Shown: one piece after another, positions 1 to 64,000 of the stretch
How the letters are laid out: every line of letters begins with the position of its first letter
How positions within the stretch are numbered: the first letter of the stretch is position 1
DNA from: Candidatus Gastranaerophilales bacterium
Lineage (GTDB): Bacteria; Cyanobacteriota; Vampirovibrionia; Gastranaerophilales; Gastranaerophilaceae
Length of the DNA stretch: 64,000 nucleotides
Reading direction: 5' to 3'
Assembly: GCA_944326605.1 (NCBI GenBank)
Contig: CALVEM010000005.1
Span: 20,447 to 84,446, forward strand
Made by a program: the position numbers and the translations under genes
The notes under the pieces: generated by a model
Told to the model about the DNA's origin: nothing
Database searches by the model: none
Seen by the model: the letters and a program-made list of their open reading frames with translations, nothing else

Positions 1-531
1 TTTTTTTTTAGAAACCGGAGGGGGATTATAGACTATTTCATACTCAGACGGTTTTGAAACTGATGTATTTGAAGAGTTTTTTTTTACCGGTTTATTTTGC
101 GTTTGAGTATAATTGTTTGCAGAAAGTCTTTCCTGCCCGGCAGAAGGTGCGGCAAGTCGGATTTGCTCCGGTATGTTAGCGGCAGTCTGTTGATTTGCAG
201 ACTGTCCCTGATAGTAAGCAGGAGTATCATCCCATATTGTATCAATATCAGGTATTTTCGGCTTTGTAACTGACGGTTTCGGTTTTGGCTTTTCAGCCGG
301 TTTAGTTTCGGTTTTCACCGGAATTAACCAGACTAGAATTGAAATAATTATACAGATTGCAAAAAACAATCTTGAAACAAGTTCCGATTTCGCCTCCAGC
401 GTCATTGCTGTTTGTTTTAATTGCGGTTTTTCCGGAATTTTGTCCTCTATATAATCAAATGTATTATTCCCGCATTCACAATATTCAACTTTAGTTTTAT
501 ATTCAGCTTTACATTCTTTGCATCTGTACAT
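1..531 (-). CDS. Partial (runs off window) zinc-ribbon + TM + Pro/Lys-rich protein, possibly TonB-like
   Basis: Read manually: ATG at 531 gives MYRCKECKAEYKTKVEYCECG (CxxC...CxC), a hydrophobic segment FFAICIIISILVWLI, then a KPKPKP linker; absent from the ORF track because no stop lies in the window. Confidence 0.65.
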   Translation of the reverse strand, partial: MYRCKECKAEYKTKVEYCECGNNTFDYIEDKIPEKPQLKQTAMTLEAKSELVSRLFFAICIIISILVWLIPVKTETKPAEKPKPKPSVTKPKIPDIDTIWDDTPAYYQGQSANQQTAANIPEQIRLAAPSAGQERLSANNYTQTQNKPVKKNSSNTSVSKPSEYEIVYNPPPVSKKK

Positions 532-854
532 AATTTTATCCTATCATAAACACGCCTATTTTATAAACAGCAAATACTATAATCAAAATTATAAGCATTA
601 TGATTATAATAGCTGTCTGTCTTATTATATCAAAGTTTTTTCTTGCCTGTATAAATTTAATAACAAACGGAATTTCCATAATTATAAAAAGCAGTAAACA
701 TATAATTTTAAACACTATTTACTCCTCACAAAGATTATATTTTCAAGCATAATTGTTTTATGCATCTGCGGTTTAATATTAATAATTAATGCAGTTGCAA
801 TTCCAAGTATCAATAATGAAACAATAGTAATAATTGTAATTTTTGTAATACTCA

Positions 855-1670
855 TTAATACGTTATCCTTTCATAATCAGAAAAGTTTTCCGGAGTTGAA
901 AATATTTCCTGTGTACCTATAAGAAATCCGCCTATTACAACTGTTGATGTTCTTTGAGAGCCCAGCGGAAATTTGAGAATAGGTTTTCTCTGAAGATTAG
1001 CAATTGCAGGTTTAACTCTATTCCTTGCAGCGTCCATATAATTCTGGTTAGAACACATAACTTTTATGTTAGAAATATTTCCGAATTTGTCAACAACAAA
1101 TGTGAATGTAAATAAAGTTCCTAAAGGCGCATAATCAATTTGTGAATCCCTCATTATCTGATTTTGGAGGTTGCTGCGCCATTTATTCCATGCAATAATT
1201 TCTTCCTGCTCGGTCATATAGGGGTTTTTATTTGTTTTTTGCGGCTGCGGTTTGACCTCTTTATTCTTAGGTTCGGGCAATTCTACAGCCTCTTCCTGTT
1301 CAGCCTGTTCAATAATTCGCTGCAGAAGTTCAAGCTGAGAGGCAGTATCTGGAACATTTCGCTGCGCAATTCTTCTCTCTCTCTTTTCAATTCTTTGCGG
1401 TTCAGGTTCAATATATTTAGTTGTACTTTGAACCGGAACTTGTTCATTAATCTCAACGGTTTTGGTCTGTTGAGGCTGAGGTTCGGGAGTTGAAGGTTTA
1501 ACCGGCTGTGTTACGGGCAGGTTTTTTGTTGTGATAGTATCGCTTATTCTGGTCAGTTTAAAATGTTCATCTTCTATAATTACAGGCTGATGCATATCAG
1601 GATGAATTTTTATTGTGAAGATGGTAAGTAATATGAATAAGATAATTGTTATAACTTTTAAAAAATCCAT
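855..1670 (-). CDS. TonB C-terminal-domain-like membrane-anchored protein
   Basis: N-terminal TM, Pro/Gln-rich linker, C-terminal WxxWRSxL...FTFVVDKFGNISNIKV resembling TonB_C. Confidence 0.55.
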   Translation of the reverse strand: MDFLKVITIILFILLTIFTIKIHPDMHQPVIIEDEHFKLTRISDTITTKNLPVTQPVKPSTPEPQPQQTKTVEINEQVPVQSTTKYIEPEPQRIEKRERRIAQRNVPDTASQLELLQRIIEQAEQEEAVELPEPKNKEVKPQPQKTNKNPYMTEQEEIIAWNKWRSNLQNQIMRDSQIDYAPLGTLFTFTFVVDKFGNISNIKVMCSNQNYMDAARNRVKPAIANLQRKPILKFPLGSQRTSTVVIGGFLIGTQEIFSTPENFSDYERITY

Positions 1671-1672
1671 AA

Positions 1673-3286
1673 CTAATCTTTATCTACTTTTGCAAGTAAC
1701 TCGTCGCACGCATAGATATCAAATTTTGTCTGGCTGAGCATCATTGTTTCTGCTATCAAAAGTGCTGTCGGAACAAGTGCGGCTACCAAACTTAAAAATA
1801 TACCCTGCATATCTCCGCCGATTTCTGTCATAAAGTATGAAACGTTCATGGCAAATTCTATAAATATAATTGCGCATGCTATTGCAAGCGAGCGATTTTT
1901 TTCTGAATTCAGTCTTCTAACCCCTTCAAGTCCGTATATCGTGACCCCGTGGTGCTGATAGTCAGAAAATCCGTCCTGTTTGATTACCTGCGAACCCTGT
2001 ATTTTTTTAGTACAGAAAAATGCGTTTACAAAAGAGAAAAAGGCAAAGATAATCAAAAATGTAGCAAGTACTAAAAATACCGGACTTATCCTCAAACCGG
2101 AAATTCTTACCCAACCGGCAGCTTCGGGGAAACACATTGCAAGAGTATTTGAAACACCGTAAGCAAGAAACGGCGCTGTTAAAATCCCGACAACTGTTTC
2201 TCCGACTGATTTTAACTGGAGATTAAACATTTTATCTCTTATGTATTGAAGTTTTCCGTTGCTTAAACTGTTTATGTATCTTTCAATCCATTGTCTGTAT
2301 GATTTGATAACACTTTCAAAATCTTCTCTGTATTCATATTTATCCAGTGTCATGGTCCATTCAAATCCGTTGCACTTGAAGTATCCGCAGCTTATTGCAA
2401 GGACTGCCATTATGCCTGCAAAAAAGAAGGAAATAAATATTGCAAATGTCATAAAATCATTTAAATTCATATAATATACAAGATTTACAACATAAATTCC
2501 GAGTACGAATATCAAAGAAAATATCAGCATAAAACTCTGCCCGAGTTTGGCAGATCTTGACATTTCTTTTTGTATATTGCTCTGAAGATATAAATAAATC
2601 CCCTGTTTTAACAGCAGGCAGATACCGTAAATTAATATTGTGTAAACACCCCATACTTTGATATTTGTCGGCATGTGGAGAAAATTCGCGCTTTCTTTTA
2701 TTTCAAGTCCCATAAGGTAATTTGATACCCCGAATGCGCATACCATAGCACTCAAAAACATTGCTATATGTAAAAATATACTTGTTTTAGTGTTTGCTGA
2801 AAGTTTTTGTTTCAAATCATTTATGTGGAATGCTACCTGTTTAATTATCGCTACACGGGCATTTTCAAGATCTTCTTTTTGCTTTTCAAGTTTCACTTTT
2901 GTAACGGCGTTGACATCTTTGCCGTAAAGACCTTTAATATCTTCTTCCGTCAAATCTTCTTTACCGATGGAAGTAATTGTTTTGGTATGTAAGTTTTGAG
3001 TTTCTTCAAGAATTTTTACGCTGACAAATTCTTCAGAATTCGCAAACATTAATTTACATACGTTTTTAACTTCAACTCTTTTTACCGGCTGACCTTTAAA
3101 AAGAACTTTGTCGCTTTGAAATGTGTTCATAATAACGCATTTGTTTTCGACCGTACTGTATTGAATTGTGAGCAGGATATCGTAGCCGGGATTTATAACA
3201 ATGTCGCACCCCGGGTTTGTTCCGACATTTATTACATCTTTATTAAATACTTTTTCACCCTGTGAAGTTGAAATTATTACTGCCAT
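1673..3286 (-). CDS. FHA-like domain multi-pass membrane protein (hypothetical)
   Basis: N-terminal VINVGTNPGCDIVI resembles FHA; several TM segments; 537 aa ORF. Confidence 0.5.
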   Translation of the reverse strand: MAVIISTSQGEKVFNKDVINVGTNPGCDIVINPGYDILLTIQYSTVENKCVIMNTFQSDKVLFKGQPVKRVEVKNVCKLMFANSEEFVSVKILEETQNLHTKTITSIGKEDLTEEDIKGLYGKDVNAVTKVKLEKQKEDLENARVAIIKQVAFHINDLKQKLSANTKTSIFLHIAMFLSAMVCAFGVSNYLMGLEIKESANFLHMPTNIKVWGVYTILIYGICLLLKQGIYLYLQSNIQKEMSRSAKLGQSFMLIFSLIFVLGIYVVNLVYYMNLNDFMTFAIFISFFFAGIMAVLAISCGYFKCNGFEWTMTLDKYEYREDFESVIKSYRQWIERYINSLSNGKLQYIRDKMFNLQLKSVGETVVGILTAPFLAYGVSNTLAMCFPEAAGWVRISGLRISPVFLVLATFLIIFAFFSFVNAFFCTKKIQGSQVIKQDGFSDYQHHGVTIYGLEGVRRLNSEKNRSLAIACAIIFIEFAMNVSYFMTEIGGDMQGIFLSLVAALVPTALLIAETMMLSQTKFDIYACDELLAKVDKD

Positions 3287-3335
3287 TTTTACCTCATTTA
3301 TTATAATATTACCGTCGACAATTAATCTTTCGGTT

Positions 3336-4010
3336 TTATCTTCCTATTGCATGAAGAAATCTTCTGATTGATTTATCAATATTTTGTTCAGGCGAAACTA
3401 TCAAATGATTTTCGCCGAGAACAGGTGTAAGCTTTTCTTTTACAAGATCAAGCTTTTCAGGATGTGCGTCCAGAAACATCATTGAAATATCCGGCGCATA
3501 TTTTTTTACGTTCTTAACATTATCGGGAAGAATATCCCAGTTAATTTGTTTTTCAACAGCGCCTTCGTTTTCAAGATCGCCTATTACAACAACAGCAGGA
3601 ACATAGCCGTTCTTTTTCATTGTTAAGGCGTGTGAAAAAGCTTTTTTTAACCCGATACCGTACGCAGTTCCGTAGTCTGTTTCATCATACTTGGTAAAAG
3701 CATTCATTGATTTTGTAATCGTACTGCCGTTCATCGGAGAACCTTCGTAGATAAGGTAAGCGTCCTCGGATACTCTTAAAATCTTAATCTGATCTTCAGG
3801 ATCTAAAAGATTGCAGATTTGGCGCAGAGTTTTTTTCTGTTCGGGTAATCTTTCCTGATTTGAGGCGGAAGAATCTATTAAAAATATTACGGCGGCAGGA
3901 TGAAAGTCATCGACCTTAATCTGTTTTAACCCCGCCCATACAAATTTTAAAGCTACCGAAAGTACAAGAATTATTAAACCTAATGTGACTAACCTTTTAT
4001 TTAACTTCAT
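3336..4010 (-). CDS. VWA (von Willebrand A) domain protein
   Basis: VIFLIDSSAS (DxSxS MIDAS), TAYG, VVVIGD motifs after an N-terminal TM. Confidence 0.75.
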   Translation of the reverse strand: MKLNKRLVTLGLIILVLSVALKFVWAGLKQIKVDDFHPAAVIFLIDSSASNQERLPEQKKTLRQICNLLDPEDQIKILRVSEDAYLIYEGSPMNGSTITKSMNAFTKYDETDYGTAYGIGLKKAFSHALTMKKNGYVPAVVVIGDLENEGAVEKQINWDILPDNVKNVKKYAPDISMMFLDAHPEKLDLVKEKLTPVLGENHLIVSPEQNIDKSIRRFLHAIGR

Positions 4011-4163
4011 TATTCCCGCCTGATATAAAACTTTTAGCTAAGAATAATATAACATATATTTCTTCATTCTGCAAATATATGCTTAAAAAATAAAGTTTTG
4101 TGCTATCTTATTTTCTCTCTGAATTTATATAAGAGTCAAAATATTATAAATTTTACAAATAAA

Positions 4164-4266
4164 GAGATCCCGAAACAAGTTCGGGATGACATAAAAATGC
4201 AGATCGTCATGCTGAATTTATTTCAGCATCTCACTCGGGATAATGTGAGATCCCGAAACAAGTTTG
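4164..4266. repeat. Cluster of three REP-like palindromes (GTCATC..GAA.TT.TTTC..GATCTC family)
   Basis: Copies at 4164-4190, 4206-4232 (opposite orientation) and a degenerate one at 4247-4266. Confidence 0.85.
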
Positions 4267-4285
4267 AGATACTATATAATTTCTA

Positions 4286-4324
4286 AAAACAAACTCCTCA
4301 GAATTTTTCTGTGGAGTTTGTTTT
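4286..4324 (-). terminator. Intrinsic terminator hairpin
   Basis: AAAACAAACTCC-TCAGAA-TTT-TTCTGT-GGAGTTTGTTTT, just downstream of the 4340..5116 gene. Confidence 0.7.
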
Positions 4325-4339
4325 ATTTTTTTATTTAAT

Positions 4340-5116
4340 TTATATTTTTTTATCAAATTTATTTATCTTTGTTTTAAGTTGTTGAACTTCCTCTTTTGAA
4401 AACTTTTTAGCTGATTTTGCAATTTTCTTAAAATTCTTATCTACAACAACTTCTTTATTAAAGTGTGGGACATCAGCTTGTTTCATTTTTACGGAAAGCG
4501 GTTTTGCTTTTTCAACTTCGCCTTTGAGAACTTTTCTTGTATCATCCATCATTCCATTCAACATTTGTTGAAGTTTATTTGTTGTTTGATTATATTTCTC
4601 TAATAGGTATTTAGCATCAAGTTGTTTTGCGAATTCTACACCGTTTTGTTCGTCAAATTCTATATGATGTCTTGTTGCCTGTCCTACTGATGTATCAGCT
4701 GTAACTTTTCCGCCTTTGCGGGACATTCCGATTGCAATATCTTTTCCGTCAGCAGCTTTTCCAGCGTCTATAAAGCCGTTTGCCTGTAATGTTGTCCCTC
4801 CGTCTGCAGATGCACGGTATTTTACAACTGCCTTAGATGAGCCCGGATTTGTGATTGATACAGCTCCCTGACCGATAACTTTTTTACCGTCTCTTAATCT
4901 CATTCCAGCAATTGCATAATTGGATTCTGCTTTGTAAGCTACATCAAGTTTTGGATTTTTTAGACTATCCAAGGTGTTGTGAATAAGTCGTTGTGCATTT
5001 TGATTTTGGCTCCCGAGAGCTTCTAACTGTGTGCGTCCCATAGTGATTCTGCCTGTTGCCCCTTCTGTCTTAGGCAATGCTCTAACAATTTTGCTCATAA
5101 TTTTTCCGATTGACAT
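4340..5116 (-). CDS. Hypothetical protein
   Basis: 258 aa ORF with an AAAGGGG RBS-like sequence; no family recognised. Confidence 0.7.
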   Translation of the reverse strand: MSIGKIMSKIVRALPKTEGATGRITMGRTQLEALGSQNQNAQRLIHNTLDSLKNPKLDVAYKAESNYAIAGMRLRDGKKVIGQGAVSITNPGSSKAVVKYRASADGGTTLQANGFIDAGKAADGKDIAIGMSRKGGKVTADTSVGQATRHHIEFDEQNGVEFAKQLDAKYLLEKYNQTTNKLQQMLNGMMDDTRKVLKGEVEKAKPLSVKMKQADVPHFNKEVVVDKNFKKIAKSAKKFSKEEVQQLKTKINKFDKKI

Positions 5117-5389
5117 AATAATTTTTCCCCTTTCCGTATTTTGACTTCTTCTATAATTTCGTTAAGTGATAAGTGTGATTTGTGTAAATGTGACCCCTTT
5201 TATATTTTGAAAACCGATTTTCCCTTACTCTTTCATAAAAACTTTTGAAAACTTAAAATTGCTAAATTTTATGAAATTAAAAGTATAAATTAGTAAAATA
5301 TAGAATTTACAGTACATTACGGATTTACAAAACTTAATGTAAAATACTTTTAGATACTAAAAATTAAGTTTTAAGAAGTAATAACGGTA

Positions 5390-5716
5390 ATGGGTGTAAA
5401 ACAGGAATTCGGGAAAAAAATAAAAAGAATGCGCATAAATCGCGGGCTGACACAGGAGGAGCTCGCTGAAGCTGTTGATTTGTCCCAGCGTGCGATGAGC
5501 GGAATTGAAACGGGGGAAAACTTTGTGTCGGCCGAAACTATTGATAAGCTTGTTAAAGCGCTTGATACAACGCTTGAAGAACTGTTTGCAACAGATCATT
5601 TAAAAGTAGATACTGAACTCCGTCAGGAAATTGATGAAAAACTTGATTACCTGAACAATGACAGTGAAAAACTTATTATAGTCTATAATGTGGTAAAAAG
5701 TCTTTTGAAAGAGTAA
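5390..5716 (+). CDS. XRE-family HTH transcriptional regulator
   Basis: FGKKIKRMRINRGLTQEELAEAVDLSQRAMSGIETG. Confidence 0.9.
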   Translation: MGVKQEFGKKIKRMRINRGLTQEELAEAVDLSQRAMSGIETGENFVSAETIDKLVKALDTTLEELFATDHLKVDTELRQEIDEKLDYLNNDSEKLIIVYNVVKSLLKE

Positions 5717-5730
5717 ATTGTTATTAGGAA

Positions 5731-5762
5731 GTGAATAGGTGAATGGGTTAATAAGTGAATAA
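5731..5762. repeat. Free 4x octamer array (GTGAATAA family)
   Basis: GTGAATAG GTGAATGG GTTAATAA GTGAATAA; same family as the array inside the pilin leaders. Confidence 0.75.
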
Positions 5763-5886
5763 GTCCTTTATAAAATAGATATTTGTGAAATTTTTGCAAT
5801 AAACATTTTATGAAATATTAATAAGATCGCACAACAAGTGCGCGATGACATAAGATTAAAATTATACTCCTATTAACTTATTTTCT

Positions 5887-6699
5887 TTATTCCGCTATAT
5901 TCGTATACGGCGAAACTGTCAAAGGTGCTGAAAGTTTCAGCTCAAACGTAGTTCCGTCGGGAATATTCACATCACGTCCTCTTTGCATTGCTCCGCGTAA
6001 TCCTCCGCCTAAAGCTCCAACACCGCCATAGATTAACATATTTCTTCCCCAGTCATCGCCGCCGCCAAGTGCTGTGAAGGCGGCTCCTATTAACATGGTT
6101 CCGAGAGCGCCGACAACAATATCTCTTGTCATTTTTTTAGCGCGTTCATTTTCCTCTTCCATATAAATTTTTTCTGTTGAAATATCAATCAGATTGCCGT
6201 CAGGAGTTAAAATTTGATTAAAACTGAATTCCACGGCGCCGCTTCCGTATGCATAACCTGCATTTTGCGCATCTGTAGCCGTGCCGTATACAAGACTTCC
6301 CGCAGGTGCTATTAAAACTCCGTTATATACAAAATTTTCAGTTAGTGTCGCTGTTAATCTGTCGTCTTTTTCCAGACTGCCGGAATTTATTCCGGAATCA
6401 AAGGTGATTTTGAAAACAGTGCCGGCAGGAATTTGAACAACATTTCCGGTAAGGGTTCGGGGGGGGGGCGGCTCATAAGTATTATTTAAAATCTCTTCCT
6501 GTATAATTGGCGGATTATAATTCGTTCTGTCCTGATGTTCTCTTTTTTTATAAAAATTATTTTCAACCGGTGCGGATTGGACGGGCTGAAACCTTTTTCT
6601 GTCAAATTCCGCCTGTGCCTCATCGCTGAAATCATATTCAGCCAGAACAGGAAGTGCTAATATTTGAAAACTTATTAAGAGAGCCAGAATCTTTTTCAT
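5887..6699 (-). CDS. Secreted protein with glycine-zipper segment; contains an in-frame C10 tract
   Basis: Signal peptide MKKILALLISFQILALPVLA; IPAGT...IPAGS beta domain and GALGGGLRG zipper; C10 encodes EPPPPR. Confidence 0.7.
   Translation of the reverse strand: MKKILALLISFQILALPVLAEYDFSDEAQAEFDRKRFQPVQSAPVENNFYKKREHQDRTNYNPPIIQEEILNNTYEPPPPRTLTGNVVQIPAGTVFKITFDSGINSGSLEKDDRLTATLTENFVYNGVLIAPAGSLVYGTATDAQNAGYAYGSGAVEFSFNQILTPDGNLIDISTEKIYMEEENERAKKMTRDIVVGALGTMLIGAAFTALGGGDDWGRNMLIYGGVGALGGGLRGAMQRGRDVNIPDGTTFELKLSAPLTVSPYTNIAE
6459..6468 (-). repeat. Homopolymer C10 (G10 on + strand) inside a CDS
   Basis: Directly counted, 6459-6468. Confidence 0.9.
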
Positions 6700-6770
6700 T
6701 ATGTTTAATAATATACTAATTCTTGAATTATTACAATATCCCTGTTATAATCAATTGTGAATTTATTTTT

Positions 6771-6827
6771 GTCATCCTGAATTTATTTCAGGATCCTGAT
6801 AAGATTATGAAACAAGTTCAGAATGAC
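6771..6827. repeat. Inverted pair of REP-like palindromes
   Basis: gtcatcctgaatttatttcaggatcc followed by an inverted copy ending ttcagaatgac. Confidence 0.85.
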
Positions 6828-6875
6828 TAAGATAACGTAATATAGAAAATTTGGAAACGTATAAAGAGAGTAACA

Positions 6876-7481
6876 ATGGAAAATTTATTGGAAATACTGG
6901 CAGTAGTAGTTAGTGCATATATTATCGGTTCAATTCCGACAGGATATATAATAGTAAAAGTTTTTACGGGAGAAGATATTAGAACAATCGGCTCCGGATC
7001 TACAGGTGCGACTAATGTTAAACGTGTAATGGGTAAAAAATGGTTTTTTATAACTTTATTACTTGATGCTTTTAAAGGCGCTTTGCCTGTTGTACTGGCT
7101 GCTTTATTTGCAAAGACTTTTACTGGTATCGGACTTTTACCGGTGCTGGCTGCAGTTGCCGTTATTATCGGGCACAGCAAATCAATTTTTCTCAAGTTTA
7201 CCGGCGGAAAATCTGTAGCATCCGGTGTAGGAACAATTCTTGCTTTAAACTGGCAGGTTGGGCTGATTATAGCTGCTATTTGGGCTGTCATAACATTTTT
7301 CACAAGATATGTTTCAGTCGGTTCAATAATAGCCCTCGCATTGTCGCCTTTTATAATGTGGGCTTTTAAAGCTCCTGTTGCGTACATTTGTTATTGCGCT
7401 TTAGGTGCTTTATATATAATCTGGCTTCACCGTTCAAATATTCAAAGACTTATTAAAGGTGAAGAAAACAAGGTGAGATAA
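6876..7481 (+). CDS. plsY: Glycerol-3-phosphate acyltransferase PlsY
   Basis: YIIGSIP, GSGSTGATNV, GHSKSIF..GGKSVA, HRSNIQRLIKGEE motifs. Confidence 0.97.
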   Translation: MENLLEILAVVVSAYIIGSIPTGYIIVKVFTGEDIRTIGSGSTGATNVKRVMGKKWFFITLLLDAFKGALPVVLAALFAKTFTGIGLLPVLAAVAVIIGHSKSIFLKFTGGKSVASGVGTILALNWQVGLIIAAIWAVITFFTRYVSVGSIIALALSPFIMWAFKAPVAYICYCALGALYIIWLHRSNIQRLIKGEENKVR

Positions 7482-7482
7482 G

Positions 7483-7713
7483 ATGGATTTTACAATACTT
7501 TTAATCGGCTTAGGTATAATTGTAGCACTATTTATTATAGGAAAAATCTTTGCAATATTGACAAAAATTTTAGTAGTAATTCTTATTGTTGCAGCTCTTG
7601 CTGTAGGATTTTTTATCTGGCAGAATAAAGATAACTATTTGAGTAAAACAGGGACAGCTAATTCATATATAATTCTTGTAAACTACTATGCTTCTATGCC
7701 TCTATGCATCTAA
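7483..7713 (+). CDS. Small membrane protein
   Basis: Two hydrophobic segments; starts directly after plsY. Confidence 0.6.
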   Translation: MDFTILLIGLGIIVALFIIGKIFAILTKILVVILIVAALAVGFFIWQNKDNYLSKTGTANSYIILVNYYASMPLCI

Positions 7714-7721
7714 ATAGTTTT

Positions 7722-10052
7722 TTATCCTTTAACCATTTGTCTAAGTACGCTGCTGTTTGTAAAATTTATATCCTGAGAAGTTTTTTCTTCCGTCTGAGGT
7801 GCATTTTTAGGTTCTACTTCATAAGTTTTAATCGGACGTTTGCCGGTTAACCGTTTCATAAAGTCAAAGTATGCTTTTTTAATTCCGGTTGCACTGTTTT
7901 GTTTATTTTCAAGTTCAATAAGTTCATCTCTTGAGTGTGTTCCGATAGGCACTCCGACAGATGCTCTTGTCAGCCATTCTCCGAGAGTTGTATTTGTAAG
8001 TGTAATCCAGCTCATTCCGAAAAGTGATCCGTTGTATTGACGTCTGAATGTGCTGTTAAACAGGTCAATCAACAATGTCTGGTAGAATAGTCTGGAGCCT
8101 TCCTGTACAAATCTTTCTTTGAATTTGGTTTGTGCACCTTCCACATCGTTGCCGTTTGACTTTAACATAACCATGTTGTAGTTATCAGTCATTAAGAACC
8201 AGATTGTTGCAGCCAGTGCTGCTGTTTTGGCAAGATTTGAAAGTTCGCTGTTTGAAACATTTGACATTGTGTCTACATTGAAGGCTTTTAATATATTGTC
8301 ACTTACATAATCTTTAAATTCTTTTTGTGTTATTTTACCGTTAGAATATTTTTCTGCTTCGCGGCCGATATTCTGGACACTTTTTGCTAAAGCTGATATA
8401 TCTTCTACTTTTTTAGCAGATTTTTTAACACTTTTAGAAGAGATTGATTTTATTGCATCATCAACAAATTTATAAGGCATTGTACCATACTTCCATATAA
8501 ATTTAAAAGGAGCAATAAAGAAGTCGACTAAAGGTTTAATTTTCTTCTCTTTACCGCCGAGGCTGATTGTTCCGTCATGGTTAACCGCTTTAGAAGCTAT
8601 CTGCCTGTATTGAGCTGCAAGTTCGGTAAATCCGTTTTCTTCAAGTACTTTTGTGATATTGTTGAATTTTTCTTTTGATATTTTGAAATCTTTAATTTGA
8701 GTTGTATCATTATATATTCTTTTGAAGAAGCCGGAAAACTCTTTCCACGCATTATCAACTGTTTTAATTTTTCTTATTCCTTTTACGGCAAAGCCACCTG
8801 CAATAATTACACCTACTGCCTTTGCAACTGTGCCGAATGATAACAGCGGTTTTTGCTGTTTGTCTTCTTTATGTTCAGAAGATTTAAACGACAAGTCAGG
8901 TTTAATTTTAGCTTCCGGAGCCTGGTTGCGTTCATTTTCGGCTCTGGCTTCTTCAGGGGTTAATCTTGTAATATGTTTTCCGTTAATTAAACGGGAGAAT
9001 GCTTCTGTAGTAAGTGTTGTCAAGGCTGTCATTAACATAATTCCCATTTTGGAATTATTAATATACTTGTTTAATGCTCCTAATGTAACCAGTGTGATAT
9101 AAGCATTGAAGCCTATTCTTGCCATTTCTTGTTTAAATCTTACTTTTTGTTCATGGGATGCTGCATTTTTATCATCATCCATCATTCTTGAAAGGTTATA
9201 TGCGTCATTCGCAAGAAATATTGCCGGCGGAAGACCTGAAACAAGTCTGTTTAATGATCTTTCATGCTTTGTGTCGTAATTTCCTGTTTTAGGATCAAAC
9301 ATTTTAACCGAACGTTGGAATATTGCTGAGGTAATTTCATCTTTCGGTTTATTTTTAAGTTTGTCTGCTGTTTCAAAAAGTCCGCGCAGTGAATTGACCT
9401 GAGCATCTATTTTTGAACGTTGTCTGATTTTTTTGAAAAGCGGTTTGTTATATGTGCTGATTGACCATTGTTTAAATGGTTTAACTTTCCCCAGCAATTC
9501 GACAGTGCCGTTCAAAATATCACCCGGCAGGATTTTGAACGGATACATAAGCCCGTCCCAGATTAGCTGCGGAATTGTCTTTTTTCTGAAGGTTATTTTG
9601 TCACCTTCTACATTAATCATTTTTTTAGCAAAATCTGACTTTTTCAGGTGTTCCAGAAGTTCTTCGCCAATTGATGTTGTTACATCTTTACCGTCAATTT
9701 TTCTGGTTATTCCCATATAATCTTTGGTAAATTGTTTAAATTCTTTAATGCTGTATGTACCGGCTTTTTTGTATGCAGGAGCCAGTCTTAACCCGAGACC
9801 GATACCGGCAAGCGTTCCTAGCATTGCAAGCGTCGGAGCCAGAGCAGAAGGTTTTTTGTTCTCTTTTTTATTCCCGCTAAAAGAAAGACCTTTAAAAGAT
9901 AAATCCTGGTGATTATTTTTTAAAGGTCTCTCGTTTAAATTATTTTTTAAAGACATGAACTCGGAAGAAAGAGGAACATGTTTGACAGATAAATCTTCCT
10001 TGGGCTTCTGTCGCTGTTTTACAGTATCGTAAGTTAATTTTCCTACTAACAT
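7722..10052 (-). CDS. Large hypothetical membrane-associated protein
   Basis: 776 aa ORF with internally repeated segments (NDAYNLS.. / TDNYNMV..) and LSFKG-type motifs. Confidence 0.75.
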   Translation of the reverse strand: MLVGKLTYDTVKQRQKPKEDLSVKHVPLSSEFMSLKNNLNERPLKNNHQDLSFKGLSFSGNKKENKKPSALAPTLAMLGTLAGIGLGLRLAPAYKKAGTYSIKEFKQFTKDYMGITRKIDGKDVTTSIGEELLEHLKKSDFAKKMINVEGDKITFRKKTIPQLIWDGLMYPFKILPGDILNGTVELLGKVKPFKQWSISTYNKPLFKKIRQRSKIDAQVNSLRGLFETADKLKNKPKDEITSAIFQRSVKMFDPKTGNYDTKHERSLNRLVSGLPPAIFLANDAYNLSRMMDDDKNAASHEQKVRFKQEMARIGFNAYITLVTLGALNKYINNSKMGIMLMTALTTLTTEAFSRLINGKHITRLTPEEARAENERNQAPEAKIKPDLSFKSSEHKEDKQQKPLLSFGTVAKAVGVIIAGGFAVKGIRKIKTVDNAWKEFSGFFKRIYNDTTQIKDFKISKEKFNNITKVLEENGFTELAAQYRQIASKAVNHDGTISLGGKEKKIKPLVDFFIAPFKFIWKYGTMPYKFVDDAIKSISSKSVKKSAKKVEDISALAKSVQNIGREAEKYSNGKITQKEFKDYVSDNILKAFNVDTMSNVSNSELSNLAKTAALAATIWFLMTDNYNMVMLKSNGNDVEGAQTKFKERFVQEGSRLFYQTLLIDLFNSTFRRQYNGSLFGMSWITLTNTTLGEWLTRASVGVPIGTHSRDELIELENKQNSATGIKKAYFDFMKRLTGKRPIKTYEVEPKNAPQTEEKTSQDINFTNSSVLRQMVKG

Positions 10053-10141
10053 TTCTTTTCCTTCCCGTCATGTATTTTTACGTGAAAAGAAAAATTTGAC
10101 AAGTGGGAGTATATACAAAATTTACAGTATTTAACAAATAT

Positions 10142-10960
10142 CTAAATATTTTTTAAGATTTCCAATATTAAAGATTTAAATTTTGTTTTTGCATTATTTG
10201 CAGCTTCAATAACTTCTTCATGGGAAAGTTTGCTGCCCTTATCAGAACTCGCTGCATTTGTAATACAGCTTATGCCAAGGACATTCAGTCCGCAGTAATT
10301 TGCAACTATTGCCTCGGGAACGGTTGACATACCGACGGCATCGCCGCCTAGTTTGCGTATCATATTGATTTCTGCCGGAGTTTCATAAGAAGGACCTGAA
10401 TTTGCCCAGTACACACCCTCTTTTATATCTATATTTAAATCATTAGCGCATTTTTTTGCAAGGTTGATGAGATTTTTTTTGTAAACATCGGTCATATCAG
10501 GAAATCTTTCACCCATTGTCTCATCATTTGCACCTATCAAAGGATTAGTGCCCATAAAATTTATATGGTCTTTTATTATCATCAAATCAGCAGGTTTAAA
10601 GCTTTCATTGACTGCACCTGCTGCGTTTGTTAAAATAAGCGTTTTTACGCCAAGTGTTTTCATTATCTTAACCGGATAAGTAATTTCCTGCATGGTATGA
10701 CCTTCGTAAAAATGGTTTCTGCCCTGCATCATCAAAACTTTTTTGCCTGAAATATCCGCAAAGACCAATCTCCCTTTATGTCCTTGAACGGTTGATTTTA
10801 CAAAATTCGGGATTTGTGTGTAAGGTATTACATAATCACAGTATTCGTCTGCGAGTTCTCCTAAGCCTGAACCTAAAATAATTCCGATTTCAGGTTCAAA
10901 ATTATTTGTTTTTTCTTTAATAAAATCTACTGTGTTTTGCATAAAAATTATTATTACCAC
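10142..10960 (-). CDS. punA: Purine-nucleoside phosphorylase (trimeric family)
   Basis: GIILGSGLG, GRNHFYEG, GPSYETPAE, VGMSTVPE, ISCITN motifs. Confidence 0.95.
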   Translation of the reverse strand: MVIIIFMQNTVDFIKEKTNNFEPEIGIILGSGLGELADEYCDYVIPYTQIPNFVKSTVQGHKGRLVFADISGKKVLMMQGRNHFYEGHTMQEITYPVKIMKTLGVKTLILTNAAGAVNESFKPADLMIIKDHINFMGTNPLIGANDETMGERFPDMTDVYKKNLINLAKKCANDLNIDIKEGVYWANSGPSYETPAEINMIRKLGGDAVGMSTVPEAIVANYCGLNVLGISCITNAASSDKGSKLSHEEVIEAANNAKTKFKSLILEILKNI

Positions 10961-10970
10961 TTATCTAATT

Positions 10971-11002
10971 AAAAAAGTTAGAGAGAGAACTCTAACTTTT
11001 TT
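10971..11002 (-). terminator. Intrinsic terminator (possibly bidirectional)
   Basis: AAAAAAGTTAGAG-AGAGAA-CTCTAACTTTTTT downstream of rpoZ. Confidence 0.7.
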
Positions 11003-11031
11003 ATATAACCTGTTTGGCTGCGGATGCAGCA

Positions 11032-11274
11032 TTAACCTACCAATCTGTCGTCATCAGCTTCTGCAGCTTTTACCATAATTGCATGTTCGACAGGGTTTTC
11101 TTTTTTGTATGTTGTATCAAAATTTTCCTCAAAATTAAAGTCATCATGAGCTTTTTTAGCCTGATTTTCATCTACAAGTTTTTTTGCAAGTTCAGCAATT
11201 TCGTAAACAAGCTGATATCTGTTATCTGTATTTTCATTTAAGTCCCATGCGACTCTTATTATTTGATCCATCAT
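11032..11274 (-). CDS. rpoZ: RNA polymerase omega subunit, cyanobacterial type
   Basis: NRYQLVYEIAELAKK...NPVEHAI matches the cyanobacterial omega pattern NRYxITVQVANRAKRR...KPVLRAI. Confidence 0.65.
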   Translation of the reverse strand: MMDQIIRVAWDLNENTDNRYQLVYEIAELAKKLVDENQAKKAHDDFNFEENFDTTYKKENPVEHAIMVKAAEADDDRLVG

Positions 11275-11373
11275 AAATTAACAACCTCACTTTTTGTTTC
11301 CATAAATAATAGTATAATACAAAAAATTTTTTGGCAAGTGGCAAAAAATCATGTATTGTTGTATAATCAGCTT

Positions 11374-12012
11374 ATGAAAATTTTTGAAGGTATGCACAAA
11401 TATGTTTGGATAGAATTCGGGGTATGGTTTTTTATATTGTGTGTTGCCGTTGCAGGAATTAGAATTCATCATTATCATAAACAAAAGGAACTGGTTACCT
11501 ATCAGATATTTATGTCTGATGTAGACGGGTTGATTGTTGGTTCGCCGGTAAAATTTATGGGGGTTCAGGTCGGGTATATTGACAGGGTTAAAATTGTGTC
11601 AAATGATGTATATTTAAAGCTCGTAATAACTGAGGACGGGATGGAGATACCTAAAGGATCTGTTGCTACTGTGGAATTTAACGGTATGGGCGGTTCGAAG
11701 TCTTTAGAAATTTATCCGCCGGATGAAGAAAGCCTTGCAACAAATAAATTGATTGTTGTTAAAGAGCCGAAAAGGCTTCATGATTCACTCGGATTGCTGA
11801 ATGATATGTTTGATAAAATCGGTTCTATTACAAGCAGATTATCATTTTTTGCACGAGAAACAAACGGCCCTGATTTGAGCAGCGGCATTCATACCGTCGG
11901 AATTGAAAACAATTTAAATGTTTTAAATAAATGGATAAGAGAATTTAAGGTAAAAAAAGAACATAAAGGAACGGGGAATTATGAACAAAGAAAAAGTCAG
12001 AATAATAAATAA
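11374..12012 (+). CDS. MlaD/MCE family protein
   Basis: GLIVGSPVKFMGVQVGYIDRV...SVATVEFNGMGGSKSLEIYP; start moved to ATG 11374. Confidence 0.85.
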   Translation: MKIFEGMHKYVWIEFGVWFFILCVAVAGIRIHHYHKQKELVTYQIFMSDVDGLIVGSPVKFMGVQVGYIDRVKIVSNDVYLKLVITEDGMEIPKGSVATVEFNGMGGSKSLEIYPPDEESLATNKLIVVKEPKRLHDSLGLLNDMFDKIGSITSRLSFFARETNGPDLSSGIHTVGIENNLNVLNKWIREFKVKKEHKGTGNYEQRKSQNNK

Positions 12013-12631
12013 TCCTGTGGTTTTATTAAATTTGTGCACCATGCGCGACAAAAATACGGATAGTCAGGGGGTTAGAATTGCGACAAGAAAAATAACGAGA
12101 TGTCTTTTATACGAAGCAGCAAAAAATCTTCCGCTTGTTGACAAAGAAATAACCACTCCGTTAACAACATTTACTGCAAAAACGGTTGACCCTAATATTA
12201 ATCTTATAATATCACCGATTTTGCGTGCAGGACTTATATTTACGGATGAAGCTATTGATATTTTGCCGCAGGCGTGCATTAGGCATATAGGAATGTACAG
12301 GGATGAAAAAACTCTGAAACCTGTGTGGTATTATAATAAAGTTCCTATGGAAGCTCCAAATCCAGAAAAATTCTATATTTACATAACTGATCCTATGCTT
12401 GCAACAGGAAATTCTCTGATAGAAGCTATAAAACTTTATGCTGATAAAGGGATTCCGATTGAAAACATAAAAGTAATATGTATAATTGCAGCTCCTCAAG
12501 GGATTGAAAATATTCAAAAACACTATCCTGATATAGAAATCATAACAGCGGCAGTCGATGATCACTTAAATGAAAAAGGTTATATCGTTCCCGGTATGGG
12601 TGATGCCGGAGATAGGATTTTTAATACTTAA
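11981..12631 (+). CDS. upp: Uracil phosphoribosyltransferase
   Basis: PILRAGL, DPMLATGNS, GYIVPGMGDAGDR. Confidence 0.97.
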   Translation: MNKEKVRIINNPVVLLNLCTMRDKNTDSQGVRIATRKITRCLLYEAAKNLPLVDKEITTPLTTFTAKTVDPNINLIISPILRAGLIFTDEAIDILPQACIRHIGMYRDEKTLKPVWYYNKVPMEAPNPEKFYIYITDPMLATGNSLIEAIKLYADKGIPIENIKVICIIAAPQGIENIQKHYPDIEIITAAVDDHLNEKGYIVPGMGDAGDRIFNT

Positions 12632-12633
12632 TA

Positions 12634-12662
12634 TTGAAAAGATTATATATATGTATTATAAT
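12634..12662 (+). promoter_or_regulatory. Sigma-70 promoter of pilin locus A
   Basis: TTGAAA (12634-39)-N17-TATAAT (12657-62); AAAGGAG RBS then ATG 12693. Confidence 0.75.
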
Positions 12663-12692
12663 GCAGGTTATAGTATTCAGAAAGGAGTAGTT

Positions 12693-13915
12693 ATGAAAAG
12701 ATTATTAGAATTAATTGAAAGTTTCGGGGGGGGGGCTTTGTAGGCTCCGCCGGAGGCAAAGAAGCAGCTAGAAGCAAAGATGCTAAGAGGCGAAGATGCG
12801 AAGCAAGTATCATTTACGTCATCCTGAACTCGTTTCAGGATCTATTAACTAGAAACAAAGATGTCAAGAGGCGAAGACGCGAAGCTAATATCAATAATAA
12901 CTTATGTTGCAATTTTCCCAAAATAACTATAAATGAATACCCTTTGCAAAGTGAGCGCTCTCCATTCAGTGAGTGTGCTACGCACGTAGTCCTGTCGAAT
13001 AATTCATGTCAATTCTCACTAAATTATTGTGAGGTTAGTGCTCACCCATCCGGCACGATGTGCCACCTTCTCCCGCACAGGGGAGAAGGAAATGAACTTC
13101 TAAAACACGGAGGTCAATCCGACGTTCATGAGATGCTGAAACAAGTTCAGCATGACATGTTTAACTTTTTGAAACGAACTTATTCACTTATTAACCTATT
13201 TACTTATTCACCTCGTAAAAGCGCAGCATTTACGCTAGCAGAGGTTCTCATCACCCTCGGTATCATCGGTGTTGTTGCCGCTATGACTATGCCTGTTTTA
13301 ATCGGGAATTACAGGAAAAATGTTGTTGAAAATCAATTGAAAACTGTTTATTCATTAATTTCAAATGCTGTAAGAATGGCGGAGATAGATAACGGAGAGG
13401 GGTTTATGTTCGCAGTCGGCGAGGAGTTTGATAATGATAAGAATAATAATTCTTTTGAGCAGAGTGAAGCTGTATTTAATGCATATTTTAGAAGATACTT
13501 TAAGATAATTAAGGATTATCCAAAAAACAATGACATTTTTCTATCACGCGGATTTACTAAAAACAGCACAGCAACTGATGAAACAAATTATGCAAAATGC
13601 GTTCAGTTAGCTAACGGAATTGCATTATGTTTTTTCCCGAAGGGTGGAAATAGGGGACAATTTATTGTTTATTTAAATCCTGATAAGAAAAATAAAATAG
13701 ACGGCCGAGATGTGTTTGCATTTCGTCTGTCAAGAGATAGAGGTGCGTTCTTTCTATCACAAAACCTTGATGTTTCAAGAGAAAAATTAATTGAGGGTTG
13801 TGTAAGTTCAGATCCGCATCCAATAAGTACGGATTTGCTTCGCCCGGATGTATGTACTTTCTTAATAATGCAAAATAATTTTGAAATACCTGATGATTAT
13901 CCGGTAAGTTTTTAA
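12693..13915 (+). CDS. Type IV pilin/pseudopilin-like protein, locus A, frameshifted at G10 (putative phase OFF)
   Basis: ATG 12693 reads MKRLLELIESFGGGAL*; the frame of ORF 12944..13915 is stop-free back to the G tract; G11 or G8 fuses them; AAFTLAEVLITLGIIGVVAAMT at 13223 onward. Confidence 0.85.
12726..12735 (+). repeat. Homopolymer G10 at codons 12-15 of pilin locus A
   Basis: Directly counted. Confidence 0.95.
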
Positions 13916-13934
13916 TAATTATCTTGGATAAAAA

Positions 13935-14891
13935 TTAAATTGAGATTTTTATTTCTCCGACAATTTTGCCGTTAATAGTATTTATACTTTTGTTAAATTC
14001 AATGTCTGCCCAGTGAAGATTTTTCAAAATCTGTAAAACAACCATTTCACGTGCTTTCATATCACAATCTGCAATTTTTACAACAAAAGCTTCTTCATTT
14101 TCTGTATTAACCGCTATGCAAAGTCCGCCCGCGCCGACTTTTGCAATAATTCTTTTGGAATTTTCAATAATTTTGGTATCTGTTCTGTCTTCTCCGCCTA
14201 TTATATAAGGGTGGTTGAGAAAAGCATTTTTAATTTTTTCGTACTCCGGATTACAAAATACATTTAAATAGCCGTGAAGCATATTTGTAAGCGGCATAGA
14301 CATAATAGGGACACCGCAGCCGTCAGTTGTCACCGGATATTCCTTTGCAAGCCGGCAAAGTTTTGTAATTTTTTCTTTTATTGCGAGCTGAAGGGGATGC
14401 TCAGGACTGTCGTAAGTTTTTAAATCCCAATTTTTTAGCTTGCAAAGTCCGAGCATCATAATATGCTTGCCTGAACAGTTATTTTGTAAAATATTTTCAG
14501 CCGTACCTGATATAAGCATACGTGTTTGTTCCGTTTTTGAAAGTGGTTTGTGCAAACCGCATTTTAAATAACTTTCATCCAAACCAATTTTATCAAGAAG
14601 CCGTTTTGCGGTATTTATATGGATTTCTTCCCCTGCATGGGAAGCGCAGCACAGAGCAATTTCCTCCTCTGTCATATCATAAAATTTATCCATCCCGTAA
14701 TCTATAATGAGTGTAGCTTGGAGTGGTTTTGCACATGAGCGCAAATAGAAAGGATAATTTTTTGTATCACCGGTGAAATCAAATGCACGATTTTTGTCTG
14801 AAAGTACAATAAAACCGTAATGTTCCTGTTCAACAAGTCCATCTCTTATATATTCAACTAATAGTTCCGGTTCTGTATTATTGCTGTGCAT
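13935..14891 (-). CDS. L-asparaginase II family protein
   Basis: RSCAKPLQA, CASHAGE, NNCSGKH, DGCGVP, AKVGAGG motifs of the asparaginase II family. Confidence 0.88.
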   Translation of the reverse strand: MHSNNTEPELLVEYIRDGLVEQEHYGFIVLSDKNRAFDFTGDTKNYPFYLRSCAKPLQATLIIDYGMDKFYDMTEEEIALCCASHAGEEIHINTAKRLLDKIGLDESYLKCGLHKPLSKTEQTRMLISGTAENILQNNCSGKHIMMLGLCKLKNWDLKTYDSPEHPLQLAIKEKITKLCRLAKEYPVTTDGCGVPIMSMPLTNMLHGYLNVFCNPEYEKIKNAFLNHPYIIGGEDRTDTKIIENSKRIIAKVGAGGLCIAVNTENEEAFVVKIADCDMKAREMVVLQILKNLHWADIEFNKSINTINGKIVGEIKISI

Positions 14892-15633
14892 TTTTCTTTA
14901 CAAGTTCCAGAAGCTGCAGCATTTTTCGTTTTAATTTAAGGTTTTCATCTTTTAATGCCGCAATTTCTTCTTCATATTTTTGACTGTCATCGGTAAATGT
15001 GGTATCTGTCTGCGGAACGGTATTATAATCAAGAATAAATCTCTTTTTAGCTTCATCTTTTAATATAAGTATAGCCTTAAGATCATTTTCGGTAACCAGA
15101 CCGAGTTCAATCATAATTTCACCAAATCTTTTCGGATTTCCGTTTTCCTGAGCAGTACGATGTGCAAGAATTGCCTGTTGCAGCTGCTCTACAGTAATAA
15201 TTCCTTTTTGCTTAAAATACTCGCCCGTTCTGAATTTTCCTGCTATATATCCTGCCATAGCATGTATTTCAAGCGAGTCTGGTTTTTTTATAAAATTTTG
15301 CTCAAGGCATAATTCATAATATTTTGCAATTTCTTCCATTGAAAGAAATGTATTAACAGAAATTTCAAGCATACTGTATTCATTCAGGCAGCATTGAAGA
15401 AAATTGTAAATATTGTTATCAAGTCCGTACTTTCTTTCTGTTAATTCGGTTTTGCCTTTAAATGTAATGGTCGGGACAAATGTCGCAAAGATATCCTCTT
15501 TATTACCGCGGAGAAAATCTTCACAGGCTTTATCTTTCATTTCATCCGAAAGTTTAATATACATAACCTGTTTGACCCAAAAAGGAACATTGAAAACTTT
15601 ATCCAAAAATAATTCGAAAATATTTTTCTTCAA
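14878..15633 (-). CDS. Hypothetical protein with tandem MshEN-like motifs and C-terminal coiled coil
   Basis: RTGEYFKQKGIITVEQLQQAILAH and RFGEIMIELGLVTENDLKAILILK resemble RLGxxLxxxGxxxxxxLxxxL. Confidence 0.6.
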   Translation of the reverse strand: MKKNIFELFLDKVFNVPFWVKQVMYIKLSDEMKDKACEDFLRGNKEDIFATFVPTITFKGKTELTERKYGLDNNIYNFLQCCLNEYSMLEISVNTFLSMEEIAKYYELCLEQNFIKKPDSLEIHAMAGYIAGKFRTGEYFKQKGIITVEQLQQAILAHRTAQENGNPKRFGEIMIELGLVTENDLKAILILKDEAKKRFILDYNTVPQTDTTFTDDSQKYEEEIAALKDENLKLKRKMLQLLELVKKNAQQ

Positions 15634-15795
15634 ATCAACCTCTCATCGAAATATTCTCTATATTTATTTATTATAACATACCTTAAAAATAATATCAAGA
15701 TGTATTATACAAACGGGTGATTTATTTCTTCTGCTTTATGCTATTGATTTCTGGAAATAAAAATTGTATTATAGGTTTATAACAGGAGATTTAGT

Positions 15796-16992
15796 ATGGA
15801 AAAAGAGATGAAGAAAAAGATTTCAATTGCGATTATCGCAATTATAGGTATTATTACGACGATTAAACTTGCAGTAATTTATTATAATGCAAATTTTAAC
15901 CCGTATGCTCTTTCAAGTTTTTGCTCTGTTAACGATTTTATAGATTGCGACGGTATTGCAAAAACAACGGAAGCCCAATTTTTTGGAATTCCTCTTGCAT
16001 ACTGGGGGTTATTTTTCTATGGTTTCGTATTTTTAATGCTTTTTGCTCCAAAACTTAAAAATTATAAATTATTCAAGTTTATGGAAGTTTTTAAAAATCC
16101 TCTTGATTATCTGGCATCTTTAGGATTGCTTGCATTTTTGATTTCAATGGTATTGCTTTGTTTAAGTTTATTTGAAATTCATAAGCTCTGTGTATTGTGT
16201 GCATTCACATATATTTTAAATTTATTGATAGGATGTATTGCAACGGATTTTAAAAACGGTGGTTTTGTCCATTCTATAAAACAGAGTTTTGTTGATTTCC
16301 TTGATGCTGTTAAAATAAAAAAATATCTTATAGCATTTATAGCTGTAATGGCTGTTGCTGTTGGATTTTTATCTTATACAGGAACAACTTTTGTTTTTGC
16401 TCCGCAGGTAAAACGCCAGCTGGAAATAAAAGAATTTGTACACCCGAATTACAAAAAATATAATGTTAAAGGAAATGTTCTGGGTGATGAAAATGCTAAA
16501 ATAATTATATATGTTTATTCAGATTATCAATGTCCGATATGTCCTGCACAAAATATTATGATGTATAAGCTTGCAAAAGAGATGAAGGGTATTCGGATTA
16601 TACATAAAAATCTTCCTCTGGATACGGATTGCAACCCGTATTTACAGGCTCCTTTTCACAAAGGTTCCTGTATTGATGCAAGATACGCAATCGCAGCAAA
16701 AAATCAGGGTAAATTCTGGGAAATGAACAGTATATTATTCGAGAAAAAGCCGCAGACAGAAGAAGCTATTTTGGAACTTGTAAAAAATAAAGGTTTTGAT
16801 CTGGAAAAACTTCAAGCTGACGCAAATAGTCCTGAAACGGCAGATAAACTGAAAGAAGAAATAAAATATGCTTATTCTAAAGGTATAAACGGTACTCCGA
16901 CAACTGTTATAAATGATAAAGTTGATATTGGAATGAAGCAATACAAAGAATATGTAGAAATGGTGAAAAAACTTGGAGCCGAAGAAAGATAA
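15796..16992 (+). CDS. VKOR family + DsbA-like thioredoxin fusion
   Basis: VKOR cysteines (FCSVNDFIDCDGI, LCVLC) and YSDYQCPICP...INGTPT DsbA domain. Confidence 0.9.
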   Translation: MEKEMKKKISIAIIAIIGIITTIKLAVIYYNANFNPYALSSFCSVNDFIDCDGIAKTTEAQFFGIPLAYWGLFFYGFVFLMLFAPKLKNYKLFKFMEVFKNPLDYLASLGLLAFLISMVLLCLSLFEIHKLCVLCAFTYILNLLIGCIATDFKNGGFVHSIKQSFVDFLDAVKIKKYLIAFIAVMAVAVGFLSYTGTTFVFAPQVKRQLEIKEFVHPNYKKYNVKGNVLGDENAKIIIYVYSDYQCPICPAQNIMMYKLAKEMKGIRIIHKNLPLDTDCNPYLQAPFHKGSCIDARYAIAAKNQGKFWEMNSILFEKKPQTEEAILELVKNKGFDLEKLQADANSPETADKLKEEIKYAYSKGINGTPTTVINDKVDIGMKQYKEYVEMVKKLGAEER

Positions 16993-17518
16993 AATAATAA
17001 TTCATACGTGTTGTGCAATATGTTCAGGATATCCCATATCTTATTTAAAAGATACGGGATATCAGGTTATTGCATATTTTTATAATCCGAACATATTTCC
17101 TGATGAAGAGTATCAAAGGAGACTTGATGCCGAAAAAACATTATGCCGTAATTTAGGTTGTGAACTTATTGAAGAAGTTTACAACCCTGATGAATTTTAT
17201 GCTGCGGCAAAAGGTCTTGAGCAGGAGCCGGAAAAGGGAAAGCGCTGTGACAGATGTTTTGAATTGCGTTTGAGAAAAACCGCGGAATTTGCTCGGAAAA
17301 TGGGAATAAATAAATTTACAACATCAATTGTTATAAGTCCGCATAAAAGTTTTCAAAAACTTTCTGAAATAGGTGCCGATATCGCAAAAGAATACGGCAT
17401 TGAGTATGTCGCAATTGATTTCAAAAAGAAAGACGGATTTTTGAAAACGAATAAAATTGCAAAAGAACTTAATCTCTACAGGCAAAATTATTGCGGCTGC
17501 AAATTCAGTTTGAGATAA
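16973..17518 (+). CDS. queH: Epoxyqueuosine reductase QueH
   Basis: HTCCAICS, YFYNPNI, RCDRCF, YRQNYCGCKFS. Confidence 0.92.
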   Translation: MEPKKDKIIIHTCCAICSGYPISYLKDTGYQVIAYFYNPNIFPDEEYQRRLDAEKTLCRNLGCELIEEVYNPDEFYAAAKGLEQEPEKGKRCDRCFELRLRKTAEFARKMGINKFTTSIVISPHKSFQKLSEIGADIAKEYGIEYVAIDFKKKDGFLKTNKIAKELNLYRQNYCGCKFSLR

Positions 17519-17626
17519 ATCATATATTTACACTATGATAATTCAAAGAAATGTTATATAATGAAATAAACAATAGTTGATTTGCAGAAAAAATTCATTA
17601 AAAAGTATCATAGAGGAATTTATATT

Positions 17627-18640
17627 ATGAATAAAAAGATTGTATGGTTATTGTCAGCTTTTTTAATCCTAACTTCTGTACAGGTTCTGGCAGTCGGAGT
17701 TGACAAACTTGAACCTATCGGGAAAAATAATTCCAGATCGCAGGTCTCAAGAACTTCACGTTATGATGAATTGTCAAGAAGAAGACAGGAGGGTGATGGA
17801 AAAGCTCAGGTAAAATATGAGTTGGATAAAGATACAATATATTATCCTAATGCTAATCTTGACAGTGCAATGGCTAAATATAAAACAGGTAATTATACCG
17901 GATGTCTGCAAGAATTGTTTTCACTGACAAAGAAGGAACCGTCTAACGCTCTTGCATATTATTATATGGCAATGGCATATACTCATATTGACCGTCAGGC
18001 TGATGCTATAGAGGCTTATGAAAAAGTTTTATCACTTAATCCTAATACTTATCTTGTGCAATTTGCAACAAAAGGCAGAGATTGTTTGACCGGCGGACCT
18101 GCATGTCAGGGTGAAAATGACGAAGATATGTCAGATTTGGATAGATTTATTAAAGAACCATACGGGAACGGACTGTCTCCGCAACTTAATCAGGAGGTCA
18201 AGCAGAAACGTTTAACAAATATTAAAGAAACAATTAATAAAAAAGAAAATCTTGAAGATAAAGATATTGAGAAAATAAAAAAATTCGATGACAGATATAA
18301 ATCTTTGAAAGAAGAAACCGTAAAAATTGCTCAGGTTAGCGATGAGGAAGTATTGCAAGCTATTAAAACATTGAAAGATGCCGGTGTTAATGTTACGGTT
18401 CAGCCGGACAATCCTTATTCGCAGATGTCACAATATCAAAATCCGCAGATGGCAGAGATGAGTATGCTGCTCGGCGGCAACAATAATAACGGAAACAATA
18501 TGATGAATATGCTTCCTATGTTGATGAGCCAGGCGCAAAAAGGTGAAAATATTGACCCTCGATTAATGCAGGCTGTTATGATGAATTCTATGATGTCTGA
18601 TTTCAGTTACGCAAACAACAATAACAATGATAACTATTAG
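17627..18640 (+). CDS. Secreted TPR protein with low-complexity Met/Asn C-terminus
   Basis: Signal peptide from ATG 17627 (AGAGG RBS); TPR ALAYYYMAMAY...AIEAYEKVLSLNP. Confidence 0.75.
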   Translation: MNKKIVWLLSAFLILTSVQVLAVGVDKLEPIGKNNSRSQVSRTSRYDELSRRRQEGDGKAQVKYELDKDTIYYPNANLDSAMAKYKTGNYTGCLQELFSLTKKEPSNALAYYYMAMAYTHIDRQADAIEAYEKVLSLNPNTYLVQFATKGRDCLTGGPACQGENDEDMSDLDRFIKEPYGNGLSPQLNQEVKQKRLTNIKETINKKENLEDKDIEKIKKFDDRYKSLKEETVKIAQVSDEEVLQAIKTLKDAGVNVTVQPDNPYSQMSQYQNPQMAEMSMLLGGNNNNGNNMMNMLPMLMSQAQKGENIDPRLMQAVMMNSMMSDFSYANNNNNDNY

Positions 18641-18645
18641 ATTTT

Positions 18646-19245
18646 ATGGCTTTAGATTATGAAACAGCAAAAGAAAAATTGTTGACAAGTTTAGATGAAA
18701 ACTGTCAGCAATTTTTCGTAAAAAACGGATATATTCTGGAAAATGCTTATTATGAGCTTTTGTCGGAAAATCTTGAAAAGGCTAAAAATCTTTTTAATGC
18801 CGTAAAAAACAATGATATAAGGGCACACTGGGCAGCTTTTATGGTATCTTTAATTGAAGGCGATGTCAGAGAGTATCCTTCATATTTTGAACTTAGAAAT
18901 TTTTTGGAAATAGATTTAAATATTTTGCTCACGTATTTTAAAGGTAATTATGTCGAAAATATTATAAGATATGCTGATTTTATGTTTACAATAAACCCGG
19001 AAGTTCATAAATTTATAGGCAGAGTGCTTTATAATAACGGATACCGTGAGCAGGGAATGTTTTTTTTAGACAGAGCTAAAAACTATTTTTACCATGATCC
19101 TGAATTACATTATCTTCTTGCATATATTTATTATTGTGATGAGGATTATCAACGAGCGCAAAAGGCGGCTAATGACTGTCTGTATATTCTTCCTGCTTAT
19201 TTCCCGGCTGTAAGTATGCTAAAAAAATTAAAAGATAAAATTTAA
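18646..19245 (+). CDS. TPR-like hypothetical protein
   Basis: PEVHKFIGRVLY / PELHYLLAYIYY helical repeats. Confidence 0.7.
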   Translation: MALDYETAKEKLLTSLDENCQQFFVKNGYILENAYYELLSENLEKAKNLFNAVKNNDIRAHWAAFMVSLIEGDVREYPSYFELRNFLEIDLNILLTYFKGNYVENIIRYADFMFTINPEVHKFIGRVLYNNGYREQGMFFLDRAKNYFYHDPELHYLLAYIYYCDEDYQRAQKAANDCLYILPAYFPAVSMLKKLKDKI

Positions 19246-19314
19246 TAAATTGCAGGTTTTGATTGTTCGTGCTACGCTTTTAAACAGCCGAATATTTAAC
19301 AGGAGATAAAAGAT

Positions 19315-20364
19315 ATGATTATAATAATGGAACGTACCGCAACAAAAGTTCAAATTCAGCGGGTTATAGACTTTTTAAGGGATAACGGTTTTGATATAAG
19401 ATTTAATCAGGGGCAAATTCATGCGGTAATTGATGCAATCGGTGATAAAACTACTGTTACACCCGGCAGGGTTTCTGCTTTTGACGGAGTAAAGGAAGTT
19501 AAAATAATCAGAGAGCCTTTCAGGCTGGCTTCCCGTGACAGAAAACCTGATGATACCGTTATAGAGTTTGCTAACGGAGTAAAAATAGGGGGCGGAAATA
19601 AACCTGTCGCAATGATTGGCCCTTGTTCGGTTGAAGAGGATTACGAAGGCCTTTTAAAAGTTGCACTTGCCGGAAAAGAGATGGGATGTGAGTTTTTAAG
19701 AGGCGGAGCTTTTAAACCCAGAACTTCTCCTTATGATTTCCAAGGATATGGCGAAAAAGCTTTAAAATATTTGAAAAGAGCAAGTCAGGAAACAGGACTT
19801 CTTGTTGTATCAGAGGTTATGGATGCTTCTGATTTAAGTATGATGTGTGATTATGTTGACGTATTGCAGATTGGCGCCAGAAACGTACAAAATTTTAAAC
19901 TCCTTCATGCTGTCGGCAGGTGCAGAAAACCTGTAATTTTAAAACGCGGTCTGGCAAGTACGATTAGAGAATTTTTGCTTGCTGCGGAACATATTATGTA
20001 TAACGGAAATCCTAACGTAATTCTTTGCGAGCGCGGAATAAGAAGTTTTGACAGTGCTTTTACACGTAATGTCATGGATATAGCATCAATTCCTGTTATC
20101 AAGAAATATTCACATCTTCCGATAATTGTGGATCCGAGCCACGGTACAGGTCAGCGTTACTTAATTGAACCCATGGCGAAGGCAGGTCTTGTCGTTGGTG
20201 CTGACGGTATTATGATAGAAGTTCACCATGACCCAGAAAATGCTTTGTCTGATGGAAAGCAAAGTTTACCTATCCCGATGTTTAAAGAGGTTATGGGAAG
20301 GATAAATAATTTTAACAACCATCTGCGCTATGAAAAAGAATGCTTATCAGTGAATGTTGAATAA
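19315..20364 (+). CDS. aroF: DAHP synthase (class I-beta) with N-terminal regulatory domain
   Basis: IGPCSVE, RGGAFKPRTSPYDFQG, IGARNVQNF, ILCERGIR, IVDPSHGTG. Confidence 0.95.
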   Translation: MIIIMERTATKVQIQRVIDFLRDNGFDIRFNQGQIHAVIDAIGDKTTVTPGRVSAFDGVKEVKIIREPFRLASRDRKPDDTVIEFANGVKIGGGNKPVAMIGPCSVEEDYEGLLKVALAGKEMGCEFLRGGAFKPRTSPYDFQGYGEKALKYLKRASQETGLLVVSEVMDASDLSMMCDYVDVLQIGARNVQNFKLLHAVGRCRKPVILKRGLASTIREFLLAAEHIMYNGNPNVILCERGIRSFDSAFTRNVMDIASIPVIKKYSHLPIIVDPSHGTGQRYLIEPMAKAGLVVGADGIMIEVHHDPENALSDGKQSLPIPMFKEVMGRINNFNNHLRYEKECLSVNVE

Positions 20365-20416
20365 ATGTTGGTCATATGATAAATTCATGTATAGAATAAA
20401 AGCAAGTCTCATTCAT

Positions 20417-20535
20417 GTCATCCTGAACGTCAGATTGACCTCTGTGTTTCAGGATCTCTTAACCGGAAGTAAGGACGCAAAGAGGCATAGATGCAAAGCT
20501 AATATCAATAATACATTATGTCGTAATTTTACAAA
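20417..20535 (+). repeat. Orphan copy of the pilin-leader module (REP palindrome with loop insertion + octamers + AAGCTAATATCAATAAT block)
   Basis: Matches 12818-12920 and 38729-38800 but no pilin gene follows. Confidence 0.75.
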
Positions 20536-20551
20536 ATTACCAGTGGTAATC

Positions 20552-22318
20552 TTAAGCGTTTCTCTGGAAAAATCCTGCAATTTCTTTGTGCGTAAAGAAT
20601 TTTACAATCGGACGTCCGTGTGGACAGGTGTAAGGCATTTTTGTCGTACGCCATTTTTTGACTATTTCCTGCATCTGCCATGTTGAAAGTTTTTGTCCGG
20701 CTTTTACTGATGCTTTGCAGGCAGTTGTTATGAGAATTTTTTCTTCCAGCCTGTCAATATTACCGTCAATATTTTCCAAGATATCTGCTAAAATTTCTTT
20801 GGGATTTACTTTTGCAATCATTTGCGGAACTTTTCTGAAAATAAGTTCGTTATCTTTTAAAAATTCTATTCCGAAACCGAATTTTTCAAATTTGTCAAGA
20901 TTTTCTTTTATAAGTTCCGCTTCGGTGCTTGAAACGGGGATGACATCCGACACAAAAAGCATCTGCGAAACAATATTTTTTTCAGACATAAGTTTTTCAT
21001 AAATATATCTTTCTTCTGCGATATGCTGGTCAATAATTTCCATTCCGTCGTCTTTTTCAACCAGAATGTAGGTATTTTTGTACTGCCCTATGATATTTTC
21101 TTCCGGCTCCTGTGTTGTCTCAACAGGTACAAAAAATTGTTTTTGCTCCTGCTGCTGTTGTGAAAATTTTTCTTCTTTCTCCTGCATAATTTTGTCGGAT
21201 ACGTAAATTGTATCGTTTGATTTGTCGAAGAAAATGTCGCCGGTACTTTCAAGTTTCGGCTGTACAAAATCAACAATATTTTCTCTGCCAGGTATTGCGG
21301 GCTGCTGATTGTGAGTTTGCTGTTTTTCTACATAATTCATTAAACCTGCTTGAATAGATGTGTATATAAAATTGAATACCTGATTAGGGTTTTTATAGCG
21401 GACTTCTTTTTTTGTCGGGTGAACGTTTACATCAACGTCTGACGGCGGTATCTCTAAATTCAATACTACAAAAGGATACTTCCCGTTTGCAATAAGACTT
21501 TTGTACGCTGTATCAATTGCTTTTTGGAAAACCGGACATTTTACGGTTCTTGAATTTATGTAAATATGATAACTTTTTTTGCTTGAACGGGTGTAATCAG
21601 GTGTGCTGACGTAACCGCTGATTTTCAACCCCGAAAGATTGTCGGTTTTCAAAACTTCTTTAAGATTTGAGGTAACATCAGATGAATAAACTTCTTTTAT
21701 GGTTTGAAGCAGATTGTTTTGTGCTGACGTTTTGAGGATTGTTTTGCCGAATTTTTTCAATTCAAATGAACATTCAGGATGTGCAAGCGCAATTGATTGA
21801 ACAAGCTCCTGAATGTATGAAAATTCAGTATTTGAACTCTTCAAAAATTTAAGACGTGCCGGCAGATTATAAAATAAATCTTTTATGTCCATAATTGTTC
21901 CGACAGCGCAGCCTGTTTCAACCTGTTTAACTTCCGAATTCTCGCATTTTACTTTTGTTCCTGTTTCAAAATCGGTTGTTCTTGTCGTGCAGGTCAATTT
22001 TGAAATAGAAATAATGCTTGATAAAGCTTCTCCTCTAAAGCCGAGCGTATGAATGTCGAACAAATCTTCATCCGTCGCAATTTTGCTTGTCGCATGTTTT
22101 GAAAATGCAAGCATAATATCATCGGGATGAATGCCCGAGCCGTTATCCGCAACCCTTATATCACGGCAGTCATTGTTGATTTCAATGCTGATTTTTGTAG
22201 CGCCTGCATCAACTGAATTTTCCACAAGTTCTTTAACAACCGATGCAGGCCGTTCGATAACTTCTCCTGCTGCAATCTGGTTTATCAAGTGTTTAGATAG
22301 TTGTTTAATCCTCGCCAT
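20552..22318 (-). CDS. mutL: DNA mismatch repair protein MutL
   Basis: NQIAAGEVIERPASVVKELVENS, GFRGEAL, DQHIAEER, CPHGRP; start taken at ATG 22318. Confidence 0.97.
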   Translation of the reverse strand: MARIKQLSKHLINQIAAGEVIERPASVVKELVENSVDAGATKISIEINNDCRDIRVADNGSGIHPDDIMLAFSKHATSKIATDEDLFDIHTLGFRGEALSSIISISKLTCTTRTTDFETGTKVKCENSEVKQVETGCAVGTIMDIKDLFYNLPARLKFLKSSNTEFSYIQELVQSIALAHPECSFELKKFGKTILKTSAQNNLLQTIKEVYSSDVTSNLKEVLKTDNLSGLKISGYVSTPDYTRSSKKSYHIYINSRTVKCPVFQKAIDTAYKSLIANGKYPFVVLNLEIPPSDVDVNVHPTKKEVRYKNPNQVFNFIYTSIQAGLMNYVEKQQTHNQQPAIPGRENIVDFVQPKLESTGDIFFDKSNDTIYVSDKIMQEKEEKFSQQQQEQKQFFVPVETTQEPEENIIGQYKNTYILVEKDDGMEIIDQHIAEERYIYEKLMSEKNIVSQMLFVSDVIPVSSTEAELIKENLDKFEKFGFGIEFLKDNELIFRKVPQMIAKVNPKEILADILENIDGNIDRLEEKILITTACKASVKAGQKLSTWQMQEIVKKWRTTKMPYTCPHGRPIVKFFTHKEIAGFFQRNA

Positions 22319-22407
22319 ATCCGCTTCCCTCAATCTTTATCTCAATCTACATCAAACACAAATTCATCTAAATGTTTGATTACAAATTTGAAACATTTCT
22401 ATAAAAT

Positions 22408-22447
22408 TAGGACGTTAAGACTATAAGACGCTAAGGCGATAAGTCTT
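22408..22447. repeat. Octamer tandem array (TAAGACGN family)
   Basis: TAGGACGT TAAGACTA TAAGACGC TAAGGCGA TAAGTCTT; a sister array lies at 54544-54575. Confidence 0.7.
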
Positions 22448-22476
22448 TTACATATTAAAATCAGGGAGAAAAGGAC

Positions 22477-23349
22477 TTGGGAAACGCTAGAATTAACACA
22501 AAATTAAAACCTTCAAAAAAAGCTGATTTGCAGGTAGTAAAACCTGTCAAAACTACACGCTACAGCGACATTGATTTGAATAACTGGAAAGCTTACGAGC
22601 ATGTTAAAACCGATACTTTGTGGGAATTTCCGGCACGTTTAAGGGAAGGCGGGCATTCTAACGAATATCACGGGAATTATATTCCACAGATTGCCCAGCA
22701 GCTTTACGAAAGATTTACAAAGAGAAATGATGTAGTGCTTGACCTGTTTTTCGGTTCCGGAACATCAGGAATTGAAGCTGTTAATATGGGCAGACGCTGT
22801 ATCGGTGTTGAACTTAAAGACGAATTGGCGGAAAGCGTCTCTGAAAAATTTACCCCCAAACAGCTTGTAACTGATGTAAGAATAATTTGTGCGGATTCAG
22901 CCTCTGAAGAAGCAAAAGAAAAAGTTCAGGCAAGTCTTGATATTATGAGAGAAGAAAAAGCCCAGTTTTTAATTCTTCATCCGCCTTATGATGATATTAT
23001 CAAGTTCTCTGACAGAAAAGAAGATTTATCTAATTGTGACACAACTGAAGAATTTTACGATCTGTTTGAAAAAGTTGCCAAAAACGGCTATGATATGCTT
23101 GAAAAAGGACGTTTTGCCGCTCTTATCATCGGCGACAGCTACAAAAATTCCGAAGTTCAGCCTCTTGGGTTTGAATGCATGGCAAGAATGATGAAACTTG
23201 GATTTCGTCTCAAAGGCATTATTGTAAAAGATATTCAGGGCAACGAACGGGCTAAAGGCAAAACCGCAAACCTCTGGCGTTATAGGGCACTCGCCGGCGG
23301 CTTCTTTATCTTTAAACACGAATATGTAATGGTGTTTGAAAAGAAATAA
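22477..23349 (+). CDS. Orphan N4/N6 DNA methyltransferase-family protein
   Basis: HGNYIPQI, VLDLFFGSGTS (motif I), LHPPY (motif IV), KHEYVMVF. Confidence 0.8.
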   Translation: MGNARINTKLKPSKKADLQVVKPVKTTRYSDIDLNNWKAYEHVKTDTLWEFPARLREGGHSNEYHGNYIPQIAQQLYERFTKRNDVVLDLFFGSGTSGIEAVNMGRRCIGVELKDELAESVSEKFTPKQLVTDVRIICADSASEEAKEKVQASLDIMREEKAQFLILHPPYDDIIKFSDRKEDLSNCDTTEEFYDLFEKVAKNGYDMLEKGRFAALIIGDSYKNSEVQPLGFECMARMMKLGFRLKGIIVKDIQGNERAKGKTANLWRYRALAGGFFIFKHEYVMVFEKK

Positions 23350-23369
23350 GTTAAAAATTTCTGCTTATA

Positions 23370-23706
23370 ATTTTGTATAAGAAGGACAATTTTCTTGTTA
23401 AATTCAGGTAATTTATCTTTAATAGTTTTCCAAATTATTTCATAATCAACACCAAAATAATCGTGTTATTAATTTGTCTCTCATTCCGGCAATTTGTCTG
23501 AATGGAATATCTGGATATTTATTCCTAAAATTTTCGGGAAGATTTTTTACAGCTTCTCCAATTATTTCAAAATTTCGTTCTACAGCATCTTTTATCATGT
23601 CATTTGATACAAAGTCTTTAAAATCAATGTCAGCTGTATATTTGAATATTTTTAAAATCGAATTTTCTATATCTTCTAAAAAGAGTAAAGGATTTTTTTT
23701 CTTCAT
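23370..23706 (-). pseudogene. HepT/DUF86 HEPN RNase toxin, frameshifted at the R-X4-H motif (3' end approximate)
   Basis: DAVERNFEIIGEA...GMRDKLI, then an extra A at 23466/7; the shifted frame reads HDYFGVDYEIIWKTIKDKLPEF. Confidence 0.85.
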
Positions 23707-24011
23707 AGAACAATTGCTTCCTGTAGAATTTTATCTTTAATAAATTTTTTTAGACTATTAGATGTTCCTAAGTCTATTTTTTTGTTAAAAATTTTGGAAA
23801 GGTAATCTTGCAAATCAATAAAATCAAACATATCAATAGGCTGCGTAAAGTTTACAAGCAGGTCAATATCACTATCAGCTGTCTGTTGATTTTTAGCATA
23901 AGAACCGAATAACAAAAATTGATCTACAAAATATTTTTCTGCAAAATAATTCTTATTATCATTGAGAATTTTTTTAATTTGTTCAATAGTGTATACTTTT
24001 TTATTTTTCAT
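23703..24011 (-). CDS. MNT (minimal nucleotidyltransferase) antitoxin
   Basis: LFGSYAKNQQTADSDIDLLV; 4-nt overlap with the HEPN gene. Confidence 0.92.
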   Translation of the reverse strand: MKNKKVYTIEQIKKILNDNKNYFAEKYFVDQFLLFGSYAKNQQTADSDIDLLVNFTQPIDMFDFIDLQDYLSKIFNKKIDLGTSNSLKKFIKDKILQEAIVL

Positions 24012-24050
24012 ACATATTATTATACCATATTTTTAAAATTATTGTATAGT

Positions 24051-24889
24051 TTAATAATCTATTTTCCCTTTAGTGAGTATTGTAACACCTCTGCCCCAGC
24101 CGTTCGGATCATCTACTCTTGCGGTTGTATCTTCATGCCCTCGTGGTATAATCCCGTTTTGTGTAATATAAAAATCAAAAATGTCATATCCTACAGTATT
24201 AGGATTTTTGGTTCCGTTTACATCAACACGAATTCTTCCGCATCCGATAGGTTTTTTAAGTTCTGTTGTCCCTGTGCAGCTGCTGTTAATATGATAAAAA
24301 CGTAACGTTGCTCCGTCAGGAGTAGTGAGAGTTGAGCCAGTATCCCCATTCACAATAGTCCCGTTAAGATGTTTATACGAATCAACATAACATCTGGTTA
24401 TTTCTTCACTTGTTCTGCATACCTTAACATTTTTAATATATTTTGAAAAAACATCAATATAACTGTTATCTGATGTGAATACACCCTCTACAGTGCCTCC
24501 GTTATCGTTTGCTATCATCATATAAGCCTGCGAAATAACAGAATAAGCTTTTTTATACTGTGCAACAAGCTCCTTTTTCTGCGTATTATTTATAATAGTA
24601 GGCATAGTCATAGCGGCAACCACACCGATAATACCGAGTGTGATGAGGACTTCTGCTAAGGTGAAAGCGACTTTTTTACGATGTGAATAAGTAAATAAGT
24701 GAATATGTGAATAAGTTCGTTTCAGGAAAATATTAATGTCATCCTGAACTCGTTTCAGGATCTCTTGAACGCCGGATTGACCTTCGGACTTCTTAACCTC
24801 CGTCAGTCTTAACTTTAAAACCCTGTAACCCCTTGTTACATCTTTATCCTGTTGGGGGGGGGGCAACTCAGAGCTTCTCTGTTAAACAT
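24051..24889 (-). CDS. Type IV pilin-like protein, locus B, frameshifted at C10 (putative phase OFF)
   Basis: GGAG RBS, ATG 24889 reads MFNREALSCPPPNRIKM*; C11 or C8 joins it to QQDKDVTR...VAFTLAEVLITLGIIG. Confidence 0.85.
24854..24863 (-). repeat. Homopolymer C10 (G10 on +) at codons 9-12 of pilin locus B
   Basis: Directly counted. Confidence 0.95.
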
Positions 24890-25278
24890 ATTCCAACTCC
24901 TTCTTTTTTATTTTATTATTTATGATTTTTTAAGGTTTGTCAAGTTGCTTCTCAATGATAAATAAAATCTTAGTTTAGTTTTGAAGGTTATAAAATCTCA
25001 TGCATTTAAAGGATAAAATCTTCAAAAATATAGTTTATTCTAATAATGTACATCAAAGGCATGCCAAAAAGTATAAAAGGCATGGTGTAAAAGGGACAAT
25101 ATTACAAAATATTAACCAAACTTGAAGAAATGTTAAAACTGCTCAAACCATGATGTCATCATGGTTTTCAGGGAAAAAATATCAGCGGGAAGAGGTTAGA
25201 AATAAAAAAGTTGTCCATACATGATGTATAGAGTACAATTAATACTATATTCAACTTCTTGTAGAGGTAGGATGATTA

Positions 25279-25944
25279 TTGATGCAGAACAGAGTAGAAC
25301 AAAATCTTTTACAAATACAGGAAGACATCGCACCTTATAAATCAAATATAATCGCAGTTACGAAGTATTTTGACGAAAGTGCTATAATCGCTGCATATAA
25401 TGCAGGATTAAGAAATTTCGCAGAATCAAGGGTAGTTGAAGCTGTAAAGAAGATTGAAAATCTTCCCTCAGAAATAAGGAATAATTCAAAATTTCACTTT
25501 ATCGGACATCTTCAAACAAACAAAGTTAAAAAAGCAGTTGCAAATTTTGATTATATCCATTCTGTCGATTCGGTTAAACTTGCCAAAGTAATATCGGAAG
25601 AAGCTCAAAATGCCGGGAAAATCCAAAATGTTCTGCTTGAAATTAATATTGCAGGCGAAGAACAAAAATACGGTTTTACCGAAAACGAAATTTTTGAAGA
25701 ATTCACCTCTTTAATTGAGCTTTCTGGTATTAATATCGCAGGTTTGATGTGTATGACGCCTCTGGGGGCATCTGAAAAAACACAGGATGAAGTATTTTCG
25801 GAAATTGTTCAATTAAAAAAGCAGCTTGAAGCTAAATTTAATTATCCATTAAAAGAATTGTCAATGGGGATGAGTCAGGATTATAAAGAGGCAGCTAAAT
25901 TCGGTGCAACGATGTTAAGGATTGGTAGAAAATTATTTAATTAA
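25279..25944 (+). CDS. yggS: PLP-binding protein YggS/PLPBP
   Basis: IAVTKY, HFIGHLQTNK, GLMCM, LSMGMSQDY, GATMLRIG. Confidence 0.96.
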   Translation: MMQNRVEQNLLQIQEDIAPYKSNIIAVTKYFDESAIIAAYNAGLRNFAESRVVEAVKKIENLPSEIRNNSKFHFIGHLQTNKVKKAVANFDYIHSVDSVKLAKVISEEAQNAGKIQNVLLEINIAGEEQKYGFTENEIFEEFTSLIELSGINIAGLMCMTPLGASEKTQDEVFSEIVQLKKQLEAKFNYPLKELSMGMSQDYKEAAKFGATMLRIGRKLFN

Positions 25945-25968
25945 AGTAAGATAAACGGAGGAAAAACG

Positions 25969-26469
25969 GTGGCAGCAGTAACAGACAAAATTAAATCAGT
26001 AGTGGATTTTTTAGTAAAAGGATTTGAACCCAGAGAAACAATTTTCGACGAAATGGCACAGGAAGTAGAAGATGATTATCCTGTACAGGACAATCTGGCA
26101 ATTGACCCTTCTTATTCTTATCAGCCTGCAATGGACAGAACTAATGAATTAAAAGTTGTAAATCATCCGAGTTTCAAGGGTTATGAAGTTAAGGTTATGG
26201 AACCGAGATCATTTGAAGATGCTGCAACAATTGTTCAACACCTCAGAAATAGAAAGACCATTGTTTTGAACCTTCATCTTTTAGATAAAGAACAATCTCA
26301 AAGAACAATTGACTTTGTTTGCGGTGCAGCTCATGCATTGGACGGCAAACCTCAAAAAGTCGGAGATCTTGTATTTGTATTTACGCCGAGCAATGTTACT
26401 TTGTCTGTTGATGTTTCGGCAAACCAGAACAAATTTAATGACTCTTTGTGGAGAGCTCCTTTACAGTAG
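25969..26469 (+). CDS. sepF: Cell division protein SepF
   Basis: EPRSFEDA...IVLNL...QRTIDFVCGAAHALDG...FVFTPSNV. Confidence 0.95.
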   Translation: MAAVTDKIKSVVDFLVKGFEPRETIFDEMAQEVEDDYPVQDNLAIDPSYSYQPAMDRTNELKVVNHPSFKGYEVKVMEPRSFEDAATIVQHLRNRKTIVLNLHLLDKEQSQRTIDFVCGAAHALDGKPQKVGDLVFVFTPSNVTLSVDVSANQNKFNDSLWRAPLQ

Positions 26470-26526
26470 CAGCTGTACTCTGCAAAAGAGTAATATATTA
26501 TGAGAAAGAGAGAGATAGTTGAATAT

Positions 26527-26550
26527 GAGGCATTTAATGCCTCTTTTTTT
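26527..26550 (+). terminator. Intrinsic terminator after sepF
   Basis: GAGGCA-TTTAA-TGCCTC followed by a T run. Confidence 0.75.
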
Positions 26551-26557
26551 TATGTTG

Positions 26558-26586
26558 TTGTAAATTTATAAAAAATTTGCTATAAT
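26558..26586 (+). promoter_or_regulatory. Sigma-70 promoter of the intact pilin gene
   Basis: TTGTAA-N17-TATAAT with a TG extension. Confidence 0.65.
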
Positions 26587-26614
26587 TTATATATAGCAAT
26601 GGAGATTAGGGGAT

Positions 26615-27271
26615 ATGGATAAGATAACATTTTTACAAAAAAGAAGAGTTGCTTTTACACTTGCGGAAGTTCTGGTGACACTCGGGATAATCGGAGTTGT
26701 ATCTGCGATGACCGTTCCTACATTAATGCAAAATCATCAGCGCAAGGTTTATGTAACGCAGCTGCATAAGGTTTATAATGAGATGCAGCAGGCTGCGATT
26801 AATTTAATGAACGACAGGAATGCAGTAAATTTAACCGAAGCAGGTATAAATTCAACTGCTACAGCTCGAACGCTTGTTACAAGTAATTTCAATATTATTC
26901 AAACATGTACTAACTCTCTTACACCTTGTTTTGCGGATGCATACAAGTTTGTGGACGGAACGAATTATGATATATCAGCACACATTGCTACTTCTTATTC
27001 ATTGTCAAGCGGCGCTGCTGTCAGAATGCTTTACTCTAAAGAGAATAATAATAAAATTGTGAATATTCTGGTAGATATAAACGGCTCACAAGGTCCAAAT
27101 ATTATCGGCAGGGATGCTTTTTATATGGCTTTGTATAATAACGGAACTATTGATACTTATAATGGCAGTGCGACTTCACTCCCGTTAACTGAAGAACAGC
27201 GTGAAGGCGCCGGCTCTGAGTGGGGACCTTTCGGACGAATTCTCAACGATAACTGGGAAATGAATTATTAG
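26615..27271 (+). CDS. Type IV pilin-like protein with short leader (intact)
   Basis: MDKITFLQKRRVA|FTLAEVLVTLGIIGVVSAMT; family motif VDINGSQGPNIIGRDAF. Confidence 0.92.
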   Translation: MDKITFLQKRRVAFTLAEVLVTLGIIGVVSAMTVPTLMQNHQRKVYVTQLHKVYNEMQQAAINLMNDRNAVNLTEAGINSTATARTLVTSNFNIIQTCTNSLTPCFADAYKFVDGTNYDISAHIATSYSLSSGAAVRMLYSKENNNKIVNILVDINGSQGPNIIGRDAFYMALYNNGTIDTYNGSATSLPLTEEQREGAGSEWGPFGRILNDNWEMNY

Positions 27272-27319
27272 TTTTTAAAATTTGCTTCAAATCTGATATT
27301 ATGTTATATTTTCTTCGTT

Positions 27320-28120
27320 ATGATTATGAAGAGTTTCGCAGTATGTTTTAATCCGAATGTTGCGCATTCTGTTGAAGTAAAAGACAAACTTTTAAATATC
27401 CTGTCATCAAAAGGAATAAAAGCAGTGGCTCTTGATATTGACGGATTAAAGGAAGGTTTTGACTTTGCGTTTGTCATCGGCGGTGACGGTACGATATTAA
27501 AAACGGCGAGATACTATGCAAAATCTCAAACTCCTGTGTTCGGCATAAATTTAGGACGTTTAGGCTTTCTTTCCCAATCATCAAAGGAAGATATTGAAAA
27601 ATCGGTTGACAAAATTTTAAACGGAGAATTTATTATTGAAGACAGAATTATGCTGCAGTCAGGAAATTATACTGCGCTTAATGATTTTGTTTTAAAGTGT
27701 TCTTCTGCCGGCAGAACATCAAAATTTATCTTGAAAATTAACGGCAGCCCTGTTTGTGACTATCTTGCAGACGGAATAATAATTTCAACGCCGACAGGCT
27801 CTACTGCCTACGGGCTTTCAGCGGGAGGTCCTGTTTTGACACCCTCTTTAAAAGTTTTTGTAATTGTCCCTATATGCCCTCATACTCTGACAGCCCGCCC
27901 GCTTGTGATTTCCGATACCGAAAAAATTACGATTTGCGTGGATGAAGCCAAAGAACACTGTCTATACGCTGACGGACAGGAAACAATGGTATTTAATAAA
28001 GAAATTAATATTGAAAAATCAAGTAATAAAGTTAAACTGGCTCTTCTTGAAAATTCTGATTTTTATTCGGTATTGAGCGACAAACTCCACTGGGGTGCCC
28101 CTCTTAAATATAATTATTAA
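27320..28120 (+). CDS. nadK: NAD kinase
   Basis: GGDGTIL, GINLGRLGFL, ALND, ADGIIISTPTGSTAYGLSAGGP. Confidence 0.96.
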   Translation: MIMKSFAVCFNPNVAHSVEVKDKLLNILSSKGIKAVALDIDGLKEGFDFAFVIGGDGTILKTARYYAKSQTPVFGINLGRLGFLSQSSKEDIEKSVDKILNGEFIIEDRIMLQSGNYTALNDFVLKCSSAGRTSKFILKINGSPVCDYLADGIIISTPTGSTAYGLSAGGPVLTPSLKVFVIVPICPHTLTARPLVISDTEKITICVDEAKEHCLYADGQETMVFNKEINIEKSSNKVKLALLENSDFYSVLSDKLHWGAPLKYNY

Positions 28121-28230
28121 TTTTTGTTCATAATTTTTCATTATTTCTTGTACTTTTTTTCTATTTAAAATAGTATGTTATTATACTATTGTAGATGTCT
28201 AATTATACAATTATATAAAGAGGTAAAAAA

Positions 28231-29415
28231 GTGGAAAATTTCGTATCAGATATCTTTGCTAAAAAAGATGAAACAACAAGCAATGATCAAGCTCAAAGGT
28301 CTCCTGTTAACCCGACAAAAATTAAAGTTATAGGTGTTGGCGGCGGCGGCGGCAATGCCGTTAATCGAATGATAAAAGCAGGACTTTCAGGTGTAGAGTT
28401 CTGGTTAATGAATACAGATTTACAAGTTCTGGAATACGGTCAGACAAAAAATAGAATTCAGCTTGGCGCTAAATCAACAAACGGTTTAGGTGCAGGCGGT
28501 GATCCTTCTGTTGGCGAAAAAGCAGCAGAAGAAGCTCAGCAGGAAATTACAGAAGCTTTAGACGGCGCAGATATGGTATTTATTACAGCCGGAATGGGCG
28601 GCGGAACAGGTACCGGTGCAGCTCCTGTTGTTGCTAAAATCGCAAAAGAATTAGGAATTTTGACAATTGCGGTTGTTACAAAACCCTTTACCTGGGAAGG
28701 AAGAAAAAGACAAAATCAAGCTAATCAGGGTTTAGAAAAACTCAGAGAAGCTGTAGATGCAGTTATTGTTGTTCCTAACGACAAATTACTTCAGGTAGTT
28801 GACAGACAAGTATCTTTAACTGAATCATTTATCATTGTTGATGAAGTTCTTTTAAGAGGTGTTCAAGGTATTTCTGATATCATTACGGTTCCCGGACTTA
28901 TTAACGTTGACTTTGCAGATGTCAAATGTGTTATGCAGGCATCAGGTTCGGCTCTTATGGGTATCGGCCGCGGTCAGGGCGAAGGCAGAGCTGTTAAAGC
29001 TGCTGAAATCGCTATTAATTCACAGCTTCTTGAATCTTCAATTAACGGTGCAACAGGCGTAATCGTTAATATTACAGGCGGACCTGATATGACATTGCAC
29101 GAAATTTCAGATGCAGCAAATATTATTCACGATGCTGTAAATGATGACGCAACCGTTATTATCGGTACTGCTGTTAATGAAAATATTCAGGGTGAAATTC
29201 AGATTACCGTTATCGCAACAGGTTTTGAATTGAAAAATCAGCAGCCTGAACCGAAAACTGATGTAAAACAGCTTAGTGCTTCTGATTTCTTCGCAGGAAC
29301 ATTTAACAATTCATCTGTTTCTTCAAATTCACAGCCTCAAGTCAGAAGATCTTCAATGCCCGATGTTTCACCGAGCTTTACAAACATTGAAATCCCTGAT
29401 TTCTTGAAGAAATAG
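28231..29415 (+). CDS. ftsZ: Cell division protein FtsZ
   Basis: [42 protein letters not shown]. Confidence 0.99.
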
Positions 29416-29468
29416 TAAGTGTAAAGAGTTAAAATCACACTAACAACAGCTGGAATATGAAAAAGATA

Positions 29469-29505
29469 GAAAGAGAATCGATTTTATTAAAGTCGGTTCT
29501 CTTTC
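29469..29505 (+). terminator. Hairpin terminator after ftsZ
   Basis: GAAAGAGAATCGAT...GTCGGTTCTCTTTC. Confidence 0.6.
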
Positions 29506-29621
29506 GCAGTATTTTGGATTTAGCAAGAAGTAATCTTTTCCCTCTCTCCTACAGGAGAGAAGATAGTGTTACGAAATGTAAATATAATGTTAAAATATCC
29601 GAAACCCTTGCTATACTCCTT

Positions 29622-29643
29622 ATAGGATAGGATAGGATAGGAT
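29622..29643 (+). repeat. Pentanucleotide SSR (ATAGG)x4
   Basis: ATAGG ATAGG ATAGG ATAGG AT, about 205 nt upstream of ATG 29850. Confidence 0.85.
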
Positions 29644-29849
29644 GTGGATGGGAGCCTTCTAGCAATTATTTAAGACGGAAATTTTTATTAAAAATATAGG
29701 GGATATTACCAATTAAGAAAAAGAAAATTCTTAAACAAATGGCAAAAATGAATACTTTTGCCATGCGGATAAGTATGACAAAAATATAATAGTTCAGGCT
29801 GTTTAACAATATTACATAACGGGGCAAACACGAAAGGGGAAATTAAGAT

Positions 29850-31394
29850 ATGTCTAGATGGCAAATTGACACAAACGGGGATTATTACACAAGGTACAGA
29901 AATTATGAAAATTATTTAAGGGCAAATGCAGGCAAATTAAATTTGACACCTGAACAGGTACAAGAACAGTTAGGGCGCTATGCTGAAGGTTTACAGCATA
30001 AATTGCAGTACGAACCTCAGAATAAAACTTTTGGAAAAGAAGTTGCCAAAAATCCTACAGCCTGGGGAATTACTAATCCTAATCAGGTAAGTGAGCAACT
30101 TGCTTATGCGGAAAGTCAATTGAGCCAGCTCCAAGCTGATTTGGGTAATACCACCGGGCAAGTTAGTTTTGAAGATGAGTTAAAAAAATCACAGTTATAT
30201 AAGTCAACAAACGGCAATTCTGTTGATAAATTAGGCAAAAGAAAGCAAAATCAAATCGCTGATGAAATTAAAAAGTTAGCAAAGTTGGCTAAAACTCCGG
30301 AAGAAAAAAGGATGTTGGAAGAAAGAATAGCAAAATTCAGGGGCGGTAACGATAAGGCTTTATTCAATAATGTTTTAAACGAAAATATCAAAGTTACGTC
30401 CGCGGAACCGCAGTCAGCCGGGCAGACACCAAAAAACTGGAAACAATATTATGAAGCACGCGGTTTGGAATACAAAGCTCCAGAAAAATTTGGCGGTATT
30501 GAAGCAGACAGGAAAGCGCAGGAAATTATTGCAAGGAATGAGCAGAGAAAATTTTCAATACCTGAGACAGAGACAAGAAGACCTGTAAGCATTGGATCTT
30601 ATGCAGACGATGCTCCAAGAACCGTAAGTAATTTCGCTGATGATGCGGATGACTTTACAAGGTATACAACTAATTTTTCTGATGAAGCTGTTAATGCTGC
30701 AGAAAATTCTAATCCTGTAAAAAAAGGAAAAGGTCTAAGATTAAAAGCAAGAACACGTTTATTGGGCTCAAAGTGGAATAAATTACCAAAAGGTAAAGCC
30801 GGCTTAATTGCTGCAGGTGCTGCTCTGGTAGTTGGGGCAGGTGTTGCGCTCTTTGGCGGCGGAAAAGATGAGGAAAAAGTAAATGAAAAAGTTACAGCTA
30901 ACAATCTCCCGCAGAACAAAACAAATATAACTCCTGCAGAACCGGAAAAAGAAGCTGCAGACACAATTTCCGCAGACACAATTGCAACAGATGAACCGGT
31001 AAAAGATGATACTATTGAAAATCATCAACCTGTTGTAAACCCGCAGCCTGTTGAAAATTCAGATTTCGCGGCTACACAGCCCACTGAACAACAGCCGGTC
31101 GTAACTGCACCTGCCGCAGTAGTTGATGAAACTGAAGAGGAACCTGCATCAGAAGATCAACAGGAAGCTGAAACTCATCAATATATAGTTCAGAAAGGCG
31201 ATCATTTCTGGGGATTAGCAAAAAAAGAATTGATTAAAGCACATAAAGATGACCCGGATTACAAGCCGACAAACAAAGAAATACTGGAATTAGCAAAAAA
31301 AATAATGAAAGAAAACGGATATGAGCTAGATGAAAATAATTACTATCCTACTCCTATGCTTTATCCGGGAGACAAGTTAAATCTTGCAGCATAA
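29850..31394 (+). CDS. Single-TM protein with C-terminal LysM-like domain
   Basis: Central TM GLIAAGAALVVGAGVALFGG, acidic linker, YIVQKGDHFWGLAK...LYPGDKL. Confidence 0.75.
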   Translation: MSRWQIDTNGDYYTRYRNYENYLRANAGKLNLTPEQVQEQLGRYAEGLQHKLQYEPQNKTFGKEVAKNPTAWGITNPNQVSEQLAYAESQLSQLQADLGNTTGQVSFEDELKKSQLYKSTNGNSVDKLGKRKQNQIADEIKKLAKLAKTPEEKRMLEERIAKFRGGNDKALFNNVLNENIKVTSAEPQSAGQTPKNWKQYYEARGLEYKAPEKFGGIEADRKAQEIIARNEQRKFSIPETETRRPVSIGSYADDAPRTVSNFADDADDFTRYTTNFSDEAVNAAENSNPVKKGKGLRLKARTRLLGSKWNKLPKGKAGLIAAGAALVVGAGVALFGGGKDEEKVNEKVTANNLPQNKTNITPAEPEKEAADTISADTIATDEPVKDDTIENHQPVVNPQPVENSDFAATQPTEQQPVVTAPAAVVDETEEEPASEDQQEAETHQYIVQKGDHFWGLAKKELIKAHKDDPDYKPTNKEILELAKKIMKENGYELDENNYYPTPMLYPGDKLNLAA

Positions 31395-31411
31395 TAATAA
31401 TATAAAACAAT

Positions 31412-31442
31412 AAAAGACCGCTTTATCAAAAGCGGTCTTTTT
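31412..31442. terminator. Bidirectional intrinsic terminator
   Basis: AAAAGACCGCTTT-ATC-AAAAGCGGTCTTTTT between convergent genes. Confidence 0.85.
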
Positions 31443-31551
31443 GTTCTTTACCTGCCACATTCTCAAGTGTCTGAGGAGCGGATGCTACTTCTTTAGTGTT
31501 GCCATCTCAAGTTCATACAACACTCAGGTGGCGGGTGGAACGGCTACGCTC

Positions 31552-32511
31552 CTAGTCTTTTGCGTGACCTGCTGTACCTAAAACGTCGCGCATTTTGTGC
31601 ATAACCATTTCTTTAACAGCAGTTCTGCCCGGTCCCATATATTCTCTCGGGTCGAATTTTTCTGGATGTTCAACAAAGAATTCTCTGATTGTTGAAGTCA
31701 TAGCTAATCTCAAGTCTGTGTCGATATTGATTTTAGCAACACCGTGTTTAGAAGCATAGTTAAGCATATCTTCAGGAACACCCTGAGCATCAGGCAGCTG
31801 ACCGCCGAATTTATTACATTTTGCAACGAATTCTGCCGGAACTGATGAAGATCCGTGCAATACTAACGGATAATCATAGCCAACTACTGCATTAACTGCT
31901 TTTTTAATTTCAGCAAGTCTTTCAAAGTCTAATTTAGCTTCGCCTTTGAATTTGTAAGCGCCGTGAGAAGTCCCGATAGCAACAGCTAAAGAATCGCAGC
32001 CTGTTTCTTTAACGAATCTTGCAGCTTCTTCAGGGTCGGTGTATGTTGAATCTTTTGCATGAACTTTAACATCATCTTCAACACCTGCTAATTTGCCGAG
32101 TTCAGCTTCAACTGAAACGCCTCTGGCATGAGCGTAATCAACAACCTGTTTAGTTAATTTGATGTTTTCTTCTAGCGGGAATCTGGAACCGTCAATCATA
32201 ACAGATGAGAAACCGCCGTCAATACAAGCTTTACAAATATCGAAATCAGCACCGTGGTCTAAGTGCAAAGCAATAGGTACTGTAGTAGTTGCAAGAGCCG
32301 CTTCAACCAACTTGATTAAATAAGTTTGGTTAGCATATTTTCTTGCACCTGCAGAAACCTGTAAGATAATAGGTGATTGAGTTTCTTCTGCAGCTTCTGC
32401 AATACCCTGTAAAATTTCCATGTTGTTAACATTGTAAGCACCGATAGCATAACCGCCTGCGAGTGCTTTTTTGAACATTTCTCCTGTTCCAACTAATTTT
32501 CTTTCACTCAT
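31552..32511 (-). CDS. fba: Class II fructose-1,6-bisphosphate aldolase
   Basis: ALHLDHG, VMIDGS, LAVAIGTSHGAYK, LVLHGSS, KINIDTD. Confidence 0.96.
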   Translation of the reverse strand: MSERKLVGTGEMFKKALAGGYAIGAYNVNNMEILQGIAEAAEETQSPIILQVSAGARKYANQTYLIKLVEAALATTTVPIALHLDHGADFDICKACIDGGFSSVMIDGSRFPLEENIKLTKQVVDYAHARGVSVEAELGKLAGVEDDVKVHAKDSTYTDPEEAARFVKETGCDSLAVAIGTSHGAYKFKGEAKLDFERLAEIKKAVNAVVGYDYPLVLHGSSSVPAEFVAKCNKFGGQLPDAQGVPEDMLNYASKHGVAKINIDTDLRLAMTSTIREFFVEHPEKFDPREYMGPGRTAVKEMVMHKMRDVLGTAGHAKD

Positions 32512-32782
32512 TTGAGTTCTCCTTCTTTTATACTCTATCCTGACGACTGTCAGATTTTAAAACAGAAATATTACAATAGCAGGTTACAACAAACAAAAAA
32601 TCGGTGCAAGTGTAAAGAAATATTAATATCGTATATACTATTTTACAAATCCTTAAATGACTTGCTATAATACGATTATAGGGGAATTAATGAAAATCAG
32701 GCTGTCAAAAAATATTTTGACAGGTCTTAAATTAACATACAAAAAATAAGTAAGAAAATTAAATAAAGTGGGGTAAAAGACT

Positions 32783-33520
32783 ATGACAATCAGACCGGTT
32801 ACATCTGTATCATTTAACAGAAATTACAACAAATTGAATTTTGAAGGGCGAAAAGACAGGGAAACTCAATATCATAGACCGTCTTATGTCGTAAATACTT
32901 TAAGGTCCATACCGCTTGCAGCGGTGTTAGCAATGAGCCCGCTGAATAGCAGTATGAATGTATATGCTCAGCAGCCGCAAGAAAAGAAGATCGTTATGTC
33001 GCTAAAAGCTAACAATATCACTCCTCCTGATATTTTTGGGAAGCAGATGGGCTGTGAAATTGATTTTATAAGTACTGACGGAAATGATGATACTGCAGAA
33101 AAATTAGAGCTTACATTTGTTAATTGGCGTCGCGGAGAACAACTTATTAACGGTAAAAAAACAAAATGTAAATATGCTTATACAACAGTAATAGATCTTA
33201 AAAATGTTGAATTGCTTAAGGAGGTAAGAAAATATTCAAACTCTGATGATAAGGTGACTGAACGTTACTTTGTATCAGGACCGGGTTCTTATGCAAGATC
33301 ATTTTTCTTTGATTTAAACGGTAACTCTTTGAATACCGGCAATTTTAACAGAAAATCTGACAATATGGAACAGGAAATTTCAAAAGATTTTTATAATTAT
33401 CTGGCAGATTTATTAAAAAATTCCGGCGATATGGTTAAATTTAAAACAACAACCACAAATATCGACGGAGATAAAGAATCTGATGAATTGATTGATCTTC
33501 TGATGGGTGGCAGTTATTAA
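32783..33520 (+). CDS. Hypothetical protein
   Basis: 245 aa ORF, GGGG RBS-like sequence, N-terminal SVSF..LNFEG motif. Confidence 0.7.
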   Translation: MTIRPVTSVSFNRNYNKLNFEGRKDRETQYHRPSYVVNTLRSIPLAAVLAMSPLNSSMNVYAQQPQEKKIVMSLKANNITPPDIFGKQMGCEIDFISTDGNDDTAEKLELTFVNWRRGEQLINGKKTKCKYAYTTVIDLKNVELLKEVRKYSNSDDKVTERYFVSGPGSYARSFFFDLNGNSLNTGNFNRKSDNMEQEISKDFYNYLADLLKNSGDMVKFKTTTTNIDGDKESDELIDLLMGGSY

Positions 33521-33616
33521 TATGTAAATTTTTGTAAACATGTGAAAACATGCTGAAATCCATGGTTTTGGCATGTTTTTATATTGGTAAGAGAGAAAAG
33601 TAAGAGAAGTACTATC

Positions 33617-36406
33617 ATGGCAATAGAAAATAATATAAATATTAAGTCTATAAATTCCACTGCACAACCGCTTAGTTCAAGCTCTATATCAGGCAGCGGT
33701 TCTAATGTGCAAATTGACATGGTAGATGTAAAAAAACAAGAATTATTAAAACGTTTAAATATAACTGCAGATGAATATCAGTTAATTTTAAAAGACAATC
33801 CTTCATTTTCTGCTTTAGATGAAGTAAAACAGTTAGAAATTGTACAGCAGTTTAAAGCTAGCCAAATATCCGCTCCGGTTGAAGAAAAAACTGTTGAAGC
33901 AGAAAGTAAGCCTGCTTCAACTGAATTTGACAGAGCTGCATACAATTCTATGGATAACAAAGAAAAGCTTGAGCAGGTAAAATACGAATTTGCAAAGAAC
34001 GTATTTATTTACGGTATAAAAGACAGAGACGGAAATACCGTTGCAGGCTTGACAGCTCATTCTCCCGAGGAATGGGCAAATATGTCAGAAGAACAGAAGC
34101 AGCAGTTTATCAATAATTTGATGAACGGTATGGCTAATGATAAAAAGCTTGCAGGTGCTGTAAATTCTATTAAAGGTATTTTATCCGGTAATAAAGAAGA
34201 TGTACAGACAGCATTGCTTGATTCTATAATGCGTGCTACACAGGTTGCTAATTCTAAAAATATGTCATTTTTGGAATTTTTCAGCTTGGATGAATATGAA
34301 AAATTTGATGCAACAGAAGAATATCTTGAAAATCATAAAGATACATTGACTAAAGCAGATAAGGAGTATTTAGATAACAATAGTTTTCTTAAAGATGTGA
34401 TGTTAAAATCCTTAAGCGAGCATGGGGTTGGTTTGGATGATGACGCCTCTATGGCTAAGATTGCTATGCATGCTAAATATTGTAATTTGGATTTAAATGA
34501 AGAAATTTTGCACGAACTTACTGCCAAAAAAGAAACAGGAAATCTATCTCCTCGAGAAGAACATTGGTTCAATGAGCTAAGTAAATTTAATGATGATAAT
34601 GGTAAAAATAGTTTTGATAAATCAAAAGCTTTTAAATTAGTAACTTTGAAAAAAGAGTTTGAACAACTGAATGGTAAACTTGATTCAGGAGAACTTTTAT
34701 CTGATGAAGAGCAAGCAAAATACAATATGCTTTTGAGCTATTTCAATTCGGATGAAGCAAGCCGATTGGAAAAGGATGTTGTTCCGAATTTAAAAAAAGC
34801 AGAAACTGATTATGAAAAAAGTGTACAGGCAGATATAAATGAAGTAAATAATGCTCTGGCAGGTTATGTTAATGATAATAGAATTCGAACTGGAATTACT
34901 ATAAAATATTTAGACAACAAGCGTAGAAATATGTCACCTGAGGAATGGGAAAAGTTTCTTAATACTTATTGTGAATTAAACCCGGATTCTTCCATTAATG
35001 TTGGAATTATAGAAGCTTTTGGAAATGATAATATCAGTGTATATAAAAATGCACATTTAATCACAGAATCAGTGATTGCAAGTAAGCAAAATCCATCTGA
35101 GGCTATAGCTAAGGCGCAGAATGAAGCCATATCTGAAGCATCCAAATCAGATAACTCGTTCTTGCAACAAGTAGCTTATGATGCTAACATGGCGAGGTCC
35201 TCTATAGCTCAAAAAGCAGGAAATGATTATTACAGTGATGCTGTGTCAACAAGTTTGGTGGAAATGTCTTCATCCGGAGTTTATGATCAGACCAAAAGTG
35301 AAAGAATGGCAAAAGACGCTGTTAATGTTCACGCATCTATGAAAAGTCCGGAAATGCAGCGTAACGCTCAGAAGCGTCTTGAAAAAAGTCGTATTTACAC
35401 TACAAATGTTAGAAACTATACAACAGACAATATCGGCAAGTTTCATGCTGAAAACCAGATATCTATCTATAACGCAGCAATTACAGGCGATAAAGAAGCT
35501 GCCGCTCACGCTTCCGAAAACGGTTCTGTTGCTTCAATGGCAGCTGAAAACCAGAATGAGGCTTTCGATTTATTATATGACAGATTAAATGAATATTTTG
35601 AAGGCGATGACGCGGTAAAATATTTAAATAATCTGGCAGACCAAATCCCTGACTGCGACAAAGACAATCAGCTTAATATGCATAATCGGATGATGGGGTC
35701 TCAGTATCAGGAAGTTCAAGAGCATGCTGCGGGAAATATCGGGAATTATGATCCTGCTGTTCAATCCGATGCAATGGATACTGTCTATGCTACAGGTAAT
35801 TCCGCTGCTGTTGAAGCTGCAATAAACAGCCTCGGCGCTAATACAGCTCCGGTTACAAAAGGTTATATTCAGGATGAAGCCGGTGTACCTGACATGATTA
35901 AAAGTGCAATTCAGGATAAAATCAGCTCAGGTGCACAATTAACTCCTCAAGAATATGCTTCTTTATCATATAGAGAAAAAGTTGAATATCAGGCTAACTA
36001 TTTTAAAAATCTTCCGCCTGCAAAACAAATTAAATTACTGGCTTCTATTTCTGACAACAACCAGAAAAAAACTATTTATCAACTGATTATGAATAATAAC
36101 AGCGGTTTATTCCAGAGCATTATTGAAAGTAGTGCTGATACTGCAAGATTTATTTATAATAATATAGATGCTGCACGCGGGCTTGTAAAACAAACTGCGG
36201 AAAGAAAAGCTGCCGCTGATATTTCCTATAATGAACTATTAAAAGATATAAATTCTGATGAGGAAATAAAAGATACGGCAACAGAAAATAATTTGTCAAA
36301 GGATAAAAATTATATATCTTCTCCGGACTATTTATCAGGTATAAATTCTAAAAATCCTAAATATGAATTATATCCTAAAGATCGCTATGGAAACTTGATT
36401 TCTTAA
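33617..36406 (+). CDS. Large hypothetical alpha-helical protein (about 930 aa)
   Basis: Long ORF, start taken at ATG 33617; repeats such as YDPAVQSDAMD / CDKDNQLNMH. Confidence 0.75.
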   Translation: MAIENNINIKSINSTAQPLSSSSISGSGSNVQIDMVDVKKQELLKRLNITADEYQLILKDNPSFSALDEVKQLEIVQQFKASQISAPVEEKTVEAESKPASTEFDRAAYNSMDNKEKLEQVKYEFAKNVFIYGIKDRDGNTVAGLTAHSPEEWANMSEEQKQQFINNLMNGMANDKKLAGAVNSIKGILSGNKEDVQTALLDSIMRATQVANSKNMSFLEFFSLDEYEKFDATEEYLENHKDTLTKADKEYLDNNSFLKDVMLKSLSEHGVGLDDDASMAKIAMHAKYCNLDLNEEILHELTAKKETGNLSPREEHWFNELSKFNDDNGKNSFDKSKAFKLVTLKKEFEQLNGKLDSGELLSDEEQAKYNMLLSYFNSDEASRLEKDVVPNLKKAETDYEKSVQADINEVNNALAGYVNDNRIRTGITIKYLDNKRRNMSPEEWEKFLNTYCELNPDSSINVGIIEAFGNDNISVYKNAHLITESVIASKQNPSEAIAKAQNEAISEASKSDNSFLQQVAYDANMARSSIAQKAGNDYYSDAVSTSLVEMSSSGVYDQTKSERMAKDAVNVHASMKSPEMQRNAQKRLEKSRIYTTNVRNYTTDNIGKFHAENQISIYNAAITGDKEAAAHASENGSVASMAAENQNEAFDLLYDRLNEYFEGDDAVKYLNNLADQIPDCDKDNQLNMHNRMMGSQYQEVQEHAAGNIGNYDPAVQSDAMDTVYATGNSAAVEAAINSLGANTAPVTKGYIQDEAGVPDMIKSAIQDKISSGAQLTPQEYASLSYREKVEYQANYFKNLPPAKQIKLLASISDNNQKKTIYQLIMNNNSGLFQSIIESSADTARFIYNNIDAARGLVKQTAERKAAADISYNELLKDINSDEEIKDTATENNLSKDKNYISSPDYLSGINSKNPKYELYPKDRYGNLIS

Positions 36407-36512
36407 ACTTGATTTTTTTGTCTCTTTATATTTTAATGGTCTTACAGCGGTATTTGACTTATGAGATCCTGAAACAAATTCATAATGACCGGTTAATATA
36501 TCGCGAGTTCAT

Positions 36513-37418
36513 TTGAAAGAAGACAATTATAAATTGCCCGAAAAAATAGCAAAAAATATTAAACTAGCAAAATATGCAGGCTTCTGTTACGGCGTAAAAA
36601 GAGCCGTTGAAACAGTTAAAAAATTAAGGTGTGAAAATCCTGACAAAAATGTTTTTGTGCTGGGAGAATTAATTCATAATACCCATGTTATCCATGAACT
36701 TGAAAAACTCGGTATTAAAACATTAACCGAAATCCCGGAAAAAGGAGAAGGTATTTGTGTTATAAGAAGCCACGGAGAAAGCCCTGAAATTATTGAAAAA
36801 ATCAAACAGGCAGGGTTTGAACCTGTTGACCTGACCTGCCCTGACGTTAAAAAAGTTCAGCAAAAAGCTATTGAACTTGCAAAAGACGGCTATTTCGTTG
36901 TTATTGTCGGAAAAGAAGAGCATCCTGAGGTTATTGCGATTAAAGCAAATGCAAAATTGTGGTCTGATAAAGTTATTGTTGCGGCTGCCCCTCAACAACT
37001 TGAACCTTATAAAGATCAGATCAAATCACATAAACGTGTCGGGGTTGTTGTTCAGACGACACAGAGAATTACTGCTTTGAATGCGGTTGTAGAATATCTT
37101 ACCGCTATAGCAAAAGAAATTCATATCGCAAATACAATCTGTCAGAGTACTGCAATGCGTCAGACCGAAGCCGGAGAACTTGCCAAAGAAAGTGACCTTG
37201 TGATAGTTGTAGGTTCTAGAAAGAGTGCTAATACAACGCATTTAGCAGAGATTTTAAAAGATATTACAAATACAATTCACATTGAAAACGCTGAAGAACT
37301 TGAAAATTACAAAGATTTAATTACCAATTCTCAAGAAATTGCAATTACTGCCGGTGCTTCTACCCCGCAGGATATTATTGAAGAAGTTATAAATACTTTA
37401 ACGTTATTCCCGAAATGA
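36513..37418 (+). CDS. ispH: 4-hydroxy-3-methylbut-2-enyl diphosphate reductase
   Basis: GFCYGVKRAV, LIHN, RSHG, DLTCPDV, TICQST, VGSRKSANT, TAGASTP. Confidence 0.97.
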   Translation: MKEDNYKLPEKIAKNIKLAKYAGFCYGVKRAVETVKKLRCENPDKNVFVLGELIHNTHVIHELEKLGIKTLTEIPEKGEGICVIRSHGESPEIIEKIKQAGFEPVDLTCPDVKKVQQKAIELAKDGYFVVIVGKEEHPEVIAIKANAKLWSDKVIVAAAPQQLEPYKDQIKSHKRVGVVVQTTQRITALNAVVEYLTAIAKEIHIANTICQSTAMRQTEAGELAKESDLVIVVGSRKSANTTHLAEILKDITNTIHIENAEELENYKDLITNSQEIAITAGASTPQDIIEEVINTLTLFPK

Positions 37419-37486
37419 ATTCGGAACAGGCTCTGAGTTTATTTCAGGAGCCATAAAAGATATTATTAAGAAAGGAAAATAAAATA

Positions 37487-38563
37487 ATGACAACAACATT
37501 AGAAAAAACAAATTTAGATGAATTTGAAAGATTACTTGAGGAATCTTTTTCAAAATCTTTTTCAGTAGCTGATATCGTTGAAGGTACAGTAATGAAAAAA
37601 GAAAACGACGGTTATTTAATCAGTGTTAAAGGTGCTAAAACAGAAGCATTTTTACCTTTGAAGGAAATATCTTCATCAGAAGGCGCTGAAACTTTAGAAA
37701 TCGGTGATGAAAAAGAATTTTATGTATTGAAAGAAGAAAATGATGAAGAAGGTATGGTTCTTTCTTTGAAAAGACTTGCTAATGCTCAAGCATGGGCTCA
37801 GCTTAATGATGCAAAAATCCAGGGTGATACAATCTTGGCAAAAGTTGTTTCAATCGTTAAAGGCGGAGTTCTTGTTGACGTTGCTGATTTAAAAGGCTTT
37901 ATTCCTTCTTCTCAATTGAGAACAGGAACACCTTTTGACGGTTTGATTGATACAAAAATAGAAGTTAAAGTATTGGAAGCTGATCCTAAGAAAAATAAAC
38001 TTATACTTTCTCAAAGACAGGCTGTCGCTGAACAGCGTGATCAGGTTGTAGACAATATCCTGGCTGAACTTGAAGAAGGACAGGTTGTAAAAGGAGAAGT
38101 TGTAAGAATTGCTGATTTCGGTGCATTTGTTGATATTAACGGAATAGATGGACTTCTTCCGATATCTGAAATTTCATGGTCAAGAATTAAACATCCGTCA
38201 GATGTTATTTCTCTTGGTGAAACTATTGAAGTTAAGATTATTAAAATTGATAATGAATTAAAGAGAATTTCCCTTTCATTAAAGAGAATGGGCGAAGACC
38301 CATGGCATCAGATTGAAGGTCAGTTTGAAGAAGGTCAAATTATTAAAGGAACTGTTAATAAAGTAACCGGTTTTGGTGCATTTATTAATATTTTCCCGGG
38401 TGTAGAAGCCTTGTTGCCTGTTTCTGAAATGGCTGAGGAAAACGTAAATCCGTTTAATACTTTCAAAGTTGGTGACAGTGTAGAAGTTCTTATTAAGAAA
38501 TTTACACCTCAAGAACACAGAATTGCATTGAGCATTAAAGATATTAATAAAGATGCTGAATAG
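37487..38563 (+). CDS. rpsA: 30S ribosomal protein S1
   Basis: Four S1 domains (GFIPSSQL, DFGAFVDINGIDGLLPISEISW). Confidence 0.93.
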   Translation: MTTTLEKTNLDEFERLLEESFSKSFSVADIVEGTVMKKENDGYLISVKGAKTEAFLPLKEISSSEGAETLEIGDEKEFYVLKEENDEEGMVLSLKRLANAQAWAQLNDAKIQGDTILAKVVSIVKGGVLVDVADLKGFIPSSQLRTGTPFDGLIDTKIEVKVLEADPKKNKLILSQRQAVAEQRDQVVDNILAELEEGQVVKGEVVRIADFGAFVDINGIDGLLPISEISWSRIKHPSDVISLGETIEVKIIKIDNELKRISLSLKRMGEDPWHQIEGQFEEGQIIKGTVNKVTGFGAFINIFPGVEALLPVSEMAEENVNPFNTFKVGDSVEVLIKKFTPQEHRIALSIKDINKDAE

Positions 38564-38580
38564 TTAATTCATATTTATTG

Positions 38581-38615
38581 AAAACAGACCGGACTTGAAA
38601 AGTCCGGTCTGTTTT
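38581..38615 (+). terminator. rpsA terminator hairpin (its loop carries the -35 of the next promoter)
   Basis: AAAACAGACCGGACT-TGAAA-AGTCCGGTCTGTTTT. Confidence 0.85.
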
Positions 38616-38623
38616 GTTATAAT
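38595..38623 (+). promoter_or_regulatory. Sigma-70 promoter of pilin locus C
   Basis: TTGAAA (38595-600)-N17-TATAAT (38618-23) with TG extension; AGAGG RBS; ATG 38656. Confidence 0.75.
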
Positions 38624-38655
38624 AGATATGTTGCAGAAAGAGAGGAAGCGAAATT

Positions 38656-39758
38656 ATGGAAAAGTTTGTTAAGAGATGTGAATTCGGGGGGGGGGCGTTG
38701 TAGGCTCCGCCGGAGGCAAAGACGCAATTAGATGCGAAGAGGCTAAAAGGCGAAGATGCAAAGCTAATATCAATAATAACTTATGTTGCAATTTTACCAA
38801 AATAACTATCAATGAAAGCCCTCTGCAAAGCGAGCGCTCCCCATTCAGTGAGTGCGCAAATCAGCCCTCACCCCATCTCTCTCCCATAGGAGAGGGAGTA
38901 ATCTGTCATCCCGAACTTGTTTCGGGATCTCAAGAGATGCAGAGCCGCCGAGGTCAATCCGACGTTCAGCATGACATTAATATTTCCCTGAAACGTACTT
39001 ATTCACCTATTCACTTATTTTCTTATTCTCCTCGTAAACGCGCAGCGTTTACACTCGCTGAGGTTTTAATCACCCTCGGCATTATCGGTGTGGTTGCCGC
39101 GATGACTATGCCTGTACTTTTTGCGAAATATCAGCATAGGGTTTTAGAGACCGCTTTTAAAAAATCTTATGCAAATCTTTATAATGCCGTGAATTTGACA
39201 ATTTTTGAACTTGGTGCACCCAATATGGCTTCTAGTTTTATTGCTTATAATGATAATGAGTTTTATGTCAGTGTTTACAATAAATTAAATACTATTGAAA
39301 CAATATCGGAAAAATACTATTCGACAAAAATTGATCTTAAAGGTTATACTAAAAAATCTATAAAGGGTGCATCTCCAACACAATCGCAAACTCGAATTGG
39401 ACATATACTGGCAGATGGGAGTGCAATCGGCGGAATGAAAAATTCAGGCGGCTGGTATTTTACAATAGATACAAACGGACCCCAAAAAGGTCCGAATGCA
39501 TACGGACATGATATTTTTATATTTGTCATTAAATCTGCGAATTCACCGAGATTGGAGGCTGTTGACAGAGAGCTTGCCCACAAGACTGATGATGACGGAA
39601 ATTCCTTTACTCCCGATGATGGTGCATATTTTGAAACTTCTCGAGAATGCAGCAAAACCAGCACAAAATTATCTAACGGTTTTGGCTGTACTCCTTATGC
39701 CGTAAAAAATATTTGTCCTGATGACAGCTCAAAGACATACTGGGAGTGCCTGCCTTAA
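38656..39758 (+). CDS. Type IV pilin-like protein, locus C, frameshifted at G10 (putative phase OFF)
   Basis: ATG 38656 reads MEKFVKRCEFGGGAL*; the frame of ORF 38937..39758 is open back to the tract; G11 or G8 fuses them; AAFTLAEVLITLG; IDTNGPQKGPNAYGHDIF. Confidence 0.85.
38686..38695 (+). repeat. Homopolymer G10 at codons 11-14 of pilin locus C
   Basis: Directly counted. Confidence 0.95.
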
Positions 39759-39785
39759 CGCAAGAAAATTTTGTAGACTTACTTT

Positions 39786-40787
39786 TTATTCTCCGAAATA
39801 GTTTTTCAAGCCGACTGCGAGTTTTTTATTTTTGCAGAGCTTTTTGAGTTTTGCAATGGCGCGGTTTTCGATTTGTCTTATGCGTTCTCTTGAAACTCCG
39901 TATTGTGACCCTATTTCATCAAGCGTCTTTTTGGTGCCGTTGTTGTCAAGCCCGTAACGCAGGATAAGAACATCACGTTCTTTCGGGCTTAACTGGTTAA
40001 GCATTTTTCTTATATCATCAAACAGGTTTTCCTGTGAAACTCTGCTGTCAGGAGTAATAGAATCTTCATCAACTATAAAATCCGCAATTTTGGATGAATC
40101 TTCGGACGAATTTGCCGGAGTTTCCATGCTTATTGTTGATTGAGCTGATTTAATTATCTGGGTTAACTTGTTTACGGGAACCCCTAATCTGTAGGCTATT
40201 TCCTGTTTTGTAGGTGAATGCCCGAGTTCAGTGGTCAAATCTATTGTCGCACGGCGGATTTTGCCAAGTGACTCTATCATATGTATCGGAAGCCTGATAA
40301 TCCTTGCTTTGTCTGCTATTGCCCGTGTAATAGATTGTTGTATCCACCATGTTGCATAAGTTGAAAATTTGTAGCCTTTTGTGTAGTCAAACCTGCTTGC
40401 AGCCTTCATAAGTCCCATATTTCCTTCCTGTATCAAGTCGAGGAATGACAGACCTCTGCCTATATATTTTTTTGCGATACTGACTACAAGCCGTAAGTTT
40501 GCGTTAACAAGAAGATTTTTAGAAAAATCATCGTGTTCTTCGTATATTTTTCTTGCAAGATCAAGTTCCTGTTCGGTTGAAAGAAGCGGTATTTTCCCTA
40601 TTTGCTGCAGGTAAATTCTTACGCTGTCATCGGAATTTACGCTTGAAAGATTTTCCTGAACTTTTGGATCTTCTACGGATTCAAGTACGTCTTCTTCTTC
40701 GTCAGGTATTTCTATTGAATGAAAATCGACGTTTTCATCAGATATATCTTCGGTTAAAAGACCGTATTTTTCTAATTCTTTTTTCAT
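39786..40787 (-). CDS. Sigma-70 family RNA polymerase sigma factor (RpoD/SigA-like, no region 1.1)
   Basis: [57 protein letters not shown]. Confidence 0.95.
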
Positions 40788-40852
40788 TTTGTAAATTCTC
40801 TCTCAATCTTATAATACTTATTATAATAAATTTTTGCAATCAAATATTTGTA

Positions 40853-41593
40853 CTATATTTTTTTTGAAAGTTTTTGCCTTACTGTTTCAAAAATTATTGC
40901 GCTGAGGGCGTTCGATACATTAAGAGAGTTAAAATCTTTTAGCATCGGGATTTTCACTGTAAAATCAGCCAGTTTTAAAAGTGACTTTGAAACTCCTGCG
41001 TGCTCCGCGCCCATAATGATTGCGAAATTCATGTCATTATAATTTATATCATAATAATTATCTTTTGCACTTGCATCGGTTGCAACTACCCACCAGTCTG
41101 AATTTTTTAATTTTTGAACCGCATTAACCAAACTGTTCACTTTGATAATCGGTATATGGTTAATTGCTCCGGCGCTTGTTTTTTCAACGGTTGCGTTTAC
41201 CTGAACGTTGCGTCTGGAAGGAATTATTATTCCGGAAACTCCTGCGCACACACAGGTTCGGATTATGGCACCTAAATTATGTGAATCTTCAACACCGTCA
41301 AGAATTACAAGGGATGCTTCATGATGGGGCTTTTCTAAAAAATCATCCAAATCAAGATATTTGACCGGTGAAATTTGAGCGATTATGCCCTGATGGTTAA
41401 ATTCGGCATAGGGTAAGAATTTTTCTTTTGCTGCAAATTGAAAAACTATCCCGTTGGATTTTGCCAGTTCTTTAATTTTATTCAATTTGCTGTCAGAATG
41501 AATATTTTTTGAAATAATAATTTTGTTTATTTCTCTGTCGCCGGCAATTAATGCTTCCATTACGGCGTTTTTACCGAAAATTATATCATCCAT
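40853..41593 (-). CDS. rlmB: 23S rRNA Gm2251 methyltransferase
   Basis: SPOUT motifs LDGVEDSHNLGAIIRT, GAEHAGV, SLNVSNA. Confidence 0.93.
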   Translation of the reverse strand: MDDIIFGKNAVMEALIAGDREINKIIISKNIHSDSKLNKIKELAKSNGIVFQFAAKEKFLPYAEFNHQGIIAQISPVKYLDLDDFLEKPHHEASLVILDGVEDSHNLGAIIRTCVCAGVSGIIIPSRRNVQVNATVEKTSAGAINHIPIIKVNSLVNAVQKLKNSDWWVVATDASAKDNYYDINYNDMNFAIIMGAEHAGVSKSLLKLADFTVKIPMLKDFNSLNVSNALSAIIFETVRQKLSKKI

Positions 41594-42516
41594 TATTTTG
41601 CTGCTCCGGTTTTTGAAACATCAAGCATTCTTTCTATACATTTGAGCGCTTTTTGCGAAATGTCTTTATCAACTTTAATTTCGTATGTTTCGTTATTTAA
41701 AGAATGATAGATATCTTCAAGGGTATTAAGTTTCATGCTTTCGCAAATAAGGTTATCTTTTATAATTACAAAATCTTTTTGCGGATAATCTCGCTTTAAT
41801 CTGTCAACAACCCCTTTTTCTGTAGCTATAATGAATTTTTTCTCCGGACTGTTTTTTACAAAATTCATTATTCCTGTAGTACTTCCGACAAAATCGGCAA
41901 GAGATGAAATTTCCTCTTTGCATTCAGGATGCGCAAGAAGTTTTACGCCGGGATTTTCTTTTTTTGTTTTTAAAACATCTTCTACGGTAATATTATGGTG
42001 AATAGGGCAATATCCGTCATAAGTAATAACCTGCGTTCCATTGAGATGTGTTTCTACCCATCTTCCGAGGTTTTTGTCAGGAAGAAACAGAACTTTTCCA
42101 GCTTTAAGACTGTCAACAATATTGATCGCATTTGAGCTGGTGCAACAGATATCACATTCAGATTTAACTTCTGCTGTAGAATTTATATAACATACAACGG
42201 GAATGTTCGGATATTTGTGTTTAAATTCTCTGAGTTGCTGCAGATTAATCATGTCAGCCATTTCGCAGCCTGCCATTTTGTTCGGCAGTAAAACTTTTTT
42301 ATCAGGGCAGAGAATTTTTGCTGTTTGAGCCATGAAATAAACCCCGGCAAAAAGGATCATACTGGCATTTGTTTTTGCTGCCATCTGGCTCAGGTAAAGA
42401 GAATCCCCTACAAAGTCAGCTACCTCGTCAATTTCTGCATTCTGATAGCAATGTGCAAGTATAACTGCATTTTTCTCTTGTTTTAACTTATTAATTTTTT
42501 CAATCAGCTCTTTCAT
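41593..42516 (-). CDS. nadA: Quinolinate synthase
   Basis: ILAHCYQ, ADFVGDSL, AGCEMAD, YINS, CTSSNA, CPIH, AHPEC. Confidence 0.96.
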   Translation of the reverse strand: MKELIEKINKLKQEKNAVILAHCYQNAEIDEVADFVGDSLYLSQMAAKTNASMILFAGVYFMAQTAKILCPDKKVLLPNKMAGCEMADMINLQQLREFKHKYPNIPVVCYINSTAEVKSECDICCTSSNAINIVDSLKAGKVLFLPDKNLGRWVETHLNGTQVITYDGYCPIHHNITVEDVLKTKKENPGVKLLAHPECKEEISSLADFVGSTTGIMNFVKNSPEKKFIIATEKGVVDRLKRDYPQKDFVIIKDNLICESMKLNTLEDIYHSLNNETYEIKVDKDISQKALKCIERMLDVSKTGAAK

Positions 42517-42641
42517 TCGGGTAAATTCTCCTACATTTAGTGTAAATTTATGTTAAATTTGCGAACTTTGTAAAATATATTGTATAATAAAAATACAATA
42601 GAGTAAATAATGATAAAAAACTATAAAGACAGCATAATATT

Positions 42642-44309
42642 ATGGATTTAAATAACATACTTTCACAGTTAGGTTTAGGCGGCAGTAAAGACATTGTTTA
42701 TTTGTCTGTAACACCCGGTATTGGTTTGGAGCTTATACAGCTTGATATTCCATCACGTACGATTAAGAATTATTCTTACCGTCCTCTGGAATATAACGAA
42801 TCATTACGAGAAATAGCAGATATGGACGAATTTAAAAGAGCTGTAGAGGATTTATTTTCCGAACTGAAAATTAATCCTAAAAGCAATGTTGTTTTAAATT
42901 TGCCCATGGTTCTTTTCGGAAGTAAAGAATTACCGCTTTTACTTGCGGATGACGCAGTTACAGAGGCATTAACATCCGAAGTTGAACAATCATACATTTT
43001 TAAACGTTATGAACCTGTAGTCAGCTGGTGTGATGCAACAGCAAGCCAGACAGGTGATTCTAGAAAACTGTTTTATTCAGCAATCCAGAAGAATGTAATT
43101 GATGATATTAAAAATGTTTTGACAGAACTCGGCGTTAATCTTACAGGTGTTGAGGTTTCGCTGACATCTATTCTGAAAGCGCTTGCTTTTACCGGTCTTG
43201 CAGAAGATCAAATGAAAGACAACGTATCATGGAATATGATGCTTATAAATCAGAACGGTTACTCAATTTGTTCTATGATCGGTAAAAATATTGTCGAGTA
43301 TTATGAGGAACCTCTTGCAATTAAATCATTTGAAGGGGATGAAATTTATAATGCAATTAATGCTTCTGCTCAAATTACATTAATGAGTTATCCCGCTAAT
43401 TATCTTTACATTATCTCAACAACTGATATGGTAAGTGCGGAACTTCTTTCCAAACGAATAAATGTTGACGGAATAATAAATTTTTATGATAACAATGATT
43501 TTAAAAAGGATAACCCGCTTCCTGTCAGTTTAGACGTTCTGGAAGATACTTCTCATAAAATTTCTCTTGAAGCAATCGGTATAGCTGTAGGGTCTGCAGC
43601 AGGTATGCCTGTTAAGTTTAATTTTATGACAACATCTTCCGAAACAGGTATTGATGATCCTGATGAACCATTCCATGTCGAGTTGGGCTCTCATGAGTTT
43701 GATATTTCTCCTAATGCGGCAAGAAATATTTCATTATTAGTTTCGATTTTACTTGTTGCCCCTGTTTTTGCGGTATATACGATTGTACCTATGATTGGCA
43801 AACAAAAGCAGGCACAGTTAGATGAAATAAACTCAAAATTAGAGCAGACAAATAACGAAATAAAACGAATCCAGGAAGAACAAAATAAGCTCAATGACTT
43901 TGATGCTAACGCGGAAATTAAAAAAGTTCTCGGTGATAACAGGTCTAAATTAATGGCATATACTGCACTTGGAGAGTCTGTTCCGAAAAAACTATGGATT
44001 ACTTATTTCGTAGCTCAAGGAGACGGTAAATTTGACATAAAAGGCGATTGTGAGAATGTTGAGGACATTTACACTTTCTTTAAAAATATGAAAGATTCTT
44101 TAATTAATACAAAATTAAGACTTCATAAACTTGAAATGAAAACAAATTCTGTGGATGAGGCTGTGACTATTGATCCTAACATGCCAACTGATTATGAATT
44201 TGAAATAACAAATATGACGGATGCGGAAGTTAATGCTCTTGCTCAGGCGGCAGCTCAGGCGACAGCAAATAATGGAACGCAAAATGGCGCACAGCCGGCT
44301 AAAAAATAA
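42642..44309 (+). CDS. Type IV pilus assembly PilM-PilN fusion-like protein
   Basis: Actin-like PilM-type N-terminal region, single TM, coiled coil, then PilN-like LGESVPKKLWITYF...DIKG; followed by pilO. Confidence 0.7.
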   Translation: MDLNNILSQLGLGGSKDIVYLSVTPGIGLELIQLDIPSRTIKNYSYRPLEYNESLREIADMDEFKRAVEDLFSELKINPKSNVVLNLPMVLFGSKELPLLLADDAVTEALTSEVEQSYIFKRYEPVVSWCDATASQTGDSRKLFYSAIQKNVIDDIKNVLTELGVNLTGVEVSLTSILKALAFTGLAEDQMKDNVSWNMMLINQNGYSICSMIGKNIVEYYEEPLAIKSFEGDEIYNAINASAQITLMSYPANYLYIISTTDMVSAELLSKRINVDGIINFYDNNDFKKDNPLPVSLDVLEDTSHKISLEAIGIAVGSAAGMPVKFNFMTTSSETGIDDPDEPFHVELGSHEFDISPNAARNISLLVSILLVAPVFAVYTIVPMIGKQKQAQLDEINSKLEQTNNEIKRIQEEQNKLNDFDANAEIKKVLGDNRSKLMAYTALGESVPKKLWITYFVAQGDGKFDIKGDCENVEDIYTFFKNMKDSLINTKLRLHKLEMKTNSVDEAVTIDPNMPTDYEFEITNMTDAEVNALAQAAAQATANNGTQNGAQPAKK

Positions 44310-44337
44310 AAGATAAAAACAGATAGGAACAAGAAAC

Positions 44338-45057
44338 GTGGAAAAATACAATATATATTTCAAAAAATTTCAAGTCGCAATATTGATTTTTGCAGCTGCA
44401 GTTTTTGCGATTGGTTTTCTTATATATAAAACAGTTCCTGAAGTTCAGAAAATAATAGATATTCAAGAACAACAAAAAACGCAATCTGCTTCTCTTGCTG
44501 ATGCCGAAAGAAAGCTCGCCGATTTACGAGCAGATTCTGAAAGGCGAAAAGTCGAAAATGAAAATCTTCCAAAACTGTTTTTTAGACCGGTTAATATGGG
44601 GCTGGATACTGAGGCTGCTATTTCAGAAGAATTTGGTGAAATTTTGCAGCTTATAAGAGAAAATAAAATCAAAACACGTTCTATTGTTTATGAATATGAT
44701 CCGAAAGATGATAATTTTGTAAAAAATGTTCCGGAAAAATATCAAGTTTGCCGTATTACAGCGGAAATGATTGCCAATTACAGTGATTTTGAAAATTTCC
44801 TGCGAGATTTATACAAACATGAACATTACCTTGAAATATCCAAGATAGAAATCAAACCTTACGAAAAAAATAAAAGAATTTTGCTTATAAATTTACAACT
44901 CAAACTTTATGCACAGCGCGATCCTTCAACTTATATTCCTGCAGCTGCTCCAGCGGACGAAAAAGCCGGTGATGCTCAGAGCTCTTCACCTGCAAATGTT
45001 CCTTCTCCACAAAAGATTGACACATCCGGCGGTATTTCTCCTGAGGCAACTCAATAG
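44338..45057 (+). CDS. pilO: Type IV pilus assembly protein PilO-like
   Basis: N-terminal TM, coiled coil, ANYSDFENFLRDLYKHEHYLEISKIEI. Confidence 0.7.
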   Translation: MEKYNIYFKKFQVAILIFAAAVFAIGFLIYKTVPEVQKIIDIQEQQKTQSASLADAERKLADLRADSERRKVENENLPKLFFRPVNMGLDTEAAISEEFGEILQLIRENKIKTRSIVYEYDPKDDNFVKNVPEKYQVCRITAEMIANYSDFENFLRDLYKHEHYLEISKIEIKPYEKNKRILLINLQLKLYAQRDPSTYIPAAAPADEKAGDAQSSSPANVPSPQKIDTSGGISPEATQ

Positions 45058-45059
45058 AT

Positions 45060-45917
45060 TTATTCAAATAGTTTGTAATTTATTCCGAAGAGTTTATCTT
45101 TATTTCTTATACATGTTGCGCAAAAAGCTGTTTCAAGTGAATTGTGTTTTGCAAAGTCTTTAAAGTCAGAACCGCATCTTCCTCTATGGTCATTTGCAAG
45201 AAACGGACATGTGTATACTCCTTTTGCGGTCAAAATTCTTCCGTATTCGCAATCAAGACTGTTCCAATCAAGTTCCGGGAAGTCTTCGAACGGTCTGTTT
45301 TTATCGTAATATATATTTATTGTAAAATTGCTGTCTTTTGCATTAAAACCTGCTTTCAAACATATCTGTTTAAATTCATGGATTAATGTAGCTTTATCCT
45401 CGTTGTAGTAATTTGTAACACATATTATAGGATTAAAGCCGTATTTTGCAAGACTTTTTATCGCATGTATACTTTGTCTGTAAGAACCTCTGCCCCTTAT
45501 ATCGTCATTTTTTATTTCGTTATAATGATCAATACTTAATTTAAATATTATTTCAAAAGAACTTTCTTCTTCAACGCGCTTTAAAAAACGTACTTTTTTC
45601 TCGTTAATAAAAGTTCCGTTTGTAAAAATACATACATTTGAGCGTTTAAGACATGTCCTTAAAATCGTATTAAAATCAGGATGTGTCATTGGTTCAGCGC
45701 CTGTCAAATATATACATTCAATATTTTCTTCTCTGGTGTCTGCAAGTGCTGTTTTGACTGTATCGAGCGGGATAAAATCTTTAATATTTTTGCTAAGCGG
45801 AAAATTTATGTAACAGTGTTTGCAATGCTGGTTGCAGTTTTTTTCAGTAAGTTCAATAAAGAGATTATTCAGCTCCTTAAGTTTACAGACCGGTGTTTGG
45901 AAAATAGCATTTTTCAT
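45060..45917 (-). CDS. Radical SAM protein
   Basis: CNQHCKHC, LTGAEP, FTNGT; C-terminal Cys cluster. Confidence 0.9.
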   Translation of the reverse strand: MKNAIFQTPVCKLKELNNLFIELTEKNCNQHCKHCYINFPLSKNIKDFIPLDTVKTALADTREENIECIYLTGAEPMTHPDFNTILRTCLKRSNVCIFTNGTFINEKKVRFLKRVEEESSFEIIFKLSIDHYNEIKNDDIRGRGSYRQSIHAIKSLAKYGFNPIICVTNYYNEDKATLIHEFKQICLKAGFNAKDSNFTINIYYDKNRPFEDFPELDWNSLDCEYGRILTAKGVYTCPFLANDHRGRCGSDFKDFAKHNSLETAFCATCIRNKDKLFGINYKLFE

Positions 45918-45992
45918 ATAATATCAACTCCTCTTTGATTTATTGATATTTTAATTTTCTAAAACTTAAAAAAAAATTCTCCTGTAGGGTAA

Positions 45993-46349
45993 TTATTTTT
46001 GAAAATCGTCCGGTTTTTTATCTTCAAGCCACTTACTCATTATGTAGTGTTCATAGCTTTGCGCGTAATTATAGAGAGCATTAATAAGCACTCTTCCGCT
46101 TTGAGACTTTCCTACAATCAAAAAATCACCGGATTTGTTTTGAGCAAGCATGATTTCTCTGTGAACAATTTTATCAACATGGTTTTTCGGATTTTTGTTA
46201 ATCACTAAAGTTATCCATTCACACAGAAGTTTTGTTCCGGTTGTTTTGTTATTCACGATATCATCGGCTTTTGATTGAATATATTTTGAAAATTCTTTTA
46301 GTATCATAATTTTAGTTTTCAAACGGAGTTGTTGCTGCAAAGCATACAA
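45993..46349 (-). CDS. Hypothetical protein
   Basis: 118 aa ORF co-oriented with and overlapping comF. Confidence 0.55.
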   Translation of the reverse strand: MYALQQQLRLKTKIMILKEFSKYIQSKADDIVNNKTTGTKLLCEWITLVINKNPKNHVDKIVHREIMLAQNKSGDFLIVGKSQSGRVLINALYNYAQSYEHYIMSKWLEDKKPDDFQK

Positions 46350-46959
46350 TTCCCGTAATTCCGTTTTTATTTAGTTCTTTAATCATTTCTTCAAAAGTAG
46401 AACCTGTTGTGCAGATATCATCTATGAGCAAAACTGTTTTCCCTTTGTAATATTCTTTATTAACCTTAAATGCGTTTGAGAGGTTCTGCATTCTTTCATT
46501 TCTTTTAAGTTTATACTGAGGTTTTGTATCTTTGATTCTTTGTATAAGATTTTTGTTAAATTCGTTAGCTGTAAGTTTGCAAAATTCTTCTCCAACGAGG
46601 TTCATGTGATTGTATTTCCGTTTTTTCTCACGTTTGGGATAAATCGGCACGGGCACTACTTCAAAATCGTTTTTATCCGTAATTTTTCCAAAATATTCTG
46701 CCATAAATTTTGCCAGATAAAACGCCAGATCTCGCTGGTTATGATATTTTAAACCTCTGATGAGTTTTTGCAGATTTTTGGAATAAATTCCTGCGCAAAA
46801 TACTTTTTTGCCGTCAATAATTCTGTTCACTTTTGCCGGCAGAAAATCCAGAGTATTGTAACATTCAGAACACATTCTGACAGCTTCTTTTGAACTTTTG
46901 CAAAAGTAGCATTTCTTTTTGTAGATCCAATCCAGCAAGTTTTCAAAGAATTTGTACAT
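46312..46959 (-). CDS. comF: ComF family competence phosphoribosyltransferase
   Basis: CYFC...CSEC zinc site, VPVP, LLIDDICTTGST; start taken at ATG 46959. Confidence 0.92.
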   Translation of the reverse strand: MYKFFENLLDWIYKKKCYFCKSSKEAVRMCSECYNTLDFLPAKVNRIIDGKKVFCAGIYSKNLQKLIRGLKYHNQRDLAFYLAKFMAEYFGKITDKNDFEVVPVPIYPKREKKRKYNHMNLVGEEFCKLTANEFNKNLIQRIKDTKPQYKLKRNERMQNLSNAFKVNKEYYKGKTVLLIDDICTTGSTFEEMIKELNKNGITGIVCFAATTPFEN

Positions 46960-46994
46960 AATTAAATTATATAACAAATAACAATATAATCTAA

Positions 46995-47201
46995 TTAGTC
47001 TTTGTGCTGTTTTGTCATTGTAATTTTATATCCTAAAATATCAAGAATTTGTTGAGCATCTTGCAATTTAATCGTTCCGTCTTTGATTTTTTTCACAAGA
47101 TTGACACAGGATATTGTCCGTCCGTTGTGTGAAAGTTTGCAGGCAATTTCTTCTATTGTAAAACCTTGTTTTTTGATTAATTCAATGAGGCTTGTTTTCA
47201 T
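46995..47201 (-). CDS. Small HTH-like DNA-binding protein
   Basis: GFTIEEIACKL...KIKDGTIKLQDAQQILDILGY; divergent from an XRE gene. Confidence 0.6.
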   Translation of the reverse strand: MKTSLIELIKKQGFTIEEIACKLSHNGRTISCVNLVKKIKDGTIKLQDAQQILDILGYKITMTKQHKD

Positions 47202-47282
47202 AATCTTTGTAAGTTATAAATTATATAATTTAATTTATAACATGATTTAAGTTATAAGTCAATAAATATATACTTATAAATT

Positions 47283-47501
47283 ATGAATAAAGAAATGTTA
47301 TTAAAACAATTCGGTAAAAATGTAAAAATTGAAAGAATAAAAAAGGATTTGACCAGGGAAAAGCTTGCAGAAATTATGAATGTTTCTGTGAATTATTTAT
47401 CAAGCATAGAATGCGGCAGGGCAAATATGTCTCTTGGTAAAATTTTAGAATTGTCAAAATATTTAGAAACTGATATTGCAAACCTTTTGATGTTTAAATA
47501 A
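47283..47501 (+). CDS. XRE-family HTH regulator
   Basis: FGKNVKIERIKKDLTREKLAEIMNVSVNYLSSIECG. Confidence 0.9.
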   Translation: MNKEMLLKQFGKNVKIERIKKDLTREKLAEIMNVSVNYLSSIECGRANMSLGKILELSKYLETDIANLLMFK

Positions 47502-47504
47502 TAT

Positions 47505-48776
47505 TTACATCGGCAGTTTTATACAGAATTCGGTTCTTACGTTTTCTTCACTTTCAACAATAATTTCTCCGCCATGAGATTTAACAATCTGCTGAGAAAG
47601 GTATAATCCTAAGCCGGTGCCTATTTTTCGGAATTTTTTAGCTGCGGAATAGTATTTGTTAAAGATAAGTTTAATTTCCTCAGGCGGTATACCCTGACCG
47701 TAGTCTATTATTGAAATTGTTATAAATCCGGGGATTTCACCTGTTGTGATATCTATTCTGTCTTTTGTGTTGCTGTGTGATATCGCATTTGAAATAAGAT
47801 TTTTTATTACTCTTTCAAGCTGGAGCGGATCAGCAGTAACTTTTATATCTCTTGACGGGGTGAAATATATAGTTATTCCTGAGCTGTTTGCTATCGGCTG
47901 GGTATTATCAACAATATCTGATATAAATTTGTTAAGCATAATATTTTCTTTAAGCAGTTTTATACCGGTTTCTTTGATTTTATATGTCTCAAGAATTATT
48001 TGAACAAGCTCGACAAGCTCCTCATTAGATTTTTTCATATTGTGCAGGGCAACTTCCTGTTTTTCCGTAATTTCTCCGAATGTTCCGTTGAGCAGGAAGT
48101 TTATAATATTAGATTCCGCGACAATCGGAACTTTCAGGTCATGTGTAAGTGTTGCAACAAAATCTTCTTTTAAAGTTTCAATTTCACGTTCCTTTGTCAC
48201 ATCTTTTATTAAAATAACATAACGTTTTTTATCGTCATCAAGTGTAAGTTTTATAACATTCATTACAAAATTATTTGTCGGAGTATGCTTAATAAAAACA
48301 TCTTTATTTCTAACCCGTTCAAGCGGTGTTTCATCGCTGATTTGTATATAATCAAATATGTTTGAACCGATTATTTCCTGTCCTTTTAGACCGAACCAGG
48401 TACTGACTTTCGGGGTTACACGAAGTATATTGTATTTGTCATTAATAATTAAAATCCCGTCTGATAAGGAATTAATTACGGATTCTAAAAGTTTGTTCTG
48501 GCGCATTAATTCTGCCTGATACTCAACAATCATTTTTTCTCTGTCATTAAGGGTTTCAACCATTCTGTTGATACTTTCCGTTACATTCTTGTATGTAGGG
48601 TGGTTTATTTCTTCAATTTTGGTCGACAAATTTCCGTAACGTACGGAATTTACGGTGTTTGTAACCATGCCAAGATAATCATTAATTTTAGACCAGCGTC
48701 TGTTTGTTTGTCTCGCAACGAGAAATAGTACCAGAAATATCAGAATAATACTTAAATTTAAAATATACCAGAGCAT
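47505..48776 (-). CDS. Sensor histidine kinase (TM-HAMP-PAS-HisKA-HATPase)
   Basis: LTHDLKVP H-box, NLISNAI, DYGQGI, GTGLGL; start taken at ATG 48776. Confidence 0.93.
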   Translation of the reverse strand: MLWYILNLSIILIFLVLFLVARQTNRRWSKINDYLGMVTNTVNSVRYGNLSTKIEEINHPTYKNVTESINRMVETLNDREKMIVEYQAELMRQNKLLESVINSLSDGILIINDKYNILRVTPKVSTWFGLKGQEIIGSNIFDYIQISDETPLERVRNKDVFIKHTPTNNFVMNVIKLTLDDDKKRYVILIKDVTKEREIETLKEDFVATLTHDLKVPIVAESNIINFLLNGTFGEITEKQEVALHNMKKSNEELVELVQIILETYKIKETGIKLLKENIMLNKFISDIVDNTQPIANSSGITIYFTPSRDIKVTADPLQLERVIKNLISNAISHSNTKDRIDITTGEIPGFITISIIDYGQGIPPEEIKLIFNKYYSAAKKFRKIGTGLGLYLSQQIVKSHGGEIIVESEENVRTEFCIKLPM

Positions 48777-48825
48777 TTTGTTTTTCCCTCTCTTTATGGT
48801 AAAATTATAGCAGATAAGGGATATT

Positions 48826-49314
48826 TTGTATATGGGAAAATTAAAATTACCGCACACAATTAAAATGGTTATTACAGATTTTGACGGCGTAATTACCGAC
48901 AACTGTGTTTACATAAAAGATGATTTTACAATGACAAGAAAGCTTAATTTTAAAGATATAATGGCTTTTTCTATTTTAAAAAAGAACGGTTATAAAATCG
49001 GAATAATTTCCGGTGAAGGCAATGCAGCTATAGAAATTCTTGCAAAAAAGTTTGCGGTTGATGAGGTTCATCAAAATATAAGGATAAAAATTGATGTATT
49101 AAAAAATATTATAGAAAAATACAATCTTTCAAAAGAAGAATTTTTATATATCGGCGATGATATCAATGATATAGAGTGTTTGAATTATGCAAAATATAAA
49201 ATAACTGTTCCGCATTCTACAGAAAAAGTAAAATCTGTTGAAGGTATTCAAATTACTGAAAACGTTGCCGGTGACGGAGCTTTTAGAGAGGTAGCGGATT
49301 GTTTGATTGGTTAA
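48826..49314 (+). CDS. KdsC-like HAD phosphatase
   Basis: ITDFDGVITD, YIGDDINDI, GDGAFREV. Confidence 0.85.
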   Translation: MYMGKLKLPHTIKMVITDFDGVITDNCVYIKDDFTMTRKLNFKDIMAFSILKKNGYKIGIISGEGNAAIEILAKKFAVDEVHQNIRIKIDVLKNIIEKYNLSKEEFLYIGDDINDIECLNYAKYKITVPHSTEKVKSVEGIQITENVAGDGAFREVADCLIG

Positions 49315-50792
49315 AACTTGCAGTAAAAAAAATCGGAGAAATTAGCAGTTCTATTGACAAATATAAAAAAGATACTGTTATTCAGTCTTTGCCGTCGTAT
49401 TCCTGCGTTAGCAGAGCCAAAAAGCTGCTTGAACAAAATAAACCTCAAGAAGCAAAAGAAATTCTTGAAAAGGCGCTTTCACTCCCGCAAAAAGATGCTC
49501 TTGTATATAAATATCTCGGTATTACATCTGAAAAACTCGGAGACAATGCTTCTGCTATTGAAAATTATCAATTATCGGCTGATCTCCAGCCTCAAGACAA
49601 AGATATTTGGAAAAAATTAGGTTTTGCTCTTATAGCCGGCGGAAAATTTGAGCGGGCAGAAAAATCTTTTGAAAATGCGGATAAAATTCAGGGCAATAAT
49701 ACTGATACATTTGCCGGATGGGGCATAGCTTTGATGAAACAGAAAAAATATGCCGAAGCCCGTGAAAAATTCATGTCTGCGTCAAAATTTAACAGGTATA
49801 ATTTTTCAGCGGTTTTTCTTTGTGCTGTTATGGAAATAAAGCTTGAAATGTATGATAAAGCTGAAATGAAATTGACGTTTTTGGCTAATGTATGCCCTAA
49901 TGAAAGTAATACATTTGAATTCGCAAGACTAAAGGCAATAAAAAAAGATTTTTCCAGTGCAATTCATTATGCTAAGAAATCTCTGGAATATAATCCGAAT
50001 ATGCTTCCGGCATATATTCTGCTCGGTCAGTTGTATGCAAGTAAATTTGAAAAAGAAAAAGCTCTTGAATATTTTGAAAAGGCCGAACAGAAAAATCTTA
50101 TTACTCCTGCATTGTATCTTGAGTGGGCTAAAGTGCTTGAAAAATTCGGAGACTATACTGAAGCGAAATTAAAACTCTTGAAATCCGCTGAACTAGATGC
50201 CGATAACCTTGAGATTACGGCTAACCTCGGACTTTGCTGCGTTACGCGCAAAGAATTTGAAGAGGCCCGTCCTTTGCTGGAAAAAGTTCTGGAAAAAGAA
50301 CCGGATAATCTTGTCGTAAAACAGGCACTTGGCATTATTGATTATCAAAACGATAATATTGATAAGGCTATTGAACTTTTTAAAAGTAATGATGAGGACA
50401 GCGTAAATTGCTACTATCTCGCTAAATGTTATGAAAAGAAAAATAATGATACAAAAGTTAAAGATTATTATGAGGCGGCAATAACGCGAAATCCTCAGTA
50501 TATATCGGCATTTATTGATTATTCGAAATATCTTATTTCAAAATCCGAGTATGATGAGGCGCGGCGAAAACTCAGGAAAGCATTGAAAGCCGATGAAAAT
50601 AACATTTCTGTTTTAAATATGTTATTTTTTGTCAGTTACGTACTTGTCAAAGATGAGCTTTATGAATATAATGTAAAAGAAACAATTAAAATTGCACAAA
50701 AGATTGAAGAAATTAATCCGGACTTGTTTGAATACCCTGAGCAAAAGACCGAACTTGAACAGCTTTTGCGCGACAGTTCAGAAAGAGAATAG
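49299..50792 (+). CDS. TPR repeat protein
   Basis: Multiple TPR units along 497 aa. Confidence 0.88.
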   Translation: MFDWLKLAVKKIGEISSSIDKYKKDTVIQSLPSYSCVSRAKKLLEQNKPQEAKEILEKALSLPQKDALVYKYLGITSEKLGDNASAIENYQLSADLQPQDKDIWKKLGFALIAGGKFERAEKSFENADKIQGNNTDTFAGWGIALMKQKKYAEAREKFMSASKFNRYNFSAVFLCAVMEIKLEMYDKAEMKLTFLANVCPNESNTFEFARLKAIKKDFSSAIHYAKKSLEYNPNMLPAYILLGQLYASKFEKEKALEYFEKAEQKNLITPALYLEWAKVLEKFGDYTEAKLKLLKSAELDADNLEITANLGLCCVTRKEFEEARPLLEKVLEKEPDNLVVKQALGIIDYQNDNIDKAIELFKSNDEDSVNCYYLAKCYEKKNNDTKVKDYYEAAITRNPQYISAFIDYSKYLISKSEYDEARRKLRKALKADENNISVLNMLFFVSYVLVKDELYEYNVKETIKIAQKIEEINPDLFEYPEQKTELEQLLRDSSERE

Positions 50793-50795
50793 ACC

Positions 50796-52064
50796 TTGAG
50801 AAAAATTATCGTACAAAAATTTGGCGGAACCTCTGTAGCAGACACTGAAAAAATTAAAAATGTTGCCAAAATCGTTATAAAAGAAAAAGAAAACGGAAAC
50901 GATGTAGTAGTGGTAGTTTCGGCTATGGGGCATACAACCGATTATCTTGTTAAAATGGCTAAAGATTTATCCCCTAATCCTTCTGAAAGAGAAATGGATA
51001 TGCTTTTATCTACAGGCGAGGGTGTTTCTATTGCACTTTTGGCAATGGCTATTCAGGCTCAAGGATATGATGCAATTAGTTATAATGCAATGCAAATAGG
51101 TATTATGACTGAAAATATTCATTCCAAAGCAAGAATTTTAGAAATAAAAACCGATAAACTTAAACAGAATATAAAAGAAGGCAAAATTATTGTTATTGCA
51201 GGGTTTCAGGGTGTAACTGAAAATGGAGAAATTACAACCCTTGGCAGAGGCGGTTCCGATACGTCGGCCGTTGCTCTTGCAGCTGCCTTGAATGCGGAGA
51301 GATGTGATATTTATACGGATGTTGAAGGAGTTTATACTACTGACCCGCGTGTTGTGCCGCATGCTTCAAAATTAAAAGAAATCTCTTATGAAGAAATGCT
51401 TGAACTTGCGCATGCAGGCGCTAACGTTTTACACCCGAGAAGTGTAGAAACTGCAAAGCTTAACAATGTTCCTCTGCGTGTAAGAAGCAGTTTTAATATT
51501 GATAATTTAGGTACTTTAATATTAGGAGTTAATAAAATGGAATTAAATAAACCTGTTGCCGGCGTTGCCCAGGATTTGTCACAGGCAAGAATAGTAGTTT
51601 GCGATGTTCCTGATAAACCTGGTGTTGCAGCAAAATTGTTCAGCAAACTGGCTCAAGAAAATATTTCTGTTGATATGATTATCCAATCTTATGCCCGCAA
51701 GGTGTCTAATACAAACGACATTGCTTTTACTGTTGATAAAACTGATTTGAGCAAAACAGCAGCTGCATTAGAAGTCCTGAAAAGTGAAATAGGTGCAACA
51801 GGCGAAATTGAAGTTGATGAAAATATCGCAAAAGTTTCAATAGTTGGTGCCGGAATGATAGACAGACCGGGGGTTGCCTCCGCTATGTTTGAAACACTTG
51901 CCGAACAAGGGATAAATATAAGAATGATTTCAACAAGTGAAATTAAAATCAGTTGTCTTGTCGATAAAGAGCAGGCTCCGCTGGCTGTAAAAGCATTACA
52001 TACAGTGTTTAAGCTTGATAGTGATGATGTCGCTGATGTAAAAGGTGATTTGCCGGATGTGTAA
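50796..52064 (+). CDS. lysC: Aspartate kinase
   Basis: VQKFGGTSV, VVSAMG, TLGRGGSDTSAV, two ACT domains (ISTSEIKIS). Confidence 0.97.
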   Translation: MRKIIVQKFGGTSVADTEKIKNVAKIVIKEKENGNDVVVVVSAMGHTTDYLVKMAKDLSPNPSEREMDMLLSTGEGVSIALLAMAIQAQGYDAISYNAMQIGIMTENIHSKARILEIKTDKLKQNIKEGKIIVIAGFQGVTENGEITTLGRGGSDTSAVALAAALNAERCDIYTDVEGVYTTDPRVVPHASKLKEISYEEMLELAHAGANVLHPRSVETAKLNNVPLRVRSSFNIDNLGTLILGVNKMELNKPVAGVAQDLSQARIVVCDVPDKPGVAAKLFSKLAQENISVDMIIQSYARKVSNTNDIAFTVDKTDLSKTAAALEVLKSEIGATGEIEVDENIAKVSIVGAGMIDRPGVASAMFETLAEQGINIRMISTSEIKISCLVDKEQAPLAVKALHTVFKLDSDDVADVKGDLPDV

Positions 52065-52065
52065 T

Positions 52066-52097
52066 TAGATGCAAAGAAGCGAAGAGGCATTGACGCA
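52066..52097. repeat. 4x octamer array (AAGANGCN family)
   Basis: TAGATGCA AAGAAGCG AAGAGGCA TTGACGCA; same family as 12769-12800, 38729-38760 and 20472-20495. Confidence 0.7.
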
Positions 52098-52613
52098 AAG
52101 CAAATTTAGAAGATAGGCCGTTAAAGCTAGTAGAAGTCAATAGGTCAGGATGTCAAGCTATTTAATGTAACTAATCTCTTCCTTCTCTTTTTAGGAAAGT
52201 ATAAGATGATGGGTTACAATCAATACCCACCCCAACTCTCCTTAATCAGTGAGGGGACTGCGCTATTCTGTGAAGACAAAGAAAGTCTATGCAATGCCCA
52301 AGTGTCGGGTGGAGCGGCTATGCAAAAAAAACGGGAGCATAAAGCTCCCTGTTGGAATTAAGAATAGCTGGAAGTATGAAAAAGATTTATACAAATATTT
52401 AAAAGAATAAGTGTTATTTTTACAATTACCCGTTCGGGCTATTTGAAAAAGACGGGTTAACTATAAAAAAATCTAAATAAACAGGCATGCTTTTTAGTGA
52501 GTAAAACTAAAAAATACATCATATATATTAATAAGTGCATATATTACACTTATTTTGAAGCGCCATATATAGCAAGCCTTTTAGCCATCCTTAATAAAAG
52601 TTCATAATAGGGG

Positions 52614-52642
52614 TTGACAAAATGTATTTTATAGTTTATATT
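52614..52642 (+). promoter_or_regulatory. Sigma-70 promoter
   Basis: TTGACA-N17-TATATT; GAGGAGG RBS before ATG 52705. Confidence 0.75.
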
Positions 52643-52704
52643 AAAAGTGTTAGATGAAGTGTTAAATAAACACTTAATAAAAACCTCACGAGAGGAGGGC
52701 TAAA

Positions 52705-52992
52705 ATGATAACAATTAATCCTGTAAAATTAAATTCAGTAAAATCAATTACTTTCGGCGAAGGTAATTTAAATAATATAACCCCGAGTGTAGCGATACTT
52801 TCGCTGCAAAATCCAAATGCGAAAATAAACTTTGAGAATGATTTAAATCGTACTCAACAGGCGGATATGGTTCAAAATCCGAATATGTTTAACGCTTTAG
52901 GCGCTAAACTTCGCAAGACTTATAATATACTATTTTCACCCGACTATGACAGAGCTAGTAAAAGTCCTAAACATATTTCATTTTTAGGTTAA
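52705..52992 (+). CDS. Small hypothetical protein
   Basis: Strong promoter and RBS; SITFGEG motif. Confidence 0.75.
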   Translation: MITINPVKLNSVKSITFGEGNLNNITPSVAILSLQNPNAKINFENDLNRTQQADMVQNPNMFNALGAKLRKTYNILFSPDYDRASKSPKHISFLG

Positions 52993-53111
52993 TTTTACTC
53001 TACTGTCTTTACCCCTAAAACTTGCTTCATTGATTATAACCATGTTGCTAAGTAATTATTTAATAACTTGATTTATCCTTTCTGTGGGAACATAGAAAGG
53101 ATATTAAGTTT

Positions 53112-53492
53112 ATGAACGAAAAAATTAAAGAAATCAGATTTGATGCTGAAAAAGCAAAATGTTATTTTTCAAAAATGTTAGCATTTACTCTCGGACCTGT
53201 CGAATTAAAAGATTTATTGGAAGAAAATAATGTAAAACTTGTTGATGTAAGGCTTTCTGCAGATTATGAAATTTCACATATTCCGGGAGCAATTTCAATT
53301 CCTAAAGATGAGTTGGCAGACAATACTGAAAAACTTTCAAAAAACGAGATTACTGTAATTTACTGTTACAATCAGCAGTGTCATTTAGGAGCTGAAGCTT
53401 GTTTAATCCTTGCGGATTACGGTTATCCTGTAATGCTTCTGGAAGGCGGTTTTAAGACCTGGACAGAGGACTTCCGCTTTGCAACAGAGTAA
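53112..53492 (+). CDS. Rhodanese-like domain protein
   Basis: LVDVR...HIPGAISIP...VIYC...LEGGFKTW. Confidence 0.9.
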   Translation: MNEKIKEIRFDAEKAKCYFSKMLAFTLGPVELKDLLEENNVKLVDVRLSADYEISHIPGAISIPKDELADNTEKLSKNEITVIYCYNQQCHLGAEACLILADYGYPVMLLEGGFKTWTEDFRFATE

Positions 53493-53501
53493 ATAATAGT
53501 C

Positions 53502-53583
53502 CTCCCACGCATCTTTATGATCCGCATGTCGGTTAAGGTTTTTCTTTCTTTAGACGATTGAGCGGCGGTAGATTAAGTAGGAG
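53502..53583 (+). ncRNA. Candidate structured RNA (extended imperfect hairpin)
   Basis: Nested pairings CTCCCAC/GTAGGAG, ATCT/AGAT, CCGC/GCGG, GTCG/CGAT, TTAAGG/CTTTAG; no family recognised. Confidence 0.3.
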
Positions 53584-53772
53584 TGAAATTAAAGAACTCT
53601 ATGTCATCGCGAATTTATTCCGCGATTTCTTTGTTGTTTTTAGATTGCGCAACATGGTGCGCTATATCAGGTTGAAATCTGCATTCTTACTCTCTTATCT
53701 TAAATTAGTATCTGTTTATTCATAAAATTGTAAAATAACCATATGTAACGTAAGCAATAAGTCCAAGATGAC

Positions 53773-54474
53773 TTAAATATTTGCTCCGCCGTTGTTTTTC
53801 ATCTTATCCAGAACTTTTTTGCTGCCCTCCCTCGCCTTTGCAATTGTTAGGGCAAAATCAGTTGCTTCTTGATCGCGGTTAATTGCTTCTTTAAGTCCTG
53901 TCATTTCATCAAGATTAAGATTGGAAAGTATTGCCTCATCTGAATTTAAATATATTTTAAAAAGTTTCTGTGAAATAAAATCAAAGCCGGGAAGTTTCAT
54001 CTCAAGTGCATACCACTTGTAGAACTGATGAGCCATATAATAAGGGTCTATATTCCCGTTTCTCATTATGAACACCGGTTTTGATTTGAATGAAAAACCT
54101 GATTTCGTAATTAAATTTATATAAAATGCTTCAATCCCTTTCAATTCAGTTACAAGTCCTTCTTCTTGTTTAATTGCCGCAAGGAGTTTATCGGCGTTGT
54201 CAAGTTTTATAACTTTTGTCCCTTTACTTTCAATATAGGCTAAAAGTTTGCCAGCGTCATTATTACAGCTTTTTACAATATCTTCTACATTTTTTTTGAC
54301 AAGCTCTTTATTTTTTTCTGTTTCGGCGTTCAAAGTCATAGTTACGCCGGTTGAAAGTACCGTTTTAGACGTTGAATTGGTGCTTGAAAGCTTTAAATGT
54401 CTGCAAAGTTTTTTACTGAGGGATTTTTCCTGCTGTTCTAAAAAGAAATAAACGATTTTTTGAAATAAGTTCAT
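53773..54474 (-). CDS. Hypothetical protein
   Basis: 233 aa ORF. Confidence 0.7.
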   Translation of the reverse strand: MNLFQKIVYFFLEQQEKSLSKKLCRHLKLSSTNSTSKTVLSTGVTMTLNAETEKNKELVKKNVEDIVKSCNNDAGKLLAYIESKGTKVIKLDNADKLLAAIKQEEGLVTELKGIEAFYINLITKSGFSFKSKPVFIMRNGNIDPYYMAHQFYKWYALEMKLPGFDFISQKLFKIYLNSDEAILSNLNLDEMTGLKEAINRDQEATDFALTIAKAREGSKKVLDKMKNNGGANI

Positions 54475-54921
54475 AATATTAATATATTATATTATTGGTA
54501 TCTTGTAAATATACTTTACATAATGCGTGTTATTTGAAGTCTATAAGACTATAGGACGTTAAGACGATAAGTCATTACGGTGCGCGAAGCGCACGTAAAA
54601 TAAATAAAGCGACGATAACGGAACGAGCAATAATTGCAGGCGAAGCAAACTTCAAAGGCGTGTATTGTTTGAGCGGTAAAGAGATTCTGAAACAAGTTCA
54701 GAATGACGGATTATATAGCGAGTTTACACGCCTGTATGCTGAGCCTTGCAAATTATTAGCGAGTGAATGTGTGTCGCCGGTTTGCGTCGCTTTTCCGCAA
54801 AAGCGACCGCTGTGCGCGCAGCACCCGCCGGAGGCAAAGAAAGTACGATAGTTTGTTTTTAGTTGCCGATAACACGCATTATTCAAATATTAAATTTGTA
54901 TAAAGATTGTAAAAAATACAC

Positions 54922-54950
54922 TTGCTTTTTAAATACTATTGTTTTATAAT
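54922..54950 (+). promoter_or_regulatory. adhE sigma-70 promoter
   Basis: TTGCTT-N17-TATAAT. Confidence 0.75.
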
Positions 54951-54954
54951 GTAA

Positions 54955-54972
54955 TTGTGAAATAAATCACGA
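54955..54972 (+). promoter_or_regulatory. Rex-like (or CRP-like) operator
   Basis: TTGTGAA-ATAA-ATCACGA vs Rex consensus TTGTGAA-N4-TTCACAA, immediately downstream of the -10. Confidence 0.6.
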
Positions 54973-55022
54973 ATAAAGATGATTTTTTTATAACAGTGCA
55001 CAGCACAAGGAGATATTAAATT

Positions 55023-57698
55023 ATGACAACGAAAAGTAAAAAAACGGTTGAAAACCTTGAAAAAGCTTTAAAAAGTGATTCAAGCAAAGTTGAAACCGCT
55101 GAACAATTGGAATTGTTAATCGAAAGAGTTAAGAAAGCTCAAAAGATTTATTCAAATTATTCTCAGGAACAGGTTGATGCGATATTCAAAGCAGCTGCTA
55201 CTGCTGCTGACAAAGCACGTATTCCTCTTGCAAGAATGGCTGTTGAAGAAACAGGTATGGGTGTTTTGGAAGACAAAATTATTAAAAACCACTTTGCATC
55301 AGAATACATTTATAACAAACATAAAAACGCTAAGACCTGCGGTATTATTAAAGAAGACAAAACTAACGGAATTAAAATTGTCGCAGAACCTCTTGGAGTT
55401 ATTGCAGGTATTGTTCCTACCACAAACCCGACTTCTACTGCAATTTTCAAATCATTAATTGCTTTAAAAACAAGAAACGGTATAATCTTTTCACCGCACC
55501 CGAGAGCAAAAGCCTGCACTATTGCTGCTGCTAAATTAGTTTTGGAAGCAGCAGTTAAAGCCGGCGCTCCGGAAGATATTATCGGTTGGATTGATGTTCC
55601 GTCTATTGAATTGTCTAACCAGTTGATGAAACACGAATCAATTTCTTGTATTCTTGCAACAGGCGGCCCGGGAATGGTTAAAGCTGCATATTCTTCAGGC
55701 AACCCTGCTTTGGGCGTAGGTCCCGGCAACGCATCTGCAGTTATTGATGAAACTGCTGATATTAAAATGGCTGTTTCTTCAATCATTATGTCAAAAACTT
55801 TTGACAACGGTATGATTTGTGCTTCTGAACAATCTGTAATCGTTGTTGATGAAATTTATGAAGAAGTTAAAAAAGAATTCATCTACAGAGGTGCTCATCT
55901 TTTGACTCCTTCAGATGAAAAGAAATTAATCGATCTTCCGTTCATTGACCCGAAACGCGGAACAGCTCATCCTGACATCGTAGGTCAGAGCGCACACAGA
56001 ATTGCGGAACTTGCAGGTTTTAAGGTTCCTTCAACTGCTAAATTACTTCTTGCGGAAAGACCTTCTGTTGATTGGGAAGATCCGTTCTCAAGAGAAAAAT
56101 TATCACCGATTTTAACTATGTATAGAGCAAAAGACTTTGATGAAGCAACAGAAATGGCTTACGAACTTGTTTCAAAAGGCGGCGCAGGTCACTCTGCAGA
56201 CCTTTATACAGATACACGTCATCAGGAAAGAATTGATAAATTTTCTGAAAAAATGCCGGCTTGCAGAGTTTTAATTAACTCACCTTCTGCACAGGGCGGT
56301 ATCGGTGATTTGTATAACTTTAAACTTGAACCGTCTCTTTCACTCGGCTGCGGTTCATGGGGTAAAAATGCCGTTTCAGGTAACATCGGTGTTGAAAACT
56401 TATTGAACTACAAAACAGTTGCAGAAAGGAGAGAAAACATGCTCTGGTTCAAAGTTCCGCCAAAAGTTTACTTCAAAAGAGGAGCAGTTGATTTAGCTCT
56501 TCGTGAACTTCAAGGCAAAAAACGTGCCTTTATTGTAACTGACAGATTTTTATTCAATTCAGGTGCAGTAGATCATATTGTTAATGTTTTGGATGAAGTA
56601 GGCATTGATCACCAGATATTCTTTGATGTAAAACCTGATCCGACATTATCAACTATTAATCAGGCAATGGAAATTATGAAACCTTATGAACCTGATGTAA
56701 TTATATCACTTGGCGGCGGTTCTCCGATGGATGCTGCGAAGATTATGTGGTTGATGTATGAACAGCCTGATACGGTATTTGAAGATATTTCAATGAGATT
56801 TATGGATATCAGAAAGAGAATATGCCGTATCCCTGAACTCGGTAAAAAAGCTACTATGGTTGCTATTCCGACAACTTCAGGTACAGGTTCTGAGGTTACA
56901 CCGTTTGCAATTATTACAGATGACAAAACTCACGTAAAATATGCAATCGCTGATTATGCATTGACTCCTAACATGGCAATCATTGACCCGAACTTTGTTG
57001 ACGGTATGCCGAAAGGTTTGACAGCTGCATCTGGTATCGATGCACTTGTTCACTCAATTGAAGCTTATGTATCTTCTATGGCTACAAATTTCACAAATTC
57101 AAATGCTCTGGAAGCTGCAAAATTAGTCTTCAGATATCTTGAAAGATCCTGGTCTGAAGGTGCAAACGATCCGATTGCCAGAGAAAAAATGCACTATGCG
57201 GCAACAATTGCAGGTATGGCATTTGCAAACGCATTCTTAGGTTTGTGCCACTCAATGGCTCACAAACTTGGTGCTATGTTTAATGTACCTCACGGTGTTG
57301 CAAACGCATTGTTAATCAGACAGGTAATCAAATACAACGCAGTTGACTGCCCGAAAAAACAATGTATCTTCCCGCAGTATAAATTCCCGAATGCAAAGGC
57401 TAAATACGCTCAGATTGCAGATGAATTAGGCTTAGGCGGAAAGAATGATGATGAAAAAGTCGAATTGTTGATTGAAGCAATTGACAAGCTTATGAAAGCA
57501 GTCAACTTACCGAATTCTATCAAAGATTTCGGTGTATCTGAAGCCGACTTCAACGCTAAATTAGATGAAATGGTAGAACTTGCATTTGACGACCAGTGCA
57601 CAGGTGCAAACCCTGCATATCCGTTGATGGAAGATATCAAGGCAATCTATAAAGACGCTTACGAAGGTGTTGTAAGAGATTACTACGAAACTAAGTAA
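55023..57698 (+). CDS. adhE: Bifunctional acetaldehyde-CoA/alcohol dehydrogenase
   Basis: PTTNPTST, GVGPGN, FDNGMICASE, GGGSPMDAAK, PTTSGTGSEVT, HGVANA. Confidence 0.98.
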   Translation: MTTKSKKTVENLEKALKSDSSKVETAEQLELLIERVKKAQKIYSNYSQEQVDAIFKAAATAADKARIPLARMAVEETGMGVLEDKIIKNHFASEYIYNKHKNAKTCGIIKEDKTNGIKIVAEPLGVIAGIVPTTNPTSTAIFKSLIALKTRNGIIFSPHPRAKACTIAAAKLVLEAAVKAGAPEDIIGWIDVPSIELSNQLMKHESISCILATGGPGMVKAAYSSGNPALGVGPGNASAVIDETADIKMAVSSIIMSKTFDNGMICASEQSVIVVDEIYEEVKKEFIYRGAHLLTPSDEKKLIDLPFIDPKRGTAHPDIVGQSAHRIAELAGFKVPSTAKLLLAERPSVDWEDPFSREKLSPILTMYRAKDFDEATEMAYELVSKGGAGHSADLYTDTRHQERIDKFSEKMPACRVLINSPSAQGGIGDLYNFKLEPSLSLGCGSWGKNAVSGNIGVENLLNYKTVAERRENMLWFKVPPKVYFKRGAVDLALRELQGKKRAFIVTDRFLFNSGAVDHIVNVLDEVGIDHQIFFDVKPDPTLSTINQAMEIMKPYEPDVIISLGGGSPMDAAKIMWLMYEQPDTVFEDISMRFMDIRKRICRIPELGKKATMVAIPTTSGTGSEVTPFAIITDDKTHVKYAIADYALTPNMAIIDPNFVDGMPKGLTAASGIDALVHSIEAYVSSMATNFTNSNALEAAKLVFRYLERSWSEGANDPIAREKMHYAATIAGMAFANAFLGLCHSMAHKLGAMFNVPHGVANALLIRQVIKYNAVDCPKKQCIFPQYKFPNAKAKYAQIADELGLGGKNDDEKVELLIEAIDKLMKAVNLPNSIKDFGVSEADFNAKLDEMVELAFDDQCTGANPAYPLMEDIKAIYKDAYEGVVRDYYETK

Positions 57699-57719
57699 GT
57701 ATCTGTTAAAATTAAAAAT

Positions 57720-57750
57720 AAAAGAACCGCCTTAAAAAGCGGTTCTTTTA
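57720..57750. terminator. Bidirectional intrinsic terminator
   Basis: AAAAGAACCGC-CTTAAAAA-GCGGTTCTTTT between adhE and pilin locus D. Confidence 0.85.
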
Positions 57751-57751
57751 T

Positions 57752-58930
57752 TTAATTAATAAAGTCTCCTGTCGCATCATAATTTATATAATTTAATTTT
57801 TCGTCAGTTAATACTGATTCTATTTTTGTATGCCAGTTGCTAATTTTGTTGTTAGTAATAATAAAACTATAGGCATCGGCGCCGAGCTGATTTGGACCTT
57901 TAAGTCCGTTAGCATCAATAAACATTACCCCGCATTGTTTTTGATAAGTTTCTGTTGTTTCGTAACCTCCGTTGCCGTCAGGAATCCAGTTGCCATCTGC
58001 ATCTGTAACTTTATTAGTAAATATTCTTCCGCATTTACTATCTCCGCCTACATAAGGATTTATTGCGATTATAGAGCCATCGGCAAGTACAGCTTTAGAA
58101 TAATTTTTAATTGAATGAGTGGCATTTTTCCCTTTGCCGTCATTGTATGCTTTCGGATATTTATAATACTCCGGAGCACAGCCTGATGAGCCAGGTTTAC
58201 ATATTTGAGCAGTATTTAAATATGAAAAAAATTCATTAACTAACTCATCTTTTGTTTTTGTTTGAATAAATATATCTGCATAATCGTATGCCCCTTCATC
58301 AAATTTCCACCTGTTCATAGCATTCAGAACTGTAGAATATGTTTTTTAGTTTGAGTAGCAAATACTTTATTTTTATAATTTGCAATTAACGCAGGCATAG
58401 TCAATGCCGCAACAATTCCGATAATTCCAAGGGTGATTAAAACCTCAGCCAAAGTAAATGCGGTGTGACGGACATTGTCAGTGGTGTCTACGTGCGTAGC
58501 ACCTTCTGCTAGAGTAAACGCGACTTTTTTATGGGGAGAATAAGTAAATAAGTGAATAGGAGAATAAGTTCGTTTCAGGATCTTATGAGATCCCGAAACA
58601 AGTTCGGGATGACGGATTGCTGCCTCTCCTATGGGAGAGAACTGGGGTGAGGATTGATTTTCACCCTCACCTTTACTTCCCCTCCCCTCAAGGGAGGGGA
58701 TATTTTTTTCTCCTCTCTCCCCAAAGGGGCGAGAGTTAGTGTGAAGAAACAGCGTAGCCGTTCCATCCGACACACGGATTTTGCATGAATTTTTCAGGTC
58801 ATTCTGGGCGAAGCGAAGAATCGCATTACCGTCACGATTATGCGAATGCCTTAGCTCTAAAACACTGTAATCCCTTGTTACATCTTTATCCTGTTGGGGG
58901 GGGGCAACTCAAAGCTTCTCTATTAAACAT
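57752..58930 (-). pseudogene. Type IV pilin-like protein, locus D: C9 frameshift in the leader plus a second frameshift at A6 in the mature domain
   Basis: GGAGG RBS, ATG 58930 reads MFNREALSCPPPTG*; C8 or C11 opens the leader into ORF 58324..58773; adding one A at T6 58342-47 joins it to ORF 57752..58318 (KKTYSTVLNAMNR; IDANGLKGPNQLGAD). Confidence 0.85.
58896..58904 (-). repeat. Homopolymer C9 (G9 on +) at codons 9-12 of pilin locus D
   Basis: Directly counted. Confidence 0.95.
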
Positions 58931-59030
58931 TTTTCATCCTCCATATTTTTTTTCTTATTATTTACGATTTTAGTATATTTGTCAAGGTTGGCTGTGAGAT
59001 GAAATAATATTTTTTTATAAGTCTATTCCA

Positions 59031-59852
59031 TTAAGGAAGGCAATCCCAGTATGATTTGCCTGAATTATCAGGACATTTGTTCATAAGTGCATAATACGCG
59101 CAGTAAAATCCGTTGGAATCGCTGGTATCTGTTAAAGAACATTTTTTTTCTGTTGATACATTATCTCTGTTTGATCCGTATCCCGGTTCATCTTCTTTAT
59201 AGTTTCTGTAAGTGAAAGTTGCTTCTACGGCACATGTATCTTTGTTAAGGTGTAACCCCCATATATCGTGTCCAAATCTGTTAGGCCCTTTCATTCCGTT
59301 TACATCTACTGTTATCAGTGTTCCTCCCCCATCGTCAGAAGAAGACGGGTGAGAACAAATGCCTATAAAACTTCCGTCATTTAGAATTGCCTGATAATTA
59401 GGACCCCAATGCCCTACATAGTTTTTATTTCCAATAAGACAATTCATGTGCAAATTATCATTGGCTTCTGCACCGGTAAAGGTATATTGTTTATAATTTG
59501 CCGGAGGAATTGTGTTAGCGGAATTTTGCCCTTCTTATTTTATTTTACCGGCAGCATTAAGTTTGTCATAAATAGTTCTTTTTATTTCTTCGGTTTGTTC
59601 AACATTACAGTTATTATATTCATATTTAATAGTAGCTGCTACCTGACTTAAAACAGAGTAATGTTTTTTGAACTGTGTTTCCAGAACCTTATGTCTATAA
59701 TTTGCGGTTAATGTCGGTATAGTCATTGCTGCAATAACACCGATGATACCTAGGGTAATTAATACTTCTGCTAATGTAAATGCTGCTCGCCGGATATTGT
59801 CAAAGTGAACTACTTGAGTAGTACATTCTGCAAGAGTAAAGTCTGTATTCAT
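59031..59852 (-). pseudogene. Type IV pilin-like protein, locus E, with a single in-frame TAA
   Basis: ORFs 59535..59852 and 59031..59453 share a frame; the only interruption is TAA 59535-59537, followed by 27 sense codons; VDVNGMKGPNRFGHD and YWDCLP end. Confidence 0.85.
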
Positions 59853-59915
59853 TGAACCTCCTTTACTGGTAAATATCCAGTAACACTATGTTACTATATC
59901 CAGTAAAATTGTCAA

Positions 59916-60134
59916 ATGAATGAACAAGAACTTTATATAAATCTTGGGAAAAAAATAAAATATTTAAGAGAAAATGCGCATCTTACACAGGAAAAACTAG
60001 CGGAACTAGCGGGAATAAGTCTGGATTATCTGGGTAAAATTGAGGTAAATATAAATAAGCCGGGTTTGAAAACATTAATAAAAATTTCTAATGCTTTATC
60101 AATACCAATTAAAGCTCTTTTTGATTTTGAATAG
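59916..60134 (+). CDS. XRE-family HTH regulator, divergent from pilin locus E
   Basis: LGKKIKYLRENAHLTQEKLAELAGISLDYLGKIEVN. Confidence 0.9.
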   Translation: MNEQELYINLGKKIKYLRENAHLTQEKLAELAGISLDYLGKIEVNINKPGLKTLIKISNALSIPIKALFDFE

Positions 60135-60190
60135 ATGCTCGGATGTTCGATAAAGATATTGAAACAAGTTAGGGATGACAAAATAAAAAA

Positions 60191-60261
60191 AGGCGACACC
60201 CAGATTCGAACTGGGGATAAGAGCTTTGCAGGCTCCTGCCTTACCACTTGGCCATGTCGCC
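60191..60261 (-). tRNA. tRNA-Cys (GCA)
   Basis: GGCGACA acceptor, TGGCCAAGTGG D-arm, CTGCAAA anticodon loop, GTTCGAATC T-loop. Confidence 0.95.
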
Positions 60262-60355
60262 TTATTCGTTTCTTTATAATAAAAGAGACATAATAAAAAG
60301 TCAAGGTAAGTATTGGGAACTTATATAGCAAATTCCACTAAAAATGGCTAAAATT

Positions 60356-60417
60356 GTCACCCTGAACTCGTTTCAGGGTCTCGCAGTTTTGAGATGCTGA
60401 AACAATTTAAGCATGAC
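60356..60417. repeat. Inverted pair of REP-like palindromes
   Basis: gtcaccctgaactcgtttcagggtctc and gagatgctgaaacaatttaagcatgac. Confidence 0.85.
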
Positions 60418-60504
60418 AGTATTACGCATATTTAGTGGAAACTTGTATATTATTCCCTTTTATCGACTATTGACATAATTTTTATATACTGCTACAATTT
60501 ATGT

Positions 60505-61206
60505 ATGTTTAAGAAGAGTTGGTTATTTTTATTATTTCTTTTGGTGTTAATTCCGCTTCAAGCAAATGCTGATATTACTTTGAAATTTAACGGTTTTATC
60601 GCAGATGAGGCAAATCTGTTGTCCGAGCAAGTTGAAAATGATTTGAATATGACACTGTGGGATCTTCAAAAAAAATCAGGAGCAGATCTGGTTGTTGTTA
60701 CTTTGCCTTCTTTGAATGGCAGAACGGTAGAAGAAGTTGCACTTGATATCGGACGTTCTTATAAGCTGGGAGCTGTCGGCAAAAATAACGGCATGGTATA
60801 TTTGACAGCATTAAATGAGAGAAAAATGCGTATTGAACAGGGGCTAGGTCTTGAAGATAAAATTCCGGTAAGTACCCTTGAAAGTATTATGAATACGGAT
60901 ATTCTCCCTTATTATAAACAAAACAATTATGAAAATGGTATCAGAAGAGGTACTTACGTTTTAGCTCAAACTGTTGCACAGGCTGAAGGTGTTAAAATTA
61001 AAAAGCAGGGTGTTTGTCCGCCTGCATTATCACCTTCATCATCCGGTTCAGGAAACAGTGGTGGTGATATACCTTGGTGGGGTTGGCCTATTGTTTTATT
61101 AGGCGCATTATGTTCACCACGCCGTAGAAGATTTAACTCTGGCAGTTTCGGAGGCTTTGGCGGCGGCGGAGGCTTCGGCGGAAGCGGTTGTTCTGGAAGC
61201 TGGTAA
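60505..61206 (+). CDS. TPM (DUF477) domain protein with Gly-rich tail
   Basis: Signal peptide, GFIADEANLLS, RKMRIEQGLGLE, GGFGGGGGFGGSGCSGSW. Confidence 0.9.
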   Translation: MFKKSWLFLLFLLVLIPLQANADITLKFNGFIADEANLLSEQVENDLNMTLWDLQKKSGADLVVVTLPSLNGRTVEEVALDIGRSYKLGAVGKNNGMVYLTALNERKMRIEQGLGLEDKIPVSTLESIMNTDILPYYKQNNYENGIRRGTYVLAQTVAQAEGVKIKKQGVCPPALSPSSSGSGNSGGDIPWWGWPIVLLGALCSPRRRRFNSGSFGGFGGGGGFGGSGCSGSW

Positions 61207-61417
61207 ACTGACGTTAGGGCGGAAAGGGCAAAAAACGGGAGCAAGAGGAAATTCTAAAAAACTTCAAAAATAAAAACCAAAGCGCTGCGACTGACAAAAA
61301 TATTGAAAATTACAACGGATATCGGTGGAAAGGGTAAAAAAAAACGGGAACGAACGTAAGTGAGTGACTGGCAATAATATATAAAGTTTGATTGATCTCG
61401 ACGGAAAGGACAAAAAA

Positions 61418-62119
61418 ATGAAGAATTTGGATACATTTTTAGAAGAATTAAAATTCAATTTAGGTGACAACTTGGTGTCTGTTTTTGCTTTCGGTTCTCA
61501 GGCAAATGTTGAAGATGCCAAAAATAACCTTAATTTAATGGTAGTCACAAATCAGCTGACTGCTGAGAATTTGTATGCAATTTCAAAACCTGTTCAAAAA
61601 TGGGTTAAGGCAAAAAACCCTATTCCTGTAATTATGAACAGAGATGAATGGTATTCTTCATTTGATGTATACACTATTGAATATGCTGATATGAAAGATA
61701 ATTACCGTCTTTTATACGGAGAAGATATGGTGCCTTCAATCAGTGTAAATAAGTATTTTTTACGTCTGGAATGTGAATCCGAAATTAAAAATCTTTTATT
61801 AAAATATAAAAATAATTTCTTAATGAATATTCGCTCGGACAGAGAAATGAAGAAAGTTCTAAATAATGTGATTAAAACTCTAGTTGTTATATTTAGATCT
61901 GTTTTAAGGCTTCATGACAGGGCTGTTCCTTATAGAGCTGTTGATATAGTTGAACATTGTTCGGAATATTTATCTTTTAACAAAGTTGTTATGACAAAGC
62001 TTGCTAAAATGAAATATGAAAACGATGACTGCAACAAGCAGGAATTGCTGTTTATGGAAAGTGAGCTGTTAAAAGATATTCAAACTATTTTAAAACAAGT
62101 TGATGCTATGCATTTTTAA
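61418..62119 (+). CDS. Nucleotidyltransferase-like protein (TPM-associated)
   Basis: NLVSVFAFGSQA, LNLMVV, RLECESEIK; start taken at ATG 61418. Confidence 0.75.
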   Translation: MKNLDTFLEELKFNLGDNLVSVFAFGSQANVEDAKNNLNLMVVTNQLTAENLYAISKPVQKWVKAKNPIPVIMNRDEWYSSFDVYTIEYADMKDNYRLLYGEDMVPSISVNKYFLRLECESEIKNLLLKYKNNFLMNIRSDREMKKVLNNVIKTLVVIFRSVLRLHDRAVPYRAVDIVEHCSEYLSFNKVVMTKLAKMKYENDDCNKQELLFMESELLKDIQTILKQVDAMHF

Positions 62120-62143
62120 ATTTTTGTGGTATATTGAAAATAC

Positions 62144-62210
62144 GGGCGATTAGCACTCTGCCGAACAAAACAATTGATAATTGTTTTGTGAAAGGGGTAG
62201 CGCACCCGCC
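62144..62210 (+). other. Degenerate 5' tRNA-Val duplicate interrupted by a hairpin
   Basis: GGGCGATTAGC ... GGTAGCGCACC match the tRNA 5' half; ACAAAACAATT-GAT-AATTGTTTTGT lies between them. Confidence 0.6.
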
Positions 62211-62245
62211 ACAAAAATGTAAATTTTTGTGTATATTGAAAATAT

Positions 62246-62321
62246 GGGCGATTAGCGCAGTTGGTAGCGCACCACATTGACGTTGTGGGGGTCACGTGTT
62301 CGAGTCACGTATCGCCCACCA
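62246..62321 (+). tRNA. tRNA-Val (GAC)
   Basis: GGGCGAT acceptor, CCACA-TTGACGT-TGTGG anticodon arm, GTTCGAG T-loop, encoded CCA. Confidence 0.95.
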
Positions 62322-62509
62322 TACTTTTTTCTTTACTAAAAAGAAAAAAGTAGGCAAAAAAGAAAAGATTACTCAGATTAATTTCAAGTCGTACAGGTTA
62401 TTGTGTAACCAAAAAGGAAGCGACATTCAGAGCTTTGAAAAAGCAGGCAAAAAAATAACCACAGATTACTTAATCGACAATTTGTTGTAAAAATAGCAGG
62501 GGTTTTATT

Positions 62510-62854
62510 ATGCAGGAAGTTACAATTACAGAACTTGATTCAAATTTATCTTTTAAGGCTAAAATTGATAATCCGCCTGAAACAAAACAGAATTTTACAA
62601 CTGTTTACATTGATGAAAGAGAGGTTAAAAGACCTGCAGCTACTCAATCTAACGGGTTAATAGAAGTAAAGGTATCAAGCCCGGATGATGATACATCAAA
62701 TTTTCTTGTTTACTGGAAAAATTCTAAAAAAAGAATTGATTTAATGGTCGAAACTGACGACAGTATGTATTTTATAAAAGGCTGTTCTCTTAAAAATTTT
62801 GAAAGCCCCAAAAAAACATTTTCTGTATTTTATAATTCATTTAAACAGGCTTAA
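62510..62854 (+). CDS. Hypothetical protein
   Basis: 114 aa ORF with GCAGGGG RBS-like sequence. Confidence 0.65.
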   Translation: MQEVTITELDSNLSFKAKIDNPPETKQNFTTVYIDEREVKRPAATQSNGLIEVKVSSPDDDTSNFLVYWKNSKKRIDLMVETDDSMYFIKGCSLKNFESPKKTFSVFYNSFKQA

Positions 62855-64000
62855 ATACAGGCTGCATAATTATTTATATCTTCATCAGTAATCATTTCGG
62901 TTGCGGCAACAAGTATTTTATTGTTATCCAGTTTTAAACCGCCGATAATTTTGTTTTCTTTAAGTTTTTCAAGAGTTTTATCAGCGTCCTGAACTTCAAT
63001 TACAAATTCGTTAAAGAACTGTTTATTTAAAGTTTTTATACCTTTTGCTGCAAGTTTTTCAGAAAGTTTGTGAGCCATTTTTGCTGATAAATATGATGCC
63101 TGTCTGAAACCTTTTTCTCCCATAACAGTGAGATAAAGAGTTGCGCATAAACCCATTAATGCCTGATTTGAACAAATGTTGCTTGTCGCTTTTTCTCTTT
63201 TAATATGCTGTTCTCTTGTCTGAATAGTGAGACAGTATGCTGGATTGCCATCTGTATCAACAGTTCTTCCTGCGAGGCGTCCTGGGATTTGTCTCAAATA
63301 TTTCTCTTTGCAGGCAATAAAACCGGCATAAGGTCCGCCAAATGACATTGAAAGTCCGAGGGTTTGTATGTCGCCTACTACAATATCAGCATCAACCGGC
63401 GGCTCAATTAGTGCAAGCGCGGAAACATTTGTACACACAATCAAAAGTGTATCAGGAGGATGATCAATATTAGTTATTTCTCCGTAAAAATCAGGATTTT
63501 GAACCATTACACAGGCATAATCAGATGTGTTTCCGGCGATTTCATCAAACATCCGAACTTCAATATTTCCGGCCCAGCAGTATGTTTTAATGACATTTAT
63601 GTATTCAGGATTTAATTTATTTGATACCAGAACTTTATTTTTTTTAGATATTCTGACCGCCATTAAAATTGCTTCAGCACAGGCTGTAGCTCCGTCATAT
63701 ACAGTTGCGTTTGAAACATCCATTCCTGTCAGACGGCATATCATTGTTTGAAATTCGTACATAACTTGAAGCGTCCCTTGAGAAATTTCCGGCTGATAGG
63801 GTGTGTATGCGGTTAGAAATTCAAATCTGTTCGCAACCTGAGAAATACAGGCAGGAATAAATTTGTTGTAAACTCCGGCACCGAGAAATGTTGTAAAATC
63901 CGTATTATCTTTTTTAGCTAAAGACTTAATACGTTTTTGTACTTCCATTTCACTCAAAGCAGGTTCCAAATCCATTTTTACCATTCGTGCCTGAATTGGT
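62851..64000 (-). CDS. gcvPA: Glycine cleavage system P-protein subunit 1 (5' end outside window)
   Basis: FLGAGVY, FLTAYTPYQPEISQGTLQ, YDGATA, GGPYAGF, REQHIKREKATSNICSNQAL. Confidence 0.96.
   Translation of the reverse strand, partial: PIQARMVKMDLEPALSEMEVQKRIKSLAKKDNTDFTTFLGAGVYNKFIPACISQVANRFEFLTAYTPYQPEISQGTLQVMYEFQTMICRLTGMDVSNATVYDGATACAEAILMAVRISKKNKVLVSNKLNPEYINVIKTYCWAGNIEVRMFDEIAGNTSDYACVMVQNPDFYGEITNIDHPPDTLLIVCTNVSALALIEPPVDADIVVGDIQTLGLSMSFGGPYAGFIACKEKYLRQIPGRLAGRTVDTDGNPAYCLTIQTREQHIKREKATSNICSNQALMGLCATLYLTVMGEKGFRQASYLSAKMAHKLSEKLAAKGIKTLNKQFFNEFVIEVQDADKTLEKLKENKIIGGLKLDNNKILVAATEMITDEDINNYAACI

Follow-up and report, generated by a model that had tools for sequence, protein, structure and literature searches.

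Between the genes upp (uracil phosphoribosyltransferase, PF14681) and asparaginase II (PF06089) of a Candidatus Gastranaerophilales bacterium lies a pilin-like gene, here called locus A, whose start codon is followed closely by a run of ten G residues that puts it out of frame with the pilin-like sequence downstream. The window, by which we mean the whole stretch of 64,000 nucleotides that was analysed, belongs to a genome of 2.05 Mb in 26 contigs with 35% GC. Locus A has the following parts:

12634-12662, + strand: sigma-70-like promoter TTGAAA-N17-TATAAT (-35 element at 12634-12639, -10 element at 12657-12662)
12681-12695, + strand: Shine-Dalgarno sequence AAAGGAG (12681-12687) and start codon ATG (12693-12695)
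12726-12735, + strand: G10 homopolymer that acts as the frame gate, OFF as assembled and in frame if G11 (or G8, G14)
12741-12743, + strand: TAG closing the 16-codon OFF-state peptide MKRLLELIESFGGGAL
12737-13228, + strand: leader, open throughout in the pilin frame; it has 164 codons beyond the tract (179 when counted with G11), carries a net charge of +8 and has no hydrophobic stretch
13226-13231, + strand: predicted prepilin cleavage site A|F (RKSAA|FTLAEV), a class III motif with F+1 and E+5, then a hydrophobic helix
13229-13915, + strand: mature pilin-like protein of 228 amino acids plus stop (DUF6613; PF20318, E 8e-7)

A preliminary description of this DNA had reported the promoter, the AAAGGAG, the ATG at 12693 and the G10 tract, and each of these is present where it had been placed. 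The promoter agrees with the consensus at 11 of 12 positions and is the top sigma-70-like match within 12500-14100. The length of the tract sets the frame. With G10, translation from ATG 12693 yields MKRLLELIESFGGGAL and ends at the TAG, the last base of which is 12743, and with G11 the same start opens a 407-codon ORF. In the pilin frame no stop occurs between 12737 and 13912, and frame counting reproduced the proposed G11 reading, in which 11 codons, 4 Gly codons and 164 further codons add up to a leader of 179 codons ahead of the F at 13229. An alternative start at TTG 12944, which had been described as having no evident ribosome binding site, indeed has no Shine-Dalgarno sequence upstream. 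The flanking genes, which the same description had named as upp and an asparaginase, match PF14681 and PF06089, and the gap between them contains no mobility gene; the idea of a mobile cassette was considered and rejected.

The mature part of the locus A product matches DUF6613 (29.6 bits against a cut-off of 24.3). Its first 57 residues resemble GspG (22.8 bits, cut-off 88.85) and ComGE (21.8 bits, cut-off 49), both below threshold, and PF07963 (N_methyl) gave a weak precomputed match only. The class III motif is present as RKSAA|FTLAEVLITLGIIGVVAAMTMPVLI, with F+1, E+5 and a hydrophobic helix of ~20 residues. In 30 homologues, A4, E5 to G11, I13 and G14 are invariant, and F1 to L3 are kept in at least 90%. 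An AF2 model (pLDDT 83.8) consists of an N-terminal helix spanning residues 3-55 (53 residues) and a beta-sheet head of 5-6 strands. The best PDB match of this model in Foldseek was the pilin FimA of D. nodosus, which was weak (E 0.1, TM 0.26-0.35), and the head domain had no significant Foldseek match in the PDB. The genome also encodes a peptidase A24 (G000 C1:233147-233536), four T2SSE ATPases that score over their cut-off, and a secretin (C5:117600).

Prepilin leaders are usually about 5-30 amino acids long and usually carry Gly, rarely Ala, at position -1. The -1 residue is Ala in locus A and in most of its paralogues and Gly in some, and the leader of locus A, although basic (+8), would at 179 residues be far longer than usual. 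We know of no precedent for a prepilin leader of 179 residues. The system is like those of type IV pilins and type II pseudopilins in its A|FTLAEV motif, predicted long helix and beta-sheet head, peptidase A24, secretin and T2SSE ATPases, but differs from them in its leader of this length, its -1 Ala and a DUF6613 head that lacks a significant match among solved structures. The motif and the machinery, not the length of the leader, support a function of the locus A product that would be like that of a type IV pilin or pseudopilin, and the putative cleavage would occur at A|F.

Locus A is one member of a large family. The G/C homopolymers of the genome number 17 of length 6, 3 of length 7, 1 of length 8, 10 of length 9, 74 of length 10, 2 of length 11, 1 of length 12 and 1 of length 16; exactly 10 is therefore the length of 74 of its 88 runs of 9 or more. 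A genome census found the design of locus A to be common to 68 tracts. At all 68 loci, a Shine-Dalgarno sequence and ATG precede the tract by 19-72 nt (mostly 24-36 nt), where the Shine-Dalgarno sequence is of the GGAG/GAGG/AGGA type in 62 and a weaker AAAGG in 6. After the tract, an open frame leads to a site of the A|FTLAEV type and then to a pilin-like domain of >100 amino acids. Every locus has a promoter-like sequence of its own, which is of the TTGAAA-N17-(TG)TTATAAT type upstream of most G-type paralogues. Three further members of the family with this architecture lie in the window:

24854-63: C10 on the coding strand
38686-95: G10
58896-904: C9

The in-frame tract length is 11 at 64 of the 68 loci, and the frame rule claimed for locus A, a G10 switch that would be ON at G11, thereby holds for nearly all of them. 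Classified by tract length, 57 of 59 loci with length 10 need one additional base, all 5 with length 9 need two, and both with length 11 are in frame. Between tract and cleavage site lie 7 to 231 codons, which corresponds to whole leaders of about 20 to about 245 amino acids; the short ones are ordinary prepilin leaders that contain Gly3-4 or Pro3-4. The combination of leader and G10 gate seen at locus A is far beyond chance, because the genome contains 74 G/C runs of exactly 10 and because all 48 long leaders are stop-free, where mononucleotide shuffles predicted 0.2 of 48.

Exact tract lengths across 19 species genomes of the genus were 9 in 98 cases, 10 in 806, 11 in 76 and 12 in 33 (n=1013), and other genera of the order had 0-3 tracts of length 10 each. 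Of 13 pilin tracts with G11 among loci sampled from other species of the genus, 9 were in frame. In one species (G003), the modal tract length is 12, and the in-frame class is the same (11 or 14). The peak at length 10 is sharper than free slippage would suggest, which points to a need for a strong mutational set-point or for selection.

We think it probable that locus A is a phase-variable gene, complete in itself and switched by slipped-strand mispairing, which codes for a type IV pilin-like (DUF6613) protein and is OFF as assembled. Its own promoter and the strong Shine-Dalgarno sequence with ATG would start translation 11 codons before the G10 tract, and at G10 the ribosome would terminate after 16 codons, which is the OFF state. 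Replication slippage to G11 would join the ATG to the 179-residue leader and the pilin, and would thereby turn the gene ON. We infer both promoter use and switching within a population. The leader should stay in the cytoplasm because it is basic and has no hydrophobic segment, while the helix that begins FTLAEV would enter the membrane and the prepilin peptidase of the genome would remove the leader at A|F. This cleavage, surface display of the product, the switching rate and the purpose of the variation are likewise what we infer. Since the leader would be discarded, it would be constrained only to stay open and in frame, and REP-like palindromic modules and tandem units could therefore accumulate in it and vary between strains. 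Because the tracts stand one base below the ON length, at 10, only a few of the ~68 members would be expressed in any one cell.

A more elaborate version of this interpretation is possible but rather unlikely. In this version, the repertoire is tuned: tracts are held at ON minus 1, the G run is always on the leading strand, and leader versions coding for Gly or Pro have evolved for either orientation, which together would give a directional, replication-coupled and sparse activation of a few of the ~68 genes per cell. The leader would then offer a protected place in which REP modules can insert and recombine, and these modules would reshuffle cassettes of promoter, tract and leader between paralogues. 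Alternatively or additionally, slippage during transcription or on the ribosome would let a low level of readthrough of G10 occur.

The polarity of the tracts bears on whether slippage acts at the level of DNA or RNA. The G run lies on the GC-skew-positive strand for 84 of the 88 tracts, and for 57 of 58 where |skew| is >0.03. Of 47 G-type genes, 46 are co-directional with the skew-positive strand, and of 21 C-type genes, 19 are head-on. Hence, the identity of the run in the mRNA follows gene orientation, but that in the DNA does not, which indicates a process at the level of replication. We regard this polarity as the chief reason not to take ribosomal or transcriptional slippage for the primary mechanism. 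Such a mechanism, in which G10 or C10 would serve as a programmed recoding site (transcriptional slippage, or a -1 ribosomal shift on G GGG GGG or C CCC CCC) and the OFF loci would be expressed at a low level, is unlikely in our view, yet it accounts for several observations. Tract length is highly uniform, at 10 in 74 of 88 runs here and in 806 of the 1013 tracts of 9-12 in the 19 species, and nearly all tracts need exactly the one base that a -1 shift or a one-base insertion in the RNA supplies. Moreover, a possible hairpin (CTTTG...CAAAG around GGCTCC..GGAGGC) lies 3' of the locus A tract. However, the sequences that follow the tracts at the different loci belong to several unrelated families and have no common structure or downstream element, and a polarity that tracks the replication strand and not the mRNA is expected of a DNA-level and not of an RNA-level process. 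Likewise, in-frame G11 alleles occur in near-identical DNA, one species has a modal length of 12, and efficient slippage would harm the non-pilin genes in which a G10 run is in frame.

The in-frame alleles in near-identical DNA come from a paralogue (C23:3375) that has G10 here and an in-frame G11 in two assemblies from other samples (L001 and L002), with 99.97% identity over 6.4 kb. Therefore, tract length changes at the DNA level. The G11 alleles of L001 and L002 encode the full protein, which reads M...FGGGG-TVGSAGG...pilin, and public data contain other proteins with the upstream Met and the Gly run at their start.

For locus A itself, we compared 11 further assemblies of the upp-pilin-asparaginase locus, which came from other samples and were recovered through identical flanking or product proteins. 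The tract is G10 in ten of these and G9 in one, so that G10 is found in eleven of the 12 assemblies including the window, and none of the 12 carries a G11 allele. The preliminary description had considered that orthologues might lack both the upstream ATG and the tract; both were kept in all 11 of these same-species assemblies. All 9 orthologous assemblies for which upstream sequence was compared conserve the promoter. Nine complete orthologous leaders have 138, 164, 165, 191 or 231 codons after the tract, and the indels that distinguish the leaders of locus A alleles measure 3, 81, 162 and 198 nt, all in frame. The 228-residue mature part is intact in all 7 complete alleles, in which polymorphic codons of the mature domain comprise 7 synonymous and 6 amino-acid-changing ones and neither a stop nor a frameshift occurs. 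Without constraint, an excess of non-synonymous changes of about 3 to 1 is expected. The numbers are small, but they suggest some purifying selection on the mature domain.

These comparisons also bear on the idea that locus A is a silent or decaying copy that is permanently OFF and at most supplies sequence for recombination with paralogues that are expressed. The missing G11 allele fits this idea, as does the allele of one assembly (L013), which has an additional 1-nt deletion before the tract, and that of another (L014), whose leader start looks as if it had been converted from another paralogue. Elsewhere in the family, 3 of 8 alleles of the C23 paralogue have frameshifting deletions at the junction of leader and pilin, which reflect either decay or misassembly in repeats, and the mature part of a further locus (locus D) is truncated. 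We nevertheless consider permanent silence distinctly improbable for locus A. Promoter, Shine-Dalgarno sequence, ATG, tract, open leader and 228-residue ORF are kept in all complete alleles, and the ratio of 7 synonymous to 6 non-synonymous codons does not show the excess given above. Rare ON cells would moreover escape notice, because an assembly gives only the majority length in a sample. A search of JGI metagenome contigs with the locus A start plus 8 G gave no match.

In the reading that we favor, a phase-variable gene, the whole leader would be translated when the tract is in frame. The 6060 leader codons of the 68 loci contain no stop in the pilin frame, while 398 and 515 stops are found in the two alternative frames. 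A net positive charge, from +2 to +19 (locus A, +8), characterizes each of the 48 long leaders, and none has a TM-like segment; these are properties to be expected of a cytoplasmic N-terminal extension before a signal-anchor helix. The leader peptide of locus A matched no Pfam or NCBIfam family. We conclude that the long leader is very likely translated, because it is stop-free, because its indels between strains are all multiples of 3, and because no internal Shine-Dalgarno sequence with a start is conserved.

The same data make it very improbable that 12737-13228 is an untranslated structured 5' leader, with a start inside it (ATG 13156, TTG 13168 or TTG 12944) and with the short ORF from ATG into G10 as a regulatory uORF. 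It is true that the hairpin repeats of which this stretch is composed also occur in intergenic DNA, that gene callers place starts inside it, and that MFNFLKRTYS...AA|F would have the length of an ordinary leader. However, the lack of stops and the in-frame indels are those of coding sequence, and we rejected a start inside the leader close to the cleavage site, since no candidate is preceded by a Shine-Dalgarno sequence and since starts with a Shine-Dalgarno sequence are not enriched in frame (6 in frame in the 48 long leaders, against 11 and 9 out of frame). Moreover, an in-frame ATG is missing from the final 60 codons in 18 of these 48 leaders. Rfam searched at gathering thresholds over the whole window returned two tRNAs only, and thus no known RNA family on the leader.

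That the true tracts are G11 and were undercalled by one base in sequencing or assembly is barely credible: homopolymers of 10 or more are error-prone and contig breaks are frequent beside these loci, but we rejected a one-base undercall because at least five ORFs of this assembly that do not encode pilins contain a G/C10 run in frame (including window 6459-6468; some of these ORFs look by eye like glycosyltransferase genes), and lengths of 9, 11, 12 and 16 were also called, while independent assemblies under at least three naming schemes agree on G10 at locus A and the same pipelines give G11 at another locus.

The locus A leader contains the following repeats and sites of variation between strains:

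12763-12843, + strand: 81-nt (27-codon) unit present in 0, 1 or 2 copies depending on the strain (seen when the leaders of 9 orthologues were aligned; repeat families D5 and D2)
12818-12842: REP hairpin within the 81-nt unit, read as VILNSFQDL
12974-12975, + strand: site of 198 extra in-frame nucleotides in orthologue L003
13130-13156, + strand: second REP hairpin, in the opposite orientation, read as EMLKQVQHD (family D3; hairpin census)
13180-13211, + strand: four 8-nt tandem units encoding RTYSLINLFTY, directly before the cleavage site

In the hairpin census, which counted perfect seven-pair hairpins of the form xxxxGAA-loop-TTCxxxx with covarying stems, the genome had 258 hairpins, 50 of which (19%) lie in leaders, that is, in 0.9% of the DNA. 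The density per kb is 2.74 in leaders, 0.021 in other long ORFs and 0.51 in the remaining DNA, and leaders thus exceed other ORFs by ~130-fold. Leader hairpins are confined to three stop-free combinations of orientation and frame, which read (V)ILNxFQD, HPELxSGS and (E)ILKxVQDD. The genome has two Y1_Tnp (HUH transposase) genes. In these respects, namely short imperfect palindromes, covarying stems, hundreds of copies and two Y1_Tnp genes, the repeats resemble REP/BIME elements mobilised by RAYTs. They differ in that REPs are extragenic by definition, whereas here 19% of the perfect hairpins are in the translated leader, in stop-free frames only. We propose that the discarded leader would be the one coding region in which such repeats are harmless, provided that the frame is kept. 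The four 8-nt units before the cleavage site are also found in 26 of the 68 loci when a loose octamer pattern is used. As a second switch this array was rejected: its copy number is constant at 4 in these 26 loci and in all locus A alleles, and the sole deviation is an in-frame loss of 24 nt at one locus.

In regard to synteny, the preliminary description had called for a comparison of the upp-asparaginase interval between relatives. The cassette occupies this interval in all same-species assemblies, but this arrangement does not extend to L016, a more distant relative whose flanks are about 85-86% identical. Its gap contains a different pilin-like gene on the other strand, with a 132-residue leader and no homopolymer. 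We take the gap to be a replaceable slot therefore.

By analogy, the switch logic would be that of classical contingency loci, a known type. The opa genes of Neisseria carry CTCTT repeats in the region coding for the signal peptide at about 11 dispersed loci. Like opa, the family described here consists of dispersed genes for putative surface proteins, each with its own promoter and with a slippage repeat in a leader that would be cleaved off, such that ON and OFF would be set independently at each locus and the mature protein would be unaltered. It differs from opa in that the repeat is a G or C homopolymer instead of a pentamer, the signal is of class III (prepilin) instead of Sec type I, the loci number ~68 instead of ~11, nearly all of them stand at ON minus 1, and leaders built from REPs reach up to about 245 residues. 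In poly-G tracts of Neisseria pilC1 and pilC2 and in the poly-G/C phasome of Campylobacter jejuni, tract lengths cluster around 9-10, presumably as a result of insertion and deletion biases. Shared with these systems are a G/C homopolymer of ~8-13 near the 5' end of the ORF, a translational switch by slipped-strand mispairing and many loci in a small genome. By contrast, one paralogous pilin-like family bears most of the tracts here, with an in-frame length of 11 in 64 of 68, and tract polarity obeys the replication strand, to which leader versions coding for Gly and for Pro are accommodated. Our search of the literature on pilins, phase variation, homopolymer tracts and DUF6613 in Gastranaerophilales/Melainabacteria found no description of this system. 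It departs from the classical loci in its scale (~68 loci), a single in-frame length with nearly all copies parked one short of it, the strand rule with its Gly and Pro leader versions, and leaders of up to ~245 residues built from REP-like repeats.

Gastranaerophilales are common gut bacteria that are related to cyanobacteria and still uncultured. Some 68 pilin-like genes, each with a switch of its own and together ~3% of a 2-Mb genome, would imply strong fluctuating selection on the cell surface, for which host immunity, phages and changing attachment targets are candidate pressures. Tract lengths provide testable markers for population dynamics in metagenomes. For pilus biology, our results suggest that a class III leader may be ten times the usual length and be made of junk-like repeats, which would bear on the requirements of the prepilin peptidase and of membrane insertion. 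For annotation, gene callers systematically mis-start these genes at an internal TTG or ATG and call spurious 57-residue ORFs, and pilin genes that look 'frameshifted' in these MAGs should not be taken for pseudogenes.

In many contigs of this genome, a G/C10 tract lies 5-130 nt from the end, and the same is seen in relatives. The repeat-rich leaders of the pilin switches (pilin-like genes with a G/C tract in the leader) disrupt short-read assembly, which implies that the actual number of switch loci probably exceeds the 68 counted. Moreover, tract length differs within the genus. In G003, another species (loci L041-L060), the tracts are longer, with 12, 15, and 18 tracts at length 10, 11, and 12, respectively, and the in-frame class is 11 or 14. 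Thus, a set-point of 10 is not universal within the genus.

Features in the window, in the contigs of its genome (C), and in a relative (L016)
C7:5-14, C8:80-89, C7:111174, and C20:26274: tracts at contig ends
C2:3445, C2:120805, C4:50277, and C3:13884: other in-frame G/C10 runs in this genome
Window 13180-13211, with equivalents in 26 loci: RTYSxIxLFTYS peptide, four tandem 8-nt units, 5' of the cleavage site
Window 58458 and 59780, - strand: doubled cleavage-motif module
Window 58344-58930, - strand: locus D, C9 tract, needing +2
L016:3148-4119, - strand: different pilin-like gene in the upp-asparaginase gap
Window 12570-12743, + strand: 57-aa ORF reported by gene callers
C6:51449-51808 and C4:32158-32475: Y1_Tnp (HUH transposase) genes

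Tracts of this kind also occur outside pilin genes. A 285-aa ORF on the - strand carries C10 (coding strand) at window 6459-6468, in frame at residue 92 (...YEPPPPRTL...); this tract equals those of the pilin switches in length, yet the ORF is ON at 10. The ORFs with the other in-frame runs look glycosyltransferase-like when judged by eye, except for one of 1010 aa.

The 4 x 8 design of the tandem units before the cleavage site is found likewise in a second family (RTYRPNVLTSYRL). Unit copy number is apparently constant, and 24 nt are missing, in frame, at one locus. A separate short module doubles the cleavage motif itself (...AFTLAE-GATHV(about 10 aa)-A|FTLAEV...) and is also present in proteins P0006 and P0056. 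This module looks like an insertion of roughly 45 nt into the beginning of the pilin gene, with a duplicated target.

Some copies are damaged. At locus D, the pilin-motif frame ends ≈44 residues past that motif, and this early closure implies that the mature part carries a second lesion. Frameshifting deletions were found in three of the eight alleles of the C23:3375 locus (L062, L063, and L064), at the REP hairpin, a palindromic repeat common in leaders, or across the AFTLAEVLITLG junction. These deletions mean either that an OFF gene is decaying or that the assembly has collapsed in repeats. The two Y1_Tnp products are candidates for spreading the REP-like hairpins.

In the relative L016, the flanks of the upp-asparaginase gap show about 85-86% identity, and the pilin-like gene between them lies in the opposite orientation, with a leader of 132 residues that begins MKKEVFTLAED... 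and lacks a homopolymer. The 57-aa ORF at the 5' end of locus A, the G10 pilin-like gene that occupies this gap in the window, is an artefact: it begins at the end of upp, crosses the promoter, and continues into the OFF-state mini-ORF. Gene callers also place it in 8 of the 12 orthologous assemblies, and in three others they give a version of 46 or 66 aa.

Follow-up and report, generated by a model that had tools for sequence, protein, structure and literature searches.

Repeat-filled, stop-free leader stretches behind homopolymer tracts in a pilin-like gene family of a human-gut Gastranaerophilales bacterium

Why should a gene for a pilin-like protein carry, directly ahead of its prepilin site, an open frame made up of repeat DNA? 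The question is raised by locus A of a 64,000-nt window (the whole stretch of DNA that was analysed), where an interval free of stop codons (12736-13228) lies between a run of ten guanines (G10, 12726-12735) and the prepilin site A↓FTLAE (the arrow marks the cleavage position) and contains two oppositely oriented REP palindromes, a GC hairpin and octamer arrays. A first-pass annotation had listed these elements and had read the leader as an in-frame safe haven in which selfish repeats accumulate; every listed item is present where it had been placed, and the observation is confirmed.

The candidate true start of locus A (plus strand) is an ATG at 12693-12695 behind the SD sequence AAGGAG (12682-12687), from which MKRLLELIESF is encoded before the tract. 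At a tract length of ten this ATG stands in -1 phase to the pilin frame, one base out; with G11 (or G8) it would be in frame and specify a 179-aa leader. The automatic ORF listing begins the gene at TTG 12944, not at ATG 12693. The stop-free mosaic ends with the Ala(-1) codon (13226-13228), and Phe(+1) follows at 13229-13231. Its parts are a distal purine-rich octamer array of period 8 (12759-12811, units like AAGAGGCG or AAGATGCN); a REP palindrome (12817-12842) with a CGTC tag, an 8-bp stem (ATCCTGAA/TTCAGGAT) and a 5-nt loop, read in the pilin frame as VILNSFQD (..YVILNSFQDL..); a second octamer array (about 12853-12886); a GC-rich hairpin (13066-13089) whose 9-bp arms, CCTTCTCCC/GGGAGAAGG at 13066-13074 and 13081-13089, are 100% complementary and are read as LLPHRGEG; an inverted REP palindrome (13130-13157) with its TGTC tag on the minus strand, read as MLKQVQHD (..HEMLKQVQHD..); and a proximal array of four ACTTATTC-like units (13180-13211), translated as RTYSLINLFTYS, of which a free copy lies at 5731-5764. 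The mature pilin-like protein (FTLAEVLITLGIIG..., 228 aa and a stop codon, 13229-13915) matches N_methyl (PF07963, 24.5 bits, cut-off 21.2) and DUF6613 (PF20318, 27.4 bits, cut-off 24.3). In the AlphaFold model of locus A the leader has a pLDDT of 26-43 (no confident fold) and the pilin part one of 70-92, with a long N-terminal helix (residues 170-237, pLDDT 80-92) and a beta-sheet head; a Foldseek search of the PDB with the whole model as query gave no match at E <= 0.001.

Three further loci in the window are built in this way. Locus B (24051-24891, minus strand) has an SD-ATG (MFNREALS), a C10 tract (24854-24863) and a 71-codon open leader before the pilin, with a minus-strand REP at 24738-24762 encoding EILKRVQDD. 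Locus C (38656-39758, plus strand) starts at ATG 38656 and has a G10 tract (38686-38695) and a 121-codon open leader before the pilin, with a REP at 38904-38929 encoding HPELVSGS (CHPELVSGS at 38905-38929). In locus D (57752-58930, minus strand) the SD-ATG and a C9 tract (58896-58904) precede a 149-codon open leader that holds a REP (58587-58613, RHPELVSGS), a duplicated AFTLAE pseudo-site and a 9-bp, 100% complementary hairpin (58678-58686/58692-58700); a frameshift divides its mature part. At locus A 169 open codons lie upstream of the cleavage site, and at all four loci the open frame begins 4-18 nt ahead of the homopolymer start. Locus C matches N_methyl at 26.1 bits, and locus B and the locus at 26615 fall just below the cut-off, at 20.6-20.8. 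The same kinds of repeat also lie free in the window: REPs are intergenic at 4162-4264 (three units), 6765-6832, 20399-20536, 36458, 54679-54709 and 60355-60418, and octamer arrays recur at 22408-22444 and 54536-54580 in addition to the copy at 5731-5764. A scan of the window at Rfam gathering thresholds returned two tRNAs only, and no known RNA element within the leaders.

We took a census of the whole genome of this Candidatus Gastranaerophilales bacterium (human gut, 2.05 Mb). The motif (A/G)↓FTLAEVLITLGIIGVVAAMT occurs at 109 sites, giving 109 pilin-like N-termini, 72 of them with a G/C tract. About 70 genes share one design, in which an SD-ATG, some ten codons, a G/C homopolymer, the leader stretch and (A/G)↓FTLAE precede a pilin-like protein of 200-250 aa; the SD-ATG lies 22-72 nt upstream of the tract in 71 of the 72 tract-bearing loci. 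The leader stretch measures 7 to 235 codons (20-691 nt) with no preferred size. Dozens of these genes have leaders of 100-235 amino acids, the 55 long-leader loci have 34-230 codons between tract and site, and 28 of the genome's pilin paralogues have ordinary short leaders.

Stop codons are nearly absent from the leader frame: its 6364 codons contain 5, whereas the two remaining forward frames have 545 and 411 and the reverse ones 387-433. The five are confined to two loci, leaving 69 of 71 leaders stop-free; one locus accounts for four of them and is in the wrong phase as well. Once the tract is subtracted, 67 of the 71 loci have an ATG-to-site distance of 1 modulo 3 (p = 2e-27). In 69 of 72 loci the opening of the pilin frame lies 3-76 nt ahead of the tract, and both off-frames are closed 1-16 codons from it in nearly all. 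Stop depletion and frame conservation, without which the first-pass annotation would have given up its reading, are both present, and they extend to differences between strains, where all five leader indels are multiples of 3 nt (-78, +81 and +3 at locus A; +117 and +27 at locus C, whose allelic leaders remain open). Among the 55 long leaders, 15 have no in-frame ATG and 38 no SD-bearing start (8 lack ATG, GTG and TTG alike), and internal initiation is therefore no general alternative to the upstream start.

The processing signals are equally well kept. Gly/Ala(-1), Phe(+1), Glu(+5) and the hydrophobic helix are intact at every locus, and a prepilin peptidase homologue (Peptidase_A24, 34.8 bits, above the cut-off) is encoded at G000:C1:233147-233536. 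The leaders are hydrophilic and basic, with a net charge of +1 to +19 and no TM-like segment; in a test for selection on charge all three forward frames were net positive, so the pilin frame does not stand out in this property, and forward and reverse leader frames are told apart only by the lack of hydrophobic segments in the former. A hydrophilic, positively charged leader with an Ala/Gly end, followed by F-T-L-x-E and some 20 hydrophobic residues, is what class III signal peptides have in common with the sequences described here. The prepilin leaders of the T4b type and of Streptococcus sanguinis have about 15-30 residues, and class III leaders run to tens of residues at most, unlike the 179 residues of locus A and the genome-wide maximum of about 245. 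Leaders of this class are known to differ in length, up to the extremes of the longer T4b type and the 'very long' one of S. sanguinis, and in type IV pilins they are cytoplasmic and cleaved there (PMC10191384).

We propose, and consider it probable, that the stretch is a translated, disposable leader behind a tract switch, filled with the genome's repeats under a filter for stops and phase only. Translation would begin at the far upstream ATG, and the pilin would be reached only at an in-frame tract length (11, 8 or 14), so that the tract would switch the gene on and off at the level of DNA. Everything up to Ala(-1) would be made as an N-terminal leader, would stay in the cytoplasm and would then be removed by prepilin peptidase. 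If its amino-acid sequence is irrelevant, the only constraints would be the absence of stop codons and a length in the right phase, and so weak a filter would let CGTC/TGTC-tagged REPs, GC hairpins and octamer arrays fill the leader, the REPs persisting in three stop-free orientation/frame classes and larger modules passing between paralogous leaders in one frame. What the sequences show directly is the anatomy, the lack of stops, the constant phase, the repeat densities, the in-frame strain indels, the tract-length alleles, the relaxed dN/dS and the absence of a confident leader fold; the translation, cytoplasmic location, cleavage and neutrality of the leader we infer. A 180-aa leader nearly doubles the cost of making a subunit, which counts against the proposal.

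The REP palindromes give the clearest view of such a filter. The genome contains 210 members of the family and a shuffled genome none; 134 copies are intergenic, 60 lie in leaders, 14 in crudely called coding sequence and 2 in mature pilin parts. Leaders hold 2.2 of them per kb, intergenic DNA 0.58 and other CDS 0.008, about 270-fold below leaders; since 'other CDS' is a crude longest-ORF gene call, in which most matches fall in spurious-looking ORFs of 80-130 aa or upstream of likely true starts, the other-CDS densities are upper bounds. Equal abundance of the repeats in other coding sequence, named beforehand as fatal to the safe-haven reading, is thus not what the genome-wide count returned. 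That REPs are translated in different frames and orientations had also been noticed, and the family at large bears this out: 59 of the 60 leader REPs fall within the only three orientation/frame classes that are stop-free (binomial p = 1e-16), read as VILNxFQD (19), HPELVSGS (13) or ILKRVQDD (27).

In structure, 91% of the 210 copies carry a TGTC (134) or CGTC (58) tag; the stems, whose pairing was a search criterion and hence no independent result, are of 8 bp (ATCCTGAA, ATGCTGAA, ATCCCGAA and similar) and start with AT in 191 copies; the loops are of 5 nt (CTTGT, CTCGT, TTTAT), and the 3-nt tails are CTC (115), CTT (44) or CTA (26). Close pairs share one inverted polarity in 29 of 34 cases and are never direct, and convergent spacers hold 1.0 REP per kb against 0.43 in divergent ones. 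Two PF01797 (Y1_Tnp) genes are present in the genome, but REPs are missing from the 1-2 kb or so around both, whereas RAYT-mobilised REPs (REPtrons) flank such a transposase gene. The CGTC-tagged REP super-family, with RPE-4 and RPE-6 among its members, has a terminal CGTC (TGTC allowed), a stem of 8-9 bp starting with complementary A/T, a loop of 4-5 nt and a CCA-type tail; it is mainly intergenic, often in inverted dimers of one polarity, is enriched after convergent or unidirectional genes, and lacks a dedicated transposase (Di Nocera et al. 2013, PMC3733652). With their CGTC/TGTC tag, AT-initiated 8-bp stem and 5-nt loop the palindromes described here have most of its defining features, the CCA tail excepted, and the precedent of the Rickettsia palindromic elements, to which the first-pass annotation had appealed, is upheld. 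Those elements, in work of Ogata and colleagues from 2000, were reportedly inserted in frame within genes. As with them and other intragenic REPs, a mainly intergenic family also lies in frame inside intact genes, only frame-keeping insertions surviving. The inserts of Rickettsia and Opitutus, however, are dispersed among numerous unrelated proteins, whose mature forms they lengthen by 20-50 residues, whereas here the repeats are nearly confined to the class III leader of one gene family, with several types stacked to 100-235 residues.

Leaders are the genome's most repeat-dense compartment, other CDS being 22- to 270-fold poorer, and they look like the sole coding region that tolerates such DNA. 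Of leader DNA 63% is covered by 14-mers that occur at least 5 times, compared with 14.6% for intergenic DNA and 2.8% for other CDS; leader-like DNA makes up 0.10% of other CDS versus 5.3% of intergenic DNA; 8-nt arrays are about 10-fold commoner in leaders than in intergenic DNA; and the GC hairpin family has 18 intergenic, 7 leader and 1 CDS copies. Array boundaries are fuzzy in TRF, so the array lengths modulo 3 are uninformative. Of same-orientation matches between leaders, 98% share the frame, which indicates that most leader DNA spread as paralogous blocks and not by independent insertion; modules hold one order and one frame across loci, and the 25-nt REPs alone occur in several orientation/frame classes. 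The safe-haven reading is therefore largely sustained by the frame filter on REPs and by the compartment bias, but its independent insertion does not extend to the larger modules, which are same-frame paralogous blocks, and an accumulation of selfish repeats is shown for the REPs only. To judge from these patterns, most leader DNA spread by gene duplication, by unequal crossing-over between octamer arrays and by gene conversion between leaders. The roughly 4-fold higher density of REPs in leaders than in intergenic DNA exceeds what passive tolerance predicts, and suggests targeting, hitch-hiking or function.

Function is the substance of an alternative that we regard as unlikely, namely that the leader repeats are useful, either as homology blocks for recombination or conversion among some 100 paralogues, or as mRNA hairpins and spacers that set expression, stability or slippage. 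It can claim the REP and 8-nt-array enrichment just given and the constant order and frame of the modules. It can also claim the strain alleles: in two strains the allelic leader of locus C is a mosaic, parts of which match other G000 leaders better than their own locus (C9:12573-12783, 95%), and the recombination between loci that had been suggested from the window gains support from it. At locus A the breakpoints of the deletion and duplication fall in octamer arrays, and the REP at 12817-12842 is present in 0, 1 or 2 copies among strains; gain and loss by units of 78-81 nt bounded by octamer arrays point to recombination rather than transposition. REP-free congeners, moreover, still have leaders of 30-40 codons behind the tract (a small sample). 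Recombination, however, is the expected by-product of any dispersed repeat, and a useful leader is hard to square with a length that varies from 7 to 235 codons around no favoured size, with the 28 short-leader paralogues, or with one DNA element read as three unrelated peptides. In two other species pilins 83% identical to that of locus A manage with a 26-aa leader and no tract. The relation of REP load to leader length across genomes is mixed: beside the REP-free congeners just named, genome G039, with 72 REPs, has short leaders in the 7 pilin loci sampled (again few), a point against the repeat-filled leader as we propose it. REP copy number ranges from 0 to 166 among 41 genomes of the order and from 0 to 46 among sampled congeners. 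Between strains the dN/dS of the leader is 0.56-1.5, near 1, and that of the mature pilin 0.04-0.26, with values of 0.09-0.53 given by locus A, ratios that rest on few sites and at locus C include non-homologous module replacement. A broader conjecture, more doubtful still, is that class III leaders are a general repeat refuge in gut lineages with large pilin families, co-opted here in that the shared repeat modules and the unvarying N-terminal coding block would serve as homology arms by which about 100 paralogues swap 5' switch cassettes and heads, and which together with the poly-G tract would yield combinatorial surface variation.

The proposed tract switch would make the disposable leader a conditional product. 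Tract lengths range from 7 to 16 and are exactly 10 in 74 of 92 tracts (80%), lengths of 9, 10 and 11 giving phase offsets of 1, 2 and 0. Of the 71 loci in this assembly 58 are G10 and out of frame, 7 are G9 and only 4 are in frame, and at strain level out-of-frame G10 prevails again, in 27 of 30 assemblies; on these counts most leaders would seldom be made, which speaks against the proposal. That G10 merely reflects a cap in assembly was ruled out by the 7-16 range and by the agreement of three assembler naming styles. Tract alleles were compared among consensus metagenome assemblies of the same loci: at locus A 8 other assemblies have G10 and one has G9, and another locus is G11 in 2 assemblies, in frame with intact 389-aa ORFs, and G10 in 8 others. 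At the latter locus a further contig, L058, has a different leader. A naturally in-frame allele lies at G000:C12:43238-44407 (protein P0001), and full-length in-frame products are found in public protein sets (P0006, P0007).

The preponderance of G10 feeds two rival explanations, both improbable in our judgement. According to the first, the extension is translated and not disposable, being either a retained basic cytoplasmic tail or part of silent, decaying copies kept open by recent conversion from a few active genes. The 58 G10 and 7 G9 loci, the second frameshift in the mature part of locus D and the locus with four stops in the wrong phase accord with decay, and prepilin leaders of such length have not been described, the 'very long' ones of a recent review being those of the S. 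sanguinis major pilins (PMC10191384). Set against this are the purifying selection on mature parts between strains, the 69 stop-free leaders, the existence of in-frame alleles, and the intact (A/G)↓FTLAE and helix everywhere in a genome that encodes a PilD homologue. According to the second, G10 with its -1 offset is a site of programmed recoding, by RNA-polymerase slippage or -1 ribosomal frameshifting, such that about 60 genes are constantly expressed at a low level and their leaders are always made. As a slippery site a run of G is perfect, and length 10 occurs in other genera too, with the -1 offset every time. Yet in-frame G/C10 tracts occur in non-pilin genes, which makes 10 look like a mutational attractor length; G9, G10 and G11 are DNA alleles at the same loci; and, as read from the sequence, no conserved strong stimulator structure stands at a fixed distance after the tract.

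A DNA-level switch of this kind has relatives elsewhere, and in the genome studied here tracts are carried by many surface-structure genes and some glycosyltransferase-like genes. Homopolymer contingency loci include Neisseria pilC, with poly-G in the signal-peptide region, and the poly-G genes of Campylobacter jejuni (PMC8355987, PMC5084427). The pilin loci resemble these in that a G/C run in the 5' coding region decides the frame and one-base alleles of one locus differ between samples; they depart from them in that some 70 paralogues of one family carry the tract within 2 Mb, 80% of tracts at length 10, and in the length of translated spacer that separates the switch from the functional protein, a feature not known from those systems. 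A literature search returned no paper on repeat-filled, tract-switched pilin leaders.

It is, finally, highly improbable that the stretch is ordinary non-coding upstream DNA, with a pilin start near the site and a frame left open by repeat composition: the start at TTG 12944 in the ORF listing, the internal codons used by gene callers on public assemblies and the paucity of stops in the homologous frame of free module copies (27 against 179 and 224, partly ascertainment) favour it, but it is already contradicted by the 387-545 stops that this DNA carries in its five remaining frames, by the start-codon lack in 15 of 55 leaders (8 even without GTG or TTG), by the phase kept at 67 of 71 loci with a frame that opens at the tract, by strain indels all in multiples of 3, and by the 13-fold higher stop frequency of those free copies (27 per 2960 codons versus 5 per 7073 in leaders, p = 2e-10).

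The disposable-leader reading has consequences beyond this window. These genes are mis-started or split by gene callers, and in consequence about 70 genes for surface proteins are mis-annotated in each genome of a common lineage of the human gut; whether they are on or off cannot be seen in standard annotation. One locus type joins in-frame repeats of the REP/RPE kind, poly-G contingency switches and the expansion of a pilin family, and lets selection on 'junk' within genes be followed in a natural experiment that is unusually clean, since only stops and phase are policed; were the combinatorial conjecture true, it would be a surface-variation system in a commensal relative of the cyanobacteria. 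If translated, these leaders would exceed every reported prepilin leader by a wide margin, and would make plain how little needs to be specified in a leader of class III. The only conserved sequence among them is the array-encoded piece RTYSxIxLFTYS.

The leader of locus A, a pilin-like gene, extends over 493 nt (12736-13228, plus strand) with zero stops in the pilin frame. It is preceded on the same strand by the SD sequence AAGGAG (12682-12687), an ATG at 12693, then ten codons, and a G10 run (12726-12735), and it ends at a prepilin site with the motif AFTLAEVLITLGIIG, in which Ala(-1) occupies 13226-13228 and Phe(+1) begins at 13229. In this and the other long-leader genes the prepilin site is the predicted cleavage position; at locus A the motif gives a Pfam N_methyl match and the head of the same protein matches DUF6613, while the automatic ORF call begins only at TTG 12944. 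The leader holds a REP, a CGTC/TGTC-tagged palindromic repeat, read as VILNSFQD (12817-12842, plus strand), an inverted REP read as MLKQVQHD (about 13130-13157, minus strand), a 9-bp GC hairpin (13066-13089) and an octamer array with free copies elsewhere (13180-13211, plus strand). Further REPs lie in three other pilin loci of the window, B (24738-24762), C (38905-38929) and D (58587-58613), and a second 9-bp GC hairpin at 58678-58700; every peptide and element quoted in the first-pass annotation was found in place in the window sequence. The window has a G+C content of 35%, and the parent genome (G000; 2.05 Mb in 26 contigs) looks, judging by sample names, to be of human-gut metagenome origin.

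Across this genome there are 109 pilin-like N-termini, and at 72 of them the 900 nt upstream contain a run of seven or more G or C; this tract lies 20-691 nt (median 271) from the prepilin site, and 55 loci, those where the interval is 90 nt or longer, form a long-leader set of 6364 codons. The first-pass annotation had looked to stop-codon depletion and frame conservation in the leaders, and both are evident. The pilin frame of the long leaders contains 5 stops, all confined to two loci, against 545 and 411 in the other forward frames and 387-433 in the reverse frames, and the other two frames shut 1-16 codons past the tract in nearly all 55 loci. An SD-ATG lies 22-72 nt upstream of the tract at 71 of the 72 tract-bearing loci, the pilin frame opens 3-76 nt ahead of the tract start at 69 of them, and the ATG-to-site distance minus the tract is 1 mod 3 at 67/71 (p = 2e-27). 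Within the long leaders themselves, 15/55 have no in-frame ATG, 8/55 no ATG, GTG or TTG, and 38/55 no SD-preceded start of any kind. Since the stretch remains stop-free and keeps its phase all the way from the distant ATG, we infer that the leader is translated, for which the evidence is strong but indirect. A second pilin-like class (AFTLAEMMVVMLILS..., at G000:C2:50151, C2:31564, C7:7579 and C13:21021) also has G10 tracts and open leaders of 81-109 codons, three members having 620-652 residues past the site and one 241. A tract or leader lies at or close beside the end of several contigs (G000 C7:5, C8:80, C5:152250, C7:111174 and C20:26274; ONAT22 contigs L058-L062), as repeat-rich gene starts break short-read assemblies, and the locus count is therefore a lower bound.

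The tract is relevant to the leader only as the marker of its start. Of 92 G/C runs, 74 have length 10, and length 10 goes with an offset of -1 (58 loci), 9 with 1 (7 loci) and 11 with 0 (2 loci). Independent metagenome assemblies carry G10 at locus A in eight cases and G9 in one; locus C has G10 in 11/11 sequences compared. At a groES-adjacent locus, G11 is found in G000 and one other assembly and G10 in eight others, one further contig having a different leader; the G11 allele gives an uninterrupted ORF of 389 aa (protein P0001), and public proteins, for example P0006 and P0007, include in-frame full-length products. We interpret this pattern as slipped-strand switching that favours tracts of 10; as an alternative, the G10 run may be a site of programmed slippage. 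In-frame G/C10 runs also occur within non-pilin genes, at 6459-6468 of the window (gene 5887-6699, minus strand) and at G000:C2:120805, C3:13884, C4:50277, C2:3445 and C2:27094, among them genes for a TrbI-like secreted protein, a glycosyltransferase-2-like protein and a 1003-aa protein, so the preferred length is not peculiar to the out-of-frame pilin loci. Slipped-strand switching may thus extend to other surface or glycan genes.

The elements that fill the leaders had been described as also lying free in intergenic DNA, and this holds for REPs, GC hairpins and octamer arrays alike. With an 8-of-8 stem and a conserved core as its definition, the REP family numbers 210 copies genome-wide against 0 in a shuffled genome: 60 in leaders (27.6 kb, 2.2 per kb), 134 in intergenic DNA (232 kb, 0.58 per kb), 2 in mature pilin parts (73.6 kb, about 0.03 per kb) and 14 in a crude class of other CDS (1718 kb, 0.008 per kb), where they fall mostly in small spurious-looking ORFs or upstream of likely true starts. 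REPs are far from equally common in other coding sequence, and one family's leader, reaching 100-235 residues, takes nearly all in-gene copies. GC hairpins follow suit (0.25 per kb in leaders, 0.077 in intergenic DNA and 0.001 in CDS), and 8-nt arrays of at least 27 nt rank the compartments in the same order. Such arrays (ACTTATTC-like, CGTCTTAA-like and AAGAGGCG-like) are intergenic, as at 5731-5764, 22408-22444 and 54536-54580 of the window, and reach a ten-fold higher density in leaders. They are reminiscent of the heptamer STRR arrays known from heterocystous cyanobacteria, and the Gastranaerophilales are a sister lineage of the cyanobacteria. In a count made independently of the leader sequences, 14-mers with at least 5 copies account for 63% of leader sequence, 14.6% of intergenic DNA, 8.8% of mature pilin and 2.8% of other CDS. 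Of the leader nucleotides, 63% match DNA classed as intergenic, part of which consists of unrecognised or orphan leaders at contig ends.

A REP can be read without stops in two frames of one orientation (VILNxFQD and HPELVSGS) and one of the other (ILKRVQDD), the three remaining frames containing TGA. As the first-pass annotation had it, leader copies would be translated in different frames and orientations, and 59 of the 60 fall into these three stop-free classes (VILNxFQD 19, HPELVSGS 13, ILKRVQDD 27; p = 1e-16). Three unrelated peptides come from one DNA element, which speaks against selection on the peptide sequence as such. The larger modules show another pattern: of 2238 leader-to-leader matches in the same orientation, 2197 are also in the same frame, the modules being shared through descent or exchange and not through independent insertion. 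Stops in the homologous frame number 27 in 2960 codons of free module copies vs 5 in 7073 of leader copies (13-fold, p = 2e-10), the direction expected of relaxed constraint, the low absolute rate being partly ascertainment. The proposal that leaders are an in-frame safe haven for palindromic repeats is thus partly supported, as tolerance of repeats under a filter on stops and phase, and gives way where it implies independent insertion of the larger modules. Very probably the leader is translated and weakly constrained, tolerating repeat DNA under this filter, and most of its content spreads as same-frame blocks through duplication and recombination.

Strain comparisons capture such changes. 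In the locus A leader, strain differences comprise the loss of 78 nt, the duplication of 81 nt and the insertion of 3 nt; the deletion takes away, and the duplication adds, one REP with neighbouring octamers, and both have breakpoints within octamer arrays. At locus C (38656-39758, plus strand) the middle of the leader is replaced in two strains (net +117 and +27 nt) with the frame open throughout, and the replaced segments are closer to leaders of other G000 loci than to the allelic one (95% to C9:12573-12783), a sign of gene conversion among paralogous leaders. Each of the five strain indels has a length divisible by 3. Pairwise dN/dS comes to 0.56-1.5 for the locus A leader, 0.28-0.42 for the groES-side leader (4-5 differences only) and 0.04-0.26 for mature parts, with 0.53 in one small comparison. 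Two other species have pilins 83% identical to that of locus A with a 26-aa leader and no tract; the pairing of tract and long leader recurs in several genomes of the same genus and in further species of the order. Of 41 genomes sampled from the order, 29 carry the REP family (range 0-166 copies, G000 richest; 0, 0, 3, 8 and 46 in sampled congeners), a burst-like distribution. As the two REP-free congeners have the tract with leaders of only 30-40 codons in the loci sampled, but REP-rich G039, another genome of the order, has short leaders in 7 sampled loci, repeat load adds to leader length and does not alone set it.

Judged by the Di Nocera et al. criteria (PMC3733652), the palindromes are CGTC-type REPs: they share the CGTC/TGTC tag (91% of copies), an 8-bp stem beginning AT with a 5-nt loop, inverted dimers of one polarity and enrichment in convergent spacers, but have the tail CTN where the super-family has CCA. 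This super-family includes Rickettsia RPE-4 and RPE-6 and has no known transposase; intragenic REPs are on record in several species (PMC3733652). Two Y1_Tnp (IS200/RAYT-like) genes of G000 (176-187 aa; C6:51422-51952 and C4:32014-32577) have zero REP copies nearby. A full-text literature search found no paper on repeat-filled pilin leaders; new here are the place, the putatively removable leader of a single gene family, and the scale.

The 55 long leaders (34-230 residues past the tract) are hydrophilic, with a maximum 19-residue Kyte-Doolittle mean of 1.58 vs a median of 2.3 for mature parts. Net charge is positive in 55/55 (+1 to +19), which is no evidence of selection because all three forward frames are positive. 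An AlphaFold model gives pLDDT of 26-43 at leader residues 1-133 and 70-92 in the pilin part, a long N-terminal helix with a beta head; this hints at a leader without a fold, weakly so because the alignment is shallow (22 homologues). In a set of 5.8 billion proteins, leader-like peptides occur in 62 clusters whose recorded Pfam domains are N_methyl and/or DUF6613; 22 of the 62 are without a Pfam domain and none is named. The genome encodes a prepilin peptidase homologue, and the class III leader remains cytoplasmic and is cleaved there (PMC10191384), which would explain why a long leader need not disturb export.

Within some leaders (window 58461-58520 and 59783-59850, minus strand; G000:C1:42553; L028 and L079) a pseudo-site, AFTLAE followed by GATHV..., precedes the real AFTLAEV site. 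Its junction carries a 12-nt palindrome, CTACGCACGTAG, 10 of whose 12 genome copies lie within leaders, and could be the scar of an insertion that hit the FTLAE codons or of recombination between pilins. The pilin-like genes at locus D (57752-58773) and 59031-59852 are split, with 45 and 82 open codons past the N-terminal motif and the remainder in another frame, and look like decaying or doubly switched copies. Two tRNA genes (60191-60261, minus strand; 62246-62318, plus strand) are the sole Rfam matches within the window, and REPs at 60355-60418 adjoin the first.

Follow-up and report, generated by a model that had tools for sequence, protein, structure and literature searches.

Locus C, a pilin-like gene in a 64,000-nucleotide stretch of DNA (the window) from Candidatus Gastranaerophilales bacterium, is probably subject to phase variation by strand slippage at the DNA level, in which a tract of ten G residues would keep the gene OFF by default, and one further G would open a reading frame through a long leader that is translated and then cleaved off as filler. 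The evidence lies in the layout of the locus, in a frame rule that it shares with its family, in tract-length polymorphism at paralogous loci and in the lack of amino-acid constraint on the leader. The Gastranaerophilales are non-photosynthetic gut relatives of the cyanobacteria, and the genome analyzed here comprises 2.05 Mb in 26 contigs at 35% GC, with a stated completeness of 99.9%.

Layout and reading frames of locus C

Locus C has an S1-domain gene as its neighbour on one side and rpoD on the other. Its features, in window coordinates, are the following.

38595..38623, plus strand: sigma-70-like promoter TTGAAA-17-TATAAT with a TG extension, 11 of 12 matches
38641..38658, plus strand: Shine-Dalgarno (SD)-like AGAGGAAG and ATG 38656, the putative start of the ON state
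38656..38703, plus strand: OFF-state ORF of 15 codons as assembled (G10), ending in TAG 38701-38703
38686..38695, plus strand: G10 homopolymer; G11 (or G8/G14) joins the ATG to the pilin frame
38696..39047, plus strand: 117 post-tract codons of leader in the pilin frame, stop-free, made of repeat modules
38726..38857, plus strand: block in common with locus A (12847-12978), 86% identical over 132 nt, in the same frame
38871..38896, plus strand: CT-rich hairpin CCCCATCTCTCTCCCATAGGAGAGGG, 9-bp stem, -14 kcal/mol, not at the corresponding place of locus A
38904..38935, plus strand: REP-like palindrome, read as CHPELVSGS, 8-bp stem, -12.3 kcal/mol
38937..38939, plus strand: ATG, the sole canonical in-frame start between tract and F, without an SD-like motif; the choice of ORF callers
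38950..39047, plus strand: cleavage-proximal module (GQSDVQHD...KRTYS...RKRAA), common to locus A and about 30 other leaders
38999..39030, plus strand: array of four 8-nt tandem units (TTATTCAC-like), with equivalents in most long leaders
39048..39113, plus strand: prepilin N-terminal methylation motif and start of the hydrophobic helix (FTLAEVLITLGIIGVVAAMTMP), PF07963 and TIGR02532
39048..39758, plus strand: mature pilin-like protein of 236 aa plus stop, with four C-terminal Cys

Transcription would start from the promoter at 38595-38623, which overlaps the hairpin that ends the upstream S1-protein gene, and no comparable second promoter-like site was found on the plus strand between the tract and the pilin motif. 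A scan of 38500-39200 against Rfam gave nothing near any gathering score, with weak matches on the upstream terminator hairpin. Translation would begin at ATG 38656, which has AGAGGAAG 8-15 nt on its 5' side and is separated from the tract by ten codons. With G10, the ribosome would stop after 15 codons and the pilin frame, which follows TGA 38679-38681 and stays open from 38682 up to its stop codon (39756-39758), would be left without an SD-preceded start, so that the gene would be OFF. The gain of one G during replication would fuse the start to the leader and the pilin in an ORF of 367 codons. The original prediction that G11 yields a 131-residue leader up to the F at 39048 is borne out by the frame count from ATG 38656, (39048-38656+1)/3. 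The homopolymer is thus so placed that a change in its length toggles the full-length ORF, as in a contingency locus. The predicted last step is cleavage before F 39048 by the A24 prepilin peptidase (PF01478), encoded by a single gene in this genome (C1:233147-233536), after which the leader would be discarded. Other parts of the assembly machinery are a T2SSE/PilB-like ATPase (C5:118996) and a secretin (C5:117600).

The protein downstream of the leader has the marks of a type IV pilin. PF07963 scored 26.1 bits (cut-off 21.2) and TIGR02532 18.9 bits (cut-off 16.3), and the FTLAEV motif has F at +1 and E at +5, followed by hydrophobic residues. An AlphaFold model, with pLDDT >90 over most of the mature part, consists of a 53-residue helix (residues 120-172) and then a beta-rich head, the arrangement of the pilin fold; as a Foldseek search of the model against the PDB returned no match at E <= 0.001, the head domain appears to have no close solved relative there. 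The C-terminal domain had been assigned to the same subfamily as that of locus E, and the two are indeed related (41% identity over 123 aa, E 3e-23). Canonical type IV prepilin leaders measure about 5-30 residues and carry Gly at -1. Locus C resembles them in the basic residues before the cleavage site, the F at +1, the E at +5, the hydrophobic helix and the presence of an A24 peptidase, but differs in having Ala at -1 (RKRAA, then F) and, in its ON reading from ATG 38656, a leader of 131 residues; from ATG 38937 the leader would be 37 aa. To our knowledge, a prepilin leader of 131 residues has no precedent.

Tract lengths and strand across the genome and the genus

Locus C belongs to a large family of genes of the same construction. 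An independent search recovered 110 pilin-like N-termini, of which 72 have a tract of at least 8 within 1 kb upstream; the 38 tract-free genes mostly have an ATG 3-13 codons before F, that is, an ordinary prepilin leader. G or C runs of at least 8 number 89 in the genome (one of 8, ten of 9, 74 of 10, two of 11, one of 12 and one of 16), and most of them show the arrangement of an SD motif and an ATG followed by 8 to 12 codons. Runs of length 7 occur only three times, against 74 of exactly G10/C10, an excess far beyond chance in a genome of 35% GC.

The frames of the SD-preceded ATG and of the pilin join only at a tract length of 11 in about 65 of 68 loci of this genome; its two G11 loci are in frame, and its G9 loci need -1 or +2. 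The same rule applies to 78 of 83 loci in other species of the genus, where 32 of 33 G10 loci need +1, 23 of 25 G11 loci are in frame and 23 of 25 G9 loci need -1 or +2; several of these in-frame G11 loci have intact leaders of 108-147 aa. Among tracts of 9-11 nt in 41 genomes of the genus, 1829 are G10 (82%), 223 G9 and 165 G11. G10 tracts, 12-100 per genome, are found in all but one of the 48 genus genomes searched, and outside this genus they are enriched mainly in one other family and one further genus of the class. One species (genome G003) departs from the G10 rule, with 15 G11, 12 G10 and 5 G9, which could reflect biology, with many loci ON, or another method of sequencing or assembly. 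We also considered G9 loci as decaying copies, since 3 of 7 in this genome have a truncated mature domain, but 25 of 25 are intact in other species and the idea was dropped.

The original claim of a G10 switch has indirect support at locus C, in that tract length varies at paralogues. A public contig (L061) aligns with a contig of the present assembly (C23) over 2412 nt with 0 mismatches and 1 gap, which is G11 versus G10, and the G11 form encodes 403 aa from the SD-preceded ATG, including a 164-residue leader. Likewise, four other samples have G10 at C1:243489 where the present genome has G9, and one of the four shows 0 mismatches over 7365 nt. At locus C itself and its orthologues, however, the tract is G10 in 7 of 7 assemblies (four near-identical, two from divergent strains and one from another species), with no ON (G11) allele among them. 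In the 90% cluster of this pilin, all members are forms called from internal starts. Three neighbouring loci in up to ten other samples were G10 in 27 of 27 observations. Such uniformity is unusual for hypermutable tracts. In addition, the ON length is 11 at nearly every locus even though three combinations of pre- and post-tract frame are in use, and simple slippage does not explain a rule that spans these combinations. Fast equilibration at a mutational mode, which the consensus would then always show, second-order selection for a state that is OFF by default and one step from ON, and recoding at G10 are possible sources of the uniformity.

Some tracts depart from the usual construction. The G16 tract at C14:12867-12882 lacks the two bases that usually come next, which makes it the counterpart of a 14-nt tract and keeps it in frame; it indicates that tracts can expand well past their usual length. 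Some cassettes (C1:176965, C1:243489 and C14:43136) have an additional ATG upstream of the tract, in a different frame, and public gene calls from this ATG are in frame at G10 or G9 (e.g., proteins MCRVKRL.. and MKNSGAS..); these could represent a two-start arrangement or chance. In-frame tracts (G10/C10, and one G12) are also present in non-pilin ORFs, at 6459-6468 of the window (within a minus-strand gene at 5887-6699), C2:3445, C2:27094, C3:13884 and C12:5418. These ORFs, which include a TrbI-like secreted protein, are candidate phase-variable genes with a default ON state.

The orientation of the tracts follows replication. In 81 of 89 tracts the G-run lies on the leading strand, the one with positive GC skew, irrespective of gene direction, and within each contig the G-runs all lie on one strand, so that genes on the opposite strand have a C10 mRNA and a different leader cassette. 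Since the strand of the G-run is fixed, the orientation of the gene relative to replication decides between G10 (Gly) and C10 (Pro) in the mRNA and between the leader cassettes. In a closed 1.87-Mb genome of the genus (G052, contig C1), all 32 G10 tracts fall into two replichore-like blocks, a plus block from 1.36 Mb through 0 to 0.24 Mb and a minus block from 0.26 to 1.04 Mb, which match the two domains of GC skew found by sampling at 93-kb intervals. A strand rule tied to the fork fits a device that works by replication slippage and has no obvious meaning for recoding by the ribosome or the RNA polymerase.

The regularity of the tracts invites a bolder reading, which we regard as unlikely: G10, with G on the leading strand and ON one G longer, would be the designed set-point of a replication-coupled device that leaves about 70 pilins poised a single step short of expression, or else the G10/C10 tracts would undergo a low-level -1 shift or transcript slippage. 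Were the set-point or the recoding real, these genes would form a family of a new kind, poised or recoded, with the giant disposable leaders as a side effect. The narrower proposal that G10 is itself the working state, with expression by -1 ribosomal frameshifting on the G/C run or by an RNA polymerase that adds one G, would keep all of the roughly 70 pilins at a low constant level with unchanged DNA, and it seems distinctly improbable. It would account for the fact that nearly every locus, here and in 17 other species, is exactly +1 from G10 despite differing phases, as well as for the stability of G10 across samples and strains down to about 95% identity, and a G run is formally a slippery X XXY YYZ site. 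Nevertheless, no stimulatory RNA structure follows the tract: in the 45 nt downstream, the mean minimum free energy over 70 loci was -6.6 kcal/mol, the mean z was -0.07, and 1 of 70 loci fell below -2. Moreover, no downstream sequence is conserved across the cassette classes, so that the tracts do not have the make-up of -1 frameshift sites, and placement of G on the leading strand would be left without a rationale. Efficient slippage would also damage the non-pilin genes that have G10 in frame, in-frame G11 alleles exist as DNA, and in one commensal analogue that has been studied experimentally, expression hinged on replication slippage (PMC9187656).

Modules, frame and constraint in the leaders

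Between the tract and the F of the FTLAE motif, the pilin frame is uninterrupted in 70 of the 72 tract-linked genes, over up to 694 nt; these 70 leaders contain 0 stops in 6408 codons, and the other two frames contain 547 and 418. Counted from the tract, the leaders vary in length between 7 and 231 residues, and they are patchworks of modules that recur among them. Between tract and F, 50 of 70 leaders lack any in-frame start with an SD-like motif and 28 of 70 lack an ATG altogether, which leaves the upstream SD-preceded ATG as the sole credible start of most members of the family, whose leaders must then be read through.

It is therefore very unlikely that the tract and the upstream frame are irrelevant at locus C, with the pilin made from ATG 38937 and everything upstream forming a repeat-filled 5' UTR. 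ATG 38937 is in frame and is used by public annotations, 34 blocks of the collection contain the 273-aa protein, and some internal ATG is available in 42 of 70 leaders. Against this, ATG 38656 has an SD-like motif and ATG 38937 has none, the 80 stop-free codons upstream of 38937 and the stop-free leaders of the family would go unexplained, 28 leaders offer no ATG for such a start, and indels keep the frame upstream of internal ATGs as well.

The leader of locus C had been described as assembled from modules with its frame preserved, and both parts of the description stand. The block at 38761-38856 matches 12882-12977 of locus A over 96 nt with 8 mismatches and no gap, in accordance with the match first noted between the two loci. 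Also as noted, locus C then carries the CCCCATCTCTCTCCCATAGGAGAGGG hairpin and the REP, both of which fold, and locus A has other modules at the corresponding place. The CT-rich hairpin module has 3-6 copies in other leaders and 4-5 elsewhere. The REP is represented by about 117 copies genome-wide, 65 of them intergenic and 46 within the pilin leaders, themselves about 1% of the genome. In locus A it is read as VILNSFQDL, in another frame, and the opposite orientation is found too. With its palindrome, its dispersed and mainly intergenic copies and the presence of Y1 (RAYT/IS200-type) transposases in the genome, it has the properties of a REP-like family; two Y1 transposase genes (PF01797; C6:51449-51808 and C4:32158-32475) are candidate mobilizers of the REP family in the leaders. 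The 8-nt tandem array encodes a conserved peptide, RTYSxIHLF(T/S)YS, just before the cleavage site, and 33 nt are missing at this array from a public variant of the locus C pilin. Tandem duplication of the FTLAE motif itself (AFTLAEGATHV...AFTLAEVLITLG) was observed at locus D (58324-58773, minus strand) and also at 59535-59852, and a GATHV-type insert after the first FTLAE recurs at other loci of this genome and in related species, e.g., C1:42500.

Indels in the leaders were proposed to be multiples of 3, and comparisons among paralogues and among orthologues agree on this. In blastn among 50 long leaders, 1882 HSPs preserve the pilin frame, and in 1437 of these indels have changed the distance to F; 29 HSPs break the frame. 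These counts come from HSPs that do not represent independent events and from leaders that had been chosen for being open. A further 412 HSPs pair palindromic modules in inverted orientation. Three orthologues of locus C that have the same 5' cassette (MEKFVKRCEF) and the same S1-pilin-rpoD synteny possess leaders of 352, 469 and 346 nt, which differ in module content and whose length differences of 117, 6 and 123 nt are all multiples of 3. A further orthologue, with a mature pilin 91% identical, has only 12 codons from tract to F.

The leader residues are without amino-acid constraint and are not conserved as protein. In aligned leader segments, pN/pS was 0.72 in the real frame and 0.87 and 0.64 in the wrong frames, compared with 0.38 in the real frame and 0.95 and 1.34 in the wrong frames for the first 40 mature codons. 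Searches of the locus C leader against Pfam and NCBIfam gave no family, and AlphaFold assigned it no secondary structure (pLDDT about 36-53). Because the frame is open, indels come in multiples of 3, amino-acid constraint is lacking and one orthologue manages with 12 codons, the leader has the appearance of filler that is translated but dispensable. On the simplest reading, it is translated and then thrown away, with selection only removing stops and frameshifts. As a discarded leader need only stay open, it would act as a sink for genomic repeat modules, which would survive there only in frames and orientations without stops. An alternative role, in which a long untranslated leader tightens the OFF state through Rho-dependent polarity, was rejected as unsupported, since the Rho RNA-binding domain (PF07497) was not found in this 99.9%-complete genome; absence of Rho is usual for relatives of the cyanobacteria.

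The last alternative, that G10 is an assembly or sequencing artefact (with a true length of 11 and the gene always ON) or that locus C is a silent, decaying copy, is extremely unlikely: homopolymers of at least 10 are error-prone and one missing base would put all pilin loci in frame, but the same correction would break the in-frame G10 of four non-pilin ORFs (e.g., 6459-6468), which indicates that the assembler is not dropping a base, G9, G10 and G11 are all called with the G11 loci in frame, G10 recurs in NODE_, k127_ and scaffold_ contigs (names that suggest different pipelines) and in a closed single-contig genome, tract strand follows the replichore, a rule tied to replication, and the mature domain of locus C is intact, with an N-terminus under purifying selection.

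Relation to known switches and significance

A few mucosal pathogens provide the textbook cases of homopolymer contingency loci. In layout, the locus described here is closest to pilC of Neisseria, for which Jonsson and colleagues reportedly described in 1991 a poly-G tract in pilC1/pilC2 of N. gonorrhoeae and N. meningitidis whose frameshifts turn expression ON and OFF. Both systems have the G run in a part that is removed, in pilC the part coding for the signal peptide, so that the mature protein is unaffected. However, PilC is a tip adhesin with a Sec signal peptide, encoded in one or two copies, whereas here the tract lies in the class III leader of pilin-like subunits, at about 70 loci per genome, and the leader can exceed 100 and reach 230 residues. 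For the modules, palindromic elements of Rickettsia are said to occur in frame within protein genes and to be translated as extra peptide segments (Ogata and colleagues, 2000). In both cases palindromic repeats are tolerated inside ORFs when the frame is kept; the Rickettsia elements lie in mature proteins, whereas those described here lie in a leader predicted to be cleaved, where one gene can contain several and where one and the same REP serves in at least two frames and in both orientations.

Campylobacter jejuni has roughly 30 contingency loci in varied gene classes, and their tract and ON lengths differ between genes. In the present genome, by comparison, one gene family dominates, 83% of the tracts have a length of exactly 10, and 11 is the ON length of nearly all. 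The intragenic poly-G/C loci of C. jejuni are many, measure about 8-11 nt and switch genes for surface structures (PMC8355987). The closest commensal that has been studied experimentally is Bifidobacterium breve UCC2003, in which bbr_0113 and bbr_1889, loci for sortase-dependent pili, depend on replication slippage for their expression (PMC9187656). As described there, B. breve is likewise a gut commensal with a short start-bearing ORF followed by an intragenic G-tract and a pilin that is out of frame in the reference, and the study lists G-tracts of 8-11 in the pilus clusters of other bifidobacteria. The loci of UCC2003 differ in being of the sortase type with a Sec signal and in having no repeat-built leader, and the accessible sections report neither a uniform tract length nor a rule for the ON length. 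What sets the present system apart from these known switches is the location in the class III leader of type IV pilins, the scale, the uniform set-point, the strand rule and the very long repeat-built leaders. Full-text searches for literature on Melainabacteria or Gastranaerophilales together with pilin, homopolymer or phase variation found nothing relevant.

The system belongs to a common, uncultured lineage of human and animal gut commensals, which devotes about 70 loci of a 2-Mb genome to one family of surface-filament subunits. If switched, some 70 pilins would imply a very large combinatorial surface repertoire, of relevance to adhesion and to evasion of immunity and phages. Unusual even for specialists are the leaders of up to about 230 residues of translated repeat filler, the near-invariant pairing of length 10 with ON at 11 and the restriction of G to the leading strand. 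The tracts offer a natural test bed for how replication asymmetry shapes the design of switches, and the giant leaders would show how much leader a substrate of the prepilin peptidase can carry.
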